IMG/VR virus record: IMGVR_UViG_3300047557_002769
Span: 99,235 to 163,234 of that record
Reading direction: 5' to 3' (one strand)
Length of the DNA: 64,000 nt
DNA from: a virus
Shown: piece after piece, positions 1 to 64,000 of the stretch
How the letters are laid out: every line of letters begins with the position of its first letter
Numbering within the stretch: the first letter of the stretch is position 1
Translations under genes and position numbers: made by a program
The notes under the pieces: model-generated
Databases searched by the model: none
What the model was told of the DNA's origin: nothing
What the model saw: only the letters and a program-made list of their open reading frames with translations

Positions 1-1
1 T

Positions 2-244
2 AACGTTAAGGAAGCATGGCAGCCTTTGACGTTACAAGGCGCTGGATTGTTTCATGTAGCCATGGGTGTGGTACTTGGTCTTACTACCTGGGGCAGAACA
101 CGTGAACGTATATCTACCAATCAGATGTATGCGCAGTTACCACAAGAACCACAGTTCTACGAAGAGCGTTCCGTAAGAAAAACAACTGTTAGACCGGAAA
201 TAACACCGCCTACCAGACGACCGTTTATTGACCCCGGAGATTAA
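2..244 (+). CDS. C-terminal part of a 3TM holin-like membrane protein (5' truncated by window)
   Basis: Frame open from position 2; WQPLTLQGAGLFHVAMGVVLG..WGRT motif resembles the GTA_holin_3TM-like family of T4-like phages; converges on the endolysin. Confidence 0.55.
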   Translation, partial: NVKEAWQPLTLQGAGLFHVAMGVVLGLTTWGRTRERISTNQMYAQLPQEPQFYEERSVRKTTVRPEITPPTRRPFIDPGD

Positions 245-867
245 CTCACCAGAACGTCGATAGCATGGTTGTAGTGTTTAATTCTATCGGCTAATCCTAT
301 CTTACCTCCATTTATAAGTATAGTCATACCTTCAATATCCGCTATATCAGCGAACGGATTCAAATCTCTTACATACCAGTACCAACAAGCTGAATGAACT
401 GCACCCCTAGGTGTTTCTAGATAAGTAGGTGCCTCTTCTAAACTGATGTTGCAATATTCTGCAAAGGTAGAATAGTTAGATCTACCAGTTAGTTGAATTA
501 AACCTCTACCTCTGTAACGAAAACCGTCTCCACTTGCCTCGCTGCTGTTACCCATTCTATTGGCGTAAACTTTATTAGCAATTTTTGCTGGTTGCCTGTG
601 ATAGGGTTGCGCAGACTCGAGTGTAGGAAATCGTTTGGGCCACGTACGCATTAGACCTTGTGCGCTGTAATTAAGATTTTCTTCTAGCGCAGTATAACCA
701 GCCGACTCATGAGCAGTCTGTGCAATAAATGCAGCTACTCTTTGCACCGAAATTATTTCAAACGTAGGTAGAATTTCTTCTAGCTCTTTAAACCAAACAC
801 CTACACCAAATTTAGCTTTAGGTATAAGTTCTGATAGTTTTTCTTCTGTAAAGTCGAATTCAAACAT
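241..867 (-). CDS. glycoside hydrolase family 19 endolysin
   Basis: AAFIAQTAHES, ENLNYS, YRGRGLIQLTG and INGG motifs. Confidence 0.92.
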   Translation of the reverse strand: MFEFDFTEEKLSELIPKAKFGVGVWFKELEEILPTFEIISVQRVAAFIAQTAHESAGYTALEENLNYSAQGLMRTWPKRFPTLESAQPYHRQPAKIANKVYANRMGNSSEASGDGFRYRGRGLIQLTGRSNYSTFAEYCNISLEEAPTYLETPRGAVHSACWYWYVRDLNPFADIADIEGMTILINGGKIGLADRIKHYNHAIDVLVS

Positions 868-898
868 AAGCCCTCCCTTTTTAAATATTTAGAGCTTA

Positions 899-972
899 TG
901 GTGCTGCTAGCAAGAATCGAACTTGCGTTACCGCCTTACCAAGGCGACGTAATACCATTATACTATAGCAGC
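899..972 (-). tRNA. tRNA-Thr(GGT)
   Basis: cloverleaf, anticodon loop TT-GGT-AA, encoded CCA. Confidence 0.93.
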
Positions 973-976
973 ATAT

Positions 977-1053
977 TGGCCCGTCCTGAAGAATTCGAAT
1001 CTCCAACCTCTGAGTTCGTAGCCCAGTGCACTATCCAGTTGTGCTAAGGACGG
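977..1053 (-). tRNA. tRNA-Arg(ACG)
   Basis: loop CT-ACG-AA, CCA. Confidence 0.93.
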
Positions 1054-1056
1054 TTA

Positions 1057-1131
1057 TGGATGCGGGAGACGGAATCGAACCGCCGTTCTCCAGGTTATGA
1101 GCCTGACGAGATACCTCTTCTCCATCCCGCG
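1057..1131 (-). tRNA. tRNA-fMet(CAT), initiator type
   Basis: loop CT-CAT-AA; C1:A72 mismatch; 5' CGCGGG. Confidence 0.88.
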
Positions 1132-1137
1132 TAATTT

Positions 1138-1212
1138 TGGTGGTGATAGTTGGTAACGATCCAACCTGTGAGGCGTATGAAACCCCTGCATATCCGTCTA
1201 TGCTATATCACC
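1138..1212 (-). tRNA. tRNA-Met(CAT), elongator Met or Ile2
   Basis: loop TT-CAT-AC; T-loop variant ATCGTTA; CCA. Confidence 0.82.
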
Positions 1213-1213
1213 G

Positions 1214-1306
1214 TGGTCCCCGAGGTGAGATTCGAACTCACGACCTGCCGCTTATCTGGCGCTGACGGGGTATAAATCCGCTGCTCTACCGCTGAGCTAC
1301 CCGGGG
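1214..1306 (-). tRNA. tRNA-Ile(TAT) with long variable arm
   Basis: 93 nt; loop TT-TAT-AC; ~23-nt variable region; A73-CCA. Confidence 0.85.
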
Positions 1307-1311
1307 TAAAT

Positions 1312-1401
1312 TGGCCGAGAGTCAGGGAGTCGAACCCTGTGACCGTATTACTACAGTCTACGGATTAGCAATCCGCTGCATTACCATCCTGCCCACTCTC
1401 G
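1312..1401 (-). tRNA. tRNA-Ser(GCT)
   Basis: loop TT-GCT-AA, long V-arm, G73-CCA. Confidence 0.93.
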
Positions 1402-1405
1402 TTAT

Positions 1406-1495
1406 TGGAGGAAGCGGTGGGATTCGAACCCACGGACCGCTTTCACGATCGCTAGTTTTCAAGACTAGAGCCATCAACCACTCGACCACGCTTCC
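1406..1495 (-). tRNA. tRNA-Ser(TGA)
   Basis: loop CT-TGA-AA, long V-arm, CCA. Confidence 0.93.
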
Positions 1496-1500
1496 TTAAT

Positions 1501-1576
1501 TGGTGCCGCCTCTCTGTTACGATCAGAGTTCTCTGGTTCTTCAGACCAGCGTGAGGACCACCTTCACCAAAGCGGC
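1501..1576 (-). tRNA. tRNA-Phe(GAA)
   Basis: loop CT-GAA-GA; T-loop variant ATCGTAA; CCA. Confidence 0.88.
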
Positions 1577-1580
1577 ATAT

Positions 1581-1654
1581 TGGGTTGAACCGGGGAATCG
1601 AACCCTCTCTACTTGTTTCACGGACAAGTGTGCGACCACTACACTAGGAACAAC
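1581..1654 (-). tRNA. tRNA-His(GTG)
   Basis: loop CC-GTG-AA; G-1:C73; two U-U mismatches in acceptor stem. Confidence 0.82.
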
Positions 1655-1660
1655 ATTAAC

Positions 1661-1734
1661 TGGCAGGGATGCTTGGAATCGAACCAAGGACACGGGAATC
1701 AAAATCCTGTGTGATACCATTTCACCACACCCCA
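1661..1734 (-). tRNA. tRNA-Gln(TTG)
   Basis: loop TT-TTG-AT, CCA. Confidence 0.9.
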
Positions 1735-1744
1735 ACAAAAAAAC

Positions 1745-1820
1745 TGGTCTCCGTAAGAGGATTTGAACCCCTACCGCCTGACCCCAAATCAGGAACGCTG
1801 CCAGATTACGCTATACGGAG
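1745..1820 (-). tRNA. tRNA-Pro(TGG)
   Basis: loop TT-TGG-GG, CCA. Confidence 0.92.
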
Positions 1821-1828
1821 AATAAATT

Positions 1829-1907
1829 TGGTGGACCCAATGACCAGCTACAGTCAATGCCCGCAACCAGGGTTACTGGCGGTCGCTCTTATTGCTACCG
1901 AGGGCCC
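1829..1907 (-). ncRNA. tRNA-like small RNA with Ala-type acceptor stem
   Basis: GGGCCC...GGGTCC-ACCA (G3:U70, A73), but no canonical D, anticodon or T loops. Confidence 0.65.
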
Positions 1908-1917
1908 ATAAATTGTT

Positions 1918-1993
1918 TGGTGGAAGATAGGGGAATCGAACCCCTGACTCCGACTTGCAAGGCCGGCGTGTTCCCAATTAGCACCAATCCCCC
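1918..1993 (-). tRNA. tRNA-Ala(TGC)
   Basis: loop CT-TGC-AA, G3:U70, CCA. Confidence 0.93.
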
Positions 1994-1996
1994 ATT

Positions 1997-2080
1997 ACCA
2001 TATTGAAGCACACTAGCACCACAGCAACCGGCTCAATGGCGGGGAGTCGAACCCACTTTGTTAATGCACTTCAATATGGC
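1997..2080 (-). ncRNA. conserved-stem RNA cassette, copy 1
   Basis: GCCATATTGAAGTGCATT...AGTGTGCTTCAATATGGT closing stem; cargo contains GGG-TTCGACT-CCC T-arm. Confidence 0.7.
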
Positions 2081-2292
2081 CCCAGCCCCTACACTGGGTA
2101 CATATTGTCTTCTGAGTCGGCAGAAGATTTTATCTCCTGTTGTTCCGCGTTTCTCGGACGACGATCCTCAGGCCTAGACATCCGTATGCGAAGTCCACCA
2201 TCACTCGCATATTTTTAATGACGGGGCTTTCACCCGCCTCGGTATTGTTTGCTCTGCTAACCACTAGGGAATGTGGCAACAAGAGTACCGGG
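2077..2292 (-). ncRNA. putative structured ncRNA ending in CCA
   Basis: no credible ORF; hairpins TATGCGA/TCGCATA, TCTTCTG/CAGAAGA, CCCGGTA/TACCGAG; 3' GCCA. Confidence 0.5.
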
Positions 2293-2306
2293 ACTAATTG
2301 TTAATC

Positions 2307-2381
2307 TGGTGCATCGTGAGAGGATTGAACTCCCGACCTTGGCCTTGTAAGGGCCCTGCTCTACCGCTGAGCTAACGATGC
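2307..2381 (-). tRNA. tRNA-Val(TAC)
   Basis: loop CT-TAC-AA, CCA. Confidence 0.93.
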
Positions 2382-2387
2382 GTAATA

Positions 2388-2480
2388 TGGTGGGTGTCCA
2401 CGGAGTCGAACCGCGAATGTTTACCACGAGGGACCGGATTTACAGTCCGGTGCAGCACACGCCTTAGCTGCAAGACACCC
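2388..2480 (-). tRNA. tRNA-Tyr(GTA)
   Basis: loop CT-GTA-AA, long V-arm, atypical D-arm, CCA. Confidence 0.88.
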
Positions 2481-2488
2481 ATAAAACT

Positions 2489-2565
2489 TGGCTGACCAGG
2501 TAGGGATCGAACCCACGACATCGTGATTAACAGTCACGCGCAACTACCAACTGTGCTACTGGTCA
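2489..2565 (-). tRNA. tRNA-Asn(GTT)
   Basis: loop CT-GTT-AA, CCA. Confidence 0.93.
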
Positions 2566-2573
2566 AAAAACTC

Positions 2574-2649
2574 TGGAGCGGGTAATCGGTTTCGAACCGA
2601 TGGCCTTAACTTTGGCAAAGTTACGCTCTACCAACTGAGCTATACCCGC
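2574..2649 (-). tRNA. tRNA-Gly(GCC)
   Basis: loop TT-GCC-AA, U73-CCA. Confidence 0.93.
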
Positions 2650-2652
2650 TTA

Positions 2653-2765
2653 ACCATATTGAAACACACTCGACGGAATCGAACCGTCCACCTCTGCTCC
2701 ATACGGGGCAAGGCTGTATCCAGTCAGTAGGCTTGTACTTTGCCTTGAATGTGCTTCAATATGGT
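2653..2765 (-). ncRNA. conserved-stem RNA cassette, copy 2 (tRNA-mimic cargo)
   Basis: ACCATATTGAAGCACATT...AGTGTGTTTCAATATGGT; cargo has D-arm-like CTG-ACTGGATA-CAG and T-arm GACGG-TTCGATT-CCGTC. Confidence 0.72.
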
Positions 2766-2896
2766 CTCGGGTTTGCACCGAGATCACCGACTAAACGGCT
2801 TTCGCTAGTGATTCACTCATATTACTTGCAGGTCATATGAGGCTCTATGCGATGCTTAAAGACTGATTAAAAGGGCCTGCATTAGTTACCAGTCTC
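2762..2896 (-). ncRNA. structured ncRNA with putative kissing loops, ending in ACCA
   Basis: AGACTGGT/ATCAGTCT and CTCATAT/ATATGAG hairpins whose loops carry TGCAGG and CCTGCA; terminal CTCGG/CCGAG-ACCA. Confidence 0.6.
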
Positions 2897-2900
2897 AAAA

Positions 2901-2986
2901 ACCATATTGAAACATACTGCACTAGTCAATTGAATACAGTTGACCAGTCTTCCTTATCAGTGAAGCGCAATACGTTTCAATATGGT
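2901..2986 (-). ncRNA. conserved-stem RNA cassette, copy 3
   Basis: ACCATATTGAAACGTATT...AGTATGTTTCAATATGGT; cargo hairpin ACTGGTCAACTG/CAATTGACTAGT. Confidence 0.7.
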
Positions 2987-3059
2987 GCCCCAGAGGAGAC
3001 TCGAACTCCTAAAATTTGGCTTCTAAGACCAACACGTATACCAATTCCGTCACCAGGGC
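2983..3059 (-). tRNA. tRNA-Leu(TAG), short variable arm
   Basis: loop CT-TAG-AA; 77 nt, no long V-arm; A73-CCA. Confidence 0.88.
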
Positions 3060-3068
3060 ATTATAACA

Positions 3069-3097
3069 ATTATATATTATCTTATTTTTAAAATCAA
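3069..3097 (-). promoter_or_regulatory. sigma70-type promoter inside the tRNA array
   Basis: TTGATT-N17-TATAAT. Confidence 0.7.
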
Positions 3098-3098
3098 C

Positions 3099-3173
3099 TG
3101 GCGGTCCCAAGGAGTAACGATCTCCTTCTTCATGCGTGACAGGCATGCGTGCGTCCATGAACACTTTGAGACC
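3099..3173 (-). tRNA. tRNA-Asp(GTC)
   Basis: loop CT-GTC-AC; T-loop ATCGTTA; CCA. Confidence 0.9.
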
Positions 3174-3180
3174 TTATGAA

Positions 3181-3410
3181 TTTGTTAAGCGCCAGCCACC
3201 ACATACATCGGCTGCATTATCCGCAAATTATCCCGGGTGCGGTTATGATCGGATAAGCTCTTTTACAGATAACTTATCTTCACCTAGGGTACGTCACAAT
3301 AATAATCAGCAGGCGGGTGCCATGGTACGTCCTTGAACCGTCACCTTTTTACTATGCTAGATCTTGCAAAATCATCACACAGTGCCTTTTATTAGAGACA
3401 CACTTAACAA
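3181..3410 (-). ncRNA. putative ~230-nt ncRNA closed by an 11-bp terminal stem
   Basis: TTTGTTAAGTG...CGCTTAACAAA ends; internal hairpins GATAAGTT/AGCTTATC, CCGCA/TGCGG, CAGCC/GGCTG. Confidence 0.55.
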
Positions 3411-3414
3411 AACT

Positions 3415-3489
3415 TGGTACTCCTGAAGGGTTTCGATCCCTCTTTTCCGCCTTGAAAGGGCAGCGTCCTAGCCAGTAGACGACAGGAGC
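3415..3489 (-). tRNA. tRNA-Glu(TTC)
   Basis: loop CT-TTC-AA; T-loop ATCGAAA; CCA. Confidence 0.9.
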
Positions 3490-3496
3490 ATTATTC

Positions 3497-3570
3497 TGGC
3501 ATCCCGGGAGGGACTCGAACCCCCACAAACGGTTTTGGAGACCGCTATGCTGCCATTACACCACCGAGAT
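3497..3570 (-). tRNA. tRNA-Trp(CCA)
   Basis: loop CT-CCA-AA, CCA end. Confidence 0.92.
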
Positions 3571-3571
3571 A

Positions 3572-3883
3572 TTAATAACCGTTTGCGAATACGGTTTTTT
3601 GAGTAACTTCTTGAACAAAGGCACCGCATGTATACGTATCACCTTGTCTTGCGACGTTACGACCGTTCGCAAATACATTAGGGCTAAACGAGTTGATAGT
3701 TGTTGAATAAACAGGTGGGCAGTGCGTGTGTGGAGTATTCGTATCATCTTTACGATGTATTCCTACCCCTGCAACAAACACATTCGTAGAACAACTTAAA
3801 GTTCTAATAAGCCCCGGAACAATACATACCGGGTGTCCCGTGTTAACAATATCAACCTCGTCGCCTCTTGCAATTAATGGCAT
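3572..3883 (-). CDS. PAAR-domain baseplate spike tip protein (T4 gp5.4-like)
   Basis: MPLIARGD...NVFVAG...HTHC...NVFANGRNVARQGD..CG; start moved to ATG 3883 after GGAGG RBS. Confidence 0.85.
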   Translation of the reverse strand: MPLIARGDEVDIVNTGHPVCIVPGLIRTLSCSTNVFVAGVGIHRKDDTNTPHTHCPPVYSTTINSFSPNVFANGRNVARQGDTYTCGAFVQEVTQKTVFANGY

Positions 3884-3915
3884 ATTATCCTCCTTTTTAT
3901 ATTTAGGATAATAAC

Positions 3916-3993
3916 TGGAGTATCGGGTCAGATTCGAACTGACGGTTTTACGGATTTGCAATCCGTTGCCTTTGACCGCTCGGCCACCGATAC
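3916..3993 (-). tRNA. tRNA-Cys(GCA)
   Basis: loop TT-GCA-AA, U73-CCA. Confidence 0.92.
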
Positions 3994-3995
3994 AC

Positions 3996-4122
3996 TACCA
4001 TATTGAAACACACTGCACTATCTAGATGCTTAAGTAGCTGTCACCGGCCGGTTTGTATCTACTATCTACACCCTACGCTCTCTTGGCCAAGAGAATGGCT
4101 TGCAATGTGCTTCAATATGGTA
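3996..4122 (-). ncRNA. conserved-stem RNA cassette, copy 4
   Basis: TACCATATTGAAGCACATTGCA...TGCAGTGTGTTTCAATATGGTA; cargo with TCTCTT/AAGAGA and TAGAT/ATCTA helices. Confidence 0.7.
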
Positions 4123-4191
4123 GGGCTGGAGGGTAACGATCCCTCTTCTACGGATTAAAAGTCCGTTGCTTCACCTTAAAGCTTCAACCCC
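4118..4191 (-). tRNA. tRNA-Lys(TTT)
   Basis: loop CT-TTT-AA; T-loop ATCGTTA; CCA. Confidence 0.9.
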
Positions 4192-4195
4192 AATA

Positions 4196-4269
4196 TGGTA
4201 CCCACAACAGGTAACGATCCTGTGTCTCTCGGTTATCAGCCGAGTGCTCTACCTTTGAGCTATGCGGGT
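4196..4269 (-). tRNA. tRNA-Ile(GAT)
   Basis: loop CT-GAT-AA; T-loop ATCGTTA; CCA. Confidence 0.9.
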
Positions 4270-4291
4270 ACTTAAAGTACTGATATGTAAG

Positions 4292-4304
4292 TTTTTAAAG
4301 AACA
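4292..4304 (-). promoter_or_regulatory. boxA-like antitermination site
   Basis: TGTTCTTTAAAAA vs rrn boxA TGCTCTTTAACA, between the promoter and the first tRNA. Confidence 0.65.
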
Positions 4305-4316
4305 ATTGATAGAAGA

Positions 4317-4345
4317 ATTATAACTCATCTATCGTTATTGCGCAA
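4317..4345 (-). promoter_or_regulatory. proximal sigma70 promoter of the tRNA array
   Basis: TTGCGC-N17-TATAAT. Confidence 0.72.
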
Positions 4346-4369
4346 CTGTTACGACGACTGTTACGCAAT

Positions 4370-4401
4370 AAAAAACCCCTAGGGTTTTGAAGCCTAGGGG
4401 T
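4370..4401 (-). terminator. intrinsic terminator (attenuator terminator)
   Basis: CCCCTAGG-loop-CCTAGGGG followed by TTTTTT. Confidence 0.85.
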
Positions 4402-4437
4402 ACGTGTTTAGAACAGTTTACTCTTTACACGTACCCC
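4397..4437 (-). promoter_or_regulatory. antiterminator hairpin overlapping the terminator 5' arm
   Basis: GGGGTACGTGT (4437-4427) is the perfect reverse complement of ACACGTACCCC (4407-4397). Confidence 0.78.
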
Positions 4438-4538
4438 GGTGGATTATCCCACTCTGAGGCCACACAAATGCCAAAGCGATAGCCGGGCATTTGACTGCCT
4501 GTCGATCTCTTTGTTAGTTGATGCATTTGTGTTAACAT
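4425..4538 (-). CDS. leader peptide containing all 20 amino acids (MLTQMHQLTKRSTGSQMPGYRFGICVASEWDNPPGYV)
   Basis: hand translation; ATG 7 nt after the -10 box, no SD (leaderless); last codons and stop lie on the antiterminator arm. Confidence 0.78.
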   Translation of the reverse strand: MLTQMHQLTKRSTGSQMPGYRFGICVASEWDNPPGYV

Positions 4539-4544
4539 ACGTGA

Positions 4545-4573
4545 ATTATAAGCTATTTCTTAACTTTGTGCAA
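4545..4573 (-). promoter_or_regulatory. distal promoter driving the leader peptide
   Basis: TTGCAC-N17-TATAAT, same form as the phage early promoters. Confidence 0.8.
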
Positions 4574-4622
4574 CTGTTACATTGCGTGTTTCGTACTAAT
4601 ATATAGGCTTGAAAGACTATTT

Positions 4623-5240
4623 TTAATCAGTTTTTATATTATATTCCCACATTTTTGTAAAATCAACTGTAAGATCTTCGCTGTACGCCCATTGAGGTTT
4701 ATCTTCTTCGTATTTCCAATTAATTACCGGTTCGCCTTTTTTAATGATCGTAATATTAGAGAACTTTCCGTTACTAGCAGGCGCGTTGATAATAGCGTTA
4801 GATATCTTATAAGGTCGATTGCTAATAAACGTCAGAGTGTCTTCAAGATATTTTTGACGAGTGGTGTCATGGAACATCAGATAACCACCCACCTTAAGTT
4901 TATCCCAATACTTCTCTGCAAATCCAAGACGACTCGTTCTAAGACCATCCACAAAGATCAGATCAACTTCAGGTACCTTATAAGGGTCGCCGTACTTGAA
5001 CAATTTTACTTTCTCACTAGTACCAAGAAAGTCAAGACGTTTCTTCGTTAGTGCAAGCCAGTCGTCGTCTTCCTCGACGCTGATAATAGGGTTAGGTGAG
5101 ACCTGGCTGAAGATCAGAGTACTACCTCCAACTCCAAACTCAAGAATAGATGCAGACTTACTACCATATTCGGCAAGCAAGTCTGCATCTTCCAGGCTCA
5201 GCTTACCTACCCATTTAATTCCAGGTAGGTACTTAAGCAT
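4623..5240 (-). CDS. class I SAM-dependent methyltransferase
   Basis: ILEFGVGGST, DLIFVDG, LKVGGYLMFHD motifs. Confidence 0.85.
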   Translation of the reverse strand: MLKYLPGIKWVGKLSLEDADLLAEYGSKSASILEFGVGGSTLIFSQVSPNPIISVEEDDDWLALTKKRLDFLGTSEKVKLFKYGDPYKVPEVDLIFVDGLRTSRLGFAEKYWDKLKVGGYLMFHDTTRQKYLEDTLTFISNRPYKISNAIINAPASNGKFSNITIIKKGEPVINWKYEEDKPQWAYSEDLTVDFTKMWEYNIKTD

Positions 5241-6217
5241 CAAGCAGCCTCGGCGTACTCGACAGCCAGCTCCAGAGCCTTCTCTTTCTTAGCACGATTC
5301 AAACCGTACCAAGATGAGGTCAGACGGCTATCACGCGAACGACCCAGAGTATGATCGGTCATGTACGTAACCGTGTTAAAGGCTTGCCACCAAGAACCTT
5401 CGGCAAACCGAGCACCAGGCTGGGTATGCAGAATAGCCATGGCTTCTTCAGCCTGACGAGAGATCGGCAGCTTGGCCAGATCAACCTTCTTAGCCTCATC
5501 CTTAGACAGAGACGGGAACACACGATTAAAATACTCAACCAGCGATTCACGCTTGTACTTCTTCTTACCCAGGAATTCAGCCTGAGCCTTATAGTCATCA
5601 AGCTTATCCTTGGCGATACCCAGCATCGACTTCACCTGATCCCCGTCAAACTTCGAACGATGGTTCACACGAACGCCATGCTTGGCCTCGGAATTGAGTG
5701 CCAGAGTCATGGTGTTGTTACAGACCACGCGAATCGGCGTAAAGCGAATATCAATCGAACGACCGAACTCGTGGGGGTTAGAGAACAGAAGGAAGCCTTC
5801 GATCACATCACCACCAAACACCTCGAACGACTGCTTGATCTTAGCCAGAGCCCAGACCATTTTGCCATCACGAAGAGAACCAGCGGTATCCATTTCCATG
5901 TCACCGGCCAGAACAAAGTCGTTGAAAAACTCAAACGCTTCCTGATTCTGAACAGGATTCCAGTTATCGGTCACCACCGTCAGAACCTTATTATCGGTCG
6001 AACGAACCAGGGCACGAGCCTTAGTCAGAGAAGGACCAGAATCGGTATTAAAGTACAGTTCTTTCTTAACGACAGACCAGTCAAGATTTGCAGCCTTGAG
6101 CATCTGCTCCGGCGACACATCACTCGGCACTTTCTTACCCAGACCATGCCAGGGCGTTTCACCGGCGTAGGCCATCGAAGCAGTACCATCAGCAGCAATT
6201 TCAAGTTCATGAGACAT
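5240..6217 (-). CDS. DUF932 / phage-plasmid LGT family protein
   Basis: PWHGLG, AGSL..GK.VW.LA, TPIRVVCNNT, GSWWQAFN.VT motifs. Confidence 0.88.
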   Translation of the reverse strand: MSHELEIAADGTASMAYAGETPWHGLGKKVPSDVSPEQMLKAANLDWSVVKKELYFNTDSGPSLTKARALVRSTDNKVLTVVTDNWNPVQNQEAFEFFNDFVLAGDMEMDTAGSLRDGKMVWALAKIKQSFEVFGGDVIEGFLLFSNPHEFGRSIDIRFTPIRVVCNNTMTLALNSEAKHGVRVNHRSKFDGDQVKSMLGIAKDKLDDYKAQAEFLGKKKYKRESLVEYFNRVFPSLSKDEAKKVDLAKLPISRQAEEAMAILHTQPGARFAEGSWWQAFNTVTYMTDHTLGRSRDSRLTSSWYGLNRAKKEKALELAVEYAEAA

Positions 6218-6248
6218 TTTCAAGTTCCTTTTCAGTTAATGTACATCA

Positions 6249-6277
6249 ATTATATAGCGGTCGCATGATGAAATCAA
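6249..6277 (-). promoter_or_regulatory. early sigma70 promoter
   Basis: TTGATT-N17-TATAAT. Confidence 0.7.
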
Positions 6278-6282
6278 CTGTT

Positions 6283-6927
6283 TCAGTTAATGTTACGGGT
6301 CATCTTATCCAAATTTTCCCAAAAATCTGCATCTGTCGCGGAAATTTGCTGGTCCAGGAAGGATTCCGTATCAAAAAACTCATACCAACCCGTAGTTACG
6401 TACTTTTCCTGGGTGGGAGACGGGATTCCGCGGTGAATATGCGTAAAATGTGCGGGCCAAACCAGGGTCAACCCCTTTTCCGGCTTGATCCAGGTATTCT
6501 GATACAGAAATTCCGTTTCTCCACCGTCAGTTACGTCGTTCAGATAGGTCATGAAGGCCAGATGACGGCGAAAGTACTGCGGATTCCCGTTATTTTCACA
6601 ATGCCACACCGAATAATGCTTTCCAGGCTCGTATTTCTGAATATTATAGGGAAAAGACAAAGACCAGGAGGCAAGAGACTCGGTAGAATACTTATAAAGT
6701 GCTTTATACTGATTCACCACACCAGACAGAACCTGTTCATAATCGGTTATCAGATCCACATCCATATCGGACGACGGGAGATAGGTATAGCCACGCGCTG
6801 AATGGGCTTGGAAATGATGGGCCCGTCTTGCCTCAAAGTCACTAACCATGCGATCGCAGATATCTTCATCGATGTACCAGCCACCGATGAAGTTCCATGC
6901 ATCATTAATCTTGTGCTGCTTCATCAT
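6283..6927 (-). CDS. 2OG-Fe(II) oxygenase
   Basis: WHCE, YLNDV..GGETEF, WPA.FTH.HRG, KY..TGW motifs. Confidence 0.9.
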   Translation of the reverse strand: MMKQHKINDAWNFIGGWYIDEDICDRMVSDFEARRAHHFQAHSARGYTYLPSSDMDVDLITDYEQVLSGVVNQYKALYKYSTESLASWSLSFPYNIQKYEPGKHYSVWHCENNGNPQYFRRHLAFMTYLNDVTDGGETEFLYQNTWIKPEKGLTLVWPAHFTHIHRGIPSPTQEKYVTTGWYEFFDTESFLDQQISATDADFWENLDKMTRNIN

Positions 6928-7174
6928 TAAAAATATTAGAGTAGATTTTCAGCTTTTCTTGTTTGGCTTTGATACGGTTCCATATATCGGTATCAGAGTA
7001 TTCAATAACCTCGAGATCATAAACTAAGTTAATCATGCACTGAAGATCGGCCAGCTCTTGTTTCAGCTGTTCCTCATTATTAGGCATGCCAAAGCGTTTA
7101 ATCTTACAGATAGCCTGAATAACCTCGGCACACTCTTCGGCTAGAATAGTCAAAATTTCATCGGTTTTATTCAT
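6905..7174 (-). CDS. MazG-like nucleotide pyrophosphohydrolase
   Basis: EECAEVIQA...QELADL. Confidence 0.7.
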   Translation of the reverse strand: MNKTDEILTILAEECAEVIQAICKIKRFGMPNNEEQLKQELADLQCMINLVYDLEVIEYSDTDIWNRIKAKQEKLKIYSNIFNDEAAQD

Positions 7175-7473
7175 CGAATCACAATATCGTTATACACATC
7201 ATCAAGCGCTCCGTCATGATGACCATAGAGATCAAGATTCACATCAGTAGTAGGGAATAGCTGATCGAACAGTTCCTCACTTTTGGTAGTCTCGATGCTT
7301 ACATTGACGCTCTTCCATTGACGAAGAACATGCAGTAGATCATTAATCATCTGTGTAGTATGCAGCGGATCCACATAGGACATAATTTCATATTTTTCAC
7401 GATGATTAGACAAAAAGATGTTAACAGTAAGATCTTCGGTCTTACACGACAGATTTAGTGTTTCATTACTCAT
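7171..7473 (-). CDS. hypothetical protein
   Basis: ORF with AGGA RBS, co-oriented with neighbours. Confidence 0.6.
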   Translation of the reverse strand: MSNETLNLSCKTEDLTVNIFLSNHREKYEIMSYVDPLHTTQMINDLLHVLRQWKSVNVSIETTKSEELFDQLFPTTDVNLDLYGHHDGALDDVYNDIVIR

Positions 7474-7907
7474 GATATTCCTTAAAAGAAGAGAAGAACA
7501 ATTGGGCTAACAATCATACTGATCACCGTAAAGAGAATGAACAGTAGAATACAAGAACCAACAAATTGAAGCATGATATAGCCTTTGTTAGCGCGCGCAG
7601 AAAAATTCCGGGGGTTTAGCGCGCGGAAAAATTTTTAAAAAAGGGGGGACCGTTAACGCCTGTAAACTAGTTGTATAGAGCAACTATACTTTTTTTCAGA
7701 AGTTGAGTGCCACAGTACTATAGTACCACTGTTATTATACTACAAAGCCGTTAATACGGCAACTCCTCGTCCCTATCCATAGTCTCAGCCACAGCCTCTA
7801 CGAAAGACATGGGTACGTTAAGAAACCTTGCGGTCTCTGCATGCGACATGCCCTCTTCCAGGCACTCTTGAATATCCAGCATGAGTTCTGACATTTTCGA
7901 CATATTC

Positions 7908-8090
7908 TTAGTCCGTATAAACAACCACCGTAGCACGACCGTCTTGGTAGCGCTCGACGTAGCCACCGAAGCAAGGATCACCGTCTACTTCGACGAGAAT
8001 CTCATTGTCGGTCTTCTTCTGATCGTTCTCATCGAGTTCGACCGTACAGGTATACTTAGCGTAGCCAATGCTTTTAGAAAGGATTTTCAT
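7908..8090 (-). CDS. hypothetical early protein
   Basis: ORF in tightly packed run. Confidence 0.55.
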   Translation of the reverse strand: MKILSKSIGYAKYTCTVELDENDQKKTDNEILVEVDGDPCFGGYVERYQDGRATVVVYTD

Positions 8091-8091
8091 A

Positions 8092-8286
8092 TTAATACTT
8101 GAAGAAATCTACAACACGACCTTGTTCATTGACGATACGTGTGACCACATACGTCTCATCCAGTCTGCCTTTTGCCATCATACGAGCATCATCAAGATCC
8201 TCGAAATAAAGTACTTCGTCAGAAAGACCGGTCAGACCGTAGTATGTACCGTTCTTGTCTTGTAGTTCGATGTAGTATTCACTCAT
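8092..8286 (-). CDS. hypothetical early protein
   Basis: ORF, translationally coupled to upstream gene. Confidence 0.6.
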   Translation of the reverse strand: MSEYYIELQDKNGTYYGLTGLSDEVLYFEDLDDARMMAKGRLDETYVVTRIVNEQGRVVDFFKY

Positions 8287-8480
8287 AGGAAGTCGTAAGA
8301 AGTTTCGTTACCAGACTTGACGAAGGACAGAGCCGCCGTCACATTATTCCACAGATGATTAAAGACCTTGACAGCTTCTGCGCTATCGTTCGTGGTCAGG
8401 AACAGAGTACCGTTGGCAAAGTAAGCCGGAGTATCCGTCACCTCAGCCACCACATTCAGAACATGTTTCTCGAATCCCAT
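8283..8480 (-). CDS. hypothetical early protein
   Basis: AGGAG RBS after promoter. Confidence 0.65.
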   Translation of the reverse strand: MGFEKHVLNVVAEVTDTPAYFANGTLFLTTNDSAEAVKVFNHLWNNVTAALSFVKSGNETSYDFL

Positions 8481-8729
8481 ATCGTTTCTCCTATCGATAC
8501 GTGTATTATACTGGCTTTGGTCCTGAGTGCAACTGGTACCGGATCAGACCGTAGGGTCTTCCGTCATCTCTGCAACAGCTTTCGCGATCCCAAGATCCCA
8601 CATCGGCCGGGTGACTTCATGCCACTGGTCGATGAAAAGGACATCACGCTTGCCGTTGCTAATCCGAACAACCAGCGTACCGTTGCGGAAAGGGCGTTCA
8701 ATTCGCGAAACCGTCATGTTACTTTCTCC

Positions 8730-8963
8730 TTACTCGTAGCTGTAGCAGGCGTACATGTTCAGATCGTGCTCGGCGCACAACCGATCCCAGTACATGTCAT
8801 CGTACTGAGCCTCGACGACCTCGTCCTTGGCCTCGTCAGCCAGCATCTGAAGTTCGGCGTTGATGTCTTCGATCATAGCATCCTTCTCCATGGCAATCAT
8901 CATGTCGTTCAGCAGGTTGCCAAACGCTGCATCGTACTCGGCGGTGGTGATTTCATTCATCAT
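8730..8963 (-). CDS. acidic hypothetical early protein (likely leaderless)
   Basis: ATG just downstream of TATAAT. Confidence 0.6.
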   Translation of the reverse strand: MMNEITTAEYDAAFGNLLNDMMIAMEKDAMIEDINAELQMLADEAKDEVVEAQYDDMYWDRLCAEHDLNMYACYSYE

Positions 8964-9009
8964 ACGTCGTATTATAGTGCGTTTGGTCCTGAGTGCAACT
9001 AGTACCGGA

Positions 9010-9240
9010 TCAAGCCGGCTGGACTTTGTTCAGGAATTCCGGTACACGGATCAGGTTCTCCGAGTACTCGCGGGAGCCGGAGCCACGGCGAGCATGCACA
9101 CCATAGGAATCCGGGCGAACCACGAACCACTTTTGATCGCCGTAGCCACTCTCCGTCCACAGCAGCGTACCCTGCCACTCGAACGAGATCTCTTTGACGT
9201 TGACGCGCGTACCGTTTTCCATCATGTTCTCCTTAACCAT
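9010..9240 (-). CDS. hypothetical early protein
   Basis: ORF following repeat promoter. Confidence 0.6.
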   Translation of the reverse strand: MVKENMMENGTRVNVKEISFEWQGTLLWTESGYGDQKWFVVRPDSYGVHARRGSGSREYSENLIRVPEFLNKVQPA

Positions 9241-9285
9241 GTACCAATTATAGGCCAGCGAGACCAGAAGTGCAACAGCGTAGCC

Positions 9286-9426
9286 CTAGTATCCTGACGG
9301 CTTGCTCAGGTTTATCTTCTCCTGGCGACGCTCGGCCTTACGGCTCTTCTGATGCTTACCCGCTTTGGGCTTGCATTTCAGAAGAGCGAGTACGACATGA
9401 TTACGAGGTTTGGATTTCCTTTTCAT
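9286..9426 (-). CDS. small basic peptide (46 aa)
   Basis: hand translation MKRKSKPRNHVVLALLKCKPKAGKHQKSRKAERRQEKINLSKPSGY. Confidence 0.5.
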   Translation of the reverse strand: MKRKSKPRNHVVLALLKCKPKAGKHQKSRKAERRQEKINLSKPSGY

Positions 9427-9442
9427 AATTGGGACCAAATAA

Positions 9443-9494
9443 CATAGATCTTATATTGCCTGGCACATAAAATCCATATGTGGACGGATGAGAA
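9443..9494 (-). repeat. 52-bp element, copy A (27 bp identical to 63388-63414)
   Basis: taaaatccatatgtggacggatgagaa exact match; ungapped similarity over 52 bp. Confidence 0.85.
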
Positions 9495-9499
9495 AAGGC

Positions 9500-10390
9500 T
9501 TATGCGCCTTGAGTCAATACGTATTTAGCAAGCGACTTCCAATCACCACCGCGATTGGCGATCTTCGATACCTGAATCAGACTACGAAGAGACAGATTAG
9601 GTACTTTGCCGATCTGAGTCTTCAGGAATTCGAGAGCAATCGATTTGACTTTCTTGTCGATCTCCGGAAGGAAATCAGACGAGTCAGCAATCACTTCCAT
9701 ACGCTCAAGCTTCTGACCCTCAGTCATCGAGAGATCAACCACCATAGCACGAGTACGAATGGCTTGATCGATCTTCTCCAGAGGCATATTGCTCACGAAG
9801 ATAACACGACCGGTGAATTCGAATGACTTCGGCAGATCGTCATCACGCATATCAGCCATCCAAGAGATATAGCGCTTGGAATAGCTATCCAGAGCACCCT
9901 TCAGGAGGTTTCGAGCAACATCGTCCTTCAGAATCGAATCGCAGTCATCGAATACAATCGTCATGCCATTGCATTCAAACAGAGTACGATACAGACCCTT
10001 AGCGGTCGAAAAGCCCTTGACCACGCGATAGGACTTAGACGTATTGATACGAGTACCGACTTCAAAGCCAGCCAGATCGGTGATATTCTTGAGACCAGCA
10101 GCCTCGAGAGACTTCATCACGGTATACGACTTGCCGAGACCACCCTCACCGGTAATCACAACAGACGGCATCGTGCCATCGGCAATCATCGAGACCATTT
10201 GCTCGACAAAGCTAAAGCGCTGATTGATACCGAATTCGGAAACCGGAGCCGGGTTAGCCTTGAACGACTCACCCATCTCGGCGACCTTACGCTTGACATA
10301 GTACTCGGACGTCGACTTCACGACAGCCTTGCCATTGACGTAACCCACGAACTTACCGTTTTCGAACTTGATCATTTTGTGTTCCTTCAA
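9500..10390 (-). CDS. P-loop/AAA+ ATPase
   Basis: Walker A GEGGLGKS, Walker B IVFDD. Confidence 0.85.
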   Translation of the reverse strand: MKEHKMIKFENGKFVGYVNGKAVVKSTSEYYVKRKVAEMGESFKANPAPVSEFGINQRFSFVEQMVSMIADGTMPSVVITGEGGLGKSYTVMKSLEAAGLKNITDLAGFEVGTRINTSKSYRVVKGFSTAKGLYRTLFECNGMTIVFDDCDSILKDDVARNLLKGALDSYSKRYISWMADMRDDDLPKSFEFTGRVIFVSNMPLEKIDQAIRTRAMVVDLSMTEGQKLERMEVIADSSDFLPEIDKKVKSIALEFLKTQIGKVPNLSLRSLIQVSKIANRGGDWKSLAKYVLTQGA

Positions 10391-10450
10391 TCGATGTATC
10401 GATTATAGGACCTTTCGGTCCCGAGTGCAACCAGTACCGTTATGCCTTGC

Positions 10451-10813
10451 TCAGGCTTTCTTGAAGTAGTTGTACGGGAGTCCGTGCTGGTAGGCCAGGT
10501 AATCCCAGTCGCCAAAGCAATCGCTGGATTCCATGATCCAACGCAGTGCCGTCTCACGGTCACCGGCACCGGAAGCGATCGTCTGCTCGATCAGCTTACC
10601 AAAGCGAACCACAGCCTGGGCCTGAGCCTCGCGCTCGAAAGCCATCTCACGCTCCAGGACCTGGCACAGCCAATCCCATTCGGCTTGCTTCTCTTCATCG
10701 GTAGCCTTGGCCCAGCGCTCCCAGAAGCCCTCGCCAGGGCGATAGCCGTAGGCGTCCTTGTGCAGATCAGAGATCAGGTCGTCGGAGAAGGTGTAGGTTT
10801 TTTCATTCATCAT
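10451..10813 (-). CDS. hypothetical early protein
   Basis: start revised to MMNEKTYTFSDD after promoter; SDLHKDAYGYRP motif. Confidence 0.7.
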   Translation of the reverse strand: MMNEKTYTFSDDLISDLHKDAYGYRPGEGFWERWAKATDEEKQAEWDWLCQVLEREMAFEREAQAQAVVRFGKLIEQTIASGAGDRETALRWIMESSDCFGDWDYLAYQHGLPYNYFKKA

Positions 10814-11059
10814 ACGACGTATTATAGGGGCTTCCGACCGAAGTGCAACTGTTTGGTCCAAGTACCTGAGCAGGAAGTACGGTTGAAATACACATAGGCA
10901 CTCTCGCCGTCCATCCCCCTCTGTTCGACCTGGTCCATTATAGGCTAGCAGGACCAGAAGTGCAACTGTTACGTTGCACCAGGCGTCACCATTCTCCGGC
11001 GATGATGATTGCAATGCCCATGGCGATGATAGGCGAGGACAGGATGAGAAGAGTAGTGA

Positions 11060-11548
11060 TCATTGGTTCTCCAGAATAGTGCAGACTTGTTCGGCGAGCG
11101 CGGCTTGACGTTCCCAGGCCTCGAGCTCCCACGGTTGATCGCGATAGGCCTTGTAGGTAGTACCCTTGTTGAAGGAGATCGAACCGTTCCAGACATGAGT
11201 CCAACCACGGCTAACCCAGGTCTTCTCCAGACGCCCGGTATGATACTGTTCGGCATGCACCATCTCGTGGCAGAGCACCTCCAGGGCCTTAGCCCAGTCC
11301 AGGCGACAATCGATCTCTGCCATACGCTCGCCGTTGAAGTAGCGACCGTTGGTATTGCGTGCCTTGATAGGGGCTACGCGAATGGTGACATCCTTAGGCA
11401 GCTTCAAGAGCTTTCTCAGGATCGGCATCGCCTTCCGAACCACCACCACAACCTCGGCAGCCTGCTTGTTCAGCTTCTTGTTGTAGATCGCCGACAGCGA
11501 CATCACAACACCCGGGGCCACAAATTTGTCTGTAAGCTTCATCATCAT
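11060..11548 (-). CDS. zincin-like metallopeptidase domain protein
   Basis: LCHEMVHAEQY (HExxH) plus PWELEA. Confidence 0.75.
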   Translation of the reverse strand: MMMKLTDKFVAPGVVMSLSAIYNKKLNKQAAEVVVVVRKAMPILRKLLKLPKDVTIRVAPIKARNTNGRYFNGERMAEIDCRLDWAKALEVLCHEMVHAEQYHTGRLEKTWVSRGWTHVWNGSISFNKGTTYKAYRDQPWELEAWERQAALAEQVCTILENQ

Positions 11549-11620
11549 TTCCTAATCGATGTATCCATTATAGGACCAAACGAGGAAAGTGCAACTAGTA
11601 CCGGTACGATTTGCTCAGGT

Positions 11621-11643
11621 AAAAAGCCCCGTGACGTGGGGCC
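11621..11643 (-). terminator. intrinsic terminator
   Basis: GCCCC-loop-GGGGC-TTTTT. Confidence 0.6.
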
Positions 11644-11773
11644 AGACGATCCACTCTAAGTCACCCTGACAGTCTGGTGGCCGTCCCTGTCATGGTTTGC
11701 TAAGGGGCGCCCAGTTCTTGCGGTCGTTTAAGAGTAGGCGGGCGTACCCGCAACATCCACTCCCCCTATACTA

Positions 11774-12337
11774 TCAAAGACCGGCGAAAGGAGATGCTAC
11801 GGTAGCACCCGAGGCCTTGAGACCAGCGATCACCGCATCGATCTCAGCGACTTTCTTCGCAGCCTGAGCCGGGGTCGTCTCGGTGATCGGGTTGATCTTG
11901 CGAGCCGGCTTCGAAGCCTTCGCGGTCTTTGCAACCTTCTCGCCCTTGACCGGCTCAACACCCAGAGCCTTCACGGCCTTGGTGAAATAGACGTATGCGT
12001 TCGAGCGAGTCACACCCAGAGTCTCAACGATAGTAGCGATCGCCACTGCACGATCCGGGTTAGCGCGAACGATGTCGGTAGCGCGAGAGAGGTTGGTCAC
12101 TTTAGTCATCATGTATCCTTTCGTGTCTTCAGTATGTGTATTACGGCTCTTCTTGGGCTTCAGTGCAACTGGTTCGGTCGATACCTTAGCCGCTCGCTTG
12201 GTCTTTCGGTCACCGGGGTAGCCAGGATAGGGTTCCCCTAACGGTCGCTTGGGATCCATTAGCCATTTGTTATAATGAGCCAATCGATCCTCACCGGCTT
12301 TCCAGTCCATATCGATCGTATAATTAACTCGCTTCAA
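11774..12337 (-). CDS. basic hypothetical protein (internal promoter and RBS suggest a second start near 12110)
   Basis: Lys/Ala-rich ORF; promoter motif at 12140-12168 lies inside it. Confidence 0.6.
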   Translation of the reverse strand: MKRVNYTIDMDWKAGEDRLAHYNKWLMDPKRPLGEPYPGYPGDRKTKRAAKVSTEPVALKPKKSRNTHTEDTKGYMMTKVTNLSRATDIVRANPDRAVAIATIVETLGVTRSNAYVYFTKAVKALGVEPVKGEKVAKTAKASKPARKINPITETTPAQAAKKVAEIDAVIAGLKASGATVASPFAGL

Positions 12338-12645
12338 AACAAATCCTCAAGAGACATTTCTTTTACGTAATTGCGAATAGCCGATTGCATCGGTTTCGAA
12401 ACAATATCAGCATTCATATAATCAGGATCGAAACGATTAGCTGTGAATTCAATCGCTTGATTAATGACCATATCGCGATATTCTTTAATCGTAATAGCTT
12501 CGCGCTCTTCCACAGAGAGCTCGAGAACCATATCGCCAACGAATTCAGTAGCGCTTTCGATCGAATTCTTCATCAGACCCTGAATCAGATTATCGAAATC
12601 GTTGAAAGTATATTCGTTCATTTCGTTTCCTTTTTCATTCATCAT
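12334..12645 (-). CDS. hypothetical early protein
   Basis: ORF after repeat promoter. Confidence 0.6.
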   Translation of the reverse strand: MMNEKGNEMNEYTFNDFDNLIQGLMKNSIESATEFVGDMVLELSVEEREAITIKEYRDMVINQAIEFTANRFDPDYMNADIVSKPMQSAIRNYVKEMSLEDLF

Positions 12646-12691
12646 ACGTGAATTATAGACCAAACCGAACCGAAGTGCAACTGATACCGGA

Positions 12692-12916
12692 TCAATTTGC
12701 TCGGTCGGGGAACGCGGGCTTGGTCAGAGCATGAACCGTCCTGAGGATCTCCATCTGATTCAGAGCAGGAAGCTCGGACATAGCCGTCACCAGCAGCGAA
12801 TGCAGAACACCGCTCGAGAACGCAACATTCTTCTGAGCATCAGCCATGATCCGCAGCGCTTCATCGATTTCCGCACGAGTCATCTTAGCCATCTTGTTTC
12901 CTTTCTCATTCAACAT
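12692..12916 (-). CDS. hypothetical early protein
   Basis: ORF after repeat promoter; AAAGGA RBS. Confidence 0.6.
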   Translation of the reverse strand: MLNEKGNKMAKMTRAEIDEALRIMADAQKNVAFSSGVLHSLLVTAMSELPALNQMEILRTVHALTKPAFPDRAN

Positions 12917-12981
12917 ACACGTATTGTAACGGATCCGGACCAGAAGTGCAACTCAGTACCGGATCGCCCGGTACGGTTATA

Positions 12982-13245
12982 CTAGCACTCAGGATCGAAA
13001 TCATGCCATTCCTGAGCCTCGTCAGGCTGGCCATCGGACTCGCGATCGTACTCATCCTGCAATTCCTCAGAGAGATTCATGAAATCCTCACAGGCATTGA
13101 AGAGCTCTTGAAATGCTCGCTTTTCCTCACGAGACATGTCAAACATGAAGCCAACACCCTCATCCTTCATGGCATTGATGATTTGATTCATAGCCAGAAG
13201 AGTGTTCTCGCACATGCAGTAGGACATATTGGGGTAATTTGCCAT
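12982..13245 (-). CDS. hypothetical early protein
   Basis: start revised to MANYPNMSYCMCENT after AGGAG; C-terminal GQPDEAQEWHDFDPEC. Confidence 0.7.
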   Translation of the reverse strand: MANYPNMSYCMCENTLLAMNQIINAMKDEGVGFMFDMSREEKRAFQELFNACEDFMNLSEELQDEYDRESDGQPDEAQEWHDFDPEC

Positions 13246-13339
13246 CTCAGATCTCCTAATCGATGTACGTATTGTAACGGATCGGGACCAGAAGTGCAAC
13301 CCGGTACCTGACTGAACCGTAAGGGTATCAGTGAAACTT

Positions 13340-13537
13340 TCAGTTGAAGTATTCGCGGGAAATACGGAACTTTTCGTTCTCTTCCTCAGAGATAGCAAAG
13401 TCCTCGGCATCAGCCTTCGTATAGAGAGAGCCTACGATTACCCCATCAAAGGGATTAACCACATGCCAGATATCCTCTTCGCGATCGTAAACAACAGTGA
13501 GATTCCGTTCCATCATGTGCTCCTTAGTATGTTCCAA
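13340..13537 (-). CDS. hypothetical early protein
   Basis: AAGGAG RBS after promoter; true start probably MMERNL. Confidence 0.55.
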   Translation of the reverse strand: MEHTKEHMMERNLTVVYDREEDIWHVVNPFDGVIVGSLYTKADAEDFAISEEENEKFRISREYFN

Positions 13538-13612
13538 TTATAGGACCAAAGGAGATTAAGTGCAAGCCAGAGGGAAAATACCGGAGCCAGCCGTAGGGAT
13601 ACTGCCCAAAAT

Positions 13613-13641
13613 TTGCCCTTTCCCAGGAAAAAGGCTATAAT
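13613..13641 (+). promoter_or_regulatory. divergent + strand sigma70-type promoter
   Basis: TTGCCC-N17-TATAAT with no convincing downstream ORF. Confidence 0.55.
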
Positions 13642-13839
13642 CATAGTGTCGAACAGAGGGGGATGGACGTGGAGGGTGGCCGAGGGCCCGGGAACCGGCA
13701 GGGAGAAAAAGCCTGTTTTCCCCAGAAAAAGTGTGTGAATATACTGCGAAACTCAGGAATAGTGGGCGAATATACACCAGCGCGCTATAATACTATTCTT
13801 ATTTTGGTCCCGTACCAATTTATAATATACACATACGCG

Positions 13840-13892
13840 GGTATTAGTTTAAGTTAGTAGCCTATACTATAGGTATTAGTTTAAGTTAGTAG
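13840..13892. repeat. 21-bp direct repeat ggtattagtttaagttagtag x2
   Basis: copies at 13840-13860 and 13872-13892. Confidence 0.85.
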
Positions 13893-14076
13893 AATCGTTA
13901 ATTAGCTTATAGATTCTATCTAGATTTTGATATTTTGACATACCATAAGGAGGTACAATAGTATATTCTATACCGTTTTTTAGTCTAACGAATGCAGTAT
14001 CAGTGTATTCTCTTACATATACACATGCAACTTCATCCGGATTAACATAGTCATTATCCGTTAGTTTAATAAGCAT
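13876..14076 (-). CDS. hypothetical protein
   Basis: ORF MLIKLTDNDYVNPDEV. Confidence 0.6.
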   Translation of the reverse strand: MLIKLTDNDYVNPDEVACVYVREYTDTAFVRLKNGIEYTIVPPYGMSKYQNLDRIYKLINDSTNLN

Positions 14077-14224
14077 TATTCATAGTCCTTATTCTTAATA
14101 CGTTTATCTCTCTTAAACCATTTCTTACACTTTTCCATTTTAAAGATGAATAGATCGTCCCATTTGATCTTATTCAATTTTTTTCTATATCTGGAAACGT
14201 ATTGTTTAAGCTCTCTAGGCCCTT

Positions 14225-14611
14225 TCATTGGTCTTTATATCCAAACATAACGTTTTCCATATCCTGGAGAATATTTCCAGCTTCTTCCATATTATAGTCA
14301 TAGATAGCTTGTTCCAATCTACGGATATATGGACGGAATTCACCGAATACTGCCTCGATCATTTGTTTTTTAGCTCTATCGACGGCTTCTTTTAGAGCAT
14401 CGTTATTTTTTAGTACTTCAAGTTCTGATACAGTAAAGGTATTACGAAGAGTAAGCTGAATACGATATTGCTTCAGAACATTGTAATCTTTGGTAGTTTC
14501 CCAGGAAGCTTTCGTATCCACCATTTGTTCGAACAGAGGTGATAGTTTAGTGCGGATTAGTTTACGCTCACCTGTATCCGTCCATTCAATAGCTTTAGAA
14601 ATTTGACTCAT
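14225..14611 (-). CDS. hypothetical protein
   Basis: 128-aa ORF. Confidence 0.7.
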   Translation of the reverse strand: MSQISKAIEWTDTGERKLIRTKLSPLFEQMVDTKASWETTKDYNVLKQYRIQLTLRNTFTVSELEVLKNNDALKEAVDRAKKQMIEAVFGEFRPYIRRLEQAIYDYNMEEAGNILQDMENVMFGYKDQ

Positions 14612-14784
14612 TTTTTCTTTTGTTGTTGAATATAATAATCATCTAGTGTCTTTTTCCATTGTTCCGGTGTTGGATCACGGAATAGAGGTTGAGGACCAGA
14701 TGGTTTTCTTGATTTAAGACTATGATATGCTGTTCTAAAACTCATGATTTTTAAGGTTTGCGATTTGCAAATTGCAAATATTGT

Positions 14785-15012
14785 TTATTCTACTCCAAAA
14801 TGTTCTTTGATATCATTAACCAATTCAAACGCCCATACCGGTTCAGCATACTGAGCCGCTTCATTTTCAATCTTATTAAGACATTCCCCGATAATCAACT
14901 CGGCTAACTTTTCAACCTGTTTGCCTACTAGCATAGGGGTCATTGCCTTATTGTCATCATCATATGAGATACCGCCGACTTGTTTAATAAGTTCTCTAAT
15001 TTGTTCGTTCAT
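14785..15012 (-). CDS. MNExIxEL...HFGVE family small protein, paralog 1
   Basis: shared termini with 15009-15254 and 18837-19058. Confidence 0.7.
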   Translation of the reverse strand: MNEQIRELIKQVGGISYDDDNKAMTPMLVGKQVEKLAELIIGECLNKIENEAAQYAEPVWAFELVNDIKEHFGVE

Positions 15013-15254
15013 TCTTCAACTCCGAAATGTTTTTTAATCTCGTTCCTATAATCCAACCAGCCTTGATAGTGTTGATCGTTTTTGTAGTCCAAAGTAAGTT
15101 CAGCACATTCCCTGACAATCAACTCGGCGAACTTTTGGTCATAAGCATGAAGGAAAGTATAATCTATTTCTCCACCATCGTCAACAAAACTACCAAATTT
15201 TTCTCTAGTGTCATTCCAGGCCTGTTCGGCAAGTTCTTTAATTCGTTCGTTCAT
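15009..15254 (-). CDS. MNExIxEL...HFGVE family small protein, paralog 2
   Basis: shared termini. Confidence 0.7.
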   Translation of the reverse strand: MNERIKELAEQAWNDTREKFGSFVDDGGEIDYTFLHAYDQKFAELIVRECAELTLDYKNDQHYQGWLDYRNEIKKHFGVEE

Positions 15255-15343
15255 TTTCAGTCTCTACCTTTAATACAATTTCAAAAGGAATATCCAGAAT
15301 CAATGCTACTTCTCTGGTTGTATATCCGCTCTGGAGCAATTCT

Positions 15344-15631
15344 TTAATCCGCCAAATCATTATAACCTTCATCCAACGTAGATTCAAGCAACCTTATCAT
15401 TTGTTTAACCGCCAAAGGACCTAGGTACAGAGTAACGACAGTACTATCACTTTCTACACGCAATACTGTCTTATTTTCAATAGTCCTTCCAACTGTGTAA
15501 AAGCACTTATTGGTATTTAAAATATTAGGAGTAGTGACTGGATTAACAGGAGTAGTAGGAGGTTCGTAATTATACATGGCTGCTTTAAGCTTTCGATTAA
15601 ATGGGTAGATGTATTTACTGAATACTGACAT
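15344..15631 (-). CDS. hypothetical protein
   Basis: ORF. Confidence 0.6.
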   Translation of the reverse strand: MSVFSKYIYPFNRKLKAAMYNYEPPTTPVNPVTTPNILNTNKCFYTVGRTIENKTVLRVESDSTVVTLYLGPLAVKQMIRLLESTLDEGYNDLAD

Positions 15632-15821
15632 TATTCATCATTACAATTACAATCACCAGTACCTAGTACAAATTCACCGCAATAAGGACATCCTGTAGGG
15701 CGATTTGGTTCTAATTTATTCAGAAGATCATAGTATTCTTTAGTTCCTACCGGGCCACCACATGCCATAGCAATAGCACCTACAGAATAACCCTTGGCTA
15801 GCAACTCTTTAATCTGATTGT

Positions 15822-16283
15822 TCATACCAAAATAATTTGACTGAAGCCTTCTTCTTTCGTAGGCATTTCGAATTGATTGATCATGCTTTCGATTACATGC
15901 CATGGAATCGTTTTACCCGGGCGAGATGCCAGACGACGCTTGAGCTCTTCTTCCGAAGGAGTCTTAAAGATTATAGCGATATGATCATAATCCGGCAACA
16001 TATTAAACTTCTTTTTACGACTCTTAACAGTAGTACTCGTCTGATCCCAGATAATATCACGATTAAATTCTCGTGCCAGAGCAACCTCTTTTGCCATCAA
16101 TTCTACGGCCATCGGCATAAACGATTCAAATACCTCCGAATACGTTCTCCCGACTTCCTTGGCGTAAATATCTACCCATTTGTCAGTAGAAATATAGGCA
16201 AAAGATAGACCGTCAATAAACTTATTTACCCCGGTTGTCTTTCCTGATCCCGGTACTCCAACCAATTGATAACACTTAGGCAT
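15822..16283 (-). CDS. AAA_33 / polynucleotide-kinase-like P-loop kinase
   Basis: GVPGSGKTT, ISTD, IIWDQT motifs. Confidence 0.82.
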   Translation of the reverse strand: MPKCYQLVGVPGSGKTTGVNKFIDGLSFAYISTDKWVDIYAKEVGRTYSEVFESFMPMAVELMAKEVALAREFNRDIIWDQTSTTVKSRKKKFNMLPDYDHIAIIFKTPSEEELKRRLASRPGKTIPWHVIESMINQFEMPTKEEGFSQIILV

Positions 16284-17098
16284 TATTCAATCCTAACAAT
16301 ATTAGTAAAGCCTCTATTCTTTGTGCCATGATTCTTATAACGATCTTCAGCAGTACCGTATCGAATAAAAGCATCTAGAGGATCTTCATTATACTGAATT
16401 TCTTCCGAATGGCCAGTCGTACCACCTTTCCAACTACCCTTCTCATAACCAATTTCCTTATTGAAACATAGTTCAAGTCGACAAGTAATAAGAGGTTTTT
16501 TGAAATACCTCAGCCATTTGAATAGCCCGGTACCATACTCATGCCTCATTTCACTGATATGGCATGTGGCAATAATCTCTTCCCCGTCGTAATCATTGAA
16601 CTTAAACTTAACCTTAGGCACAAGGTCTCTAGCTTTTTGTAATTGATCGAAGTCTAGTCTTCCGCTCTTAAACGGCTTTACCACACCAAATTCTTTCCAA
16701 TCCGGGGTATAAAACTTCTCATGAATATACTGTCTTTCTCTCCATGGAATACCGAATAGCTTGGTATGATCAGAATTCTTCTTATCCTTAGAAGACCAAC
16801 TACCCGGCTGAATACCATAATGAATATGAATATTCTCTTCATAGATAGTAAATCCATATTCCCGACGAATGTGCTCCCAATAACCAGGACCCTTAGCCCA
16901 TTCGTATTTACTCGTATCTACCCACTTCTTTTTTGGTTTGAAGATTTCAGGAATAATAAACCACCAAGAATGTTTACCAAATGCAATATTCAATAGACAA
17001 TACTTAGTCTGCTCTGGATAATACTCATACGGATTACTGATATTAAAGGCATACCGGTGATAGTTGGCATCCTTATTATATTCTTTAAGTCGGATCAT
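16283..17098 (-). CDS. hypothetical protein
   Basis: 271-aa ORF, GSWKGGT motif. Confidence 0.7.
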   Translation of the reverse strand: MIRLKEYNKDANYHRYAFNISNPYEYYPEQTKYCLLNIAFGKHSWWFIIPEIFKPKKKWVDTSKYEWAKGPGYWEHIRREYGFTIYEENIHIHYGIQPGSWSSKDKKNSDHTKLFGIPWRERQYIHEKFYTPDWKEFGVVKPFKSGRLDFDQLQKARDLVPKVKFKFNDYDGEEIIATCHISEMRHEYGTGLFKWLRYFKKPLITCRLELCFNKEIGYEKGSWKGGTTGHSEEIQYNEDPLDAFIRYGTAEDRYKNHGTKNRGFTNIVRIE

Positions 17099-17408
17099 TT
17101 AGTTTCTTCTTTAGTTGACGAATTTCAGCTTTAAGCCCGCGATTCTCGTAATCTGCCTGGTAAGCACGCTCCTGCATTTCTTTCATTTGTTTTGCAAAGT
17201 CTCGATCACTAGGCGTTAGATCTTCTTCTGGGGTAATAATGAATTTACCCTGATCCCAGTCAAAGCCTAGTTGAACGTGTTTAACTTTAACTACCGGGCT
17301 TCCTCCCACGGTAGTATAAGGTAATTTGATCTGAATTACAACCTCAGCATCTTTATCACTATAGGTCACCATTCGCCCGATATGCTCGTATAATTCACCG
17401 ACTTTCAT
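17085..17408 (-). CDS. hypothetical protein
   Basis: ORF, GFDWDQG motif. Confidence 0.65.
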   Translation of the reverse strand: MKVGELYEHIGRMVTYSDKDAEVVIQIKLPYTTVGGSPVVKVKHVQLGFDWDQGKFIITPEEDLTPSDRDFAKQMKEMQERAYQADYENRGLKAEIRQLKKKLNDPT

Positions 17409-18108
17409 TATTTCACCTCAAATACGTCAAAGTCAGCATAGGAGATATGCGCAAGTTTCTCCAGTTTACCTACGATTGCTCGAGCTTTCTCAATGCTATC
17501 GTAAACACCCTCGATCTTACGCTGCTCAACCCCTCTTTCACCTACACCATAATAGAATTCATCATAAAATACAACAAAGACATCGTTCATAATAATCCTT
17601 AGTTATAGGTGACGCTGACTATACGAAAGTTTTTATAGAAACGTTTGAGTTTCTTATTAGCGTAAGATTCAACAGCTTCATGAGCTGATTTAGAATTACA
17701 GTAAAAGTCCTCCTCGATCTGTCGAAAAAATCCTTCCTCGTTCTGATACCAGAACTTAACGGTATAGGTTTCCGTCATTCCATAAGGAGCTTCTGATACT
17801 TTCATATTAACCTCGAGTAAAGAAATGCCACCAACGACGAGGAATAGTTTCTTTTTCTACATAGAACCTTGCACCCGGTCCACAATCATTGTCTTTTTCC
17901 GGAACCGGTCTAACAGTAAAGGAACTAGATTGTCGACTGGTAGATGCAAATACGACATTAGCTTTACCAGTTACCGGGCTGATTCCATTAGATGGGGAAA
18001 TACAGAAATTAGAACCCGAGAAGTACTTACAGTTGACACAGAGTTTCATAAGACCTCCTTTGAACAAACCTTATTATAATAGAAATAAAAAAAAGAGCAA
18101 CTGTTACG

Positions 18109-18399
18109 TTACTCTTTTACTCTTATCTTAAGAAGGTATGTTGCTTTGTTCAATACCCAGAAATCTCTATGCGGTAAGTGATTACCGGTAGCCCCGGTCC
18201 AATCTTTAAAGTTTTCATCATAGAAATTGAGTTTACAGCAGTCTGGATTATCTCTCTGTAGTTTTTCTAATTCATCGGCCCAGGCCTGCCATTGATGATC
18301 TGATACTAGATTATCGTTCAATTCATAATAAATGCAAGAATGAACGAGCATTAACCGTCGCAGCTTAATAATTCGCTGCTTAATTTCCTCTTGGTTCAA
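18109..18399 (-). CDS. stand-alone NAD-dependent DNA ligase N-terminal (Ia)-like domain
   Basis: HSCIYYE.....SD.QW.....EL..L pattern. Confidence 0.6.
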   Translation of the reverse strand: MNQEEIKQRIIKLRRLMLVHSCIYYELNDNLVSDHQWQAWADELEKLQRDNPDCCKLNFYDENFKDWTGATGNHLPHRDFWVLNKATYLLKIRVKE

Positions 18400-18676
18400 C
18401 TTTCTTCACCTGCCAACTATGACTGATTCCCTTGATCCCGTCATCATATTGTAACTCTAAATTACCCCAAAACGATTCTGATTGATCGTATTGAAGCATT
18501 TGACGAATAACGGTAGCTTCTTGTCTCATAGGATGAACATAAACTCGATCACCGGGAAGGAATTTAGGCCCTCGTCCATCTGAATCTATATTACAAATAC
18601 AACATTCATACTCTGGAGAATCAGCATCGATCTCCATAAAATCCCACTCTTTACAGAAATGTCTATAGTTAGGCAT
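18380..18676 (-). CDS. hypothetical protein
   Basis: ORF. Confidence 0.6.
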   Translation of the reverse strand: MPNYRHFCKEWDFMEIDADSPEYECCICNIDSDGRGPKFLPGDRVYVHPMRQEATVIRQMLQYDQSESFWGNLELQYDDGIKGISHSWQVKKVEPRGN

Positions 18677-18836
18677 TAGAAGTGCTTACCGAAGAAACAA
18701 TACACCGCAAACCATTTCCAACGAGGATTGTACTTGCGTTCAGTTTCGTGAATATGGTTATAGCTCCACCGCATACCATCAGGACCCCATTGCCAATGGT
18801 ACAAACCAAATCGAATATTAAACCATAGGTTACTCA

Positions 18837-19058
18837 TCATTCAACTCCGAAATGTTCAGCTATAGCTTTCATAGCATGTACACCAACCATACCTGAAACT
18901 TCTCTGTCAACAATATCTAAACAATCATGCACAATTAACTCTGCGAGTTTCACCGAATAGTAGTCAACCCATTTGTTGATATCTTTTTCATAATAATCAG
19001 TATCCAGGTTAGTTGTAATGCCAGCCTGCTCAATTAATTCTCTAATTCGCTCATTCAT
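18837..19058 (-). CDS. MNExIxEL...HFGVE family small protein, paralog 3
   Basis: shared termini. Confidence 0.7.
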   Translation of the reverse strand: MNERIRELIEQAGITTNLDTDYYEKDINKWVDYYSVKLAELIVHDCLDIVDREVSGMVGVHAMKAIAEHFGVE

Positions 19059-19668
19059 ACAGTTAAACTGCCTTTTCGCCTGAGACTTTCTTGATGTTCT
19101 TCTGGTGAACGATTAACACATAACCCACCATCATACAGCATCGGTTGACCGCACCAAGCCAACCACTCCAGTGTATTGAGTGTAAACTTGCTATTAGTTA
19201 CACTCCAATACCTTTGAAAAGTTTCGTTCATCTCGGATCCATTCCCCCGTTGCTGACAATATCAGTATAACTGGAATTTGTTTTATTTGCAAGATACTTA
19301 ACAGCTTCTTCCCAACCTTCCTGGAAAGTTTGCCAGTGATCTTCTAGTGCATCGCTGACATATTCGCCATTTGGTTTACGGCGTAGGTTATGCCCGGATG
19401 TTACTACAAAATTAGGATAGCATACAGTCTCAAATGCTTCACGAATCGGATCCATTATCACTCTCCCATGCCCAGTTAACTACTATAAAATCCTCTAAGC
19501 AGTCTTCAAAGCAATACTTAGAATCTACTACGTCCTTACCGTACTTCTTACACATTAGCTCATACCAGTAAGGCCAATACTCATTACGAATATCTTCCTC
19601 TGACTTAGTAACCACAATAGGATCCACCACAGGATCAGTGATATAGCCATTATATGAGAAATAACGCA

Positions 19669-20136
19669 TCATTCAACTCGTTCTTTATATTCCGTCTTAG
19701 GTACATAAGGAAACGTAACCGGTACACGGCTTTCCATACTGGTAAAGTATGACTTATATTTTTCACCTGTTTCAGGGTCCGTATACCAATCATAAAAAAC
19801 AATACCATCAATGTCATAAGCACCATTAACGTCTTTGAATACATGACCGCATCGTTTGTTTTGCCATAGAGGGCCACCACTATATTCGCCAACGTCCATC
19901 CATTCCCAGTCTTCCCCAGTCAATGGAGCAATAGGTTTAAAGCTAGCAATCTTCTCAAACAAAGAAATAGCATACGGGGCAGATGAACCGGAATGCCCTT
20001 CTCCCTCGAATACCTCTAGCAGCTTAAGTACATGATTGCAGATCATCTCCTGCATCTCATCCTTAAACTTGCCATTCTCATCAAGCCAACCAGCAGCTTT
20101 AAATTCGGTCCATGCGTGTTTTTCGTAGTTATTCAT
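19669..20136 (-). CDS. conserved phage hypothetical protein
   Basis: GHSGSSA, PLTGED.EW, QNKRC..VFKD motifs. Confidence 0.75.
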   Translation of the reverse strand: MNNYEKHAWTEFKAAGWLDENGKFKDEMQEMICNHVLKLLEVFEGEGHSGSSAPYAISLFEKIASFKPIAPLTGEDWEWMDVGEYSGGPLWQNKRCGHVFKDVNGAYDIDGIVFYDWYTDPETGEKYKSYFTSMESRVPVTFPYVPKTEYKERVE

Positions 20137-20137
20137 A

Positions 20138-20485
20138 TCAAATCAAGAAGTTAGTTACTTTGTTTTCAGCGTCTTCGATGTTGTATTTTTTACAGAATGC
20201 ATGAAGCATTAAACTTTCATACTCTGCTGTAAAGATAGAATTATGAATGGCCAGGTAGCCAGCTTCTTGAGCCAGCATATAAGCCTCTGGACCAAATCCG
20301 AATACAGAGTAAAGAACATGACGATAGGAGCCTTTGTTCTTAATCTCTCCCTCGAAAATACGTCGAGAGACGCAACAAAAGGCATCCAGTTGCTGTTCCT
20401 TAGTTAGTGAATTCCAGTATTCTTCCTGCTTCTTGACCATTCGATCAACAGCTTCCTGATACTGATTAGACAGTTCTTCATTCAT
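20138..20485 (-). CDS. hypothetical protein
   Basis: GSYRHVLYSVFGF motif. Confidence 0.65.
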   Translation of the reverse strand: MNEELSNQYQEAVDRMVKKQEEYWNSLTKEQQLDAFCCVSRRIFEGEIKNKGSYRHVLYSVFGFGPEAYMLAQEAGYLAIHNSIFTAEYESLMLHAFCKKYNIEDAENKVTNFLI

Positions 20486-21343
20486 TCTTTTACCTTAAAT
20501 GTATTCATAAACAATACGAGAAGACACCACCACCAGCTACCAGTATACCATACAAGGAAGCAAATTGCAATAAGAACCGCAATGTTTTCTAGGACTGCCC
20601 AGCCAATCGCGCTCATACAATTCTTCCCAACCCATACCAGATCATCTCATCCAGCATTTGATCATATGGTTTACCGGTACGGCGCGCCTGAAAAATATTC
20701 TCAAGCAGCTCCCGCATTGCATCTCCATCGACACCTTTAGTGTTCAGGTCGATACCTCGGTTCTCGAGCTCCTCGATCAGGTCATCGGTGTCGAAGTCAG
20801 AGAAGTCGACTTCAACATCAGTAGTGATATATGCACGTACCATATTACTTTGTTCCTACGTCAAATCTCTCTTCAATCTGTTCTGCAGTAAAATGATCAT
20901 CAAGATCATCTCTTACAAACATAGCAACATACTTAACAGTCTGCTCTACTAGAAATTCTAGTTCTTTAGCAGATACTTCTTTATTGCTAAGGGTAATATA
21001 CACCCCTACATCCTCTATCATTCTCTTTGCAAAATCAGACATTATGCAACCTCAAAGAAAACACCTTCACCCCTAGACATAATACGAACGACTTTCTTAT
21101 CGCCGATTTTATATCCTACGGAAATGAAAGGACCGCCATCCGGGTCAAAGAAACCAAGATCTTCATAATTGAAACCAGTTTGATTTTCCTTACCACCAAA
21201 TCGGCAGTACATTGTATCACCTTCGAACTTATAGGTAATTTTGTCAACCGGTACTAAAGAGTAGACCTTACCGTAGCGAGATTTGAGAGTAATCGTTTCC
21301 ATGTTTTCTCCAATTGATGTAGTATTATAACCTAAATCGACCA

Positions 21344-21901
21344 TTAGATCAACTCACCGTTACGGTTAATGTAAAGCCGTCTATGGTTAGTACATCCCAT
21401 TTTCCCGTTCCTATAAACAAAGAAACCTGTAGTAATTGCACCGTTCTTCACAACGTCAATAATTACATCTTTAGAAATGTGACTATGATTCCATGCAGTA
21501 TGACAGAATGTCATATCAACATATGGGAAGATCTCAACGTCCTTAAACGCGGGGACTTTCTTTTTTGTTACATCGCATACCTTACTCTTCCAGGAAACAA
21601 CATCATACTTTTTCTTTGGATTAATTCCATAGAATAAATTAGTAAAGCGAGGATTCCATTCTTCTTTTTCTAACAATTCAACCAAGCAGCTACGGCATAC
21701 ACAAGCCTTATGATTACCGACCATTACTCGTTGGTTGTTAACTGTATGCTCAATATTATACACACGAACATACATCTTTGCATTGCAGCGAATGCATCGA
21801 TCAGGATTAAGCTTATAGACCCATTTACGAACGAAATTCTTTGCATCTTCGAATCGACCGAAAATAGAATCAGGAATATTGAACGACAGATTGATCTTCA
21901 T
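21344..21901 (-). CDS. hypothetical Cys-rich protein
   Basis: CxxC pairs. Confidence 0.6.
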   Translation of the reverse strand: MKINLSFNIPDSIFGRFEDAKNFVRKWVYKLNPDRCIRCNAKMYVRVYNIEHTVNNQRVMVGNHKACVCRSCLVELLEKEEWNPRFTNLFYGINPKKKYDVVSWKSKVCDVTKKKVPAFKDVEIFPYVDMTFCHTAWNHSHISKDVIIDVVKNGAITTGFFVYRNGKMGCTNHRRLYINRNGELI

Positions 21902-22028
21902 AGTAAAGCCTTAATGCCTTTGACAATCCAGTAACACACAACAAGTAATACAAAAAACCAAATAGTTGACACCAGGGCAATAAAAATATACCCTAGTGTC
22001 TTAATTATAAGGGAAATCAGACGATCGA

Positions 22029-22409
22029 TCAACTAAATTCTCTGGTAGTGAAACTATACCCTAGATCATCATCCCAGTCGTATTCTGGATTAAACCAGGG
22101 GTACTTATCCTTTTTCCCAGCCTCGTTATGCTGTTGATTCTTTTTACCATTAGGATTAATAAAGCCAGGTGCCTTGACGGTTTCTACAAGCGTTACAAAA
22201 TCTTCGTAACTAATCGCATCTCCGTACTCATCCTTAATAGTTTTGTCTTTCAAAAACTCTTTCCACATCTTCCAGCTGGTTAGCTTATCGTACTTGTAGC
22301 CTTGAAAAGAAAAAGACCAGCCATGCGAAGACTTACCGATATGATATTCCTCATCATACCGATTGCAACATTTGCATTCGTTGGAAATAACGTAGTAGTT
22401 AGTCCCCAT
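22029..22409 (-). CDS. conserved phage hypothetical protein
   Basis: MGTNYY...HIGKSS.GW.F.F motif. Confidence 0.75.
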   Translation of the reverse strand: MGTNYYVISNECKCCNRYDEEYHIGKSSHGWSFSFQGYKYDKLTSWKMWKEFLKDKTIKDEYGDAISYEDFVTLVETVKAPGFINPNGKKNQQHNEAGKKDKYPWFNPEYDWDDDLGYSFTTREFS

Positions 22410-22646
22410 TCCAATCACCTTTCATCACCGGGTTAATAATATCCCTTTCTTCAGCATCAGCTATTTCAGAGAAATGATCGGCAACATCACGAGTGTTAAT
22501 TACATACCCCGAAGCCCGAAGAAAAGCTAAGTAATGATTCATCATTTCAGGCCAAGTTACATCATGTTCGGTGTAAATCTTGTATGTAATGCCGAATTCT
22601 TGGTTATCGTTTTCAAGAATAATCATATTGTTTAGAGTTAATATTA

Positions 22647-22654
22647 TATAAATA
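22647..22654 (+). promoter_or_regulatory. T4-type late promoter
   Basis: TATAAATA just before ORF 22660. Confidence 0.7.
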
Positions 22655-22659
22655 ATCAC

Positions 22660-23007
22660 ATGCTAATACAACTACTCGAATATTCAATGTCTGCCTCTCA
22701 CAAGGCATCTATCGCTCGTTCTAGACGCGGTACTAGACATTCACCTCAAACCAAGTCAAAGATTGCAAAATCTATGGCTGGTAAGTCTAATCATGAGGGA
22801 AAGAAGCATACTCGTCTTGCTAAATCACGAATCTCCATTAAAAGAGGTGATTATGATCCAATCGGGGATAAGAGATGGATTGTGAATATTAATGGTAAGA
22901 CGTATAGAAGAAAGAAAGCTCCAGAGGGCTACAAACTAGGACAGCGTAACTGGAACGAAGAGTTTATTGGCTTCGCGCAGTTTTTGGAACAAAGCGACCA
23001 GTCTTAA
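22660..23007 (+). CDS. NUMOD3-repeat basic DNA-binding protein (homing-endonuclease derived)
   Basis: HSPQTKSKIAKS, GKKHT...SRIS repeats; no nuclease domain seen. Confidence 0.7.
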   Translation: MLIQLLEYSMSASHKASIARSRRGTRHSPQTKSKIAKSMAGKSNHEGKKHTRLAKSRISIKRGDYDPIGDKRWIVNINGKTYRRKKAPEGYKLGQRNWNEEFIGFAQFLEQSDQS

Positions 23008-23368
23008 CTTTCTTAAATTCTTCGTTTTCTCTATACTTCTTAGCCTCGGTTTTCCGGGGCTTACTTTTGTTCAAAAGACGATAGATGGCTAGCTGATCTT
23101 CATCGAGCCCGCAAGCGTCAGCAAAATCAAATCGATCACGTTTCATTTTTATGAGCAACGTATTCTTCCAGAGTGGATTGCATTTTTTCAAATTTAACCT
23201 GATAGATCGTAAACAGACCAAGTAGGTAATTATCTACATCATCTTCCGATAACCTATCACGAGAATAATAGAGTGCTTTAATATCATCTACGACATTCCA
23301 GCACTCCATCATAGACTGCTCAACATCGTAGATATTCTTAGGAGCAAAAGTAAGTTTATCAAACATAA

Positions 23369-23674
23369 TTAAAGGCAAACAATACGCTGTTCGTAGTAGA
23401 TGTTACCAAAGTTATCTGCACGAGGAAGCACCTGAACGGCACAGACTGGTTGACGAATCACAGGAGGATGACCATATACACCGGGGAAAGGCATATTAAT
23501 AACTGGAGGAATAGGTTGAACAACAGGCGGAACTTGTACTTGACCGTTACGCATAATTTGCTGGAGGATGATAGTACCAGCGATACCAGCCAGAGCACCT
23601 TGCTCACGATCACCCCAAGCAAGAGCTGGAACAGAAGCAGCAGCAATAAGACCGGCGACGATAAGTTTCTTCAT
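23369..23674 (-). CDS. secreted/membrane hypothetical protein
   Basis: signal-peptide-like N-terminus, WGDREQGALAG. Confidence 0.65.
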   Translation of the reverse strand: MKKLIVAGLIAAASVPALAWGDREQGALAGIAGTIILQQIMRNGQVQVPPVVQPIPPVINMPFPGVYGHPPVIRQPVCAVQVLPRADNFGNIYYEQRIVCL

Positions 23675-23698
23675 ACAAATCTCCTTTAGATGTATGTA

Positions 23699-24205
23699 TT
23701 ATATAGTAATCTCGGGTAATTGCAACCAGTTACGTAACGCCCCGATAGTTACGTCTACATCAGAGTGAAGAATAGCTTTTCCTCCCGCTTCTTCGAAATC
23801 ATCAATATTAGCCCATGTATCGTCAATCAGGAAAGAATTAGCGTCTGCAAAACCTTTTTTATACTTTTTCCCAGGAACGACAATAGGTGTCCAGTCAATA
23901 TTGTGACGCTTTAACCAAAATACCTTTTGTTCACGAATCGTTTCGTAAAACTCGTAACCAGCAGATGAAGATAGAATTACCTTTTCAACATCCAGAGAAT
24001 GAAGAAACGAAATAAGTTTCTGTGCTCCTTCATGGTAATCAAGAAAAGCAAAACCGTTAGAGCTTACAAAGGCCTTCCAGTTACGTCGATATTCTTTATC
24101 CTTACCAGCTTTACGAAGATCTAGCCCGTTAACTCCAAACATTTCAAAGTAATGTTTATCGAAGTCACAGAGTACTCCGTCCATATCAACAAAAATTCGT
24201 TTCAT
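23699..24205 (-). CDS. HAD-family 5'(3')-deoxyribonucleotidase-like protein
   Basis: IFVDMDGVLCDF, LIDD motifs. Confidence 0.85.
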   Translation of the reverse strand: MKRIFVDMDGVLCDFDKHYFEMFGVNGLDLRKAGKDKEYRRNWKAFVSSNGFAFLDYHEGAQKLISFLHSLDVEKVILSSSAGYEFYETIREQKVFWLKRHNIDWTPIVVPGKKYKKGFADANSFLIDDTWANIDDFEEAGGKAILHSDVDVTIGALRNWLQLPEITI

Positions 24206-24437
24206 AGGTGAAATTCTCGCAGTTTTTCAAATGTCCTGCCCTTAGCGCTAAAGCCAATAGGACTCTTAAAGATTTTACCTTCCCCGGTAATACCGTTAAT
24301 GTAGGCGTACATATAACGTTTACTGTTATCAGTAAAGTAAATATGCAGCGGGAAAGGCCAGGGAGTAGTTTCTTGAAGGACTAGCATGAATACATTATAT
24401 GATAAAACTAAAAACCCGGCAACTGCCGGTTTTACTG

Positions 24438-24950
24438 TTACGATGCCATTACTCTTGATACTGCCGTCATTACTGCAGCTATCCGACCAATATCCCGTAA
24501 CTGTTCTACCGAATAGCCTTCGTTACGTAATGTCTTGTAGTGAGCATTAACGCAGAAGTGACATTTTCCAACGATAGATGCAGCAAGTGAATATGCTTCG
24601 AATCTTGCTTTAGTAGTTCCACCGTGAGTTGCAATAGCGTTCATTCTTAATTGAGCTGGAAGGCCTTCTAGTTGAGGATCGTCTGCCATTTCAACATAAG
24701 GATACCAAACGTTGTTCATTGCCATTAGCGATGCAGCGGTAATAGATGCGTTTACTTCTGTTTTATTCTCAATAACGCTAGACATCCATGTCCAGAGTTT
24801 GGTATTACCGGTAGCAAATACAGCAGCTAATGCACAGGCTTCAGCTTCTTCTGGAGCCAGAGTACTACGCTTAACAACAGCATCGATGTTCAAACGAGTA
24901 TCTTTTGCGTAATCAGGAATGGTTTCTTTTAATTGATCTACCCAGTTCAT
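24438..24950 (-). CDS. ahpD: alkyl hydroperoxide reductase AhpD
   Basis: PDYAKD.RLN, MAMNNVWY, SIVGKCHFCV. Confidence 0.92.
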   Translation of the reverse strand: MNWVDQLKETIPDYAKDTRLNIDAVVKRSTLAPEEAEACALAAVFATGNTKLWTWMSSVIENKTEVNASITAASLMAMNNVWYPYVEMADDPQLEGLPAQLRMNAIATHGGTTKARFEAYSLAASIVGKCHFCVNAHYKTLRNEGYSVEQLRDIGRIAAVMTAVSRVMAS

Positions 24951-25555
24951 TTATACCCCTTTGCAGTTAGAACGATCTTACAAATATGTTCTAGTCGTTC
25001 AATATGTTCAAATGCACGCCAGGGTGAAGTATCTACTGCAACAACTCCATGACGGTCAATTCCTACGATGTGATTATACAACCCACCATCCTGTGCAACA
25101 CCAATAGCAGGTAGTGTAGCATCTGCTAACGCCTGACTAATAGGAGGTACATTAGGGACATTAGGTCCTACTCGTGTATACCGTCCTAGCTCTGGAAACT
25201 CTTTTACTAATTGATCTAGTTGAATTCCAGCATACATAGCAGCTACTGTGTAGGTAGGATGCATGTGAAGAACAACTCTGACCTCTGTATCGATATTTTT
25301 TTGAAGACCGTAATGAAGAGGCATTTCTCCGCTTGGTCTAAGTGCCGAACTAAGATCAGTATAGTTCATAGCCTTGTAACCGCTTAGACTCCACTTGATA
25401 AACATTTCAGGTTGTAGAGTCTGTTTACGAATACCACTGGGTGTGATATACATATGATCGCGATCACGCCAGCGGATACTGGCATTGCCATCTCTGGCAG
25501 TAATCCAGTTCCGCTTATAAGCTTCCTGAAATAATTCAGAAACCGTCTCTAACAT
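24947..25555 (-). CDS. class II aldolase/adducin-family protein
   Basis: DGNAS, ITPSG, PSGE..LH, VLHMHP, HGV motifs. Confidence 0.85.
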   Translation of the reverse strand: MLETVSELFQEAYKRNWITARDGNASIRWRDRDHMYITPSGIRKQTLQPEMFIKWSLSGYKAMNYTDLSSALRPSGEMPLHYGLQKNIDTEVRVVLHMHPTYTVAAMYAGIQLDQLVKEFPELGRYTRVGPNVPNVPPISQALADATLPAIGVAQDGGLYNHIVGIDRHGVVAVDTSPWRAFEHIERLEHICKIVLTAKGYK

Positions 25556-26121
25556 TATAGAGTTTCTCCGCCCACTGTGCGATTGCAAGCGCAAAGCTCT
25601 CCAGTCTGAAGTGCATCTAGAATACGAAGAGTTTCTTCAGGTGAACGACCGACGTTCAGGTTATTAACCGTAACGTGTTGAATGACGTTATCTGGATCAA
25701 CAATGAATGTTGCACGAAGAGCAGCACCAGCTGGAGCGTAGAACACTCCAAGTTGCTCGATCAGACTCAGGTTCTTGTATTTACCATCTTCAGTATAATG
25801 CCCGCGTTGCGTATCAGCAAACTGAATATGCTTGATATTTTTAAGATCAGAACGAGACACTTGCCAAGAAATCTTACAGAACTCGTTATCAGTAGAACCG
25901 GTCAGCAGAACTGCATCACGATCTTCGAAGTCTTGGAACAGCTTATCGTAAGCAACGATCTCAGTCGGGCAAACGAAAGTAAAGTCTTTCGGGTAATATA
26001 CAATGACTTTCCATTTACCTTCGAAAGACTTCTCGGTAATGTCAAAGAAAGCGTCATTTGGTTGTCCAGGTTTAACACCAGTAACAACAAAAGGTTCAAG
26101 TTTATGGCCAACGGTTTTCAT
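25555..26121 (-). CDS. ahpC: peroxiredoxin AhpC
   Basis: YPKDFTFVCPTE; C-terminal ELCAC. Confidence 0.93.
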   Translation of the reverse strand: MKTVGHKLEPFVVTGVKPGQPNDAFFDITEKSFEGKWKVIVYYPKDFTFVCPTEIVAYDKLFQDFEDRDAVLLTGSTDNEFCKISWQVSRSDLKNIKHIQFADTQRGHYTEDGKYKNLSLIEQLGVFYAPAGAALRATFIVDPDNVIQHVTVNNLNVGRSPEETLRILDALQTGELCACNRTVGGETL

Positions 26122-26226
26122 ATTTTCTCCATTTAAAAAAAGAAAGCAGTACACAACGTACTGCTCGATTATATAATTACTTATTACAATAGTCTATCAA
26201 TTACCCATTGTAATTAACTATTACAG

Positions 26227-26685
26227 TTATAGTGGGATCGGGGGATCAAAGTCTCCTTTTGCTTTAAACACTATTTCTTTACTACCGCTATTAATGTCAA
26301 ATGACATATTCTGGTAGTATGCTTCTACGAGACCTTTACGTGCAAGACTAACTCCAGCGGTAATAAGACGAAGCACACCTACTTTCTTACCCATTTCTTC
26401 TGGAGATTCAGACGTAATGCCTTCTGCTCTGGAAAGGATCTCTGCCAGAAGAAGCAACTCTGAAATTGCATCATCATCGTCGCGCTCACAAAGAGCAGAC
26501 AGCTCCATTAGATCAAAGTCGTTTAGACCTTTAAAGAAATCACCTACAGAGATGTAAGGTGAGTCCATTAGATCAAGTGCCAGGGTGCGAGTTATCTTTG
26601 TAAAAGGCTTATGTGTTGAAACCTTCTGAAGATTAATGATGAAAGAACCATCATCTGGGTAAAGGCTGGAGTAAAGATTATCCAT
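26227..26685 (-). CDS. hypothetical protein
   Basis: 152-aa ORF. Confidence 0.65.
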   Translation of the reverse strand: MDNLYSSLYPDDGSFIINLQKVSTHKPFTKITRTLALDLMDSPYISVGDFFKGLNDFDLMELSALCERDDDDAISELLLLAEILSRAEGITSESPEEMGKKVGVLRLITAGVSLARKGLVEAYYQNMSFDINSGSKEIVFKAKGDFDPPIPL

Positions 26686-26707
26686 TATTGGTCCTCGTAT
26701 TCATATT

Positions 26708-26795
26708 CATTATCTTCAATAAATTCAGGATCGGTGTCGATTACAATGTGACATTATCTTCAATAAATTAAGGATCGGTGTCGATTACAATGTGA
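26708..26795. repeat. 44-bp tandem duplication (1 mismatch)
   Basis: cattatcttcaataaatt(c/a)aggatcggtgtcgattacaatgtga x2. Confidence 0.9.
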
Positions 26796-27148
26796 CCGAT
26801 ATGAATTTTACCGTCTTCGTAATAGCATTCAAAATCTTTGGAAAAGTCAATAATATAACCTCCGTGAATATAATTAACACTATTACTTAGATTTAGGTCT
26901 TCTACTTTAATACATCCGATCAAGCCAGCATCTACACCGTAACCTCTTTCTTGCTCGTCCTCATAGAAGCCATCTCCCCAGCGGGTGTTGTAGCTTACAA
27001 AGCGTCTACCATCTTTAAGGGTAAACTCGCCCTGGTTACAACCGTGATCAGTTCTCCCTTCGAAGAATAGATTACAACACTCATCCCATTCATCATGAAG
27101 GACGTAGCAGAGATCTCCAACGTAATATCTTCCTGCCGGCATAGTCAT
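26768..27148 (-). CDS. conserved phage hypothetical protein
   Basis: YYVGDLCYV, T.WGDG.Y, VDAGLIG motifs. Confidence 0.75.
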   Translation of the reverse strand: MTMPAGRYYVGDLCYVLHDEWDECCNLFFEGRTDHGCNQGEFTLKDGRRFVSYNTRWGDGFYEDEQERGYGVDAGLIGCIKVEDLNLSNSVNYIHGGYIIDFSKDFECYYEDGKIHIGHIVIDTDP

Positions 27149-27336
27149 TCTGTTACCTCACCTCGAGCAAGACGCTCACTAAATGTTTGCATCCAAGTAA
27201 TAACATACTCTCTTGCCTCGTGACGTTTTACACCGAAATATTCCTCAACATAAGGACCAGCACCAAACATGTTAGTAACACCGCTTGCACGCAGACCATC
27301 GAGATACAGATTAACTTCAGATTGATCAGGTTTCAT
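27145..27336 (-). CDS. small conserved hypothetical protein
   Basis: LRASGVTNMFGA motif. Confidence 0.65.
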   Translation of the reverse strand: MKPDQSEVNLYLDGLRASGVTNMFGAGPYVEEYFGVKRHEAREYVITWMQTFSERLARGEVTE

Positions 27337-27338
27337 GA

Positions 27339-27815
27339 TTAGCTTCCACAGTGGAGATAAAGTTTATTGCCTTCTTGCCTGAACGCTTCAATAAAGATAT
27401 GATGAGTATCACCTGATGCGTTAATAGCTTTCTCAGCTGCTACGTACAAATCCCACCACTTAAGATTACCCCCGGGTAGAGGGATACGAACCTCATTACC
27501 CCACCCAGAGTATACTAGCTCTTCAGCTACAAATCCAGAGAGATCAAAAAGATTCGTTGCATCATATAACGACCAGATAGACTTAAACCCGTTTCGTGAA
27601 CGAATATCTTCGTAATGATCATTTTTCATATCGTTAATGCGATCATACTCATCCATAATAGGTCTGCGAACCTTATTCAACAGATCAAGACTTTTATTGA
27701 GTTCAGTCAAAGCACTTACAGAAAGCATGCTCTCCATTCGCTCCTTAAAGCTACGAAGATAGCAGTAAGAGTTATGCAGATCGGAAAGCTGATCTTTAGT
27801 AATAGTAAAATTCAT
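27339..27815 (-). CDS. hypothetical protein
   Basis: SGD.HHIFIE motif. Confidence 0.7.
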   Translation of the reverse strand: MNFTITKDQLSDLHNSYCYLRSFKERMESMLSVSALTELNKSLDLLNKVRRPIMDEYDRINDMKNDHYEDIRSRNGFKSIWSLYDATNLFDLSGFVAEELVYSGWGNEVRIPLPGGNLKWWDLYVAAEKAINASGDTHHIFIEAFRQEGNKLYLHCGS

Positions 27816-28018
27816 GATATAGTTCGCCTTTCTTCAGCCCTGATAGTATAGTATATAACATAGACTTCGGCAACTGTTACTTTGTAACGACTTGCCAATT
27901 CGGTCATCTCACTATGTAACGTCTCTCTAGTAACCTGATCGAAACGTTTAATAGTTGCTTTTACATCTTCGTGAAGTTCTGAGGTCATACAAGGCTCCGT
28001 TAACAAGATGATTATAGC

Positions 28019-29746
28019 TTAACTCTTTTTCATAATCAACGTACCGTCGATAAAGATTCCATCTAATTCTGTTGTTTTTAATACTTTAAAAGCATCTTTA
28101 ATAGTAGAAACTATAGGTTTACCATCCACATTAAAAGATGTATTAAGAATCATACCTATACCAGTCGCTTTATCTAACTCAGTTAATACATCGTAAATAA
28201 ATTGATTCTGTTCTCGTGTAATAGTCTGTACTCTAGCAGTTCCATCATAGTGCACTACAGGCTTGATTTTATCCTTATATTGTTCTCTAACCTGAGGAGA
28301 AAACGTCATAAATCTAGACTCTCTATCCCAATCAAAATAAAGAGAAACATCTTCCAATCTAACTATAGGGGAAAAAGGACGATACCATTCTCTATGTTTG
28401 ACTTTAGCATTAATAATATCTTTCATATCAGGATGTTTAACAGAGCAAATAATACTTCTGTTACCTAAAGCACGCGGACCTCTTTCACTTCTTCCCTGGC
28501 ATATTCCTAATATCTTTCCCTTAGCAATCAAACTAGCAACATCTTTAGGAGAAGCTTCCGATACATTATAGTTTCCCCCTACCCCATTCTCCTCATATAG
28601 ATAGGTTGCTAGACTATCTCTATCTAAAAGTTCAGGTCCTAGGTACGGGTCGTTGATTACTTTATCTGGCTTAATGTAGTTAAGCATTGCCCCAAAACTT
28701 AGTCCGCAATCTGTAGGATCAGGGGGAACAAATACTTCTCTATCTATTTCTTTTACTAACCTAGTATTAAAAGAAATATTTAAAGCACATCCACCTGAAA
28801 TACAAATAGGTAACTCTGGATACATCTTTATATAAGGAAGCATAAGCTTAATAGCTGCTTCTTCAAATGCAAGCTGAACTGAAGCTGCAAGAGTATATGC
28901 TTCTTCTCCTTCTATTCTTTTTTCAGTGAACGGGTTTTCTAATTCTGAAATAATTTTTATTTTTTTAGAAGCTTGTTTAAAAATACCAGAGTATTCTATC
29001 TTTTTCATAAAGTCTACAAGGAATAAAGGAACCAGCACTTCTACTAGTTCATTATCCGGTACCCCTAATCCAGCATACCCCATTAGCTTACCAGGGTAAG
29101 TAACACTTTGACCATGCACGGTATACTTAATATCTTTAAGTAATCTACCAAATTTGTAATACGTTCTACCTAGCGATGTATCTCCAATTGGTAACCATTG
29201 GATTGGTTTACCTCTTTCGTAAATACCTGCTGTTGTATTACCATCAATTGAACCTCCATCAATAGTAAAAACAAGAGCTTTATCATAAGGAGATTGATAG
29301 AATGCTCCTGCGCCATGGGATAAGTGGTGTGATTCTCTGTACCATTTCTTTGCGTTGAAATATTCGTCTAGCTTTATCTCTACACCTGGTAGCATTAACC
29401 TATCAACAAAAATACCTACCGCAAACTCTTGAGTGTATTTTCTGGATAAATATTTTTGTACTTCTTTAAGCTGTGAACGAACTACCTTTTCATTCCATTC
29501 TGAATATTCTGAAGAGTGTGGTTCTCTCCAAACCTTAATAGAGTAATCTGCGTTTTTTAGATTTATGAACCGTTCTAATTCGAGCACCTCTAAAACATTT
29601 TTACCTTTGGCGACTGTTACTGATGCATTATGCCCTGTGAACGCAATAGCTACAGAATAATCACTATCATTAATTACAGGGTAAACTCTATCACTTAATT
29701 CTAAGTGTAGTTTTTTAAGAGTTGTATATACTCTATAATCAGACAT
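28019..29746 (-). CDS. NodU/CmcH-family carbamoyltransferase
   Basis: HH.SH..GAFYQS, GK.MGYA, SGGCALN, GPRALGNRS, VKHRE..RPF, NTSFN. Confidence 0.92.
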   Translation of the reverse strand: MSDYRVYTTLKKLHLELSDRVYPVINDSDYSVAIAFTGHNASVTVAKGKNVLEVLELERFINLKNADYSIKVWREPHSSEYSEWNEKVVRSQLKEVQKYLSRKYTQEFAVGIFVDRLMLPGVEIKLDEYFNAKKWYRESHHLSHGAGAFYQSPYDKALVFTIDGGSIDGNTTAGIYERGKPIQWLPIGDTSLGRTYYKFGRLLKDIKYTVHGQSVTYPGKLMGYAGLGVPDNELVEVLVPLFLVDFMKKIEYSGIFKQASKKIKIISELENPFTEKRIEGEEAYTLAASVQLAFEEAAIKLMLPYIKMYPELPICISGGCALNISFNTRLVKEIDREVFVPPDPTDCGLSFGAMLNYIKPDKVINDPYLGPELLDRDSLATYLYEENGVGGNYNVSEASPKDVASLIAKGKILGICQGRSERGPRALGNRSIICSVKHPDMKDIINAKVKHREWYRPFSPIVRLEDVSLYFDWDRESRFMTFSPQVREQYKDKIKPVVHYDGTARVQTITREQNQFIYDVLTELDKATGIGMILNTSFNVDGKPIVSTIKDAFKVLKTTELDGIFIDGTLIMKKS

Positions 29747-30305
29747 GTTTAACTTTTACCTTTATCAATTAGATAAAAAAATTGTAATTTCAGACTTACC
29801 TTCTGAAAAGGTTAAATCTAAGTTTGGCTATAAGTTTGAAATTCTTACTTCAGTAAGAGAAAAAGAATCTCTCCCTACCGTTATTGAAAGAATAAAAAGA
29901 CAATACAGTTTATTTAGTATTGAAGAGTATTTCTATAAGAAACGTAAACCAAGATCAGAAGAGTCTAATAAAAAGATATCGCTTGCTAAACTCGGTAAGC
30001 CTAGAGATGAAGCAACAAGGCTTAAAATATCTCGGGCTTTAAAGGGCAGGTCTAATTTCCAAGGTAAGAAGCACCGTGAAGATACTAAAGAAGTAATGGC
30101 TGAAAAGAAACTGGGAAATAAACACACAGAAGGCTATTACTGGGTGCATGACCCTAGAGGAAGTAAAGAAAAAAGAGTCAAAGATAAAAAAGACGCCCCA
30201 GTAGGTTTTTCTCTGGGGCGTGACTATTACTCAACGGAAGCTGGTCTCTATATTATGAACCATGAATTACGATCGAGTGATAGCCAAGAACTTATCGATG
30301 AATGA
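29745..30305 (+). CDS. NUMOD3-repeat protein (homing-endonuclease-like)
   Basis: RSEESNKKIS, RDEATRLKIS, GKKHREDTK repeats. Confidence 0.7.
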   Translation: MFNFYLYQLDKKIVISDLPSEKVKSKFGYKFEILTSVREKESLPTVIERIKRQYSLFSIEEYFYKKRKPRSEESNKKISLAKLGKPRDEATRLKISRALKGRSNFQGKKHREDTKEVMAEKKLGNKHTEGYYWVHDPRGSKEKRVKDKKDAPVGFSLGRDYYSTEAGLYIMNHELRSSDSQELIDE

Positions 30306-30671
30306 CTCAATAACCTGACGTCTATTAGGCCATTTAATAAACTCTTTTGTATCTGCATCTTTAAGAAGGTTAGTAAGAAGAGGCATTACCATAGCTTCTA
30401 CCTTCTTTAACTTCTCCCTTACATCTTTCTCAATTAGTTCTTTATATTCATCAGTATCTAGGGTAGGTGTATTAACCTGTTCTAATCGTTCAAGAATATT
30501 AAGAACTTCTCCTACGTTTCTCTCTAAGCTGTTAATTCTTTCTAGAATAGGACCAGAAATCTCTTCTGTATTGACTTGAGGTGGAGGCGGAGGATTAACA
30601 GCGTCTGGATCACTGACAGCAGTAAATCCAAAGTCAAAGTTACTTACATATTCTTCTGGTATAGTAGACAT
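30267..30671 (-). CDS. conserved T4-like hypothetical protein
   Basis: FDFGFTAV...PLL.NL......I.WPNR. Confidence 0.75.
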   Translation of the reverse strand: MSTIPEEYVSNFDFGFTAVSDPDAVNPPPPPQVNTEEISGPILERINSLERNVGEVLNILERLEQVNTPTLDTDEYKELIEKDVREKLKKVEAMVMPLLTNLLKDADTKEFIKWPNRRQVIESFIDKFLAITRS

Positions 30672-31234
30672 TAACTTGTCTCCATTTGTTTCTGAATATT
30701 CATAAGCTGCGTCTGCACTCCCTTACGAATAATTCTCTTGGTTCTTTTTATCATGCGATTAAAAGCCAGATCCCATTTTAGTTTAGATACTCTATCCTTC
30801 ATAGTAATACCTTGCATGTGATCATACTCATGTAAGAAGATTCTAGCTGAAAGGCCTGTAAATGTCTTTCTAACTATTTCCCCACTAACGTCTTGATATT
30901 CTACCTCGATATTAGCTGGGCGCTTTACCTTAACATAAACACCAGGGAACGATAGACACCCTTCATCAATGGATACTTCTTCTTTAGACATACCAATAAT
31001 TTTAGGATTAAACACCACCAGCCCTACTTCATTAATTCCCATTGCAAAGACCGAAACATTAACTCCAACCTGATTAGCTGATAGACCTACTCCTCCGTAA
31101 TCTCGCATCTTATCCAAAAGAATATTAGCAAACAAAGATGCATCTAGATCACCTTTAAAATCAAAAGGCGATGGAGGTGTTTTAAGGAAAGGGGAATCGT
31201 GTTTGACCAATTTCAATTCAGATTTTTTAATCAT
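30671..31234 (-). CDS. def: peptide deformylase
   Basis: GVGLSANQVG, EGCLS, HEYDH. Confidence 0.93.
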   Translation of the reverse strand: MIKKSELKLVKHDSPFLKTPPSPFDFKGDLDASLFANILLDKMRDYGGVGLSANQVGVNVSVFAMGINEVGLVVFNPKIIGMSKEEVSIDEGCLSFPGVYVKVKRPANIEVEYQDVSGEIVRKTFTGLSARIFLHEYDHMQGITMKDRVSKLKWDLAFNRMIKRTKRIIRKGVQTQLMNIQKQMETS

Positions 31235-32943
31235 TTTGCAATCCTGCTAAAGTTATTATGTTTCTCAAATCGAATTACCGACCTAAACTTATCGAATAGA
31301 GCATCCTTATGACTAATAATAAAAATATTATTATCTTCACCAATAGTATTTAGGATCGTCATCACATAGTCGGTGCCATTTACATCCAAGGAGCCGTCGA
31401 ACACTTCATCTAGTAGTAACAGATTAGTATTTGCAGAGTTTTTCATTCTAGCTATAGAGCGCCAAGCAAACAATAATGCAAGGTCAATCTTAGCCTTTTC
31501 ACCTTCACTAAACGAAGCATAACTAAACTCATCTCTATGTCTGGATTTAATCTTCTCATTGAATGCTTCATCCAGTTCAAATGAGACGAAGAAATCCATC
31601 GCCTGTAAGAACTTATTTACCAGTTTATTAATGACTGGTAAGTATTGCTTGATAATCTTAGTCTTAATGCCGGTATCTTTAAGCAAAATTCCGGCTACAT
31701 CCAGGTAGTGTTTTTCCTCCACAAGCGTGGATTTTTCATTTGATAGACCAACAACCTCTTTTGCAAGGGACTTAAGTTTCGACTTCTCTTCTTCAATATT
31801 TCCTCGTTCAGCACTCTCTGTAGATAACTCCGCGTTGAGTTTTTGTATATACTGCTGACCGGCGATGATACTGGAATTGACTCTGATAATGGTAGATTTG
31901 TGTTCAGATATTTTTGTCTCGATGTTAGCAATCTCATCAAGTCTACTTTCAATTGCCTGGATTTGACCGGATAGCTGCTCAATGGCTTTTTCAATTTCCT
32001 CGATCTTATGACTATGCCCCGATACCGCTGATTGTTTAAGTGATTCGTCCAAATCTTGGTTACACGTTGGACATATGTCATGGTCGTGATAGAACTGTAT
32101 GCTTTCCTCCTGCGTTTTAATTCTTGAGGTAAGCTTCTTAAGGAGAGATGCCATTTCCTGTCGTTTAGTACGCTTTTCATCCGCGTCATGTATAGAGGAT
32201 TGCAGATTATTTGCCTCTTGCTCTTCTCGTTGACAGTCCAGAGATAGTTTTGCAATCTCTGCATTCGTTTCAGATATTCGCTTTTGTACATCATCAACTT
32301 TTTTCTGCTTGTCTTCTTCAAGCGTCTTAATATAGTCTTGTTGAAGTTTTACCTTTTGCTTACCTACTTCTATCTTATTTTCGATTTCAGTAATTTTAGT
32401 CTTTATATCACTATACTTGTCTTTTAAGACATCGTTCATTACCGAGAAGATCTTTATATCAAGTAGGTCCTCAATAACTTCTCTTCGATGTGCAGCCGGT
32501 AGCTGCATGAACGGCGTAAAAGAGGCTGACCCCAGAATAACGATCTGTGTGAAAGATTTATAGTTGAGTTTAAGTACATGTTCTTCTAAGTATTTTTGAT
32601 AGTCCCTGGCCGCAGCATCCTGATTGATAAGATCACCGTTAAGATAGATCTCAAACAGATTAGGTTTAATACCACGTGCAATTCTGTATTCTTTAGTGCC
32701 GATACTAAATTCAACCTCTGCTACTAACCCTTTGCTATTGATACTATTCAACAGCTGAGGTTTATTGATATTACGAAACGGTTTACCAAAGAGGGTAAAA
32801 CATAGCGCATCTAGAATGGTACTTTTACCAGCACCATTCTCACCAACAATTAACGTAGTAGGGGATTTATTTAGATATACTTCTGTAAAATTAGCACCGG
32901 TGCTTAAGAAGTTTTTCCAGCGAATTACTTTGAATTTGATCAT
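31231..32943 (-). CDS. 46: recombination endonuclease subunit gp46 (Rad50/SbcC-like)
   Basis: WKNFLSTG, GENGAGKST, CPTC hook, FSEGEK, LLLDEVFD. Confidence 0.96.
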   Translation of the reverse strand: MIKFKVIRWKNFLSTGANFTEVYLNKSPTTLIVGENGAGKSTILDALCFTLFGKPFRNINKPQLLNSINSKGLVAEVEFSIGTKEYRIARGIKPNLFEIYLNGDLINQDAAARDYQKYLEEHVLKLNYKSFTQIVILGSASFTPFMQLPAAHRREVIEDLLDIKIFSVMNDVLKDKYSDIKTKITEIENKIEVGKQKVKLQQDYIKTLEEDKQKKVDDVQKRISETNAEIAKLSLDCQREEQEANNLQSSIHDADEKRTKRQEMASLLKKLTSRIKTQEESIQFYHDHDICPTCNQDLDESLKQSAVSGHSHKIEEIEKAIEQLSGQIQAIESRLDEIANIETKISEHKSTIIRVNSSIIAGQQYIQKLNAELSTESAERGNIEEEKSKLKSLAKEVVGLSNEKSTLVEEKHYLDVAGILLKDTGIKTKIIKQYLPVINKLVNKFLQAMDFFVSFELDEAFNEKIKSRHRDEFSYASFSEGEKAKIDLALLFAWRSIARMKNSANTNLLLLDEVFDGSLDVNGTDYVMTILNTIGEDNNIFIISHKDALFDKFRSVIRFEKHNNFSRIAK

Positions 32944-33986
32944 GCTTCTTCATAATTCTGAGCTTCCACATACAACGTCTTCATCAACGTCTTAATACGG
33001 TTCTTGTCAGCGTCAGTTTCTAGGTTATCTACATACTGTGATAATAGCGTCAAAGTATCTTCTAAATCCACGTCCTCGGTACCTAAAGCTTCCGCTTCAA
33101 ATTCAGACATGTCTTCGATGATCTTTAACTCTAATGGATTACCTGCTTCTAGCTTCTCAACAAAGCGATCGAACTTATAGTAATCGGTTTTATTTACTAC
33201 TATAAGTTTTATATGCTTGTTACTACTATCCGGAATATTCATTTCCGTAGTGTCGTCGTAGTAGATTTTCGTAAAGATCGTAAACGGATTTTGAATGAAT
33301 TCCAACGACTTCGTACTGGTGTCGAATATATGAAAGCCTCGAGGGTCTTCAAAATCCGCCCAGGTAAGTTCATAAGGATTTCCAAGATAGTTAATGTTAC
33401 CATTACTACTACGGTGGTGAAAATGCCCGCTACAAACAAGATCGAATTTTTTAAAAAGGTCCGGCTTGAAACCTTCATCGTTCTCATGTCCTTTATACAT
33501 CTGAAAGCCAGCGATTTCAAAGTGACCGAAAAGAACCGGTGACTTAGAAAATTCTAACGCCTTCATACATTCGTTATAGTTATCAGTACAAATCCATGGC
33601 ATTAAGAGGATAGAAAGGCCATCAATGTTATAATCCATAGGGCCAGAATAAGCAACAATATTGTCATAATCTTTAAGTAGTAAGCCTGGAGAATTAACAT
33701 TATTGGTATTCTTAAAGAAGGTATCGTGATTACCAACAATCATAACTACTTCAACATTTCGTTTTTTAGCTGCATCAAAGAAATATTCTCTACAACTATT
33801 AAGTGTGTTGAAGTTAATATACTTGCGTCTATCGAAACAATCACCCAGATGGAAGATAGTCTTAATACCTCTTTTATCAATCTCGGGCCAGAAGCTCTCT
33901 TCGTAAAATTTACGGAAGAAGTTATCAAATGGAATAGAATCCGACCGAGCACCAAAATGTGTATCTGTTATTAGAGCAACTTTCAT
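32940..33986 (-). CDS. 47: recombination endonuclease subunit gp47 (Mre11/SbcD-like)
   Basis: DTHFG, GD.FD, GNHD, SGHFH. Confidence 0.96.
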   Translation of the reverse strand: MKVALITDTHFGARSDSIPFDNFFRKFYEESFWPEIDKRGIKTIFHLGDCFDRRKYINFNTLNSCREYFFDAAKKRNVEVVMIVGNHDTFFKNTNNVNSPGLLLKDYDNIVAYSGPMDYNIDGLSILLMPWICTDNYNECMKALEFSKSPVLFGHFEIAGFQMYKGHENDEGFKPDLFKKFDLVCSGHFHHRSSNGNINYLGNPYELTWADFEDPRGFHIFDTSTKSLEFIQNPFTIFTKIYYDDTTEMNIPDSSNKHIKLIVVNKTDYYKFDRFVEKLEAGNPLELKIIEDMSEFEAEALGTEDVDLEDTLTLLSQYVDNLETDADKNRIKTLMKTLYVEAQNYEEA

Positions 33987-35152
33987 ATTAGTTCAGCAAC
34001 CATTTTTCCTGTTACAGCACCTAATGTCCAACCTAGATGCCCATGCCCACCGTTGTAAAAGACATTATCGTTTACTTTTGACTTTTGTACAATAGGCATC
34101 ATATTAGAATTCATAGGACGTAAACATGCCCAAGAGCTATAGTCTTCTGTTGAAACATCTTCGAAGTTCTCTTGTACCCAATTAAGCAAAGGCTTAATGC
34201 GATCTCGTCTTATATCAAAATTAACGTCATCAAGTTCAGCTGTTCCTGCTACTCTTAGCCTATTGCCCATTCTAGATGCTACAATCTTTTTATTATTGTC
34301 AAGCAATGAGACCCAGGGAGCCGACATTATGCTCTTTTCGCTATTTAAGTTTACAGTAATAGAGTAACCTTTAACTGGGTAAATATTAAAAGAGTCACCT
34401 ATTTCTTTAGCATGATTTTGCATTTCGTAACCAGTAGCAATAACTGTAGGGTAGATAATATCATTAACGTTAAAAGTTTCATTAAAGTTAAATACTACTC
34501 CCTTTGTTACTAGAATCTTTTTAATAAGATTGCAGTATTTGTGTATATCTCCTGACCAGCCACTTCTAATATAAGTCCCACCAACAATATTTTTAAAACT
34601 CTTTAAAGCAGGTTCAATTTCTAATACTCTATCCGGGCTAATCATTTCCCAATCTAACCCGTAAGCATGGTACAGCTCCATCATACTACATGCATGATAG
34701 TAATCACTTTCATTGGTATGAATATGCATCATACCATTATCAACTTTATTGTAAAGAGATTCTAACCCGTGTTTTTTATCTATTTCGTTATAAAGATTTC
34801 TGCTTTCTATTCCTAGCTTAATAGTCTTAATGGTATTGTCAATATGACTTCCATTAAGTGTATGCCTAAGAAATCCAGCCACCCATTTCATCTTAGCTAA
34901 AGAAGGATAAGGTCTAATTAAGAGAGGTGCGTCTTTCTTAAAAAGCCATTTAGCACCTTTCCAAACGGTAGGCCAATTATTCCAGGTTTCGGAATTACAA
35001 ACAGATATCTGTCCACCGTTAGCATAAGAGCATTGCATTGCAGGATAAGGTTCTCTTTCATATACTGTAACCTTATATCCTTTTTCTACTAGATAATAAG
35101 CTGACATAAGACCAGAAATTCCGGCACCAATGACATCGACTTGTTTTTTCAT
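33983..35152 (-). CDS. dadA: D-amino acid dehydrogenase-like FAD oxidoreductase
   Basis: GAGISG, SYANGGQIS, PVKGYSIT, LRVAGTAE, GHGHLGWT. Confidence 0.88.
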   Translation of the reverse strand: MKKQVDVIGAGISGLMSAYYLVEKGYKVTVYEREPYPAMQCSYANGGQISVCNSETWNNWPTVWKGAKWLFKKDAPLLIRPYPSLAKMKWVAGFLRHTLNGSHIDNTIKTIKLGIESRNLYNEIDKKHGLESLYNKVDNGMMHIHTNESDYYHACSMMELYHAYGLDWEMISPDRVLEIEPALKSFKNIVGGTYIRSGWSGDIHKYCNLIKKILVTKGVVFNFNETFNVNDIIYPTVIATGYEMQNHAKEIGDSFNIYPVKGYSITVNLNSEKSIMSAPWVSLLDNNKKIVASRMGNRLRVAGTAELDDVNFDIRRDRIKPLLNWVQENFEDVSTEDYSSWACLRPMNSNMMPIVQKSKVNDNVFYNGGHGHLGWTLGAVTGKMVAELI

Positions 35153-35634
35153 TCTACGGGGTTTCCTTCGTCGTCAACTTCAATCCAAGTATGATCACCT
35201 AACCATCTTACTCTAGCAACATACTGGTAGGTTTCGGGTACTCCCGTGCACCAGTCACCTGGGCCATTAATTACTAGAATCATTCTATTCTTATCGTTCT
35301 CATATACCAGCCAGTAACATCTTCCATGATAAAGCTGGAAATTATATACTGCGCTGTGTACCTGGTCTGTAATATCTAAACGCCTTTTAATACCTTCGGC
35401 TTGTTTTTGCAGCACGTTAACGAGCTCCATAATTCGATCATACTCTTGCCTGGCATGAAGCCTGGCAACATTAAGCATGATGTCTTTTTGTTTTGTAACT
35501 GGAACAAGATCAAACTTAGGACCTCCTGCCTCAGTAGGGTAAGGTGTTACATTACGATTTACAAACGAGACAAGAGAACCAGCTATGTTTGAATCATAAC
35601 TGGTTCTTCCTTTAGCTGTATTAGATTCTGTCAC
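35149..35634 (-). CDS. hypothetical protein (DUF2452-like)
   Basis: PYPT..G.P.F; W...P...Y...V..LGD.TW. Confidence 0.55.
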   Translation of the reverse strand: MTESNTAKGRTSYDSNIAGSLVSFVNRNVTPYPTEAGGPKFDLVPVTKQKDIMLNVARLHARQEYDRIMELVNVLQKQAEGIKRRLDITDQVHSAVYNFQLYHGRCYWLVYENDKNRMILVINGPGDWCTGVPETYQYVARVRWLGDHTWIEVDDEGNPVE

Positions 35635-36131
35635 GCAAACAGATCTTCATTCCACTGACGATGACCTTCTCGGAAAGCCATATTAGACTGAGTCTCGCGA
35701 ACCTCTACACGGAAACACCACAGTCTCTGTGCTTCTCCCGGGCCCCAGAAGTCGGGAATGTAAACACCATTAACGTACTTATAGAGCTGATCGGCAAGAC
35801 CTTCACAACCAAGTCTAGGTAGAATAGTCAGCTTAGCCATCTTTCGTTCTTGCAATAGCTTAAACGTCTCGATCTCAGGATCATCTTCAGCTACCAGCAG
35901 AGTATGATCGAACTGATCCTGAAGAACACTCTTAAGTTCTTTCAAACCACCGTAATCAGCTACCCAGTTACGAACATCTAGATGATCAGTTCCGAAATAG
36001 AACTTCATACTAAAGCTATAACCATGAATCAGATTACAATGCGAATCAGCTCTCCATTGACGATACGCACAAGGAAACGCATCGTGATATTCTTTAGTAC
36101 TAACGTACTTATAAACTACAGGTTGATTCAT
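35631..36131 (-). CDS. queD: 6-carboxytetrahydropterin synthase QueD
   Basis: SHCNLIHGY, WVADYG.LK, FDHTLL; cluster context. Confidence 0.9.
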   Translation of the reverse strand: MNQPVVYKYVSTKEYHDAFPCAYRQWRADSHCNLIHGYSFSMKFYFGTDHLDVRNWVADYGGLKELKSVLQDQFDHTLLVAEDDPEIETFKLLQERKMAKLTILPRLGCEGLADQLYKYVNGVYIPDFWGPGEAQRLWCFRVEVRETQSNMAFREGHRQWNEDLFA

Positions 36132-36871
36132 TTCTTCTTCCTTATTACTGCAATATAGTCTTCTGCTAGTTTAGGAGTCTTTTCTGTAACCCCAAATCGA
36201 GGCCAGACTTCTTTATTAGCCAGAATATTTGCCCAGCCTTCGTTACGATGACTATACACCGCAACATAATGACCTTGTTCTTCTAGTTTCTCTAGCATAT
36301 TAAAGACAACTTCCTTGCCAGGATTATAGTATCTAGCAGAAATATCTTCAATGAAATAATAGCCACCCGGTTCTAATAAATCCCAGGTAGCTTTAAATGT
36401 ATCTACTTGATCTAAGGGAAGATGTGAGCCGTCATCAATAATGACCTTAAAGGTATCGAAGACGGACATATTCCAATGAGTCTTTTCTCTCGAATCAAAG
36501 TACTGAATTTTTACTCTAGAGAACTCATCATGCTCTTTAAGCAAATTAAGATGGTTCTTCACCCAAGTAGTATCAGACTCTACACCCGTAACATGTACTT
36601 TTGGAAAGTATCTAGCCCAGGCAAGAAGACCATACCCTGAATGTACACCAATTTCAAGAAGATTAAACTTCTCGTCTTGAAACTCCCAAAGATACTTAGA
36701 GTAGACTCTATTGTAGCCTCTCCAACCACCTCTGTCAGTTTCATTAGGGTTACGCCCGGTTACAGCTTGCTGCTTCTTAGTGTATGAGCTATGCCAGGGA
36801 TTGAAGTTAAGACACTCTTTAAGACGGGGATCACCTTCATGCAGATCAGTGAACGGTGTGATTACTATCAT
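36128..36871 (-). CDS. class I SAM-dependent methyltransferase
   Basis: LLEIGV..G, IIDDGSH, L.PGGYYFIED. Confidence 0.85.
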   Translation of the reverse strand: MIVITPFTDLHEGDPRLKECLNFNPWHSSYTKKQQAVTGRNPNETDRGGWRGYNRVYSKYLWEFQDEKFNLLEIGVHSGYGLLAWARYFPKVHVTGVESDTTWVKNHLNLLKEHDEFSRVKIQYFDSREKTHWNMSVFDTFKVIIDDGSHLPLDQVDTFKATWDLLEPGGYYFIEDISARYYNPGKEVVFNMLEKLEEQGHYVAVYSHRNEGWANILANKEVWPRFGVTEKTPKLAEDYIAVIRKKK

Positions 36872-37799
36872 GTTTTAATCTCTTAAAATTATCTGAGTTA
36901 TACCACTGTACCAAGTCACTAACGATATCGTCAAGAGAATTAACAGGGGCCCATTTCAGTAGTACTTTTGCAATAGAAGGATCAGCAATAAGCTTATCAA
37001 CGTCACCAGCTCGACGAGGACCAATCTCTACAGGCTTCTCTCCAATAACGTTAAACACATGATCCATAATTTCTTTATTAGAGAAGCCAACTCCACTACC
37101 TAGATTATATATTCCTTCTGCACCCTCGTACATTGCGTTAATATGAGCACTTACAATATCACTTACATGAATATAGTCTCGAATACAAGTACCGTCCTTG
37201 GTGTCAAAATCATCGCCGTTCAGCCTAAAAGTCTCTCCCTCGAACAGTTTGGGGAAAATATGCTCTGCCCCGGGAGGCTGTCCATGCTGCTCTCCTATAG
37301 CACCGCATGCATTGAAGTATCTGAAGATGCAGTACTTCAACCCATATGCTACTCTATAGTCTTCACAGATTCGCTCGATAGAATACTTCGAAAACGAATA
37401 CGGTGAAACGGGCATTATAGGGCTATTTTCAGCAAGAGGTTCGTTACTTGTCTTATAGACCGAAGCTGTACTGCTAAAGAAGAACGGAACATTATTCTTA
37501 GAAATAATGCTATTAAGAAGTAGAATAGTCTTAACTGTATTATTAAAGTAATAATCAGCTGGCTTTTCCACGCTATCTCCAACCATAATAGAGCTAGCAC
37601 AATGAATAACCATATCAACATCTTCAACTAGATTAAGCTTATTGAAGATATCTGCATTGTGGAATTCATCGATATAGTCAAGCATATGCTCGCGTCTTAC
37701 TTGGTCAACACCAACAATAGTATGACCAAGTTTCTTTAACTCAATGCAAATAGCGCCACCGATAAAACCGGTGGCGCCTGTAACTAAAATCTTAGCCAT
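36846..37799 (-). CDS. galE: UDP-glucose 4-epimerase
   Basis: VTGATGFIG, YxxSK, RYFNACG, DGTCIRDYIHV. Confidence 0.9.
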   Translation of the reverse strand: MAKILVTGATGFIGGAICIELKKLGHTIVGVDQVRREHMLDYIDEFHNADIFNKLNLVEDVDMVIHCASSIMVGDSVEKPADYYFNNTVKTILLLNSIISKNNVPFFFSSTASVYKTSNEPLAENSPIMPVSPYSFSKYSIERICEDYRVAYGLKYCIFRYFNACGAIGEQHGQPPGAEHIFPKLFEGETFRLNGDDFDTKDGTCIRDYIHVSDIVSAHINAMYEGAEGIYNLGSGVGFSNKEIMDHVFNVIGEKPVEIGPRRAGDVDKLIADPSIAKVLLKWAPVNSLDDIVSDLVQWYNSDNFKRLKHDSNHTVH

Positions 37800-38286
37800 A
37801 TTTCTTATCGTGTGCTTTACCGATACCGTAATCTCCGTCATACATACGAAGAGTTTCAGCATCAAATGACAGATACTGCCCTACCCGCGTCCCCTGTTTA
37901 ATCCTAGCCGTACCAGTCGTAACGTGTAGGACACCGGCCATAACACCGTGATAACCAGAATCATAAAGACCTGAAGTGATAAAACACCCGTTGCGGTTAA
38001 GAGTGCTGCGAGTAATGACCCAACCAGCTTCACCCTCTCCCACATTGATGATGTTCTCCATAACGATCTCATAAGACCCCGGCTGTAGCGTATAATAGCC
38101 TTCTGCGTCTGGAGTGATTTCTTCAGTGCCTCTATGTTTTTTGTGTTCATTTGAAATCTCAAATACTTCTGGAAGAATACGGAACACTTTACCCAGTCGA
38201 AGGTCTACAGCATTAGGCTGCACATCACCTTCTTTTACACCAGATAGGGTTGATTTACTCCCGAATACACTTGCAATATGCTTCAT
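37792..38286 (-). CDS. trimeric dUTPase / dCTP deaminase-family protein
   Basis: QPNAVDLRL, RSTLNRNG, YDSGYHG, RVGQ. Confidence 0.85.
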   Translation of the reverse strand: MKHIASVFGSKSTLSGVKEGDVQPNAVDLRLGKVFRILPEVFEISNEHKKHRGTEEITPDAEGYYTLQPGSYEIVMENIINVGEGEAGWVITRSTLNRNGCFITSGLYDSGYHGVMAGVLHVTTGTARIKQGTRVGQYLSFDAETLRMYDGDYGIGKAHDKKYG

Positions 38287-38447
38287 TCTTTATCCTTTTT
38301 ACTTAGCGGTGCTCGTCGCGCTTCTTCTTCAGCGAGCTGTGCTTGTACCATAGCCCGGAGGTATTCACCTCGCTTATGCGGGTCGATAAATTTAGCAGCC
38401 ATAATTTTAGTCTGCTTTCTCATTTTAAACGTAGATGTAGGTTTCAT
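38283..38447 (-). CDS. small basic hypothetical protein
   Basis: hand translation MKPTSTFKMRKQTK..., coupled to both neighbours. Confidence 0.55.
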   Translation of the reverse strand: MKPTSTFKMRKQTKIMAAKFIDPHKRGEYLRAMVQAQLAEEEARRAPLSKKDKE

Positions 38448-39064
38448 AGTGTTTCAGGAATGTAGTAAGGGTTTTCGAACGTTTCAAATTCTGCTTCCTT
38501 ATAGAAGCATTTATTATTAAGATCTAGTTTATGTACGACATTTGGCGGTAGTGGTTGCGAACCGTCAAATTTAGTAGAAGAAAAGTTAAAGTTATAATCG
38601 AAGAACAGAGGAGAGATCTCGTTTCTGAATACATAGAGATCACCGCTCCAGTACATAACACATGCAAATGTACCATCTACTCTAGATAACGAACTCCATC
38701 CATAATCAGAAATCTGTTCTAGTAGCCATTGTGTATCCCAGACACCTGCAGAAATATTTTTCTGCTTTACGATACCGTTATGCCACAGTAGTGCTTTTCC
38801 ATATACCGCCGGGTGAATATTTCTGGTTTCAGTAGTAGGAGCCTGAGAATGTGCGATAAAGAATCTACCTGGTTGATCATGCATTGCATGAAGTACATTC
38901 AAGTCCAGTGGTCCTTCATCCTGAAACAATACATTTAGTCTAAGTCTATTTTCATTATCATATTCGAAAGAGGTAAGAGAATAACTCCTCTCACCTCGAT
39001 AAGCATTAAGCTTATAAAGCTCTTCAAGCTTTGCCTTACTAAAAGAACCAGAAATAGCACACAT
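38444..39064 (-). CDS. class II (Ntn) glutamine amidotransferase
   Basis: N-terminal MC, HS.APT, HP, WHNG, DT; adjacent to queC. Confidence 0.85.
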   Translation of the reverse strand: MCAISGSFSKAKLEELYKLNAYRGERSYSLTSFEYDNENRLRLNVLFQDEGPLDLNVLHAMHDQPGRFFIAHSQAPTTETRNIHPAVYGKALLWHNGIVKQKNISAGVWDTQWLLEQISDYGWSSLSRVDGTFACVMYWSGDLYVFRNEISPLFFDYNFNFSSTKFDGSQPLPPNVVHKLDLNNKCFYKEAEFETFENPYYIPETL

Positions 39065-39065
39065 T

Positions 39066-39830
39066 TTAAACTTTCATTCTTTCGATTAGTTGCTTCCAGT
39101 CGATATTAACTGAGTATTGAACCGGATCTTTAATACCGACTTTAGCAAAGTTAGCAATACGCTCCGAACAAGAAGGACACGCACCACACGATTCGCCTTC
39201 TTCATTAGGATTATAACATGTAAGTGTAAATAAAGTCAAGTCCATATTACCATCCAGTTCCCGAAGGATACTTAACTCATCATATTTACTTAGCTTACTA
39301 AAGGGTGCAACTAGTTTAATTTTAATGATACGGTTTTCAGATAGAAGATCGTTTACTTTGTCAACCCAACGTTGAGTCGTATCATGATACCCATACTCGT
39401 CATGCACTTGAAGACCGCATAGAATAGTATCTACGTTTTGCGTCTCAGCATAAGCAGCAGCAATTGCCATCAGAATCATATTACGATTAGGTACATACGT
39501 CTTAGGTCTCGGGTCACCTAAAACATCCTTGATCGTAGGCATTGCAATATCAGTATCAACATTAGCAGAGAAGCCTTTAGAGATTTCGCCGAGGAAAGAT
39601 GCATCCACTACCTTATGCTTTACACCCAGCATATTAGTAGAGATCTTAGCCATTTCGATCTCGCGCTTCTGCTTCTGCCCATAAAAGAAAGTAAGAGCAG
39701 ATACGTTTTCCTTACCATACTTCTCTACTGCAAGACGCATAGTAATAGTAGAGTCCATACCACCGGAAAGGATAACAACACATCCTTTAGTATTCGGTAG
39801 CAATGCTAGTGCTTCATTTGCCGTCGTCAC
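39066..39830 (-). CDS. queC: 7-cyano-7-deazaguanine synthase QueC
   Basis: LSGGMDS, YGQK, TYVPNRN, TCY....CG.CPSC. Confidence 0.95.
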   Translation of the reverse strand: MTTANEALALLPNTKGCVVILSGGMDSTITMRLAVEKYGKENVSALTFFYGQKQKREIEMAKISTNMLGVKHKVVDASFLGEISKGFSANVDTDIAMPTIKDVLGDPRPKTYVPNRNMILMAIAAAYAETQNVDTILCGLQVHDEYGYHDTTQRWVDKVNDLLSENRIIKIKLVAPFSKLSKYDELSILRELDGNMDLTLFTLTCYNPNEEGESCGACPSCSERIANFAKVGIKDPVQYSVNIDWKQLIERMKV

Positions 39831-40026
39831 GTTGAATCTCTCTTTCTTTCTGAACACGGTGAATATAAACTACAGCATCCATTAGTTCTTCTTTAAGATG
39901 CTGAATCCATTGATCAAAGTCAAGATCGGTTCTCTCAGTAGTTACACCGTACTTGTTAAACCCATGCTGCGAGCGAGTGATAAACTCGTGACAGATCTCA
40001 TTTACGTTATTATCAGGGGATTTCAT
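39814..40026 (-). CDS. small all-alpha NTP-pyrophosphatase-like protein
   Basis: G..KYG........W..HL.EELMDA.VY. Confidence 0.5.
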   Translation of the reverse strand: MKSPDNNVNEICHEFITRSQHGFNKYGVTTERTDLDFDQWIQHLKEELMDAVVYIHRVQKEREIQRDDGK

Positions 40027-40949
40027 TGTCTTGGTGTCTTTGTACAGAAGTTAGTTACATCGGCGATCGCACCGTATTTCCAGAGAACTTTTGAGCTTGA
40101 AGCTCGTACAGGGTTAATGTCAATACCACCTCTCCGAGTATAGAGACATGCCACGAATAGCTCTTCGGGTTGTAGCAGATCCCACAAGCGCTTATAAATG
40201 CACTCGGCAATCTCTTCGTGAAAATGATTCTCTTTACGCATCGAGACAATATACTTAAGCAGAGATTCTGGAGTAACTGCCTTATCTCCTTTAATATGTA
40301 CATACACGTCACCCCAGTCAGGCTGATTAGTTACTCGACAGTTAGAACGCAGAGAATAAGAACGCCAGCGTTCATAACGACCGATTGACTGCACGACTTC
40401 TAGAGTACCTGCATACTCATTATATTCGTTAAACTGCATTTTTTCAACATTACAGTAATGCTCTAACGAAATAAAGTCACCAATAATTGGCTTAACCGTA
40501 TCAATATCGCCCCATCGCAGAAATACGTTTACTTCTGCGCCAACTGCATTAGATAAATCGGAAGCAATCTTATCTTCAACCGTCCAGATATCGTCTGTAG
40601 AGTTGATAAGTCTAGCCATATTAAAAGAGTTCAAGTACAGCTTAACCGACTTAGACTCTACAATATTAGGTGAATTGCTTGGGTAAGTAAATTTAAGCCA
40701 ACCAGATACAGGGAAGCCGTTTTTAAGTAGCGTGCTAAATTCGTAAGCATTCCAAGCATCCATTCCTTCAAACGGAAGATTATTATCATCAATGTTATAT
40801 GCTGTACGGTTTAGATGCCTAGGTACTGAAACCAGCAAGCTGGGATCTACATCATCAGGCGTTACATAAGGCTTAACAACCGTCCCATCCCCTGCTTTAC
40901 CAAGGTGAACGGAGACCAAGCTATTTAGAACTTGTTGATTATCATTCAT
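40023..40949 (-). CDS. queF: NADPH-dependent preQ0 reductase QueF (bimodular)
   Basis: D.WNAYE.S, ESKS.KLYLNS, SNC.VT.QPDWG, FHEE, YTRRGGIDINP. Confidence 0.93.
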   Translation of the reverse strand: MNDNQQVLNSLVSVHLGKAGDGTVVKPYVTPDDVDPSLLVSVPRHLNRTAYNIDDNNLPFEGMDAWNAYEFSTLLKNGFPVSGWLKFTYPSNSPNIVESKSVKLYLNSFNMARLINSTDDIWTVEDKIASDLSNAVGAEVNVFLRWGDIDTVKPIIGDFISLEHYCNVEKMQFNEYNEYAGTLEVVQSIGRYERWRSYSLRSNCRVTNQPDWGDVYVHIKGDKAVTPESLLKYIVSMRKENHFHEEIAECIYKRLWDLLQPEELFVACLYTRRGGIDINPVRASSSKVLWKYGAIADVTNFCTKTPRQ

Positions 40950-40952
40950 ATT

Positions 40953-41486
40953 TTATCGTCCTTCCAAAATACCAATAACCATATCAACACGGTTCCTTAC
41001 AGAACCTTTGATACGGGTAACATTAAGCTTATTCTTTGTAATAACGGTTTCGAAATATTCAACAATCTCATCTCGGAAACCAACATCGGCACTACGTTCA
41101 CCGTCATCTACAATCTCAAACTCGGGTTCGATATAAAAGATATGATTATATGACTTAATCAGTCTCTTAAAAACCATTTCAACATAGGAAAGAGTCTTGA
41201 GATCAACATTACCTTTTTTATGTAAATACAGACTATAGACCATACCATCAAGAGCAGTTCTATCAGTCAACATCTTTTCATTCATATAAACGTTGACAAT
41301 ATGCTCATTCATAATCAATCGCTGCGTTACATTAGTACCGCTTTCATTAATAGGAATACCGTAACTACGTACACGGCGAGTTACTTCGTCACAAATAGCA
41401 TAATCTTTAAAGAATTTTTCACTGCGTAGAGCATTAAGTAAAGTAGTCTTTCCTACACTCTGCGCACCAGTAATACCAATTCTCAT
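40953..41486 (-). CDS. AAA_28/NadR-like nucleotide kinase
   Basis: ITGAQSVGKTT, DRT.LD, DDG.R. Confidence 0.75.
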   Translation of the reverse strand: MRIGITGAQSVGKTTLLNALRSEKFFKDYAICDEVTRRVRSYGIPINESGTNVTQRLIMNEHIVNVYMNEKMLTDRTALDGMVYSLYLHKKGNVDLKTLSYVEMVFKRLIKSYNHIFYIEPEFEIVDDGERSADVGFRDEIVEYFETVITKNKLNVTRIKGSVRNRVDMVIGILEGR

Positions 41487-42025
41487 AGACCTTTTTCCTT
41501 CAAGAAGAAATTCCATGCCGACAGAGATGCTATACGTAAGTTATTGTACAGATCATCTTTAGTATAATTTCTATTTCTAAAATGAACTGCTTTTACAATT
41601 TCACCCGCATCCAGCTCAGCAGTACACTTATGTACTACGCTGCCGATTATAGTATATTTGTCATTTTCCTGCCACACTCTTTCCTGTGGATCCTTACCTT
41701 TTAGCTCGGGATAAAGATCAATAGCGCCTGGATGACCATTATAGATTTCATACATGTTACATACGTCTGCAGGTAGAATTCTAAGATAACCGTGAAGAGT
41801 AATCAGAGTATCTTTAGGATCAAAAATACGTTGACCTCTTAGGTAATCCATTAGAATATCATGGCGTGCAGACTGGATAGTTACATCCAGTTCACGAATA
41901 CCTGGGTTGAACTTGTACTTTTCTTCGAAGTTATTTGTAATCAATAGATCTGGTTTTCTACCAAGACTCTTTGACAGTTCAACTATTTCAGACCCTGTCT
42001 GACTAAAAAATGTAATCCACTTCAT
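41483..42025 (-). CDS. PurN-like formyltransferase (candidate preQ1-DNA formyltransferase, DpdN-like)
   Basis: FFSQTGS, LHGYLRIL, NGHPG, G.VVH......D.G.I; next to the dpdA-like gene. Confidence 0.8.
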   Translation of the reverse strand: MKWITFFSQTGSEIVELSKSLGRKPDLLITNNFEEKYKFNPGIRELDVTIQSARHDILMDYLRGQRIFDPKDTLITLHGYLRILPADVCNMYEIYNGHPGAIDLYPELKGKDPQERVWQENDKYTIIGSVVHKCTAELDAGEIVKAVHFRNRNYTKDDLYNNLRIASLSAWNFFLKEKGL

Positions 42026-42822
42026 CTCGTACCGTTTACAAAAGCTCTGAACAGTTCAATATTATGCTCGATTTTCCTCAACTGTTCTTGTTTAGGTTTA
42101 GCACCAAGCAGGTCAACTAGTTTAATAGATTGCTTTTCAAGCAAACCACCTGGTTCATAGTAGATATCAAGAAGACCATGCACCACCGGATTAGAAGTAT
42201 CGAGAGATTCAAGCCAGCTAAAGTCTTTATTACGATAGAATAAAAACTCAATAGGTAGAGCACAGCCCAGTAGATGATGCGGTTTATTTTTATTAATAAT
42301 TCCGTCTTTATAAAGTCTAGACAGTGTTTGTACTCTACCCATTGCATACCCCATCCATTTATTAGGATGAGGGCAAACATTTAAGTACAAAGAATAGTCA
42401 AACGAAATAGCCAGCTTATCTACATTTATAACTGAATCAAGGTAGGCATAGCACTCAATTAGTTCGTCATACGTTTTACCTTGAACTACCCCTATTTTTT
42501 TACCCGGTAGATTAGAATATTTTTTATTCCAATCATATGCATTGCGCATAGTACCATAAGAGTCTTCTAGAACATCTGGAATAATATACTCGGTAGGCTT
42601 AAGCTCATTAATCCAGTAGACAAAGCGATCAGAATCAAATGCAGTACCGAGTTCAAAGATCGAGTTATCAAGTATAACGTGTCTACCACTTGTAACAGAA
42701 TGCTTAAAGAAGTCTAGATACTCTTTATTCTCTTCGAAGAGATGAACCAGAGCATAATCATAGTCATTATAATAACGAGACTGCGCAAGCAGACTTAGAG
42801 GGGATTCGTGTGAAATTTTCAT
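42022..42822 (-). CDS. dpdA: TGT-fold DNA transglycosylase (DpdA-like)
   Basis: ILDNS.FE, PDV, GVVQG, HHLLG, SLDTS motifs; context. Confidence 0.72.
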   Translation of the reverse strand: MKISHESPLSLLAQSRYYNDYDYALVHLFEENKEYLDFFKHSVTSGRHVILDNSIFELGTAFDSDRFVYWINELKPTEYIIPDVLEDSYGTMRNAYDWNKKYSNLPGKKIGVVQGKTYDELIECYAYLDSVINVDKLAISFDYSLYLNVCPHPNKWMGYAMGRVQTLSRLYKDGIINKNKPHHLLGCALPIEFLFYRNKDFSWLESLDTSNPVVHGLLDIYYEPGGLLEKQSIKLVDLLGAKPKQEQLRKIEHNIELFRAFVNGTR

Positions 42823-43253
42823 TGCAGTTTATGGATCAATTCATTGCTGACATGAATGTAGAGAATATAATCAAAGGTTTTTGTCTTTTTAATTACCGGT
42901 TTAACTTTGTCAATATATTCTCTCATTTCTAAAACATTATAGCGGTAGATAGACTTCGTATCAACATCCACCCCATAAATTTGCTCAGCAGTCGTTGTAT
43001 ATATCCACCCAGGTTTATTTTTTCTAGTATGAACTTCTACAACCAAATAGCCCTTAAAATAATTTGATTTCACATCAACCGGAATACCGTCAATGATGCA
43101 ATCTATCTTTAGGTTAACTTGGCTGTGAAGGTCGCTTTTTTCCTCGTAAAGAATATTATTAGCTTGACAATATTCTTTTACAATTCGCTCACCAAGGTCG
43201 CCCTTGGCGCCATTAGCACCATAGCGACCTTCTGAATTTGCATACCAAACCAT
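42819..43253 (-). CDS. putative PD-(D/E)xK nuclease
   Basis: G..GE...ID.......DVK pattern. Confidence 0.55.
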   Translation of the reverse strand: MVWYANSEGRYGANGAKGDLGERIVKEYCQANNILYEEKSDLHSQVNLKIDCIIDGIPVDVKSNYFKGYLVVEVHTRKNKPGWIYTTTAEQIYGVDVDTKSIYRYNVLEMREYIDKVKPVIKKTKTFDYILYIHVSNELIHKLQ

Positions 43254-43260
43254 TTGTATC

Positions 43261-43938
43261 TCACTTTTTAATCAGTGACATAAACTCCGCACGACATTCA
43301 GGCTCGCTACGGAAGCATCCACCAAGCTTAGCTGTCATAGTATACGAAGAATGATCTTCAACGCCTCGACTCTTCACGCAGTAATGAACACCTTCAATAA
43401 CAACCGCTACATCTTCAGTACCAAGAATAAAGACCAGAGCATGGTAAACTTGCTCGGCGATACGTTCTTGCACCTGCGGACGACGTGCGAAGTATTCCAC
43501 AATACGATTAAGCTTAGATAAGCCAAGAACCTTATTCTTAGGAATATATGCTACGTGAGCCTTGCCGTCAATCGTTACGAAATGATGCTCGCAGTTAGAC
43601 ATCAGAGTAATGTCTTTTTCGATAACCATTTCATCGTACCCCATCTTATTATCGATAACGGTACACTTAGGAAAATTCTCAGGTTTCAGACCCCAGAAGA
43701 TTTCATTGACGTACATCTTAGCAACTCGCTTAGGAGTCTCTTCAAGAGAGTCATCCTTACGATCAAGACCAAGAAGATCCATAATCTCAGCAAAATGCTT
43801 TTCAATTTTCTTAATCTTAGTCTCGTCTTTTACCTCGAGAGCTTCAGTAATAGTAGGGGTAGCAACACCCTTGCTTTTCAGATACTCTTCTACTTTATAA
43901 CCCAGCTCGGCGTCAGTTTTACCCTTTTGCAGACTCAT
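43261..43938 (-). CDS. folE: GTP cyclohydrolase I
   Basis: TPKRVAKM, CEHH, GLSK..R, RPQVQER, H.C...RG. Confidence 0.96.
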   Translation of the reverse strand: MSLQKGKTDAELGYKVEEYLKSKGVATPTITEALEVKDETKIKKIEKHFAEIMDLLGLDRKDDSLEETPKRVAKMYVNEIFWGLKPENFPKCTVIDNKMGYDEMVIEKDITLMSNCEHHFVTIDGKAHVAYIPKNKVLGLSKLNRIVEYFARRPQVQERIAEQVYHALVFILGTEDVAVVIEGVHYCVKSRGVEDHSSYTMTAKLGGCFRSEPECRAEFMSLIKK

Positions 43939-44127
43939 ACTTGCTCCTATTTTCCTTTACAAACTCTTCTTCCCCAACGAACGTCGGGCACTTAGACAAG
44001 AGGCTGTCAACCAGCCATTTAATCTCGTATAGTTTTTGCTTATTAGCAAAGCAATAAAATCCATCCATTCTAGGATCAGTTACTTTATAATAAGTATCGT
44101 ACATGAAATCTTTTGTTGAGATCATCA

Positions 44128-44973
44128 TTAGGTTCCCCATTCATTCTTAAAAAGAGGTACTTGAAGTCGATCGCTATAACGCCAACCTTTCTTCATTGCA
44201 AGCTCAGCTACTCGACGGTTATTCAAAGAATAAACACTTTCAACACCACCGACTGGCATCAGATATACCGGACCACTAAAACCGGCTTTACGATACTCAT
44301 CTACTGCTTGTTCGGCTTCTTTTACATCTTCTTCAGATGCAACGACAAACTTAAGGTAAGTATAACCGTATTCATCATATTGAGCCACTACTTCCGGGCA
44401 GATAGCTTCTTCCCACTTCTCACCAGAGACAGAAAGCTTAGGACTTACACTAAACGTCAGAGAGAAGTAACCCTTAGTATGTACCCATTCGTCATGAAGG
44501 AACTCGGCAAAGTCTTTAGTTAAGAGTTGTGTACCATTTGTTTCAAAAGTAAGCTCTTTGAGAGGAAGCATCTTTGGGTGGCTTAGCAGATCAGGATAAG
44601 AGCGCTGCCAGCCTAGCAGAGGCTCACCACCAGTAATTACCAGATGTTCGTCTTCCCACCTCTGGTGAGGAAGTAGGTCCATAATCGTATCGGTAATAGC
44701 ATCAGTAGATAGAACAGGACTAAGATGCTTGAAACGAGGATCCCAAGAAGCGTAAGAGTCGCACCCAGAAGAAACGAGAGGAAGATCTTTATAACTGCTA
44801 AAGGAGCTTGCGTCAATTTTGTTACGCTCATTACTTAATTCTCCTTTAGGCATTCCAAAGCCTTCGCATTTAAAGTTACAACCGAATACGCGAAGGAAGA
44901 CACTAGGTACACCCATGTACCTACCTTCACCCTGAACTGAATAGAACAGCTCAGACACTTTCAATTTACTCAT
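44128..44973 (-). CDS. queE: 7-carboxy-7-deazaguanine synthase QueE (radical SAM)
   Basis: SVQGEG, FLR.FGCN..C, CDS, ITGGEP, ETNGT, SPKL. Confidence 0.93.
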   Translation of the reverse strand: MSKLKVSELFYSVQGEGRYMGVPSVFLRVFGCNFKCEGFGMPKGELSNERNKIDASSFSSYKDLPLVSSGCDSYASWDPRFKHLSPVLSTDAITDTIMDLLPHQRWEDEHLVITGGEPLLGWQRSYPDLLSHPKMLPLKELTFETNGTQLLTKDFAEFLHDEWVHTKGYFSLTFSVSPKLSVSGEKWEEAICPEVVAQYDEYGYTYLKFVVASEEDVKEAEQAVDEYRKAGFSGPVYLMPVGGVESVYSLNNRRVAELAMKKGWRYSDRLQVPLFKNEWGT

Positions 44974-45140
44974 ACTAATTCCTCTGCAATACCAATGATT
45001 TCAGCGATGATTAAAAAGACTCCAGCCAGAATAATACTCTGTGGCCAAATAAGGGAAATACCAGCCGCGATTCTGAAGGCGCTCTTTACGAAGCTCAGAC
45101 GGGCATGCCAGGTCGGATCTGGCAATTGAAACTTAAGCAT
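44970..45140 (-). CDS. small membrane protein (56 aa)
   Basis: hand translation MLKFQLPDPTWHARLSFVKS...AEIIGIAEELV; AGGAG RBS. Confidence 0.6.
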   Translation of the reverse strand: MLKFQLPDPTWHARLSFVKSAFRIAAGISLIWPQSIILAGVFLIIAEIIGIAEELV

Positions 45141-45222
45141 ATTAACTCCTAGTTATTGTACAGCTGGAAGGTCAGCTGCATAGTTTACGTGGAATGGCAC
45201 GATTATATAATATATTTATTAA

Positions 45223-45747
45223 TCAATCAACTACTTTATAAATTTTTCCGGTACTGCTTATAGAAAAATTATCATCGTAAAGATCAGTTACTGCGTTCCT
45301 TGCACCTAGGATATCTGGGGCGTCATCAAACCAAAAAATACCACCTTTAACCATTAGTGGTGTAAGATAATTCACGGTATCGATGATCGATTTGTATTGG
45401 TCACAGTCAACATGCACGAAAGCAATATCTTTCATAGGTACAGCACTGTCGGGAAAGATACCTTTAACTACCGTAGCATAAGGTATGTTACTTTTTACCT
45501 CTTCAAATGATGTGTCGTTAAAATCACCCACTGCGTGCTTATCGCCTTTTTCTTCATCTGTGTAAGGGATACCTTCAAAGGTATCATACAAAAATATAGC
45601 TCGACCTTGTACTTCAGCAACATTAGCAAGTCTAACGGCCGACCCTCCTTTGTATACCCCTACTTCTACAAAAGAACCAGGAGGAGCTGTTGACGCCATC
45701 CCTATCATGTCGTTTAATACTTCATCAATAATAACAGATACTGTCAT
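45223..45747 (-). CDS. TylF/MycF-family O-methyltransferase
   Basis: VEVGVYKGGS, DTFEG, VHVDCD.Y, GG...FDD. Confidence 0.88.
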   Translation of the reverse strand: MTVSVIIDEVLNDMIGMASTAPPGSFVEVGVYKGGSAVRLANVAEVQGRAIFLYDTFEGIPYTDEEKGDKHAVGDFNDTSFEEVKSNIPYATVVKGIFPDSAVPMKDIAFVHVDCDQYKSIIDTVNYLTPLMVKGGIFWFDDAPDILGARNAVTDLYDDNFSISSTGKIYKVVD

Positions 45748-46496
45748 TCTCTACCTAGCTTCTTGTTAATATCGAGTAAATTTCTGAAGAACCCGTGTGT
45801 TTCGACAGACGCCATACATTCTAGATCTTTAGGTAGACAATGCCCTTTAAAACCCTTTAATCCATCATCAGGGCTAGGTACAACGGAATATTGAATACCT
45901 ACTCTTTCGTCAGCACCGATTCCTCTGCGTACAAGATCATAATTAGCATTGTACTTCTCGCATAGCTCATTGATCATATTATAAAAGATAACTTTTGTAG
46001 CTAGACCAGAATTCTGACCTAGTTTAACAATAGCTGCTTCTTCCCAGCTCATTAAAAGATACTTACTTCGATCTTTGCAGTAGCCTGTCTGTACAAGAAT
46101 ATCCATTAATTTAACAGTATCAGCTAATAAACCACCAAGAACAACTACCCATGGGTTGTCCAGTTTGAGGTCATCAGTCTGCCTCATAAACTCGGGGAAC
46201 ATTACAATTCGCAGTGATGTGTCAGCTAACCCCATAATATAATTAGGATTAATAGTGCATCTTATCGCTACAATACCTTTAAACTTATTGTCGATTAAAT
46301 TACTAACAACACTAGTAAGATCCTTATGATCGTCCGGGCCTGCTCTTAAGGTATCAACACAGACGATAGCTAGATCGTAAGGAGCAAAGTCATTAATGAC
46401 ATGCCCTTTATAAGGGTCGTGATAGTCAACCGGTACGTTAAATGTTTGACCTGTTGCCTCTCCTACTTTACCTTTACCAATAATAACAATTTTCAT
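45744..46496 (-). CDS. UDP-glucose/GDP-mannose dehydrogenase family
   Basis: G.GKVG, PEF, K...N..LA.K, G.GHCLPKD. Confidence 0.88.
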   Translation of the reverse strand: MKIVIIGKGKVGEATGQTFNVPVDYHDPYKGHVINDFAPYDLAIVCVDTLRAGPDDHKDLTSVVSNLIDNKFKGIVAIRCTINPNYIMGLADTSLRIVMFPEFMRQTDDLKLDNPWVVVLGGLLADTVKLMDILVQTGYCKDRSKYLLMSWEEAAIVKLGQNSGLATKVIFYNMINELCEKYNANYDLVRRGIGADERVGIQYSVVPSPDDGLKGFKGHCLPKDLECMASVETHGFFRNLLDINKKLGRE

Positions 46497-47059
46497 TCTT
46501 GATCCTCAGGAAGAACTTCGGTAGCTTTTTTCTTCTTAGTCTTAATATTTTTTCTTTCGGGTTCAATCATATCAGAATGTCTACGAGCTGTTTCTAAGAG
46601 CTGGTTAACAAATTCCTCATTACCGTCCGAATGAGCTATTAGCTGATCAATATCGATATTCTCTAACAGCTTATACTTAGTAGCTTGTTGTTTCTTTTCT
46701 TTTTGAATTCGACGAACAAATGCAAAGAATGTAATCTGAGTGTAGTATGCGAAAGGATTAGTGCCTCTCTCCGGGTCAAATTTCTCAACAGCTGTCAGAC
46801 AGTTCTCAATACCATCTGAAATCATATCGTCTTTAAACGTGTAGTTAATAAAGTTAGCCTTGTATGATAGGTGTGTAGCAATCTTTAAGAAGCATTCGCC
46901 AATATACTCACTTACCTTCGGCTTTTCAAGACCATTTTCTTTTGCATGATCAACAGACCTTCTATATTCTACAAGCGCTTCGTAGAATTTTTTATTATCA
47001 ACATAATGTGTTGTTTTAGGTGGTTCAATGATAGGTTGTTCTAACTGGCTTGTGCTCAT
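46493..47059 (-). CDS. 55: late-transcription sigma factor gp55
   Basis: HYVDNK, YIGECF, NF..Y....DMISDG, NPFAYYTQ. Confidence 0.95.
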   Translation of the reverse strand: MSTSQLEQPIIEPPKTTHYVDNKKFYEALVEYRRSVDHAKENGLEKPKVSEYIGECFLKIATHLSYKANFINYTFKDDMISDGIENCLTAVEKFDPERGTNPFAYYTQITFFAFVRRIQKEKKQQATKYKLLENIDIDQLIAHSDGNEEFVNQLLETARRHSDMIEPERKNIKTKKKKATEVLPEDQE

Positions 47060-47432
47060 GATCTTCGTCTTCTTCCATTAACTCGTCTTGTTCATCTTCT
47101 TGCATTCCGTCAAAATATTCTGGTATAATATTATCTAATGTGGTTTCATTTTGTATTTCATCGATATAGTTTCTATATTGTGTTTCGGTTTGCTCAGTAA
47201 TATCAGCAGTAACTAGAATATTTCTTGTAGAAAGCTCAAAAGCAGTACCTTTAGCTAACTTAAGCCAAGTCTGCATAATGAACGTTTCCATAATTATCTG
47301 ACCTACTGGTGTGCGTACAGAATAAACTAAAACAGGGTTAACAATCTTAACCGTGTCTTGATTTACTGTTTCACTTTCTACTGTACCCACGATCATTTCA
47401 CCATTGATTAGTTTGAATAACTTACAGTACAT
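47025..47432 (-). CDS. conserved T4-like hypothetical protein (Sm-like)
   Basis: KL.NGE.I motif; position between uvsW and 55. Confidence 0.65.
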   Translation of the reverse strand: MYCKLFKLINGEMIVGTVESETVNQDTVKIVNPVLVYSVRTPVGQIIMETFIMQTWLKLAKGTAFELSTRNILVTADITEQTETQYRNYIDEIQNETTLDNIIPEYFDGMQEDEQDELMEEDEDHEHKPVRTTYH

Positions 47433-48910
47433 CAGATCTTAACTTTTGCGAGTTGATAATCGAAATGCTCGTCATTATAAATTTTTACTCTTTCGATCAT
47501 ATGCAATAGTGTATAGTTTTTTCTTGTCTTCCATGTCATATCGTCACCTATGTCGTATAGATTACAGTGAGTCTTTTCATCGCCTTTGCGTAGACCGCGA
47601 CCGATAGATTGTAGGTTGCGAATTCTAGACTTGGTAGGTGATGCAAATATAATATTATGTAAGTTTCTAATATTTATCCCTGTGGAAAACGTGCCGTAGG
47701 AAGCAACAATAATAGCGTCTGTTTCTTTCTCAGTAATTTTGCGAATATTTTCTCTTTGTTCAGTATCTGTACCACCATATACAAAGAATACTTGTCTATC
47801 TGGTACTTTATTTTTTATCATGTCAAATAGAATCTGACCATGCTTTTCTACGTACTGAAATAAAACTAGTGAGTTGCCTTTTTGTGCAATAGCTAGATTA
47901 CGAATGAATTTATTTCTAGGCTCATACCCACAAAGAAAATCCATCTCATCTGGGTATTTAAAATCTTTATTAGCTTTCTTAATCTCATCAGGATATTCTA
48001 ACACAACCGCATATATTTTTAGATCTGCGAGCTGGTTACTATCCATTAGCTGTCTGGTCGTTGTAACCTTATAGACTGATCCGAATAGACCCTCTAATAC
48101 TAGTTTATGTGTTTTAGTACCGTCAAGTGTACCTGTTGTACCGATACGATAGGGTGTACTAGACATCTTGTGCATGATGCTAGTTAACGACTTTGCTTTA
48201 AAGGTATGAGCCTCGTCACCGTAAACTACTTGATAGTTTTCGAAAAACTTTTTAGGTAAATCGTAAACAGACTGCCAGGTAGTGATTACGATAGGTAAAA
48301 GATTTTCTTTAGAATGTCCTGCGTATATTCTCGAGCAATTATAAGAAGCCTTCCAGCCGTTATTCTGACTATAAGATTGAAAGTCAGAGTACATTTGCTC
48401 CACTAGAGATGTTGTCGGTACGAGAATGATCTGCCTGCGATCAAACTTTTCATTCCATCTAAGCAAGCAATAAATGATTAGAGACTTACCTGAACCGGTA
48501 GGTGAAAGGAGAAGACGTCTACCATCAGTAATAGCACGGTAGACAGCATCAAGCTGATAGTCGCGAATCTTCTCACCACCAGGCAGCGAAAGATCAAGAC
48601 CATCAACAAACTCCTTCACGTCTTCTAGTGTTACTGTATCAGCTTGTCTATTAAACTTTTCGTAATCAATAGTGTAGTTGTTAACTTCAGCAAAATGTTC
48701 GAGGTAGCTCAATAGACCGATGTATAGCTCTTTTGTAAGAATAGAAAAAAGTCTAATTTTTCCATCCCACATCTTACTGCGATATAGTGGATGGAATTTA
48801 GCACCGGGTGCATCAAAGCAAAAATGATCTGACAGTTCTTGTGCAATAGAAGGATCGCACTGAACTATCATATGAACTTCGTTCTTTTTTCTAATCGATA
48901 TATCTGCCAT
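47432..48910 (-). CDS. uvsW: UvsW DNA/RNA helicase
   Basis: RDYQ, PTGSGKS, DEAH, QSIGRGLR. Confidence 0.96.
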   Translation of the reverse strand: MADISIRKKNEVHMIVQCDPSIAQELSDHFCFDAPGAKFHPLYRSKMWDGKIRLFSILTKELYIGLLSYLEHFAEVNNYTIDYEKFNRQADTVTLEDVKEFVDGLDLSLPGGEKIRDYQLDAVYRAITDGRRLLLSPTGSGKSLIIYCLLRWNEKFDRRQIILVPTTSLVEQMYSDFQSYSQNNGWKASYNCSRIYAGHSKENLLPIVITTWQSVYDLPKKFFENYQVVYGDEAHTFKAKSLTSIMHKMSSTPYRIGTTGTLDGTKTHKLVLEGLFGSVYKVTTTRQLMDSNQLADLKIYAVVLEYPDEIKKANKDFKYPDEMDFLCGYEPRNKFIRNLAIAQKGNSLVLFQYVEKHGQILFDMIKNKVPDRQVFFVYGGTDTEQRENIRKITEKETDAIIVASYGTFSTGINIRNLHNIIFASPTKSRIRNLQSIGRGLRKGDEKTHCNLYDIGDDMTWKTRKNYTLLHMIERVKIYNDEHFDYQLAKVKI

Positions 48911-49350
48911 TACATCATACCGTTTGTAAACTTATGCCATTCTACCGCGGTTTTGATATCCCAGGTTCGGGAATTGATAGAACGAATAATTTGTTCGAGA
49001 GTATAGATAACTGTTTTGAAGTATTCCATCTTATCCTGCAGCTCGATTAAATCTTTATCGCACTGAAGGAACTCATCCATTTCGTTCTTCAAAGGTTTAT
49101 TACCTTGGAACTGCTCCCACTCCATTACAGCTAACTCTTCACGTGTCATCTCACCTCTATAATACCGGTACTTTAGACGCCTGGTATTATAGTAGTCTGA
49201 TTCAGCTTTACGTAGCTGTAAGCGAGCTTTAGAGATAAGGGTAATATACTTAGCGTGAAGTGTAGGTACTTTAGTAGACTCGCGACCGAGGTTAGTTTCA
49301 TCGATACGTGAGTCTTCTTCCCACATCTCTTGAATTTCAGTGAGTTTCAT
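48910..49350 (-). CDS. uvsY: UvsY recombination mediator
   Basis: W..D..ID, LHAKY, YY.G, R.W.IK.A.EW. Confidence 0.92.
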   Translation of the reverse strand: MKLTEIQEMWEEDSRIDETNLGRESTKVPTLHAKYITLISKARLQLRKAESDYYNTRRLKYRYYRGEMTREELAVMEWEQFQGNKPLKNEMDEFLQCDKDLIELQDKMEYFKTVIYTLEQIIRSINSRTWDIKTAVEWHKFTNGMM

Positions 49351-49366
49351 TATATAAAAGGTTCAA

Positions 49367-50251
49367 TTAGCTAACGTCGTCAGGTAGGTCAAGTGTAACG
49401 ACGTCCTTCTTCACCACCGGTTGTTCTTGCACAGGCGGTCCCCATTGAATGATAGCTTGAGGGTTACCCTGGAAGCAGAAATGACCGTAATGATTAAGAG
49501 AGATAGAGGGATCAAGCCAGATATCTCCACCGATATCTTGCCAGCGACGGCAGAAGGTATAATCCTCAGACAGATAGCGCTTATCAATCGGATCAATCAT
49601 AGTATCAAACAGAGCGTAGAAATTATCTGTTAGATGTTCATTATTAATCATAACATCGTTATTGTACTTAAGCTCAGGGTAAGCTTTAAGCAACTTCAGA
49701 ATAGCATCGCGCTTAATCATCATAAAGCCGGTACCAGCATCGTGCAGTTTTACAAGACCGTTTTCTACAGCAATAGTCTTATCGTCTCTATTCAAGAATT
49801 TAAAGTTAATCGCATAGTCTGAACCGAATGCAGCAATTTCTTTATCTGAATGCTGCTTGTTTCGACTACCTTCTTGCTGCATATTCTCTTTGATACGCTG
49901 CCATGCGACGCCCTTTTTAGGATATGCCCCAACAATAACGTCTTTATTGTGGACGTAAAGTTTTAGAATATCTTCTACCTGAAACTCAATATCTGCATCA
50001 ATGAACAGCAGATGAGTAAAATCAGAAGAAAGGAAATAAGCTAGAAGAACGTTACGCGCTCTCGTAACTAGAGACTCGTTTGCAATCGTACCGAATGCAA
50101 GAGGAATGTTATGCTGATTAAAAAAGGTCATAGTCTTAATGACTGACCTAAAATAAGGCTCCATCAACTGACCACCGTAGCAAGGCGTAGCGATGAAGAA
50201 CTTATTCTTACGCATATCGTCAAGATTCAATTCAATTCGTCTTTGGTTCAT
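49367..50251 (-). CDS. GT-A fold glycosyltransferase-like protein
   Basis: IATPCYGG, SLVTRARN, FIDADI, GTGFM, SEDY.FC. Confidence 0.75.
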   Translation of the reverse strand: MNQRRIELNLDDMRKNKFFIATPCYGGQLMEPYFRSVIKTMTFFNQHNIPLAFGTIANESLVTRARNVLLAYFLSSDFTHLLFIDADIEFQVEDILKLYVHNKDVIVGAYPKKGVAWQRIKENMQQEGSRNKQHSDKEIAAFGSDYAINFKFLNRDDKTIAVENGLVKLHDAGTGFMMIKRDAILKLLKAYPELKYNNDVMINNEHLTDNFYALFDTMIDPIDKRYLSEDYTFCRRWQDIGGDIWLDPSISLNHYGHFCFQGNPQAIIQWGPPVQEQPVVKKDVVTLDLPDDVS

Positions 50252-50278
50252 ACCGACTCCGTTAAAAATGAAATTATA

Positions 50279-50875
50279 TTATAACTGCTCTATTTCAAAA
50301 GATCTATACTTGAATGTAGCAGAAGAGGTTAAATAGTCAATGGTTTCAACCGTAACATCGTATGCAATTGGTTCTAATGCAATTGGGAATACGTCCTTAT
50401 AGGTGATTGATAAAGAAGGAATATTAGAAGAGTTAAGAATGATTAGCTTAGCATCCGACGAAGGAGGCAGGCTTAATGAATTTGTCTTTTTAATAAAAGG
50501 AAACCTACCCAAACGATCTCCTGCCAGTCTGGTATACTGCTGATAATTTTCCTGGTATCCTAGTGCCATCATCCAGTCAAAAATTTCGATGTAGTTAGCC
50601 ATATCTTCATCGATTATAAACTGAACTGTAAGATCACTAAATGCTATTTTATCCCCGATTACCGGAATGTCAATACCACCAGGGGTAGGCTGCATTACGA
50701 AGCCAAAAGAAACACCCGGAATATTAGCAACCTGGCAGGTATAAGATACGGCAGGAAGCTCTTGGAATATTAATCTGAAACCGTTAGGCTTTAAAAAATT
50801 TCTTACTGCACCGTCATTAATCTTAGCGATATCACTTAGTATGGTAGCATCTGAAGGTACACTTATATTTGACAT
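50279..50875 (-). CDS. 3: tail completion/sheath stabilizer gp3
   Basis: F.L..P, NIPG, PGD-like, F..DED..NY.EI..W. Confidence 0.85.
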   Translation of the reverse strand: MSNISVPSDATILSDIAKINDGAVRNFLKPNGFRLIFQELPAVSYTCQVANIPGVSFGFVMQPTPGGIDIPVIGDKIAFSDLTVQFIIDEDMANYIEIFDWMMALGYQENYQQYTRLAGDRLGRFPFIKKTNSLSLPPSSDAKLIILNSSNIPSLSITYKDVFPIALEPIAYDVTVETIDYLTSSATFKYRSFEIEQL

Positions 50876-50895
50876 AGATAAATCTCCTTATCAGA

Positions 50896-50903
50896 TATTT
50901 ATA
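50896..50903 (-). promoter_or_regulatory. T4-type late promoter
   Basis: TATAAATA. Confidence 0.75.
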
Positions 50904-50905
50904 AC

Positions 50906-50933
50906 AAAAAAAGAGGGAGCCGAAGCTCCCTCT
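50906..50933 (-). terminator. intrinsic terminator after gp23
   Basis: GAGGGAGC-TTCG-GCTCCCTC-T7. Confidence 0.92.
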
Positions 50934-50960
50934 CAAACCCGATCTGTGTCGGTTTTTTAA

Positions 50961-52292
50961 TTACATCAGGTTGACAACCTTGGTACGACGATAGTACTGG
51001 TTGCGGTTAGCTGTAAATGTATCGGTATCAGCAACAGCGCTGTTAGCGTTGGTTGTAACGTATGGGTTAGCAATCATGCCATAACGTGTCTTGAAGCCGA
51101 TCTTTGGCTGGAAGCTGTTAGGATCAACTGCACGAACCATTTGTAGAGGAACGTATGGGCAGTAGAAGATACCAGCGTCATAAGGTGATGTGCCCTTATA
51201 GCCAGCAACGTAGAACTGAGATGCAGCACCTAGGTTAGCTGAATAAGGATCAACATATACACGGAAGCGACCATTCAGAACACCAGCGAATGTGTTGCCT
51301 GTATCGTCAACGTTCAGGTTGGTAGACAGGGCAGGAGCGTAGTCTAGAACGCCAGCCATTGCTAGGGCAGAAGCAACGTCAGCAGAGCAGACGATGAAGT
51401 TACCCTTACCACGACGGGTGTCTTGACCAATGTGGTTAGCATCGCGTTCGATGTTGAACAGCAGACCCTTGAAGCGCTCAACAGACCAGCGGCCGTTAGA
51501 GTCAACGTCTAGGTTGAAGGTACCAGCAGTAGCGGTAGCAGGCGAACCTTGCTTAGCAACGGTATAGATAGTACGAACAACTTCACGGTTGATTTCAAAC
51601 ATGATTTCCTGAGACAGGATGTTTGAAAGCTCAGACTCAGCATCCAGACCGTGAACAGCCTTAAGATCTTGAGCCAGTTCAAGTGTGTACTCAGCCTTCA
51701 GAGCACGTGTACGAGCTGTAACGGTTGTCTTGTCGATAGCGAAAGCCATTGAACCGAAAGCGTTGTTAGCGCTATCACCCAGGGCTTCACCTTCGGCGGT
51801 GGTCATACCCTTACCAGTGGTGTAAGAACCATCAACAGGGTTAGAACCAGCGTGAGTACCGTTCTTAGGAGTACCAGCGTAAGCAGAGTCGAAACCAGAT
51901 GAAGAGAAGTCTGTATCAGCTTCGTTGAACAGAGCTTCGGTTAGACCGGAATCTGTACGAACGTTACCGTAAACAGAACGCATTGCGAAGATCAGGCCTG
52001 TAGGACCAGTCATTGGCTGAACGCCGCAGATGTCGTAAGCCATCAGGTTAGGCATAGCACGACGTACCAGACCGATCAGGATAGGATCGTAACGGTCGAT
52101 ACCGGCTGTTTCTGCAGAGTTGTTAGCAGGAGCTAGCTCTGACAGCATCTGACGCTCTTCGCGAAGAGCTTTCTCTTGGTTCTCAAGCAGAACCGCAGTA
52201 ACGGAACGCTTGTACGAGTCTTTAATCTCAGGTAGATCGCCGTGATTAAGAACGGCTCCCCATTTGTCCTGTAGTTGTTCTGATAGGTACAT
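50961..52292 (-). CDS. 23: major capsid protein gp23
   Basis: GVQPMTGPTGLIFAMR, RALKAEYT.ELAQDLKA.HG, FYCPYVPL. Confidence 0.98.
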   Translation of the reverse strand: MYLSEQLQDKWGAVLNHGDLPEIKDSYKRSVTAVLLENQEKALREERQMLSELAPANNSAETAGIDRYDPILIGLVRRAMPNLMAYDICGVQPMTGPTGLIFAMRSVYGNVRTDSGLTEALFNEADTDFSSSGFDSAYAGTPKNGTHAGSNPVDGSYTTGKGMTTAEGEALGDSANNAFGSMAFAIDKTTVTARTRALKAEYTLELAQDLKAVHGLDAESELSNILSQEIMFEINREVVRTIYTVAKQGSPATATAGTFNLDVDSNGRWSVERFKGLLFNIERDANHIGQDTRRGKGNFIVCSADVASALAMAGVLDYAPALSTNLNVDDTGNTFAGVLNGRFRVYVDPYSANLGAASQFYVAGYKGTSPYDAGIFYCPYVPLQMVRAVDPNSFQPKIGFKTRYGMIANPYVTTNANSAVADTDTFTANRNQYYRRTKVVNLM

Positions 52293-52320
52293 TACCTTCT
52301 CCTTTGTTGGAAATACTAGT

Positions 52321-52328
52321 TATTTATA
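52321..52328 (-). promoter_or_regulatory. T4-type late promoter
   Basis: TATAAATA upstream of gp23. Confidence 0.8.
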
Positions 52329-52330
52329 AA

Positions 52331-53431
52331 TTAACGGGTTTTGAGCGTTCTAGATAAAGCCTGAACGTACTTATTCATAGAGCTGTTATCTGCAAATGCA
52401 GCTGGATTGGTGCCAGCTTCTTCGACTAAAACTTTCTCGGGCGAAGACTTAACACCTTTAGGGAAATAGTTTTCCTTAATGACGCTAACTTTCTCACGAT
52501 AAAGCTCTTCGTTCTCAAAATCAACACCTTCCATTAGCTTCTTTAGTTTTTCAACTTCAGTAGCAGCTAGATCTTTGGTTTGTTCTTCAAAAATCTTTGC
52601 AGCTTTTAGCTCTGAAAGCTCTTTTGCAATAGCAATATTTTTGTTGATCTCTTCATCAAGCTTGCCCTCTAGTGAGGTAGCTTTTTGCTCTAGGTCTTCT
52701 AGAACATTATACTTTTCTTCAGGAACTTCAATGTAGTGTTCCTTGAACAGTGTCTTAAGACCGGTAATAAAATCTTCTGCAATTTCGGTTCTCAGACCAG
52801 ATTCAACTGCAAGTTGATTTTCTTCCATCCACTGCTCAACAACGTAATTAAGATAGCTATCAACTTTCTCAACTAAATGATCTTTGTATTCTTGTAGAGT
52901 GGCTTCGGTCTGCTCTTCTAGCTTAGCAGTTACTTTTTCCATTTCGCTATTTACGCGAGCGATAACTGCAGCTTCGAAAATAGAAGTAGCTTTTGTTTTA
53001 AAATCTTCAGAAAGCTCTTCACCGAAAATAGAGTTAAGTTGAGTAGAAATATCAACTTCTTCTTCAGTAATAGCTTCACCCTCTACTTGCTCTTCTTCCA
53101 TAGCAGGTGTCTTTACAGACTTGGCATCGCCCTTAGAGTCTGGTAGACCTGCCTTAGAGATACTAGCAGCTGATTTAGCACCTGGGTTAGTATCATCCTC
53201 ATCATGTGATGTGAAAGAGGCTTTCTCGGAAGAACCTTGCATTGGGTTAGATGCATCACCGGCTGTCGAAGCTTGAGCGGCTTTAGAAGTATCCTTCTTT
53301 GTAGCAACAGCAGCTTTGTTAGCAGCAGCAATAATCTCGCCTTCAGCTAGTTCTTTTTGAGATTCCTCAGCCAGCTGTTGCTTACCGGTAGTGCGGTTTA
53401 GCAACTCCTTAATTTTTTGTTCGACTGACAT
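52331..53431 (-). CDS. 22: prohead core scaffold gp22
   Basis: LSE.FK.KA..IFEAAV, VD.YL.YVVE.W. Confidence 0.93.
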   Translation of the reverse strand: MSVEQKIKELLNRTTGKQQLAEESQKELAEGEIIAAANKAAVATKKDTSKAAQASTAGDASNPMQGSSEKASFTSHDEDDTNPGAKSAASISKAGLPDSKGDAKSVKTPAMEEEQVEGEAITEEEVDISTQLNSIFGEELSEDFKTKATSIFEAAVIARVNSEMEKVTAKLEEQTEATLQEYKDHLVEKVDSYLNYVVEQWMEENQLAVESGLRTEIAEDFITGLKTLFKEHYIEVPEEKYNVLEDLEQKATSLEGKLDEEINKNIAIAKELSELKAAKIFEEQTKDLAATEVEKLKKLMEGVDFENEELYREKVSVIKENYFPKGVKSSPEKVLVEEAGTNPAAFADNSSMNKYVQALSRTLKTR

Positions 53432-53464
53432 CCGTTTTCTCCTAAGAGTACTGTTTAACGTTAT

Positions 53465-53472
53465 TATTTATA
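53465..53472 (-). promoter_or_regulatory. T4-type late promoter
   Basis: TATAAATA. Confidence 0.75.
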
Positions 53473-53480
53473 AGGTTTAA

Positions 53481-54125
53481 TTATTTGATCTTGTTTAAGA
53501 AGGTCTCAAAAAGCTTTAGCTTTGTTTCAGCTAAATTAGCTTTAGATGTTTTCTTAATCACTTGTTGAGCACGCTCAACATCAATGGCTTTCCAAACTCC
53601 GTTCTCAAGAACCCACTCGGCAGATTCCATAATGCCTTGAACGAATGCATCTGGTGCAGAAGGATCTGCAACAATATCAACTGTAGCTAGGTGGAAGTCA
53701 TCTTGTACTTCATTTACACCATTTTTCTCTTTTAGTGAGCCTAGACCGCGTGATGATACACCTAGACGTACACCTTCTTCAATAAAGTTTTGCGCAATTT
53801 TACCCATAGGGGTATCAAGAATCTTAGCCTTACCAACAATGTCATTACCTTCAAATCTTAGGTTGGTAATAAGATGTGATACTTTGTCTAGATTGATAGA
53901 AGGGTTGGGAGGATGACCTAGTTCACCTAGAGATCTTTTTTCTTGAATAAGAGATTGATATCTTTCAAGCTCTTTTTCCATAATGCCTTTTGGATACAGG
54001 CGACCATTTCTGTTAGGTTTTTCGGCCTGCATAAAGATACCTTCAATAAAGATACCTTTTTTACCGTTTTCATGAGCTTCAGTTAAATACTTAAGCTCTT
54101 GTGAAATTTCTTTAATTAGTTTCAT
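53481..54125 (-). CDS. 21: prohead protease gp21
   Basis: NRNGR.Y, GELGHP, GVSSRG.GS, D.VADPSAPDA. Confidence 0.96.
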   Translation of the reverse strand: MKLIKEISQELKYLTEAHENGKKGIFIEGIFMQAEKPNRNGRLYPKGIMEKELERYQSLIQEKRSLGELGHPPNPSINLDKVSHLITNLRFEGNDIVGKAKILDTPMGKIAQNFIEEGVRLGVSSRGLGSLKEKNGVNEVQDDFHLATVDIVADPSAPDAFVQGIMESAEWVLENGVWKAIDVERAQQVIKKTSKANLAETKLKLFETFLNKIK

Positions 54126-54517
54126 TATAGTGACCCTGGTCCTTGGTTTTGTCTGTTGGGATCATTATAACCAGCACCCTTACTAAATTGTAAGATACAG
54201 ACGCCTTCAGTCGATCCTAAGTCAACAACCACGTTAGCGTTTGCTTGCTCGTTTAGGTTCACACCAATATCAGCAGTAAAGTTAAATGTATCTGCTGATC
54301 CCGATGGCATTACCAGTATTAAATTACCGTTACGCTTAACGTTACCGCTTGCCGTAGTCATGAACGAAGCATCAGTCAGCATTAACTCTAAGTTAGCAGT
54401 AGTTACAGTTTGATCAGCGTAAGCTAGCTCGTAAACACTGATAGTAGCGTTTCCGGTGCCGGATACTTTAACAGCTGCCTGTCTTCGAGTATTCTTAAGA
54501 ATGTGTTTATCTGCCAT
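54125..54517 (-). CDS. hypothetical virion/prohead protein
   Basis: position in the head module. Confidence 0.55.
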   Translation of the reverse strand: MADKHILKNTRRQAAVKVSGTGNATISVYELAYADQTVTTANLELMLTDASFMTTASGNVKRNGNLILVMPSGSADTFNFTADIGVNLNEQANANVVVDLGSTEGVCILQFSKGAGYNDPNRQNQGPGSL

Positions 54518-54532
54518 TTTTTACTCTTTAAG

Positions 54533-55096
54533 TTAAGCTGTTTTATCAACAGGAGGCTTATTAGGGTTAGGCTTTTTTCTTAGATCACCTTTAGCGGTAA
54601 ATTTACCATACTTACGCTCATAAGCGTAGGTGCCTTTGGGTGGTTCACCGGTCATCTTTTTAGATGTGACAATAATTTCTGCTTCACCAAGTTCAGCTTC
54701 TTCTGAATAAGATCTATGTGAAACAGGATCGTAGCCACCTAAAGGATACTTATCTTGTGTAGGTTCAACAGGGCGCGCCGGTTTGTTTTTTCTTTCTGCC
54801 TCACGCTTTTTTAACATGTCCTCAGTTTCTTTTTTCTTCTGAGCTGTTGTAGTCAGTCGTGCGTTTGCAAACCCTTTGGAATGAGCCATCTTAAGAAAAT
54901 CAGCTGCAAGATTTTCATCCATTCCCTCGGCTACTTTTTTAGCTGTAGCTGTTGCAATGGCCATTTTTTTAGCCATAGGCATACCAGGATTCTCACGTTC
55001 AATAGCTTTTGCTACTTCTTCGCGCTTTTTCTTTTCAGCAGCTGTAAGAGTCTTTTCACTCAGACTCTTGCGAAGTGTCGACAGCGTTATTGTCAT
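54533..55096 (-). CDS. basic putative internal head protein
   Basis: K/E-rich; possible gp21-type cleavage sites; head module. Confidence 0.55.
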   Translation of the reverse strand: MTITLSTLRKSLSEKTLTAAEKKKREEVAKAIERENPGMPMAKKMAIATATAKKVAEGMDENLAADFLKMAHSKGFANARLTTTAQKKKETEDMLKKREAERKNKPARPVEPTQDKYPLGGYDPVSHRSYSEEAELGEAEIIVTSKKMTGEPPKGTYAYERKYGKFTAKGDLRKKPNPNKPPVDKTA

Positions 55097-55292
55097 CTGT
55101 TTCGTCCTGTTCCGTGTCTTGTTCTACTTCTTGTGTGTCGCTGTATACACCTTGCGCAACTTCTAGCTTTTTTGCATCTAAAGCATCTGTAAGCTTAGAA
55201 GATATAATAGAAGCAAATGTATCTTTAGCGGCTAAATTATCACCTGATAAAATACTGTCAATCATACTGCTGATATTACTTTGAACATCCAT
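55056..55292 (-). CDS. prohead core protein (gp67-like)
   Basis: small acidic ORF right after portal. Confidence 0.65.
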   Translation of the reverse strand: MDVQSNISSMIDSILSGDNLAAKDTFASIISSKLTDALDAKKLEVAQGVYSDTQEVEQDTEQDETDDNNAVDTSQESE

Positions 55293-55310
55293 AATTTTTC
55301 TCCTATGATG

Positions 55311-55318
55311 TATTTATA
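55311..55318 (-). promoter_or_regulatory. T4-type late promoter
   Basis: TATAAATA. Confidence 0.75.
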
Positions 55319-55321
55319 CCG

Positions 55322-56869
55322 TTATTGTTGATTCTCTCTGCTAAGCGCAGCAATCTGCTCAGAGCCAGGCATACCAGGTTGAATCTCTAACGGATCATCT
55401 TCATTTTCATTTTCAATCTGCTCAATGTCGTTATCAGATAACATTAAGACTTTCTTACGTACGTAATGCTTACTAAAATAAGTACCTACGTAAGGCGTCA
55501 TTTGATTTACAACATCAATACGATTGCGTAAATTTTCTAAATCTTTAATCTCTTGGTAGTACTGATCTTGAGCGTACTCATAGTTGAGTTTCTCTTTGAT
55601 ATCAGCCCAGTCATCAACAGTAATTACACCTTTAAGAATTAACTGTGTGAATAATAAGTCGTCAAATAAAGCATTAAACTTTCTACGAAGTCTACTAATA
55701 AATTTAGCGAACTTCATTTCTTCTCTAGAAATTTCAGCAGCTCGTCCGAAATTAAACCCGGAAGCTTGTTGTTGGAATCTAGATGAAGGTACGTTTAATG
55801 ACTGATAAACTTTGTTCTGGAAGAATTCAATATCGGCAATCTGACCTAGATTCTCTCCACCAGGTAGAGTTGTAATCTCTGTACCTCTACCACCTTCGCG
55901 TCTTGGAAGCCAGAAATCTTCCAGCATAGTCATAAATTTACGATCGTCTTTAATTTCACCAGTACTAGAATCATACACGATCTTATTACGATATCGTGTC
56001 ATGATATCTTTCATGTACTGTTCGGCTTTATTCTTAGGTAAGTTACCGATATCAATGTAAAAGATTCTACGCTCAGGGGCTCGTGCTAGTCTGTAAATCA
56101 CCAGCGAGTCAGCCATCATCTTAAGCTGATTAACAGGTTTAATTGCCTTATGTAGGTAACCGATGACAACGTTTCTGTCTAAGTCTAAAAGACCCGAAGG
56201 ACAGAAAGCAATTGCATCTGTTGAAATTTTTATACCGGAGTTATTAGCCGAAGTAGGTGGTACCCCTGCAGCGTAATTTAAACCGCGTTCGTTATAGATA
56301 AAAAACTCATCTATAGACTTTACAACATCAACCCCGTTTTGAAGTTTTTCTTTCTTAACTTCACGCACTTTGCGAATTTTTCTAGGGTCAATGTATCTTA
56401 ATTCTTGAATGCCCTTCTTAGGGCTAGAAGGATCAATTACTTTTTGATAATATACTCTACCATCAATATACCATCTTCTAAAAATATCATGTGCTTTATC
56501 TTTAAAATCTAACAAAGAAAGTATTTCATTAAACTCTAGTTGTATAGATTTTTTAATCGTGTCGGAAAGATCAAGATCATCTAAATTAAGGGAAACCGGG
56601 GCCTCGCTGTCAATAGCAGCGATAGCCTCGGTTACAATTTCTTCAATAGCAGTGTCGCAGTCAGGGTAATTAGAAATTTCTCTATACCGTGAAATTAACT
56701 CTGACTCAGAACGAGCAGAGGCATCTATGTCTACGAACGTACCATAATAGCCGCCCGCAGAAACTGTAGATGCCCCGTCCTCGGCAACAGGAGTTATGAA
56801 CGATTGATTCTTTAACTCCTGTTGCTTATCCTCACGACCAATTGTAAAGCCAAATAAATTTATTGCCAT
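55322..56869 (-). CDS. 20: portal vertex protein gp20
   Basis: RAPERRIFYID.GN, EDFWLPRREGGRGTEI.TLPGG. Confidence 0.98.
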   Translation of the reverse strand: MAINLFGFTIGREDKQQELKNQSFITPVAEDGASTVSAGGYYGTFVDIDASARSESELISRYREISNYPDCDTAIEEIVTEAIAAIDSEAPVSLNLDDLDLSDTIKKSIQLEFNEILSLLDFKDKAHDIFRRWYIDGRVYYQKVIDPSSPKKGIQELRYIDPRKIRKVREVKKEKLQNGVDVVKSIDEFFIYNERGLNYAAGVPPTSANNSGIKISTDAIAFCPSGLLDLDRNVVIGYLHKAIKPVNQLKMMADSLVIYRLARAPERRIFYIDIGNLPKNKAEQYMKDIMTRYRNKIVYDSSTGEIKDDRKFMTMLEDFWLPRREGGRGTEITTLPGGENLGQIADIEFFQNKVYQSLNVPSSRFQQQASGFNFGRAAEISREEMKFAKFISRLRRKFNALFDDLLFTQLILKGVITVDDWADIKEKLNYEYAQDQYYQEIKDLENLRNRIDVVNQMTPYVGTYFSKHYVRKKVLMLSDNDIEQIENENEDDPLEIQPGMPGSEQIAALSRENQQ

Positions 56870-56886
56870 TATATACTTATGCTAGA

Positions 56887-57432
56887 TTAAACAGCTGATT
56901 CACCACCAGTCACATTGAAGTGCTGGTACTGCCAGGTAACTGTGAATGTAGAGATCTGGTCGTTTGCACCGAAATCAAGCGCAACAGGTGATAGATCTAC
57001 AGGCATTGCACTTCTTAGGACATAAGTCTTAAGAACTCTACCGTTTCTGTCTAGCTGGCTAACGGATAGATCAGACTGATATTCGAAAGGCTGTAAACGG
57101 CCTCTCTTAGCAGCTAGATCATCCATACCATCCATCCACTGCTCAATACCGTTTCTGATAGAGAAATCAGAATCGTTTAGAACAGTAATGGTCCATGGCG
57201 CAAATACTCTGTCGCCAGCAAACTTTACTTCACGGCCACGATATTGCACAATGGCAGGGTTTACAGTTTGACCAGGTAGCTCAGCAACTGATACTAGGAA
57301 CGGTGCACGTGCAACAGCTAAGGCTCCGATCGTAACATAGCTAGGAAACGAAAGTGCTACTTGGAACTGATTAGGACGAGCGCCGCCGTTAGTAAGAGAT
57401 GCTTTAAAAGCTTCTACGTTAAATGTTGACAT
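56887..57432 (-). CDS. 19: tail tube protein gp19
   Basis: GGARPN.F, LPG, GDR.F..WT.T. Confidence 0.93.
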   Translation of the reverse strand: MSTFNVEAFKASLTNGGARPNQFQVALSFPSYVTIGALAVARAPFLVSVAELPGQTVNPAIVQYRGREVKFAGDRVFAPWTITVLNDSDFSIRNGIEQWMDGMDDLAAKRGRLQPFEYQSDLSVSQLDRNGRVLKTYVLRSAMPVDLSPVALDFGANDQISTFTVTWQYQHFNVTGGESAV

Positions 57433-57446
57433 TTACTCTCTCCCTA

Positions 57447-59117
57447 TTAAGCGCCTACTTCTTCGAACGAAATACCTGATCTCGTAGCAATGAAGTTCAG
57501 TTGAATGAAGTTGATTGCGCGAGCAGGCTTGATGAAGATATCTGCCACGAATTCGTTGCGATCGATAACTTCACCAGTGTTGTTTGTTTCGTCGCAGACA
57601 ACCTTAAAGTCGGTAATACCACGACGACCCTGTACATCACGCAGGAACGGTTCAACTAGATTCTTGAACTGAGCACGTGTGAACTGGTCGTTGAACTCGA
57701 ACAGCTGGAATTTAGCTGCTGTAGCAACGGCTTTCTCAAGCACGATAAACAGACGACGTACGTTAATACGATCGAATGCAGAAGGCTTAGCAAGAAGAGT
57801 CTTGTCTCCGAACAGAACGGTACCTTGACCGGGTAGTGTAACAACAGGGTTAACACCAGCCTTATACAGGGTATCGCGTTCAGTCTTGCTTGGCGAGAAT
57901 GCCAGCTTAACAACGTTCTTGATCTGACCGCGGTTTAGACCAGCAGGAGAGAACCAAGGATCAGCAACGAAATCAGTGCGCACTGCGCAACCTGCAACGT
58001 CGCCGTTCAGAGGAACCCAACGATACTTGTCGTTGTAGCGATCGTATTGATACTTCCAGCCTGAATCCATAACTGCGTAAGACGAGCTTGGTAGCGTGTT
58101 ACGGAATGCAACCACGTCGTTAGCTTCATCGCCTAGGTTATTAACAACATCAGCTAGCTCAGGAGAAATGAATGCTACGCAGTCTTTTCTCACTTCAGCT
58201 ACGCTGTTAATAATGTAGTTTGCAGTAGCAGTATCTGCTTCACCAGCACAAATTAGAGAAACATCAAACTTCTCGTCGTTTGCAAACAGTGAGTAGCCAG
58301 TCTGTACATTACCAGCAGAAGGTGCATCGTTTACACCTAAAGAAAGTGAAGCTGTAACATTAGAAACTAGGTTGGCGAATGTAACGCCTTGTGCAGCTGT
58401 ACCCCAATTGGTACCAGCAGCAGGGTGATCCATCCAGTAAACGTACTTAGATGTTCCATTTAGAACATTTTTGTAGTAGTTTGTTGAACCATCAGCCTTC
58501 TTAGCATCAGAAGCTTTAGATACAAAAGCAAACTTCTCTAAAGTTGTACCAGCTGTACCTGTCCACGCACCGTCTTCATCGATAACGATAATGTGAAGCT
58601 CGTCGTGAGCACCACCAAAGTCGCTTGCGTAAGTAGAGGTGGAAGGAGCAGAATCAAATAGGTCTTTGTATGCCCATGAGCTAAAAGTATTAGCGTCAGC
58701 AGCGGATACCTTTAGAGAGTTACCTAGTGTACCAGGATACTTAGCAGCGAATTCACCAACGTTAGCAGAACCGTCAGCATATGTGTTCTCATATGCATCT
58801 TCGTTCTTAATTAAAAGAGCGGTAGCGCTAGCGTTAGCAATAGCATTTCTAGCAGCTGAACCAACAACACGAACAACCTGCAGGTTATTACCGTAAGCTA
58901 AGAAGTTAGCTGCGGTAAAGAATGATTTAAAGACTGAATCGTTAGGCTTACCGAAACGTTCAACAAGTTTATTTTCCGAATCTACCGTAACAACTTCTTC
59001 TACGGGACCCCATTGAAAAGCCCCAGCAAATGCTCCGGCGGTCGTAGAAACTGCAGGGACAATCGCTGTAAGGTCCCTTTCAGTAACTAGCACACCAGGT
59101 GATAACTGAAATGCCAT
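57447..59117 (-). CDS. 18: tail sheath protein gp18
   Basis: SPGV...E.D, F.WGP, W.SPAG..RG, FDRINVRRLF. Confidence 0.97.
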   Translation of the reverse strand: MAFQLSPGVLVTERDLTAIVPAVSTTAGAFAGAFQWGPVEEVVTVDSENKLVERFGKPNDSVFKSFFTAANFLAYGNNLQVVRVVGSAARNAIANASATALLIKNEDAYENTYADGSANVGEFAAKYPGTLGNSLKVSAADANTFSSWAYKDLFDSAPSTSTYASDFGGAHDELHIIVIDEDGAWTGTAGTTLEKFAFVSKASDAKKADGSTNYYKNVLNGTSKYVYWMDHPAAGTNWGTAAQGVTFANLVSNVTASLSLGVNDAPSAGNVQTGYSLFANDEKFDVSLICAGEADTATANYIINSVAEVRKDCVAFISPELADVVNNLGDEANDVVAFRNTLPSSSYAVMDSGWKYQYDRYNDKYRWVPLNGDVAGCAVRTDFVADPWFSPAGLNRGQIKNVVKLAFSPSKTERDTLYKAGVNPVVTLPGQGTVLFGDKTLLAKPSAFDRINVRRLFIVLEKAVATAAKFQLFEFNDQFTRAQFKNLVEPFLRDVQGRRGITDFKVVCDETNNTGEVIDRNEFVADIFIKPARAINFIQLNFIATRSGISFEEVGA

Positions 59118-59190
59118 TTTCTTCTCCTTTTGTTATACTATGAAGGCAATGATCATATTAAAATTACTTTTTATTTATGCTTTTAGAATT

Positions 59191-60855
59191 TTAAAGATGC
59201 CCATTGTTGAGTAAGAAATTCTTCAAATCACCTTGAAATTTATCTGTTAACCATAAATCTCCACCCGAAACTTCAGGAATATCGTCTTCAGCAACTCCAT
59301 TATCAATAAACCCAAACGGTGTAAGTTCTTCTTCAATATTCTTAATCTGCTGACTGAATAGTGCCTGTCTGTTATTTGCGTTCATAATGTCTTTAAACAT
59401 AGTATCATTAGACACCCATGCAAAGAGAACCAGAGTCATTGTTAGGTCATCGTTATAACCTTCGTCAGCTTCAAACGAACCATTATGTTCGATAAAGGTT
59501 GAGAACTCTGATATAATATCTTTATCAAAAACAAGTAATTTATTATTCTCAACTAATGATTTCAGAGTTGCACAACCAATTCTTTTGATCTGTTTGGTTG
59601 TTCTAACACCAAGCGTTGCGTTCTTACCAGAACTAGACAGCACTTGACCATATCTAGAGTCAGAACCGACCCAGATCATGTTTTCATATTCTAGTTCATT
59701 GTGAATGATATCAGCAACCTGCTGACCAATATCGTTAATCTCAACTAGAACAAAAGCATTGTTATAGTCTTTTGCCGCTTTAAGAATAAAAGAAGGGTAT
59801 AGCAGCGGTGAGACTTTATTGTCCCTGTACTTAGCAACCACAGAGAAAGGGTATTCAGTTGTATCGATTACAGTAAATGCTGAGTAATCTCCTCCAACAC
59901 CTCTTGATGTATCTACTACAATAAAGTAAGCATGCTTTTCTTTGGGAGGTTCGAGAACATCTAGTCCATCACTTGAGAATGTATAGGGCTTAGGTGATAA
60001 TCTTGCAATCGTATCAGCATTAATAAGTGTATTAGATGAACCAAGGAATGCACAAAGAACTTCTTGGTTGAATTTAATTTCACCCAATAGTGCTTTCTGT
60101 TCATCAGCCCATTTCTTATCACGCTTGGGATGCTCATGATACTCAACGCGAAGAGGTGTAAATCCATTAGTTCCATTCTCAGCTTCATTCCAGAACTTCC
60201 AGAAGTGATTGTAACCAAGCGGGGTAGATGTAAGAATAATCTTGGTTGTCTCACCAGCAGATACAACAGGATAAACAGAAGTAAAGAACGCTTCAGCAAT
60301 ATTGTTAGGAATAATAGCAGCTTCGTCAACATAGAGTAAGTTAACTGACTTACCACGAATACCAGCTGAAGAAGTAGCTGCTGTAAACACCGAGGATCCA
60401 TTTTCTAATTCTACGTCGCCCTTGTTCCAGGTCTTTATACCTTGCTGCATCCATAGGGGAACGTTCTCGTACATAAGCTGATAACGAGACAAAATTTCCA
60501 TCGCTGCATCAGATTTATGCGCTAGAATAGCAACAGTCTTGTTGTTATTAAACAATGAATACCATAGAACATACGCTGCAACCGTTTGCGACTTACCCAT
60601 CTGTCTGGGCTGCATACTAATAACACGTCTGTTATTTTGTAACGTGTTAATAAAATTCTCTTGATAAGGGTATAACGAGAACGGAATTAGTTCTTCACTA
60701 TCAAGTGAAACTATCTTACAATATGTTTTTATGAAGTAGATCGGATCATCTTTACATTTCATGAGCTCCATTACCTGCTCATGAGAGTACTGAATTACAT
60801 AACCAATCTGCTTTAAAGAACGATTGCCGTTATACGAATTTTTATTCTGGGTCAA
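59191..60855 (-). CDS. 17: terminase large subunit gp17
   Basis: PRQMGKS, YVDEAA, STPLG.NHF, DDL.M. Confidence 0.97.
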   Translation of the reverse strand: MTQNKNSYNGNRSLKQIGYVIQYSHEQVMELMKCKDDPIYFIKTYCKIVSLDSEELIPFSLYPYQENFINTLQNNRRVISMQPRQMGKSQTVAAYVLWYSLFNNNKTVAILAHKSDAAMEILSRYQLMYENVPLWMQQGIKTWNKGDVELENGSSVFTAATSSAGIRGKSVNLLYVDEAAIIPNNIAEAFFTSVYPVVSAGETTKIILTSTPLGYNHFWKFWNEAENGTNGFTPLRVEYHEHPKRDKKWADEQKALLGEIKFNQEVLCAFLGSSNTLINADTIARLSPKPYTFSSDGLDVLEPPKEKHAYFIVVDTSRGVGGDYSAFTVIDTTEYPFSVVAKYRDNKVSPLLYPSFILKAAKDYNNAFVLVEINDIGQQVADIIHNELEYENMIWVGSDSRYGQVLSSSGKNATLGVRTTKQIKRIGCATLKSLVENNKLLVFDKDIISEFSTFIEHNGSFEADEGYNDDLTMTLVLFAWVSNDTMFKDIMNANNRQALFSQQIKNIEEELTPFGFIDNGVAEDDIPEVSGGDLWLTDKFQGDLKNFLLNNGHL

Positions 60856-61258
60856 TTGTTTTAGCCTTTTGCGCGCTAATCATCTTCATTAGGTCCGATG
60901 TAGAGCCTGCAAATACGATGTTGTTCTGAGTGCGAATATTATTATTTTCTGTATTGCCTTCTAGATCTTTTTTCTGCTTATGAATACCCATTAGATCTTT
61001 AGCAATATCGGACTGGGCTTTTATAAGCTGCCCTACTACTTCGTAAGCTCTAGGATGTTCAGAGTTTCTAGCTAGATCTACTAAATCAGTAATTACAGCT
61101 TCATTTTTATTGATTAAATTACGAAGAGTATTTCTTGCAAGATCAAAGTCATCATCTTTTTGCTCTTCCTGATTTACTGGAAGAGGTAATAACTCTTGAT
61201 TGTTTTCTCTAACAGGCTCTACATTAAATAGCTTGCCGAGATTTTCATCCATTTTCAT
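60842..61258 (-). CDS. 16: terminase small subunit gp16
   Basis: D....R..L, SEHPRAYEV, F.GST.DL. Confidence 0.92.
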   Translation of the reverse strand: MKMDENLGKLFNVEPVRENNQELLPLPVNQEEQKDDDFDLARNTLRNLINKNEAVITDLVDLARNSEHPRAYEVVGQLIKAQSDIAKDLMGIHKQKKDLEGNTENNNIRTQNNIVFAGSTSDLMKMISAQKAKTIDPE

Positions 61259-62007
61259 TAGAAATCCTCAAACGTTTCTATAATATCAAAGTCATCGTCT
61301 GGTTTTGCATCTAGCGGATCCAGAATAGCATTGTACCTTTGAATTCTAGCTGTCAATTCTGGATTACTATATGTATTGACAGTCGCAGAACGAATAATGC
61401 CTTGCTTAGAAATCGGTCCGAAGAAGTTAAGTTTCAGCGTAAAGTTAAAAGTCCAAACAATAGCTCTTCTCTGCGTAAAGTCGCCTTCATATGTATCTTC
61501 ATAGTCTACTGAATTGAGAATAATAGGTAAATCGTTCTTAATACCTAATGCAGGCATTGCATTCAATGATAGGTTATATTCCGGATTAAAGTAAGGAAGT
61601 ATTTGCTCTACAATTTGTAATCCGTCATCTTGATTCTTAGTATACACATAAAGAAGCATGTTAACGTTATAAGGGGTAGGCGCGTACTGCGTATTAAGAG
61701 TATTGGCTGTATTATTAACAACTCTGTTGTTCTGTACCAGGCTTACTCTTCTTTGCGCGTCATACACAATACCTGTCATTTCAAAAGCCATTCTTGGAAG
61801 AAAGATTTGAAACTTTTCGTCAGGTAGATTAGCTTCAGCTTTAATACGAGCTAAGAACTTTTGTCTCGGTGCATAGGATAGAGGTACTTTTAATGTCTGT
61901 ACCACATTACCTTCGGCATCTCTTCTATCAATAAAAATATTATTGAAAAGATTACCAAAAGCAATAACCGATTTTCTTATCGTACCCCAATAGAATTTTT
62001 GTAACAT
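61258..62007 (-). CDS. 15: tail sheath stabilizer gp15
   Basis: FG.LFN.I, VPL.Y.P..K, LPRM.FE, QI.EQILPYF.P. Confidence 0.95.
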   Translation of the reverse strand: MLQKFYWGTIRKSVIAFGNLFNNIFIDRRDAEGNVVQTLKVPLSYAPRQKFLARIKAEANLPDEKFQIFLPRMAFEMTGIVYDAQRRVSLVQNNRVVNNTANTLNTQYAPTPYNVNMLLYVYTKNQDDGLQIVEQILPYFNPEYNLSLNAMPALGIKNDLPIILNSVDYEDTYEGDFTQRRAIVWTFNFTLKLNFFGPISKQGIIRSATVNTYSNPELTARIQRYNAILDPLDAKPDDDFDIIETFEDF

Positions 62008-62750
62008 TATACTATGATCTCCCCGAATGGATTCTTCTCAGAGAAATCCAGAATATCAATATCCCCTCTGAAGTCTTCGTTCTGAGCTAGAGGATCGATA
62101 TTATTAATATCGTAAGCTTCATTAATAACCGCTGCAGGAGTGATGTATTCCAGAAGCATTCTTGAATTGTTCTCAAGCATAATGTTATACTCGTTGACAT
62201 CTAGAGATTGAACTGTTGCACCGTTATCGATCTCAGATACACCAGTATTAAATCTCTCTGAAGAGAACTGCATCAGCTCACATTGTAGTTTATAAACGTA
62301 TAGCTTACCGACCTGATAGAATGGATCTCTGGTTTCTACTTTTCTAATTTCAAAGTAGGATTTCGTTAACGGGAAGTAAACAATATCGCCTTCAGCTGGT
62401 CTGGTTGTAATTTGAGCATTACCAGACTTAGCGATTACCTCATCCCATCTTCTTCTTGCTACAACAAATGTTACAGTGTCTCTGATCTCAACACCAAATT
62501 TAGTTAGCAGGTCTCCTTCACCCTCGAACCCTGTTACATTTTGCATGTACATCTCAAGAGGGTATGCGTTTTGGTAATCGTTTAACGCATCTTCAGTCAG
62601 GATATCGTCTTGGTTTTGAGTTGTTCTAGGAATATAGTACGTATCAAAGCCATAGATCTTAAGGCATTCAATTATAATATCTTCCATGAGCAATTGCTCT
62701 GAAGATCTGCCTCCCGGTATACCAGATTGAAAGTAGAACGAAGTAGACAT
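62007..62750 (-). CDS. 14: neck protein gp14
   Basis: E...I.G....Y.PR, KFG, RP.EGD..YFP, PFYQ.G, NPFG. Confidence 0.94.
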   Translation of the reverse strand: MSTSFYFQSGIPGGRSSEQLLMEDIIIECLKIYGFDTYYIPRTTQNQDDILTEDALNDYQNAYPLEMYMQNVTGFEGEGDLLTKFGVEIRDTVTFVVARRRWDEVIAKSGNAQITTRPAEGDIVYFPLTKSYFEIRKVETRDPFYQVGKLYVYKLQCELMQFSSERFNTGVSEIDNGATVQSLDVNEYNIMLENNSRMLLEYITPAAVINEAYDINNIDPLAQNEDFRGDIDILDFSEKNPFGEIIV

Positions 62751-63331
62751 TATGTTCTACCTTTCATATTCTTAGGCCATGATAATAGCCCGTTTCTTCT
62801 TTTTTCCCACATATCTGCTGACTTTTTACTTAAATGCTGCTTATATTCTGGGTCATTTTTTCTTTTTTCAGCAGACTTTTTGCCAGCATTAGAAAGATGT
62901 TGCTTACCTTCTTCTGTAAGGCTTCTTCTTTTAGCCGATTCAGACGCTTTTACTTTACCATCTTCAGAAAGAGGCTTCCCTAATCTAGGCTTATCGGTTC
63001 TTTTATTTCTAGCAATTTTTAATTTTTGCCTAGTAGCTTCCGCATGGCCTTTGTTAAAAAAATTACCATCACCATTATGCATGTTATAAAACCCTGGGTC
63101 TTGAGCTGCATTAATTGATTTTAAAATCGCAGCTTCAAATTTTATCATTTCTGCATATGTACCAAAAGCTAAAATTTCTCGTGAGAAATCATCTGGTCTT
63201 TTTTTATATTCTTCTAGCATTGCTTTACTCGAGCAAATATAGGTATCGTCAGGAGAGCCCTTATGGGTACCAACATAAAGAAGATTTTTAGTTTTGTCAG
63301 TCCAACAATATGCGAAAGCTTCGGTAGCCAT
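62750..63331 (-). CDS. Seg-like GIY-YIG homing endonuclease
   Basis: AFAYCW...YVG.H....D.Y..SS, E..I, FYN, NUMOD3-like tail; inserted between gp13 and gp14. Confidence 0.75.
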   Translation of the reverse strand: MATEAFAYCWTDKTKNLLYVGTHKGSPDDTYICSSKAMLEEYKKRPDDFSREILAFGTYAEMIKFEAAILKSINAAQDPGFYNMHNGDGNFFNKGHAEATRQKLKIARNKRTDKPRLGKPLSEDGKVKASESAKRRSLTEEGKQHLSNAGKKSAEKRKNDPEYKQHLSKKSADMWEKRRNGLLSWPKNMKGRT

Positions 63332-63362
63332 GTTACTTTATCTTTCTGTTTGGTAAACTGAG

Positions 63363-63414
63363 CATGGATGATCTATTGCATTGCATGTAAAATCCATATG
63401 TGGACGGATGAGAA
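63363..63414 (-). repeat. 52-bp element, copy B
   Basis: matches 9443-9494. Confidence 0.85.
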
Positions 63415-63419
63415 TAGAA

Positions 63420-64000
63420 TTAACCAGTAAAGAAATCGACTGGTAATTGAAATGTACTTTGAACTTCTTCTTTAAGATTAGCTATTTCTTCAGTAGCTTC
63501 GTCGAAGATCTTCTGTCCATTCATAGTTACACCACCAGGTAATTGTACACCTTCGAACTTCTTAAGGTTTGTACCCCATTGCTGCTTAATTAAAGCTGTA
63601 GCGTATCTCTTTAACCATCCATCGTTATATACATCGGTAAACGTTGATGGATCGAGTATTCGATAAGCTTGTACGATTACGTAATCACCAATATCTAAAT
63701 CATCGCTCCAGTTCATATCAATATAGACACGGTTTTGATGTCTATTGAATCTAATTGGTTTTTGACCAACTAGAAGATCATTGATAAGCTGTAATTGAGT
63801 TTTTACTTGGCTGTAATAAATCATATCCGTTGATTGCAACGAATATAGATCGTTTAGTAGGATTTGATAGCGTACATCAAAAAGATCAATACCCCTGGTT
63901 GTAGAGGACATTGGTAAAACTTTTTCTACACCAACTACAGCATCGTTCAGGGAAATATAACGATTATCAAAATTACCTAACGTAATAGAAGATAGAGTAG
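63420..64000 (-). CDS. 13: neck protein gp13 (5' end beyond window)
   Basis: W.K.YATAL.K.QWG.NL.KF.G.QLPGGVT.NG. Confidence 0.95.
   Translation of the reverse strand, partial: TLSSITLGNFDNRYISLNDAVVGVEKVLPMSSTTRGIDLFDVRYQILLNDLYSLQSTDMIYYSQVKTQLQLINDLLVGQKPIRFNRHQNRVYIDMNWSDDLDIGDYVIVQAYRILDPSTFTDVYNDGWLKRYATALIKQQWGTNLKKFEGVQLPGGVTMNGQKIFDEATEEIANLKEEVQSTFQLPVDFFTG

Follow-up and report, generated by a model that had tools for sequence, protein, structure and literature searches.

A leader reading frame with all 20 amino acids probably couples translation to transcription of a phage tRNA gene array

The DNA analyzed here, a window of 64,000 nt, is part of a complete T4-like phage genome of 163,234 bp. 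The major capsid protein of the phage is 66-67% identical to its counterparts in the Pelagibacter phage Mosig and the Methylophilales phage Melnitz, and the DNA sequencing runs that matched the genome were freshwater metagenomes. On the minus strand, 23 tRNA genes, which together cover 20 amino acids, form an array at positions 899-4269, and four further tRNA genes just beyond the left end of the window bring the total to 27. A boxA-like element, TGTTCTTTAAAAA (4292-4304, minus strand), lies ahead of the first tRNA gene. Between the array and a methyltransferase-like gene, which is located behind a DUF932 gene, the same strand carries the leader element that is the subject of this study. The element was recovered with 0 differences in DNA contigs from two freshwater runs, one of which may be the run that the genome itself came from.

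Several further features were observed in and around the array. Four inserts between tRNA genes (4122-3996, 2986-2901, 2765-2653, and 2080-1997, all on the minus strand) share one long closing stem (CCATATTGAA ... TTCAATATGG), and the enclosed sequences are unrelated. A gene with a PAAR motif lies within the array (3880-3572), and the gene for a tRNA of 93 nt with a UAU anticodon and a long extra arm (1306-1214) has similar counterparts in the loci L001, L006, and L172. A permuted tmRNA gene is located outside the window (genome C1, 48424-48815), and the phage may also supply the rescue of stalled ribosomes.

The leader is preceded by a sigma-70-type promoter, TTGCAC-N17-TATAAT (4545-4573, minus strand), which is one of a family of like promoters of this phage and the position of which is kept in the homologues. 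The ATG at 4538 is situated 6 nt past the -10 box and opens a leaderless ORF of 37 codons (4425-4538, minus strand), which lacks an SD motif and contains all 20 amino acids. Ten amino acids are present once each, and the twentieth, Asn, first appears at codon 32. The promoter, the ORF with its complete composition by codon 32, and the lack of an SD motif were thus found where a preliminary description of the locus had placed them, and the same is true for the boxA-like site, the 23 tRNA genes, and a second sigma-70-type promoter (4317-4345, minus strand), which lies below the terminator and bypasses it. The preliminary description had also proposed to calculate how often a complete set of 20 amino acids occurs in random 37-codon ORFs. 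The values were 0.35% for uniform random ORFs and 0.7-0.9% for shuffles of the leader ORF, and thus 0.4-0.9% over both. For stop-free 37-codon windows of this genome the value was 0.14%, and one of the 280 ATG ORFs of 30-45 codons in the genome holds all 20 amino acids. Taken alone, the complete ORF of the window might simply have been picked by luck.

Upstream of the leader promoter, a CCTATATATT box (4597-4608, minus strand) is conserved in several homologues; judged by its sequence, it is a possible variant of a T4 late-type promoter. Within the L171 group, TATAAATA and TATATATA replace each other inside a palindrome at the promoter of the leader. The leader peptide had no Pfam match, and the Rfam models did not assign the leader RNA to a T-box, a riboswitch, or any other Rfam family, the sole sub-threshold hairpin match being NsiR1 (E 1.6).

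The 3'-part of the leader RNA can form two mutually exclusive structures. In the first, the 5'-arm of an antiterminator (segment 2; 4427-4437, minus strand), which comprises codons 34-38 of the ORF, pairs over 11 bp with a 3'-arm (4397-4407, minus strand), which overlaps the 5'-arm of the terminator (segment 3). The second is an intrinsic terminator (4370-4400, minus strand), in which 4400-4393 pairs with 4383-4376 and which includes a U6 tract. Both pairings had been proposed previously and were confirmed. Three features were added, namely a promoter-like site inside the array (3069-3097, minus strand), which is outside the control of the switch, a long 5' hairpin within the ORF (4462-4532, minus strand; 4532-4523 with 4471-4462), and the limited sequestration of the terminator arm, which involves CCCC only, plus AGG through the outer helix. 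The apical stem of the long hairpin (4499-4486) matches a covarying 4-bp hairpin that is present in the middle of the ORF in the alignment of the homologues, and the hairpin is a candidate pause element for RNA polymerase. A 1:2 protector hairpin was not found in the leader RNA, and, therefore, read-through is expected when the leader is not translated. Codons 33-35 encode Pro-Pro-Gly (4442-4434), exactly where the ribosome covers segment 2. Pro-Pro-Gly is a slow translation motif and could hold the ribosome over segment 2, favoring termination; it is not conserved in the homologues.

The leader transcript had a folding z score of -4.8. When the full window transcript was folded with a ribosome walking along the ORF, the probability of the terminator was at most 0.07 without a ribosome (0.01) or with a ribosome at codons 2-32, and it was at least 0.9 from codon 33 on. 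The flip from read-through to termination thus occurred in silico right after the twentieth amino acid, Asn32. The proposal in the preliminary description that a ribosome at the end of the ORF leads to termination, and a ribosome stalled earlier to read-through, was thereby reproduced computationally. The helicase site of the ribosome is located at +11 from the P site; this value was used for the footprint, and a footprint that is 3 nt longer or shorter moves the flip by one codon. With transcripts cut just past segment 3, the terminator arm was sequestered without a ribosome and up to near the end of the ORF in 18 of 18 leaders. Equilibrium folding of full transcripts with all upstream RNA masked did not result in switching for L015, L169, the L171 group, L174, L293, and the phage X1. 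This can be attributed to the order of synthesis, which is ignored by this approach; switching was observed in the test with truncated transcripts.

Relatives were retrieved through the DUF932 gene, a route that does not select for the leader. It yielded 11 loci with a related element heading a tRNA array, in each of which the AUG lies 5-8 nt below the -10 box. These loci have seven distinct ORFs, six of which are complete for the 20 amino acids; the remaining one lacks Ala. Further leaders were found in viral and metagenome contigs with a DNA pattern of the three arms, which forces the pairing but not the peptide, so that segments 2-4 of these members pair by construction. When several ORFs lay over one pattern match, the most diverse ORF was taken; the chosen ORFs also have an SD motif or start at the -10 box, and they stop 6-22 nt past the arm. 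Besides the window leader, 21 leaders of 31-43 codons were obtained, 17 of which hold 20 amino acids and four of which hold 19. They form 11 clusters that are 8-38% identical to the window leader, and 8 of the 11 clusters are complete. When neutral drift was simulated up to these distances, 20 amino acids were retained in 0.3-0.9% of the runs and at least 19 in 4-7%; the clusters share ancestry, and P-values are therefore optimistic. The residues absent from the leaders with 19 amino acids do not correspond to absent tRNAs. Alternative frames were closed in 47 of 48 cases. One subgroup has a leaderless start behind a sigma-70 promoter, and another one has an AAGGA-type SD motif and mostly a T4 late-type promoter. 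The boxA-like element occurs in most homologues.

Several other searches did not add members to the family. The exact antiterminator pattern of the window had no match in viral contigs, the leader element had no blastn match among cultured phages, none of the pattern matches in genome contigs fitted the family profile, and the neighbors of the PAAR gene yielded no new leaders. The tRNA regions of RSP15, BUCT-ZZ01, CC2, FBB1, D69, and Acj9, some of which possibly do not include the array start, did not contain such a leader.

The arms of the switch vary in concert. The inner antiterminator helices have wholly different sequences and still pair, with z scores of -5 to -6 in the window, L190, L174, and L210; the inner helix is weak in L169 and L171. 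The consensus of the arms is GAGGG/CCCUC; the arms of the window depart from it jointly in the three segments, and CUGGG/CCCAG is found in phage X1. Segment 3 of the window was misaligned by MAFFT, and the automatic covariation counts for this helix are uninformative. The position of the switch relative to the composition of the ORF was also compared. In half of the leaders (11 of 22), the last new amino acid is encoded by the final codon at which the ribosome still leaves segment 2 accessible. With a strict footprint, all 20 amino acids are encoded upstream of the switch in 13 of 22 leaders and 17-19 in the others; in L172, Gly is found only inside the antiterminator arm. It had been suggested to inspect homologous loci for such an ORF and for covarying arm pairs, and, indeed, the ORF, its complete composition, and the switch are all retained there despite the drift of the peptide.

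The alignments indicate that selection acts on the frame of the leader, and not on the peptide. Cys and Arg exchange positions between L001 and L002, Cys is spread over eight alignment columns, single-base indels alter the last residues without touching the amino-acid set (L006 versus L008), and the C-terminal tails frameshift freely. The pN/pS ratio is about 0.7 in the leader, versus 0.1-0.2 in DUF932 for the same pairs. The high ratio stems mainly from a low pS, and, therefore, the leader is constrained as nucleotides, either by structure or by codon identity.

Codon usage was analyzed in 12 cluster representatives. For Leu, Ser, Arg, and Gly, both codon boxes were sampled in 11, 12, 12, and 11 of them, respectively, while 7-10 would be expected, which extends to the family the previous observation that the leader samples several synonymous codon classes. 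NNU codons account for 9 of 133 codons in the four-codon boxes of Ala, Pro, Thr, Val, Leu, and Ser in the leaders, versus 43% in the genes of the phage, and for 0 of 12 in the window leader. This avoidance is confined to frame 0 and is gone in frames +1 and +2, and the two-codon NNY boxes show the opposite trend; therefore, it does not reflect base composition. ACA, TCA, and AGA each occur in 9-15 different columns, although shared ancestry inflates the codon P-values. The phages X1 (5 of 16) and BUDD (4 of 15) do not share the NNU bias. By standard wobble rules, NNU codons of these four-codon boxes would be readable by two isoacceptors, and NNA and NNC would depend mostly on one. An NNU codon would thus be a poor sentinel, and hence the census is presumably taken at the level of tRNA species.

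Short tRNA arrays offered a further comparison. The leader is absent in five close relatives that have only 4-8 tRNAs downstream. Relatives with a short array and no leader (L004, 4413-4620; L005, 7262-7468; L007, 8113-8320) have, directly before tRNA-Asp, a conserved element that is non-coding and about 210 nt long, for which no Rfam match was found. Four pattern matches with the same arm sequences precede short arrays, and their short leaders match the cargo. A Leu/Ser/Tyr leader precedes Leu, Ser, and Tyr tRNAs (L222, 2493, and L297, 2236; both minus strand), a Tyr/Thr/Ala leader precedes Tyr, Thr, and Ala tRNAs (L280, 4192, plus strand), and an Ile/Glu/Arg-rich leader precedes Asp, Ile, Glu, and Arg tRNAs (L197, 7419, minus strand). 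A leader with all 20 amino acids, heading a complete array, is the extreme of this series.

A similar layout was also found in two cultured Xanthomonas phages, X1 (OQ427096.1; L346, 1285-1462) and BUDD (L368, 1524-1700). Both have an unannotated 39-codon ORF before their tRNA arrays, with 19 and 18 amino acids, respectively, together with an antiterminator, a terminator, and a boxA. In the X1 record, the leader occupies positions 135559-135678. Their sequences point to a shared layout, and homology with the leader family is not claimed. The paper on phage X1 does not mention a leader attenuator.

A few candidates were left out of the counts. L274 looks, by eye, like a cobalamin riboswitch. L206 has a 43-codon ORF with all 20 amino acids (2299-2489, minus strand) and the same terminator, on a bacterial-looking contig without tRNA genes; it was treated as a chance occurrence, and it might alternatively be a cellular version. 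In L247 (4829-5025, minus strand) and L177, a 45-codon leader with all 20 amino acids precedes 22 tRNAs, and the antiterminator arm lies past the stop codon. The arm itself is followed by a U tract there, i.e. the geometry is different.

The locus contains the parts expected of an attenuator: a short ORF under selection for its frame between a promoter and the controlled genes, a terminator, an antiterminator at the end of the ORF, and codons placed before the arm. We consider it likely that the element is a ribosome-mediated transcription attenuator, the leader of which takes a census of the decoding machinery. The observed anatomy, its conservation, the selection on frame, composition, and codons, and the exclusive folds in silico are the basis of this model, which further postulates translation of the ORF, stalling, its timing, a signal in vivo, and a feedback. 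RNA polymerase would start at or beside the AUG, generating a leaderless mRNA. If codons 2-32 were read without delay, the ribosome would move onto segment 2, the antiterminator would not form, and the terminator would stop transcription before the tRNA genes. If a tRNA species were missing, because a host anticodon nuclease had cleaved it, because it was degraded in the course of the infection, or because it was not charged, the ribosome would stall at or before codon 32. Segment 2 would then pair with segment 3, and transcription would pass boxA into the array. Read-through would also be predicted if translation did not occur at all. Once the phage tRNAs had restored decoding, the switch would close, forming a negative feedback loop. 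A pause that allows the slow leaderless ribosome to catch up with the polymerase is a candidate, hypothetical element of the model. In this genome, the switch would add inducible output on top of the downstream promoters.

The phage thus probably makes more of its own tRNAs when ribosomes stall for lack of any tRNA. The preliminary description had proposed that loss of any charged tRNA is sensed, and the census of all 20 amino acids agrees with this. The proposal can be narrowed, as the codons chosen and the kind of output favor the sensing of tRNA-species loss over plain amino-acid starvation. Destruction of tRNAs would be the likelier selective signal because extra tRNA cannot cure amino-acid starvation; phage tRNA arrays have been described as a counter to host anticodon nucleases (PMC10264068). 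With less confidence, but on balance, we favor the more general view that large lytic phages run a homeostat on host decoding. In it, a minimal leader with all 20 amino acids and codons read by one tRNA would respond to the loss of any tRNA with the full replacement set, and the leaders of small blocks would be the same device tuned to its cargo.

Other explanations were weighed against a census of the decoding machinery. The best of them, to which we would give only a slim chance, is that the attenuator reports nothing but whether translation is on or off, e.g. after initiation failure, ribosome damage, or antibiotic action, with single codons too weak to matter and completeness secondary. 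Read-through is the default without a ribosome, and both bmrB and whiB7 answer antibiotics. In theory, single regulatory codons give low sensitivity, and one codon per amino acid is expected to be the least sensitive attenuator design (PMC1183508), which may be the weak point of a single-codon census. Sensing by the whiB7 uORF requires no more than one Trp codon (bioRxiv 10.1101/2023.06.02.543512). An on/off device leaves unexplained that completeness, both codon boxes, and NNU avoidance have been kept over 60-90% peptide divergence, and that the leaders before short arrays are matched to them.

Only marginally less probable is that the switch is real in the family and contributes little in this genome, the array being supplied by the promoters at 4345 and 3097 in any case. 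Both match the consensus of the phage no worse than the leader promoter. A sigma-70-type promoter below the terminator is present in 16 of the 22 family members, so that the caveat about a bypass in the preliminary description was justified, and one more promoter lies inside this array; therefore, the gain of the switch may be small. Against a negligible role, the window leader is undecayed, with 20 amino acids, no NNU codon among 12, and an antiterminator of the strongest class. Moreover, L001, L002, and L174 lack a bypass promoter, and the switch is the only gate there.

It is quite improbable that the ORF encodes a functional small protein, or that the terminated RNA of 165 nt acts in trans, the terminator merely ending a small gene. 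A pN of 0.08-0.2, which resembles the low values of protein genes, nearly invariant His, Phe, and Trp positions, synonymous sites under 3-6 times the constraint seen in DUF932, and a well-folded RNA would agree with such a function. The pN/pS ratio near 0.7, the frameshifted tails, the residue swaps, and the lack of Pfam or Rfam matches argue against it, and the conserved competing helix would be superfluous for a plain terminator. A chance ORF in a structured intergenic region, unremarkable alone at P of about 0.005 as a post hoc pick among hundreds, is practically refuted by the homologue set, as the finding is repeated in independent homologues and terminator-pattern matches far from tRNA genes almost never carry such an ORF.

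Why phages carry tRNA genes has been an open question for more than 50 years, according to PMC10264068, which offers a likely purpose of the output of the census and, in its abstract, concerns the tRNAs themselves. A switch before the array would record what the phage watches for, namely failure of decoding at any codon, and sensing at any codon fits the replacement of destroyed tRNA better than a constant compensation of codon usage. What trips the leader during infection would be what the tRNAs are for, which makes the question testable, and X1 and BUDD, as cultured phages with the same layout, are testable models. The leader would represent an inducible counter-defense sensor made of RNA only, and a 170-nt reporter for the activity of any tRNA-targeting system.

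The leaders trpL, hisL, pheL, thrL, and ilv consist of a short ORF, an exclusive 2:3 antiterminator and 3:4 terminator, and chosen synonymous codons. Leaders of the trpL/hisL type have repeated codons for one to three amino acids and a 1:2 protector that leads to termination without translation, and they control biosynthesis or synthetase genes. The phage leader shares with them the short ORF, the exclusive 2:3 and 3:4 helices, and the synonymous codon choice. In contrast, two marks of this type, the enrichment of cognate amino acids and the 1:2 protector, are missing, as each amino acid occurs about once and a protector was not found, and the genes controlled are those of tRNAs. The bmrB leader of the B. 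subtilis bmrCD genes also resembles the phage leader, with a small ORF, alternative stem-loops, and a response to translation stress; it differs in that induction needs bmrB translation, in that it answers antibiotics, and in that its target is a transporter (PMC4191407).

The closest known mechanism is the uORF attenuator of whiB7/wblC in mycobacteria and streptomycetes, the likeness being one of mechanism, without a claim of sequence homology. Full translation of the whiB7 uORF leads to a Rho-independent terminator, whereas stalling or loss of the start codon leads to an antiterminator and read-through, and in M. smegmatis the starvations that are sensed depend on the composition of the uORF, which contains 19 of 20 amino acids (bioRxiv 10.1101/2023.06.02.543512). 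Default read-through and a broad amino-acid content are shared with the phage leader. The whiB7 uORF is bacterial, controls a transcription factor, and is enriched in Ala, and its completeness is not conserved across species. The phage leader, in contrast, is phage-borne and followed by T4-like phage tRNA genes instead of whiB7/wblC of actinobacteria, it controls these tRNA genes, its 31-43 codons are close to the shortest length that can hold 20 amino acids, and its completeness is conserved. In the literature covered, which included few subscription papers, no description was found of attenuator or feedback control of phage tRNA genes. The view in the preliminary description that the device is undescribed thus holds for the phage tRNA target and the selection for completeness, which are new here, and not for the principle, which has already been published in bacteria for the whiB7 uORF.
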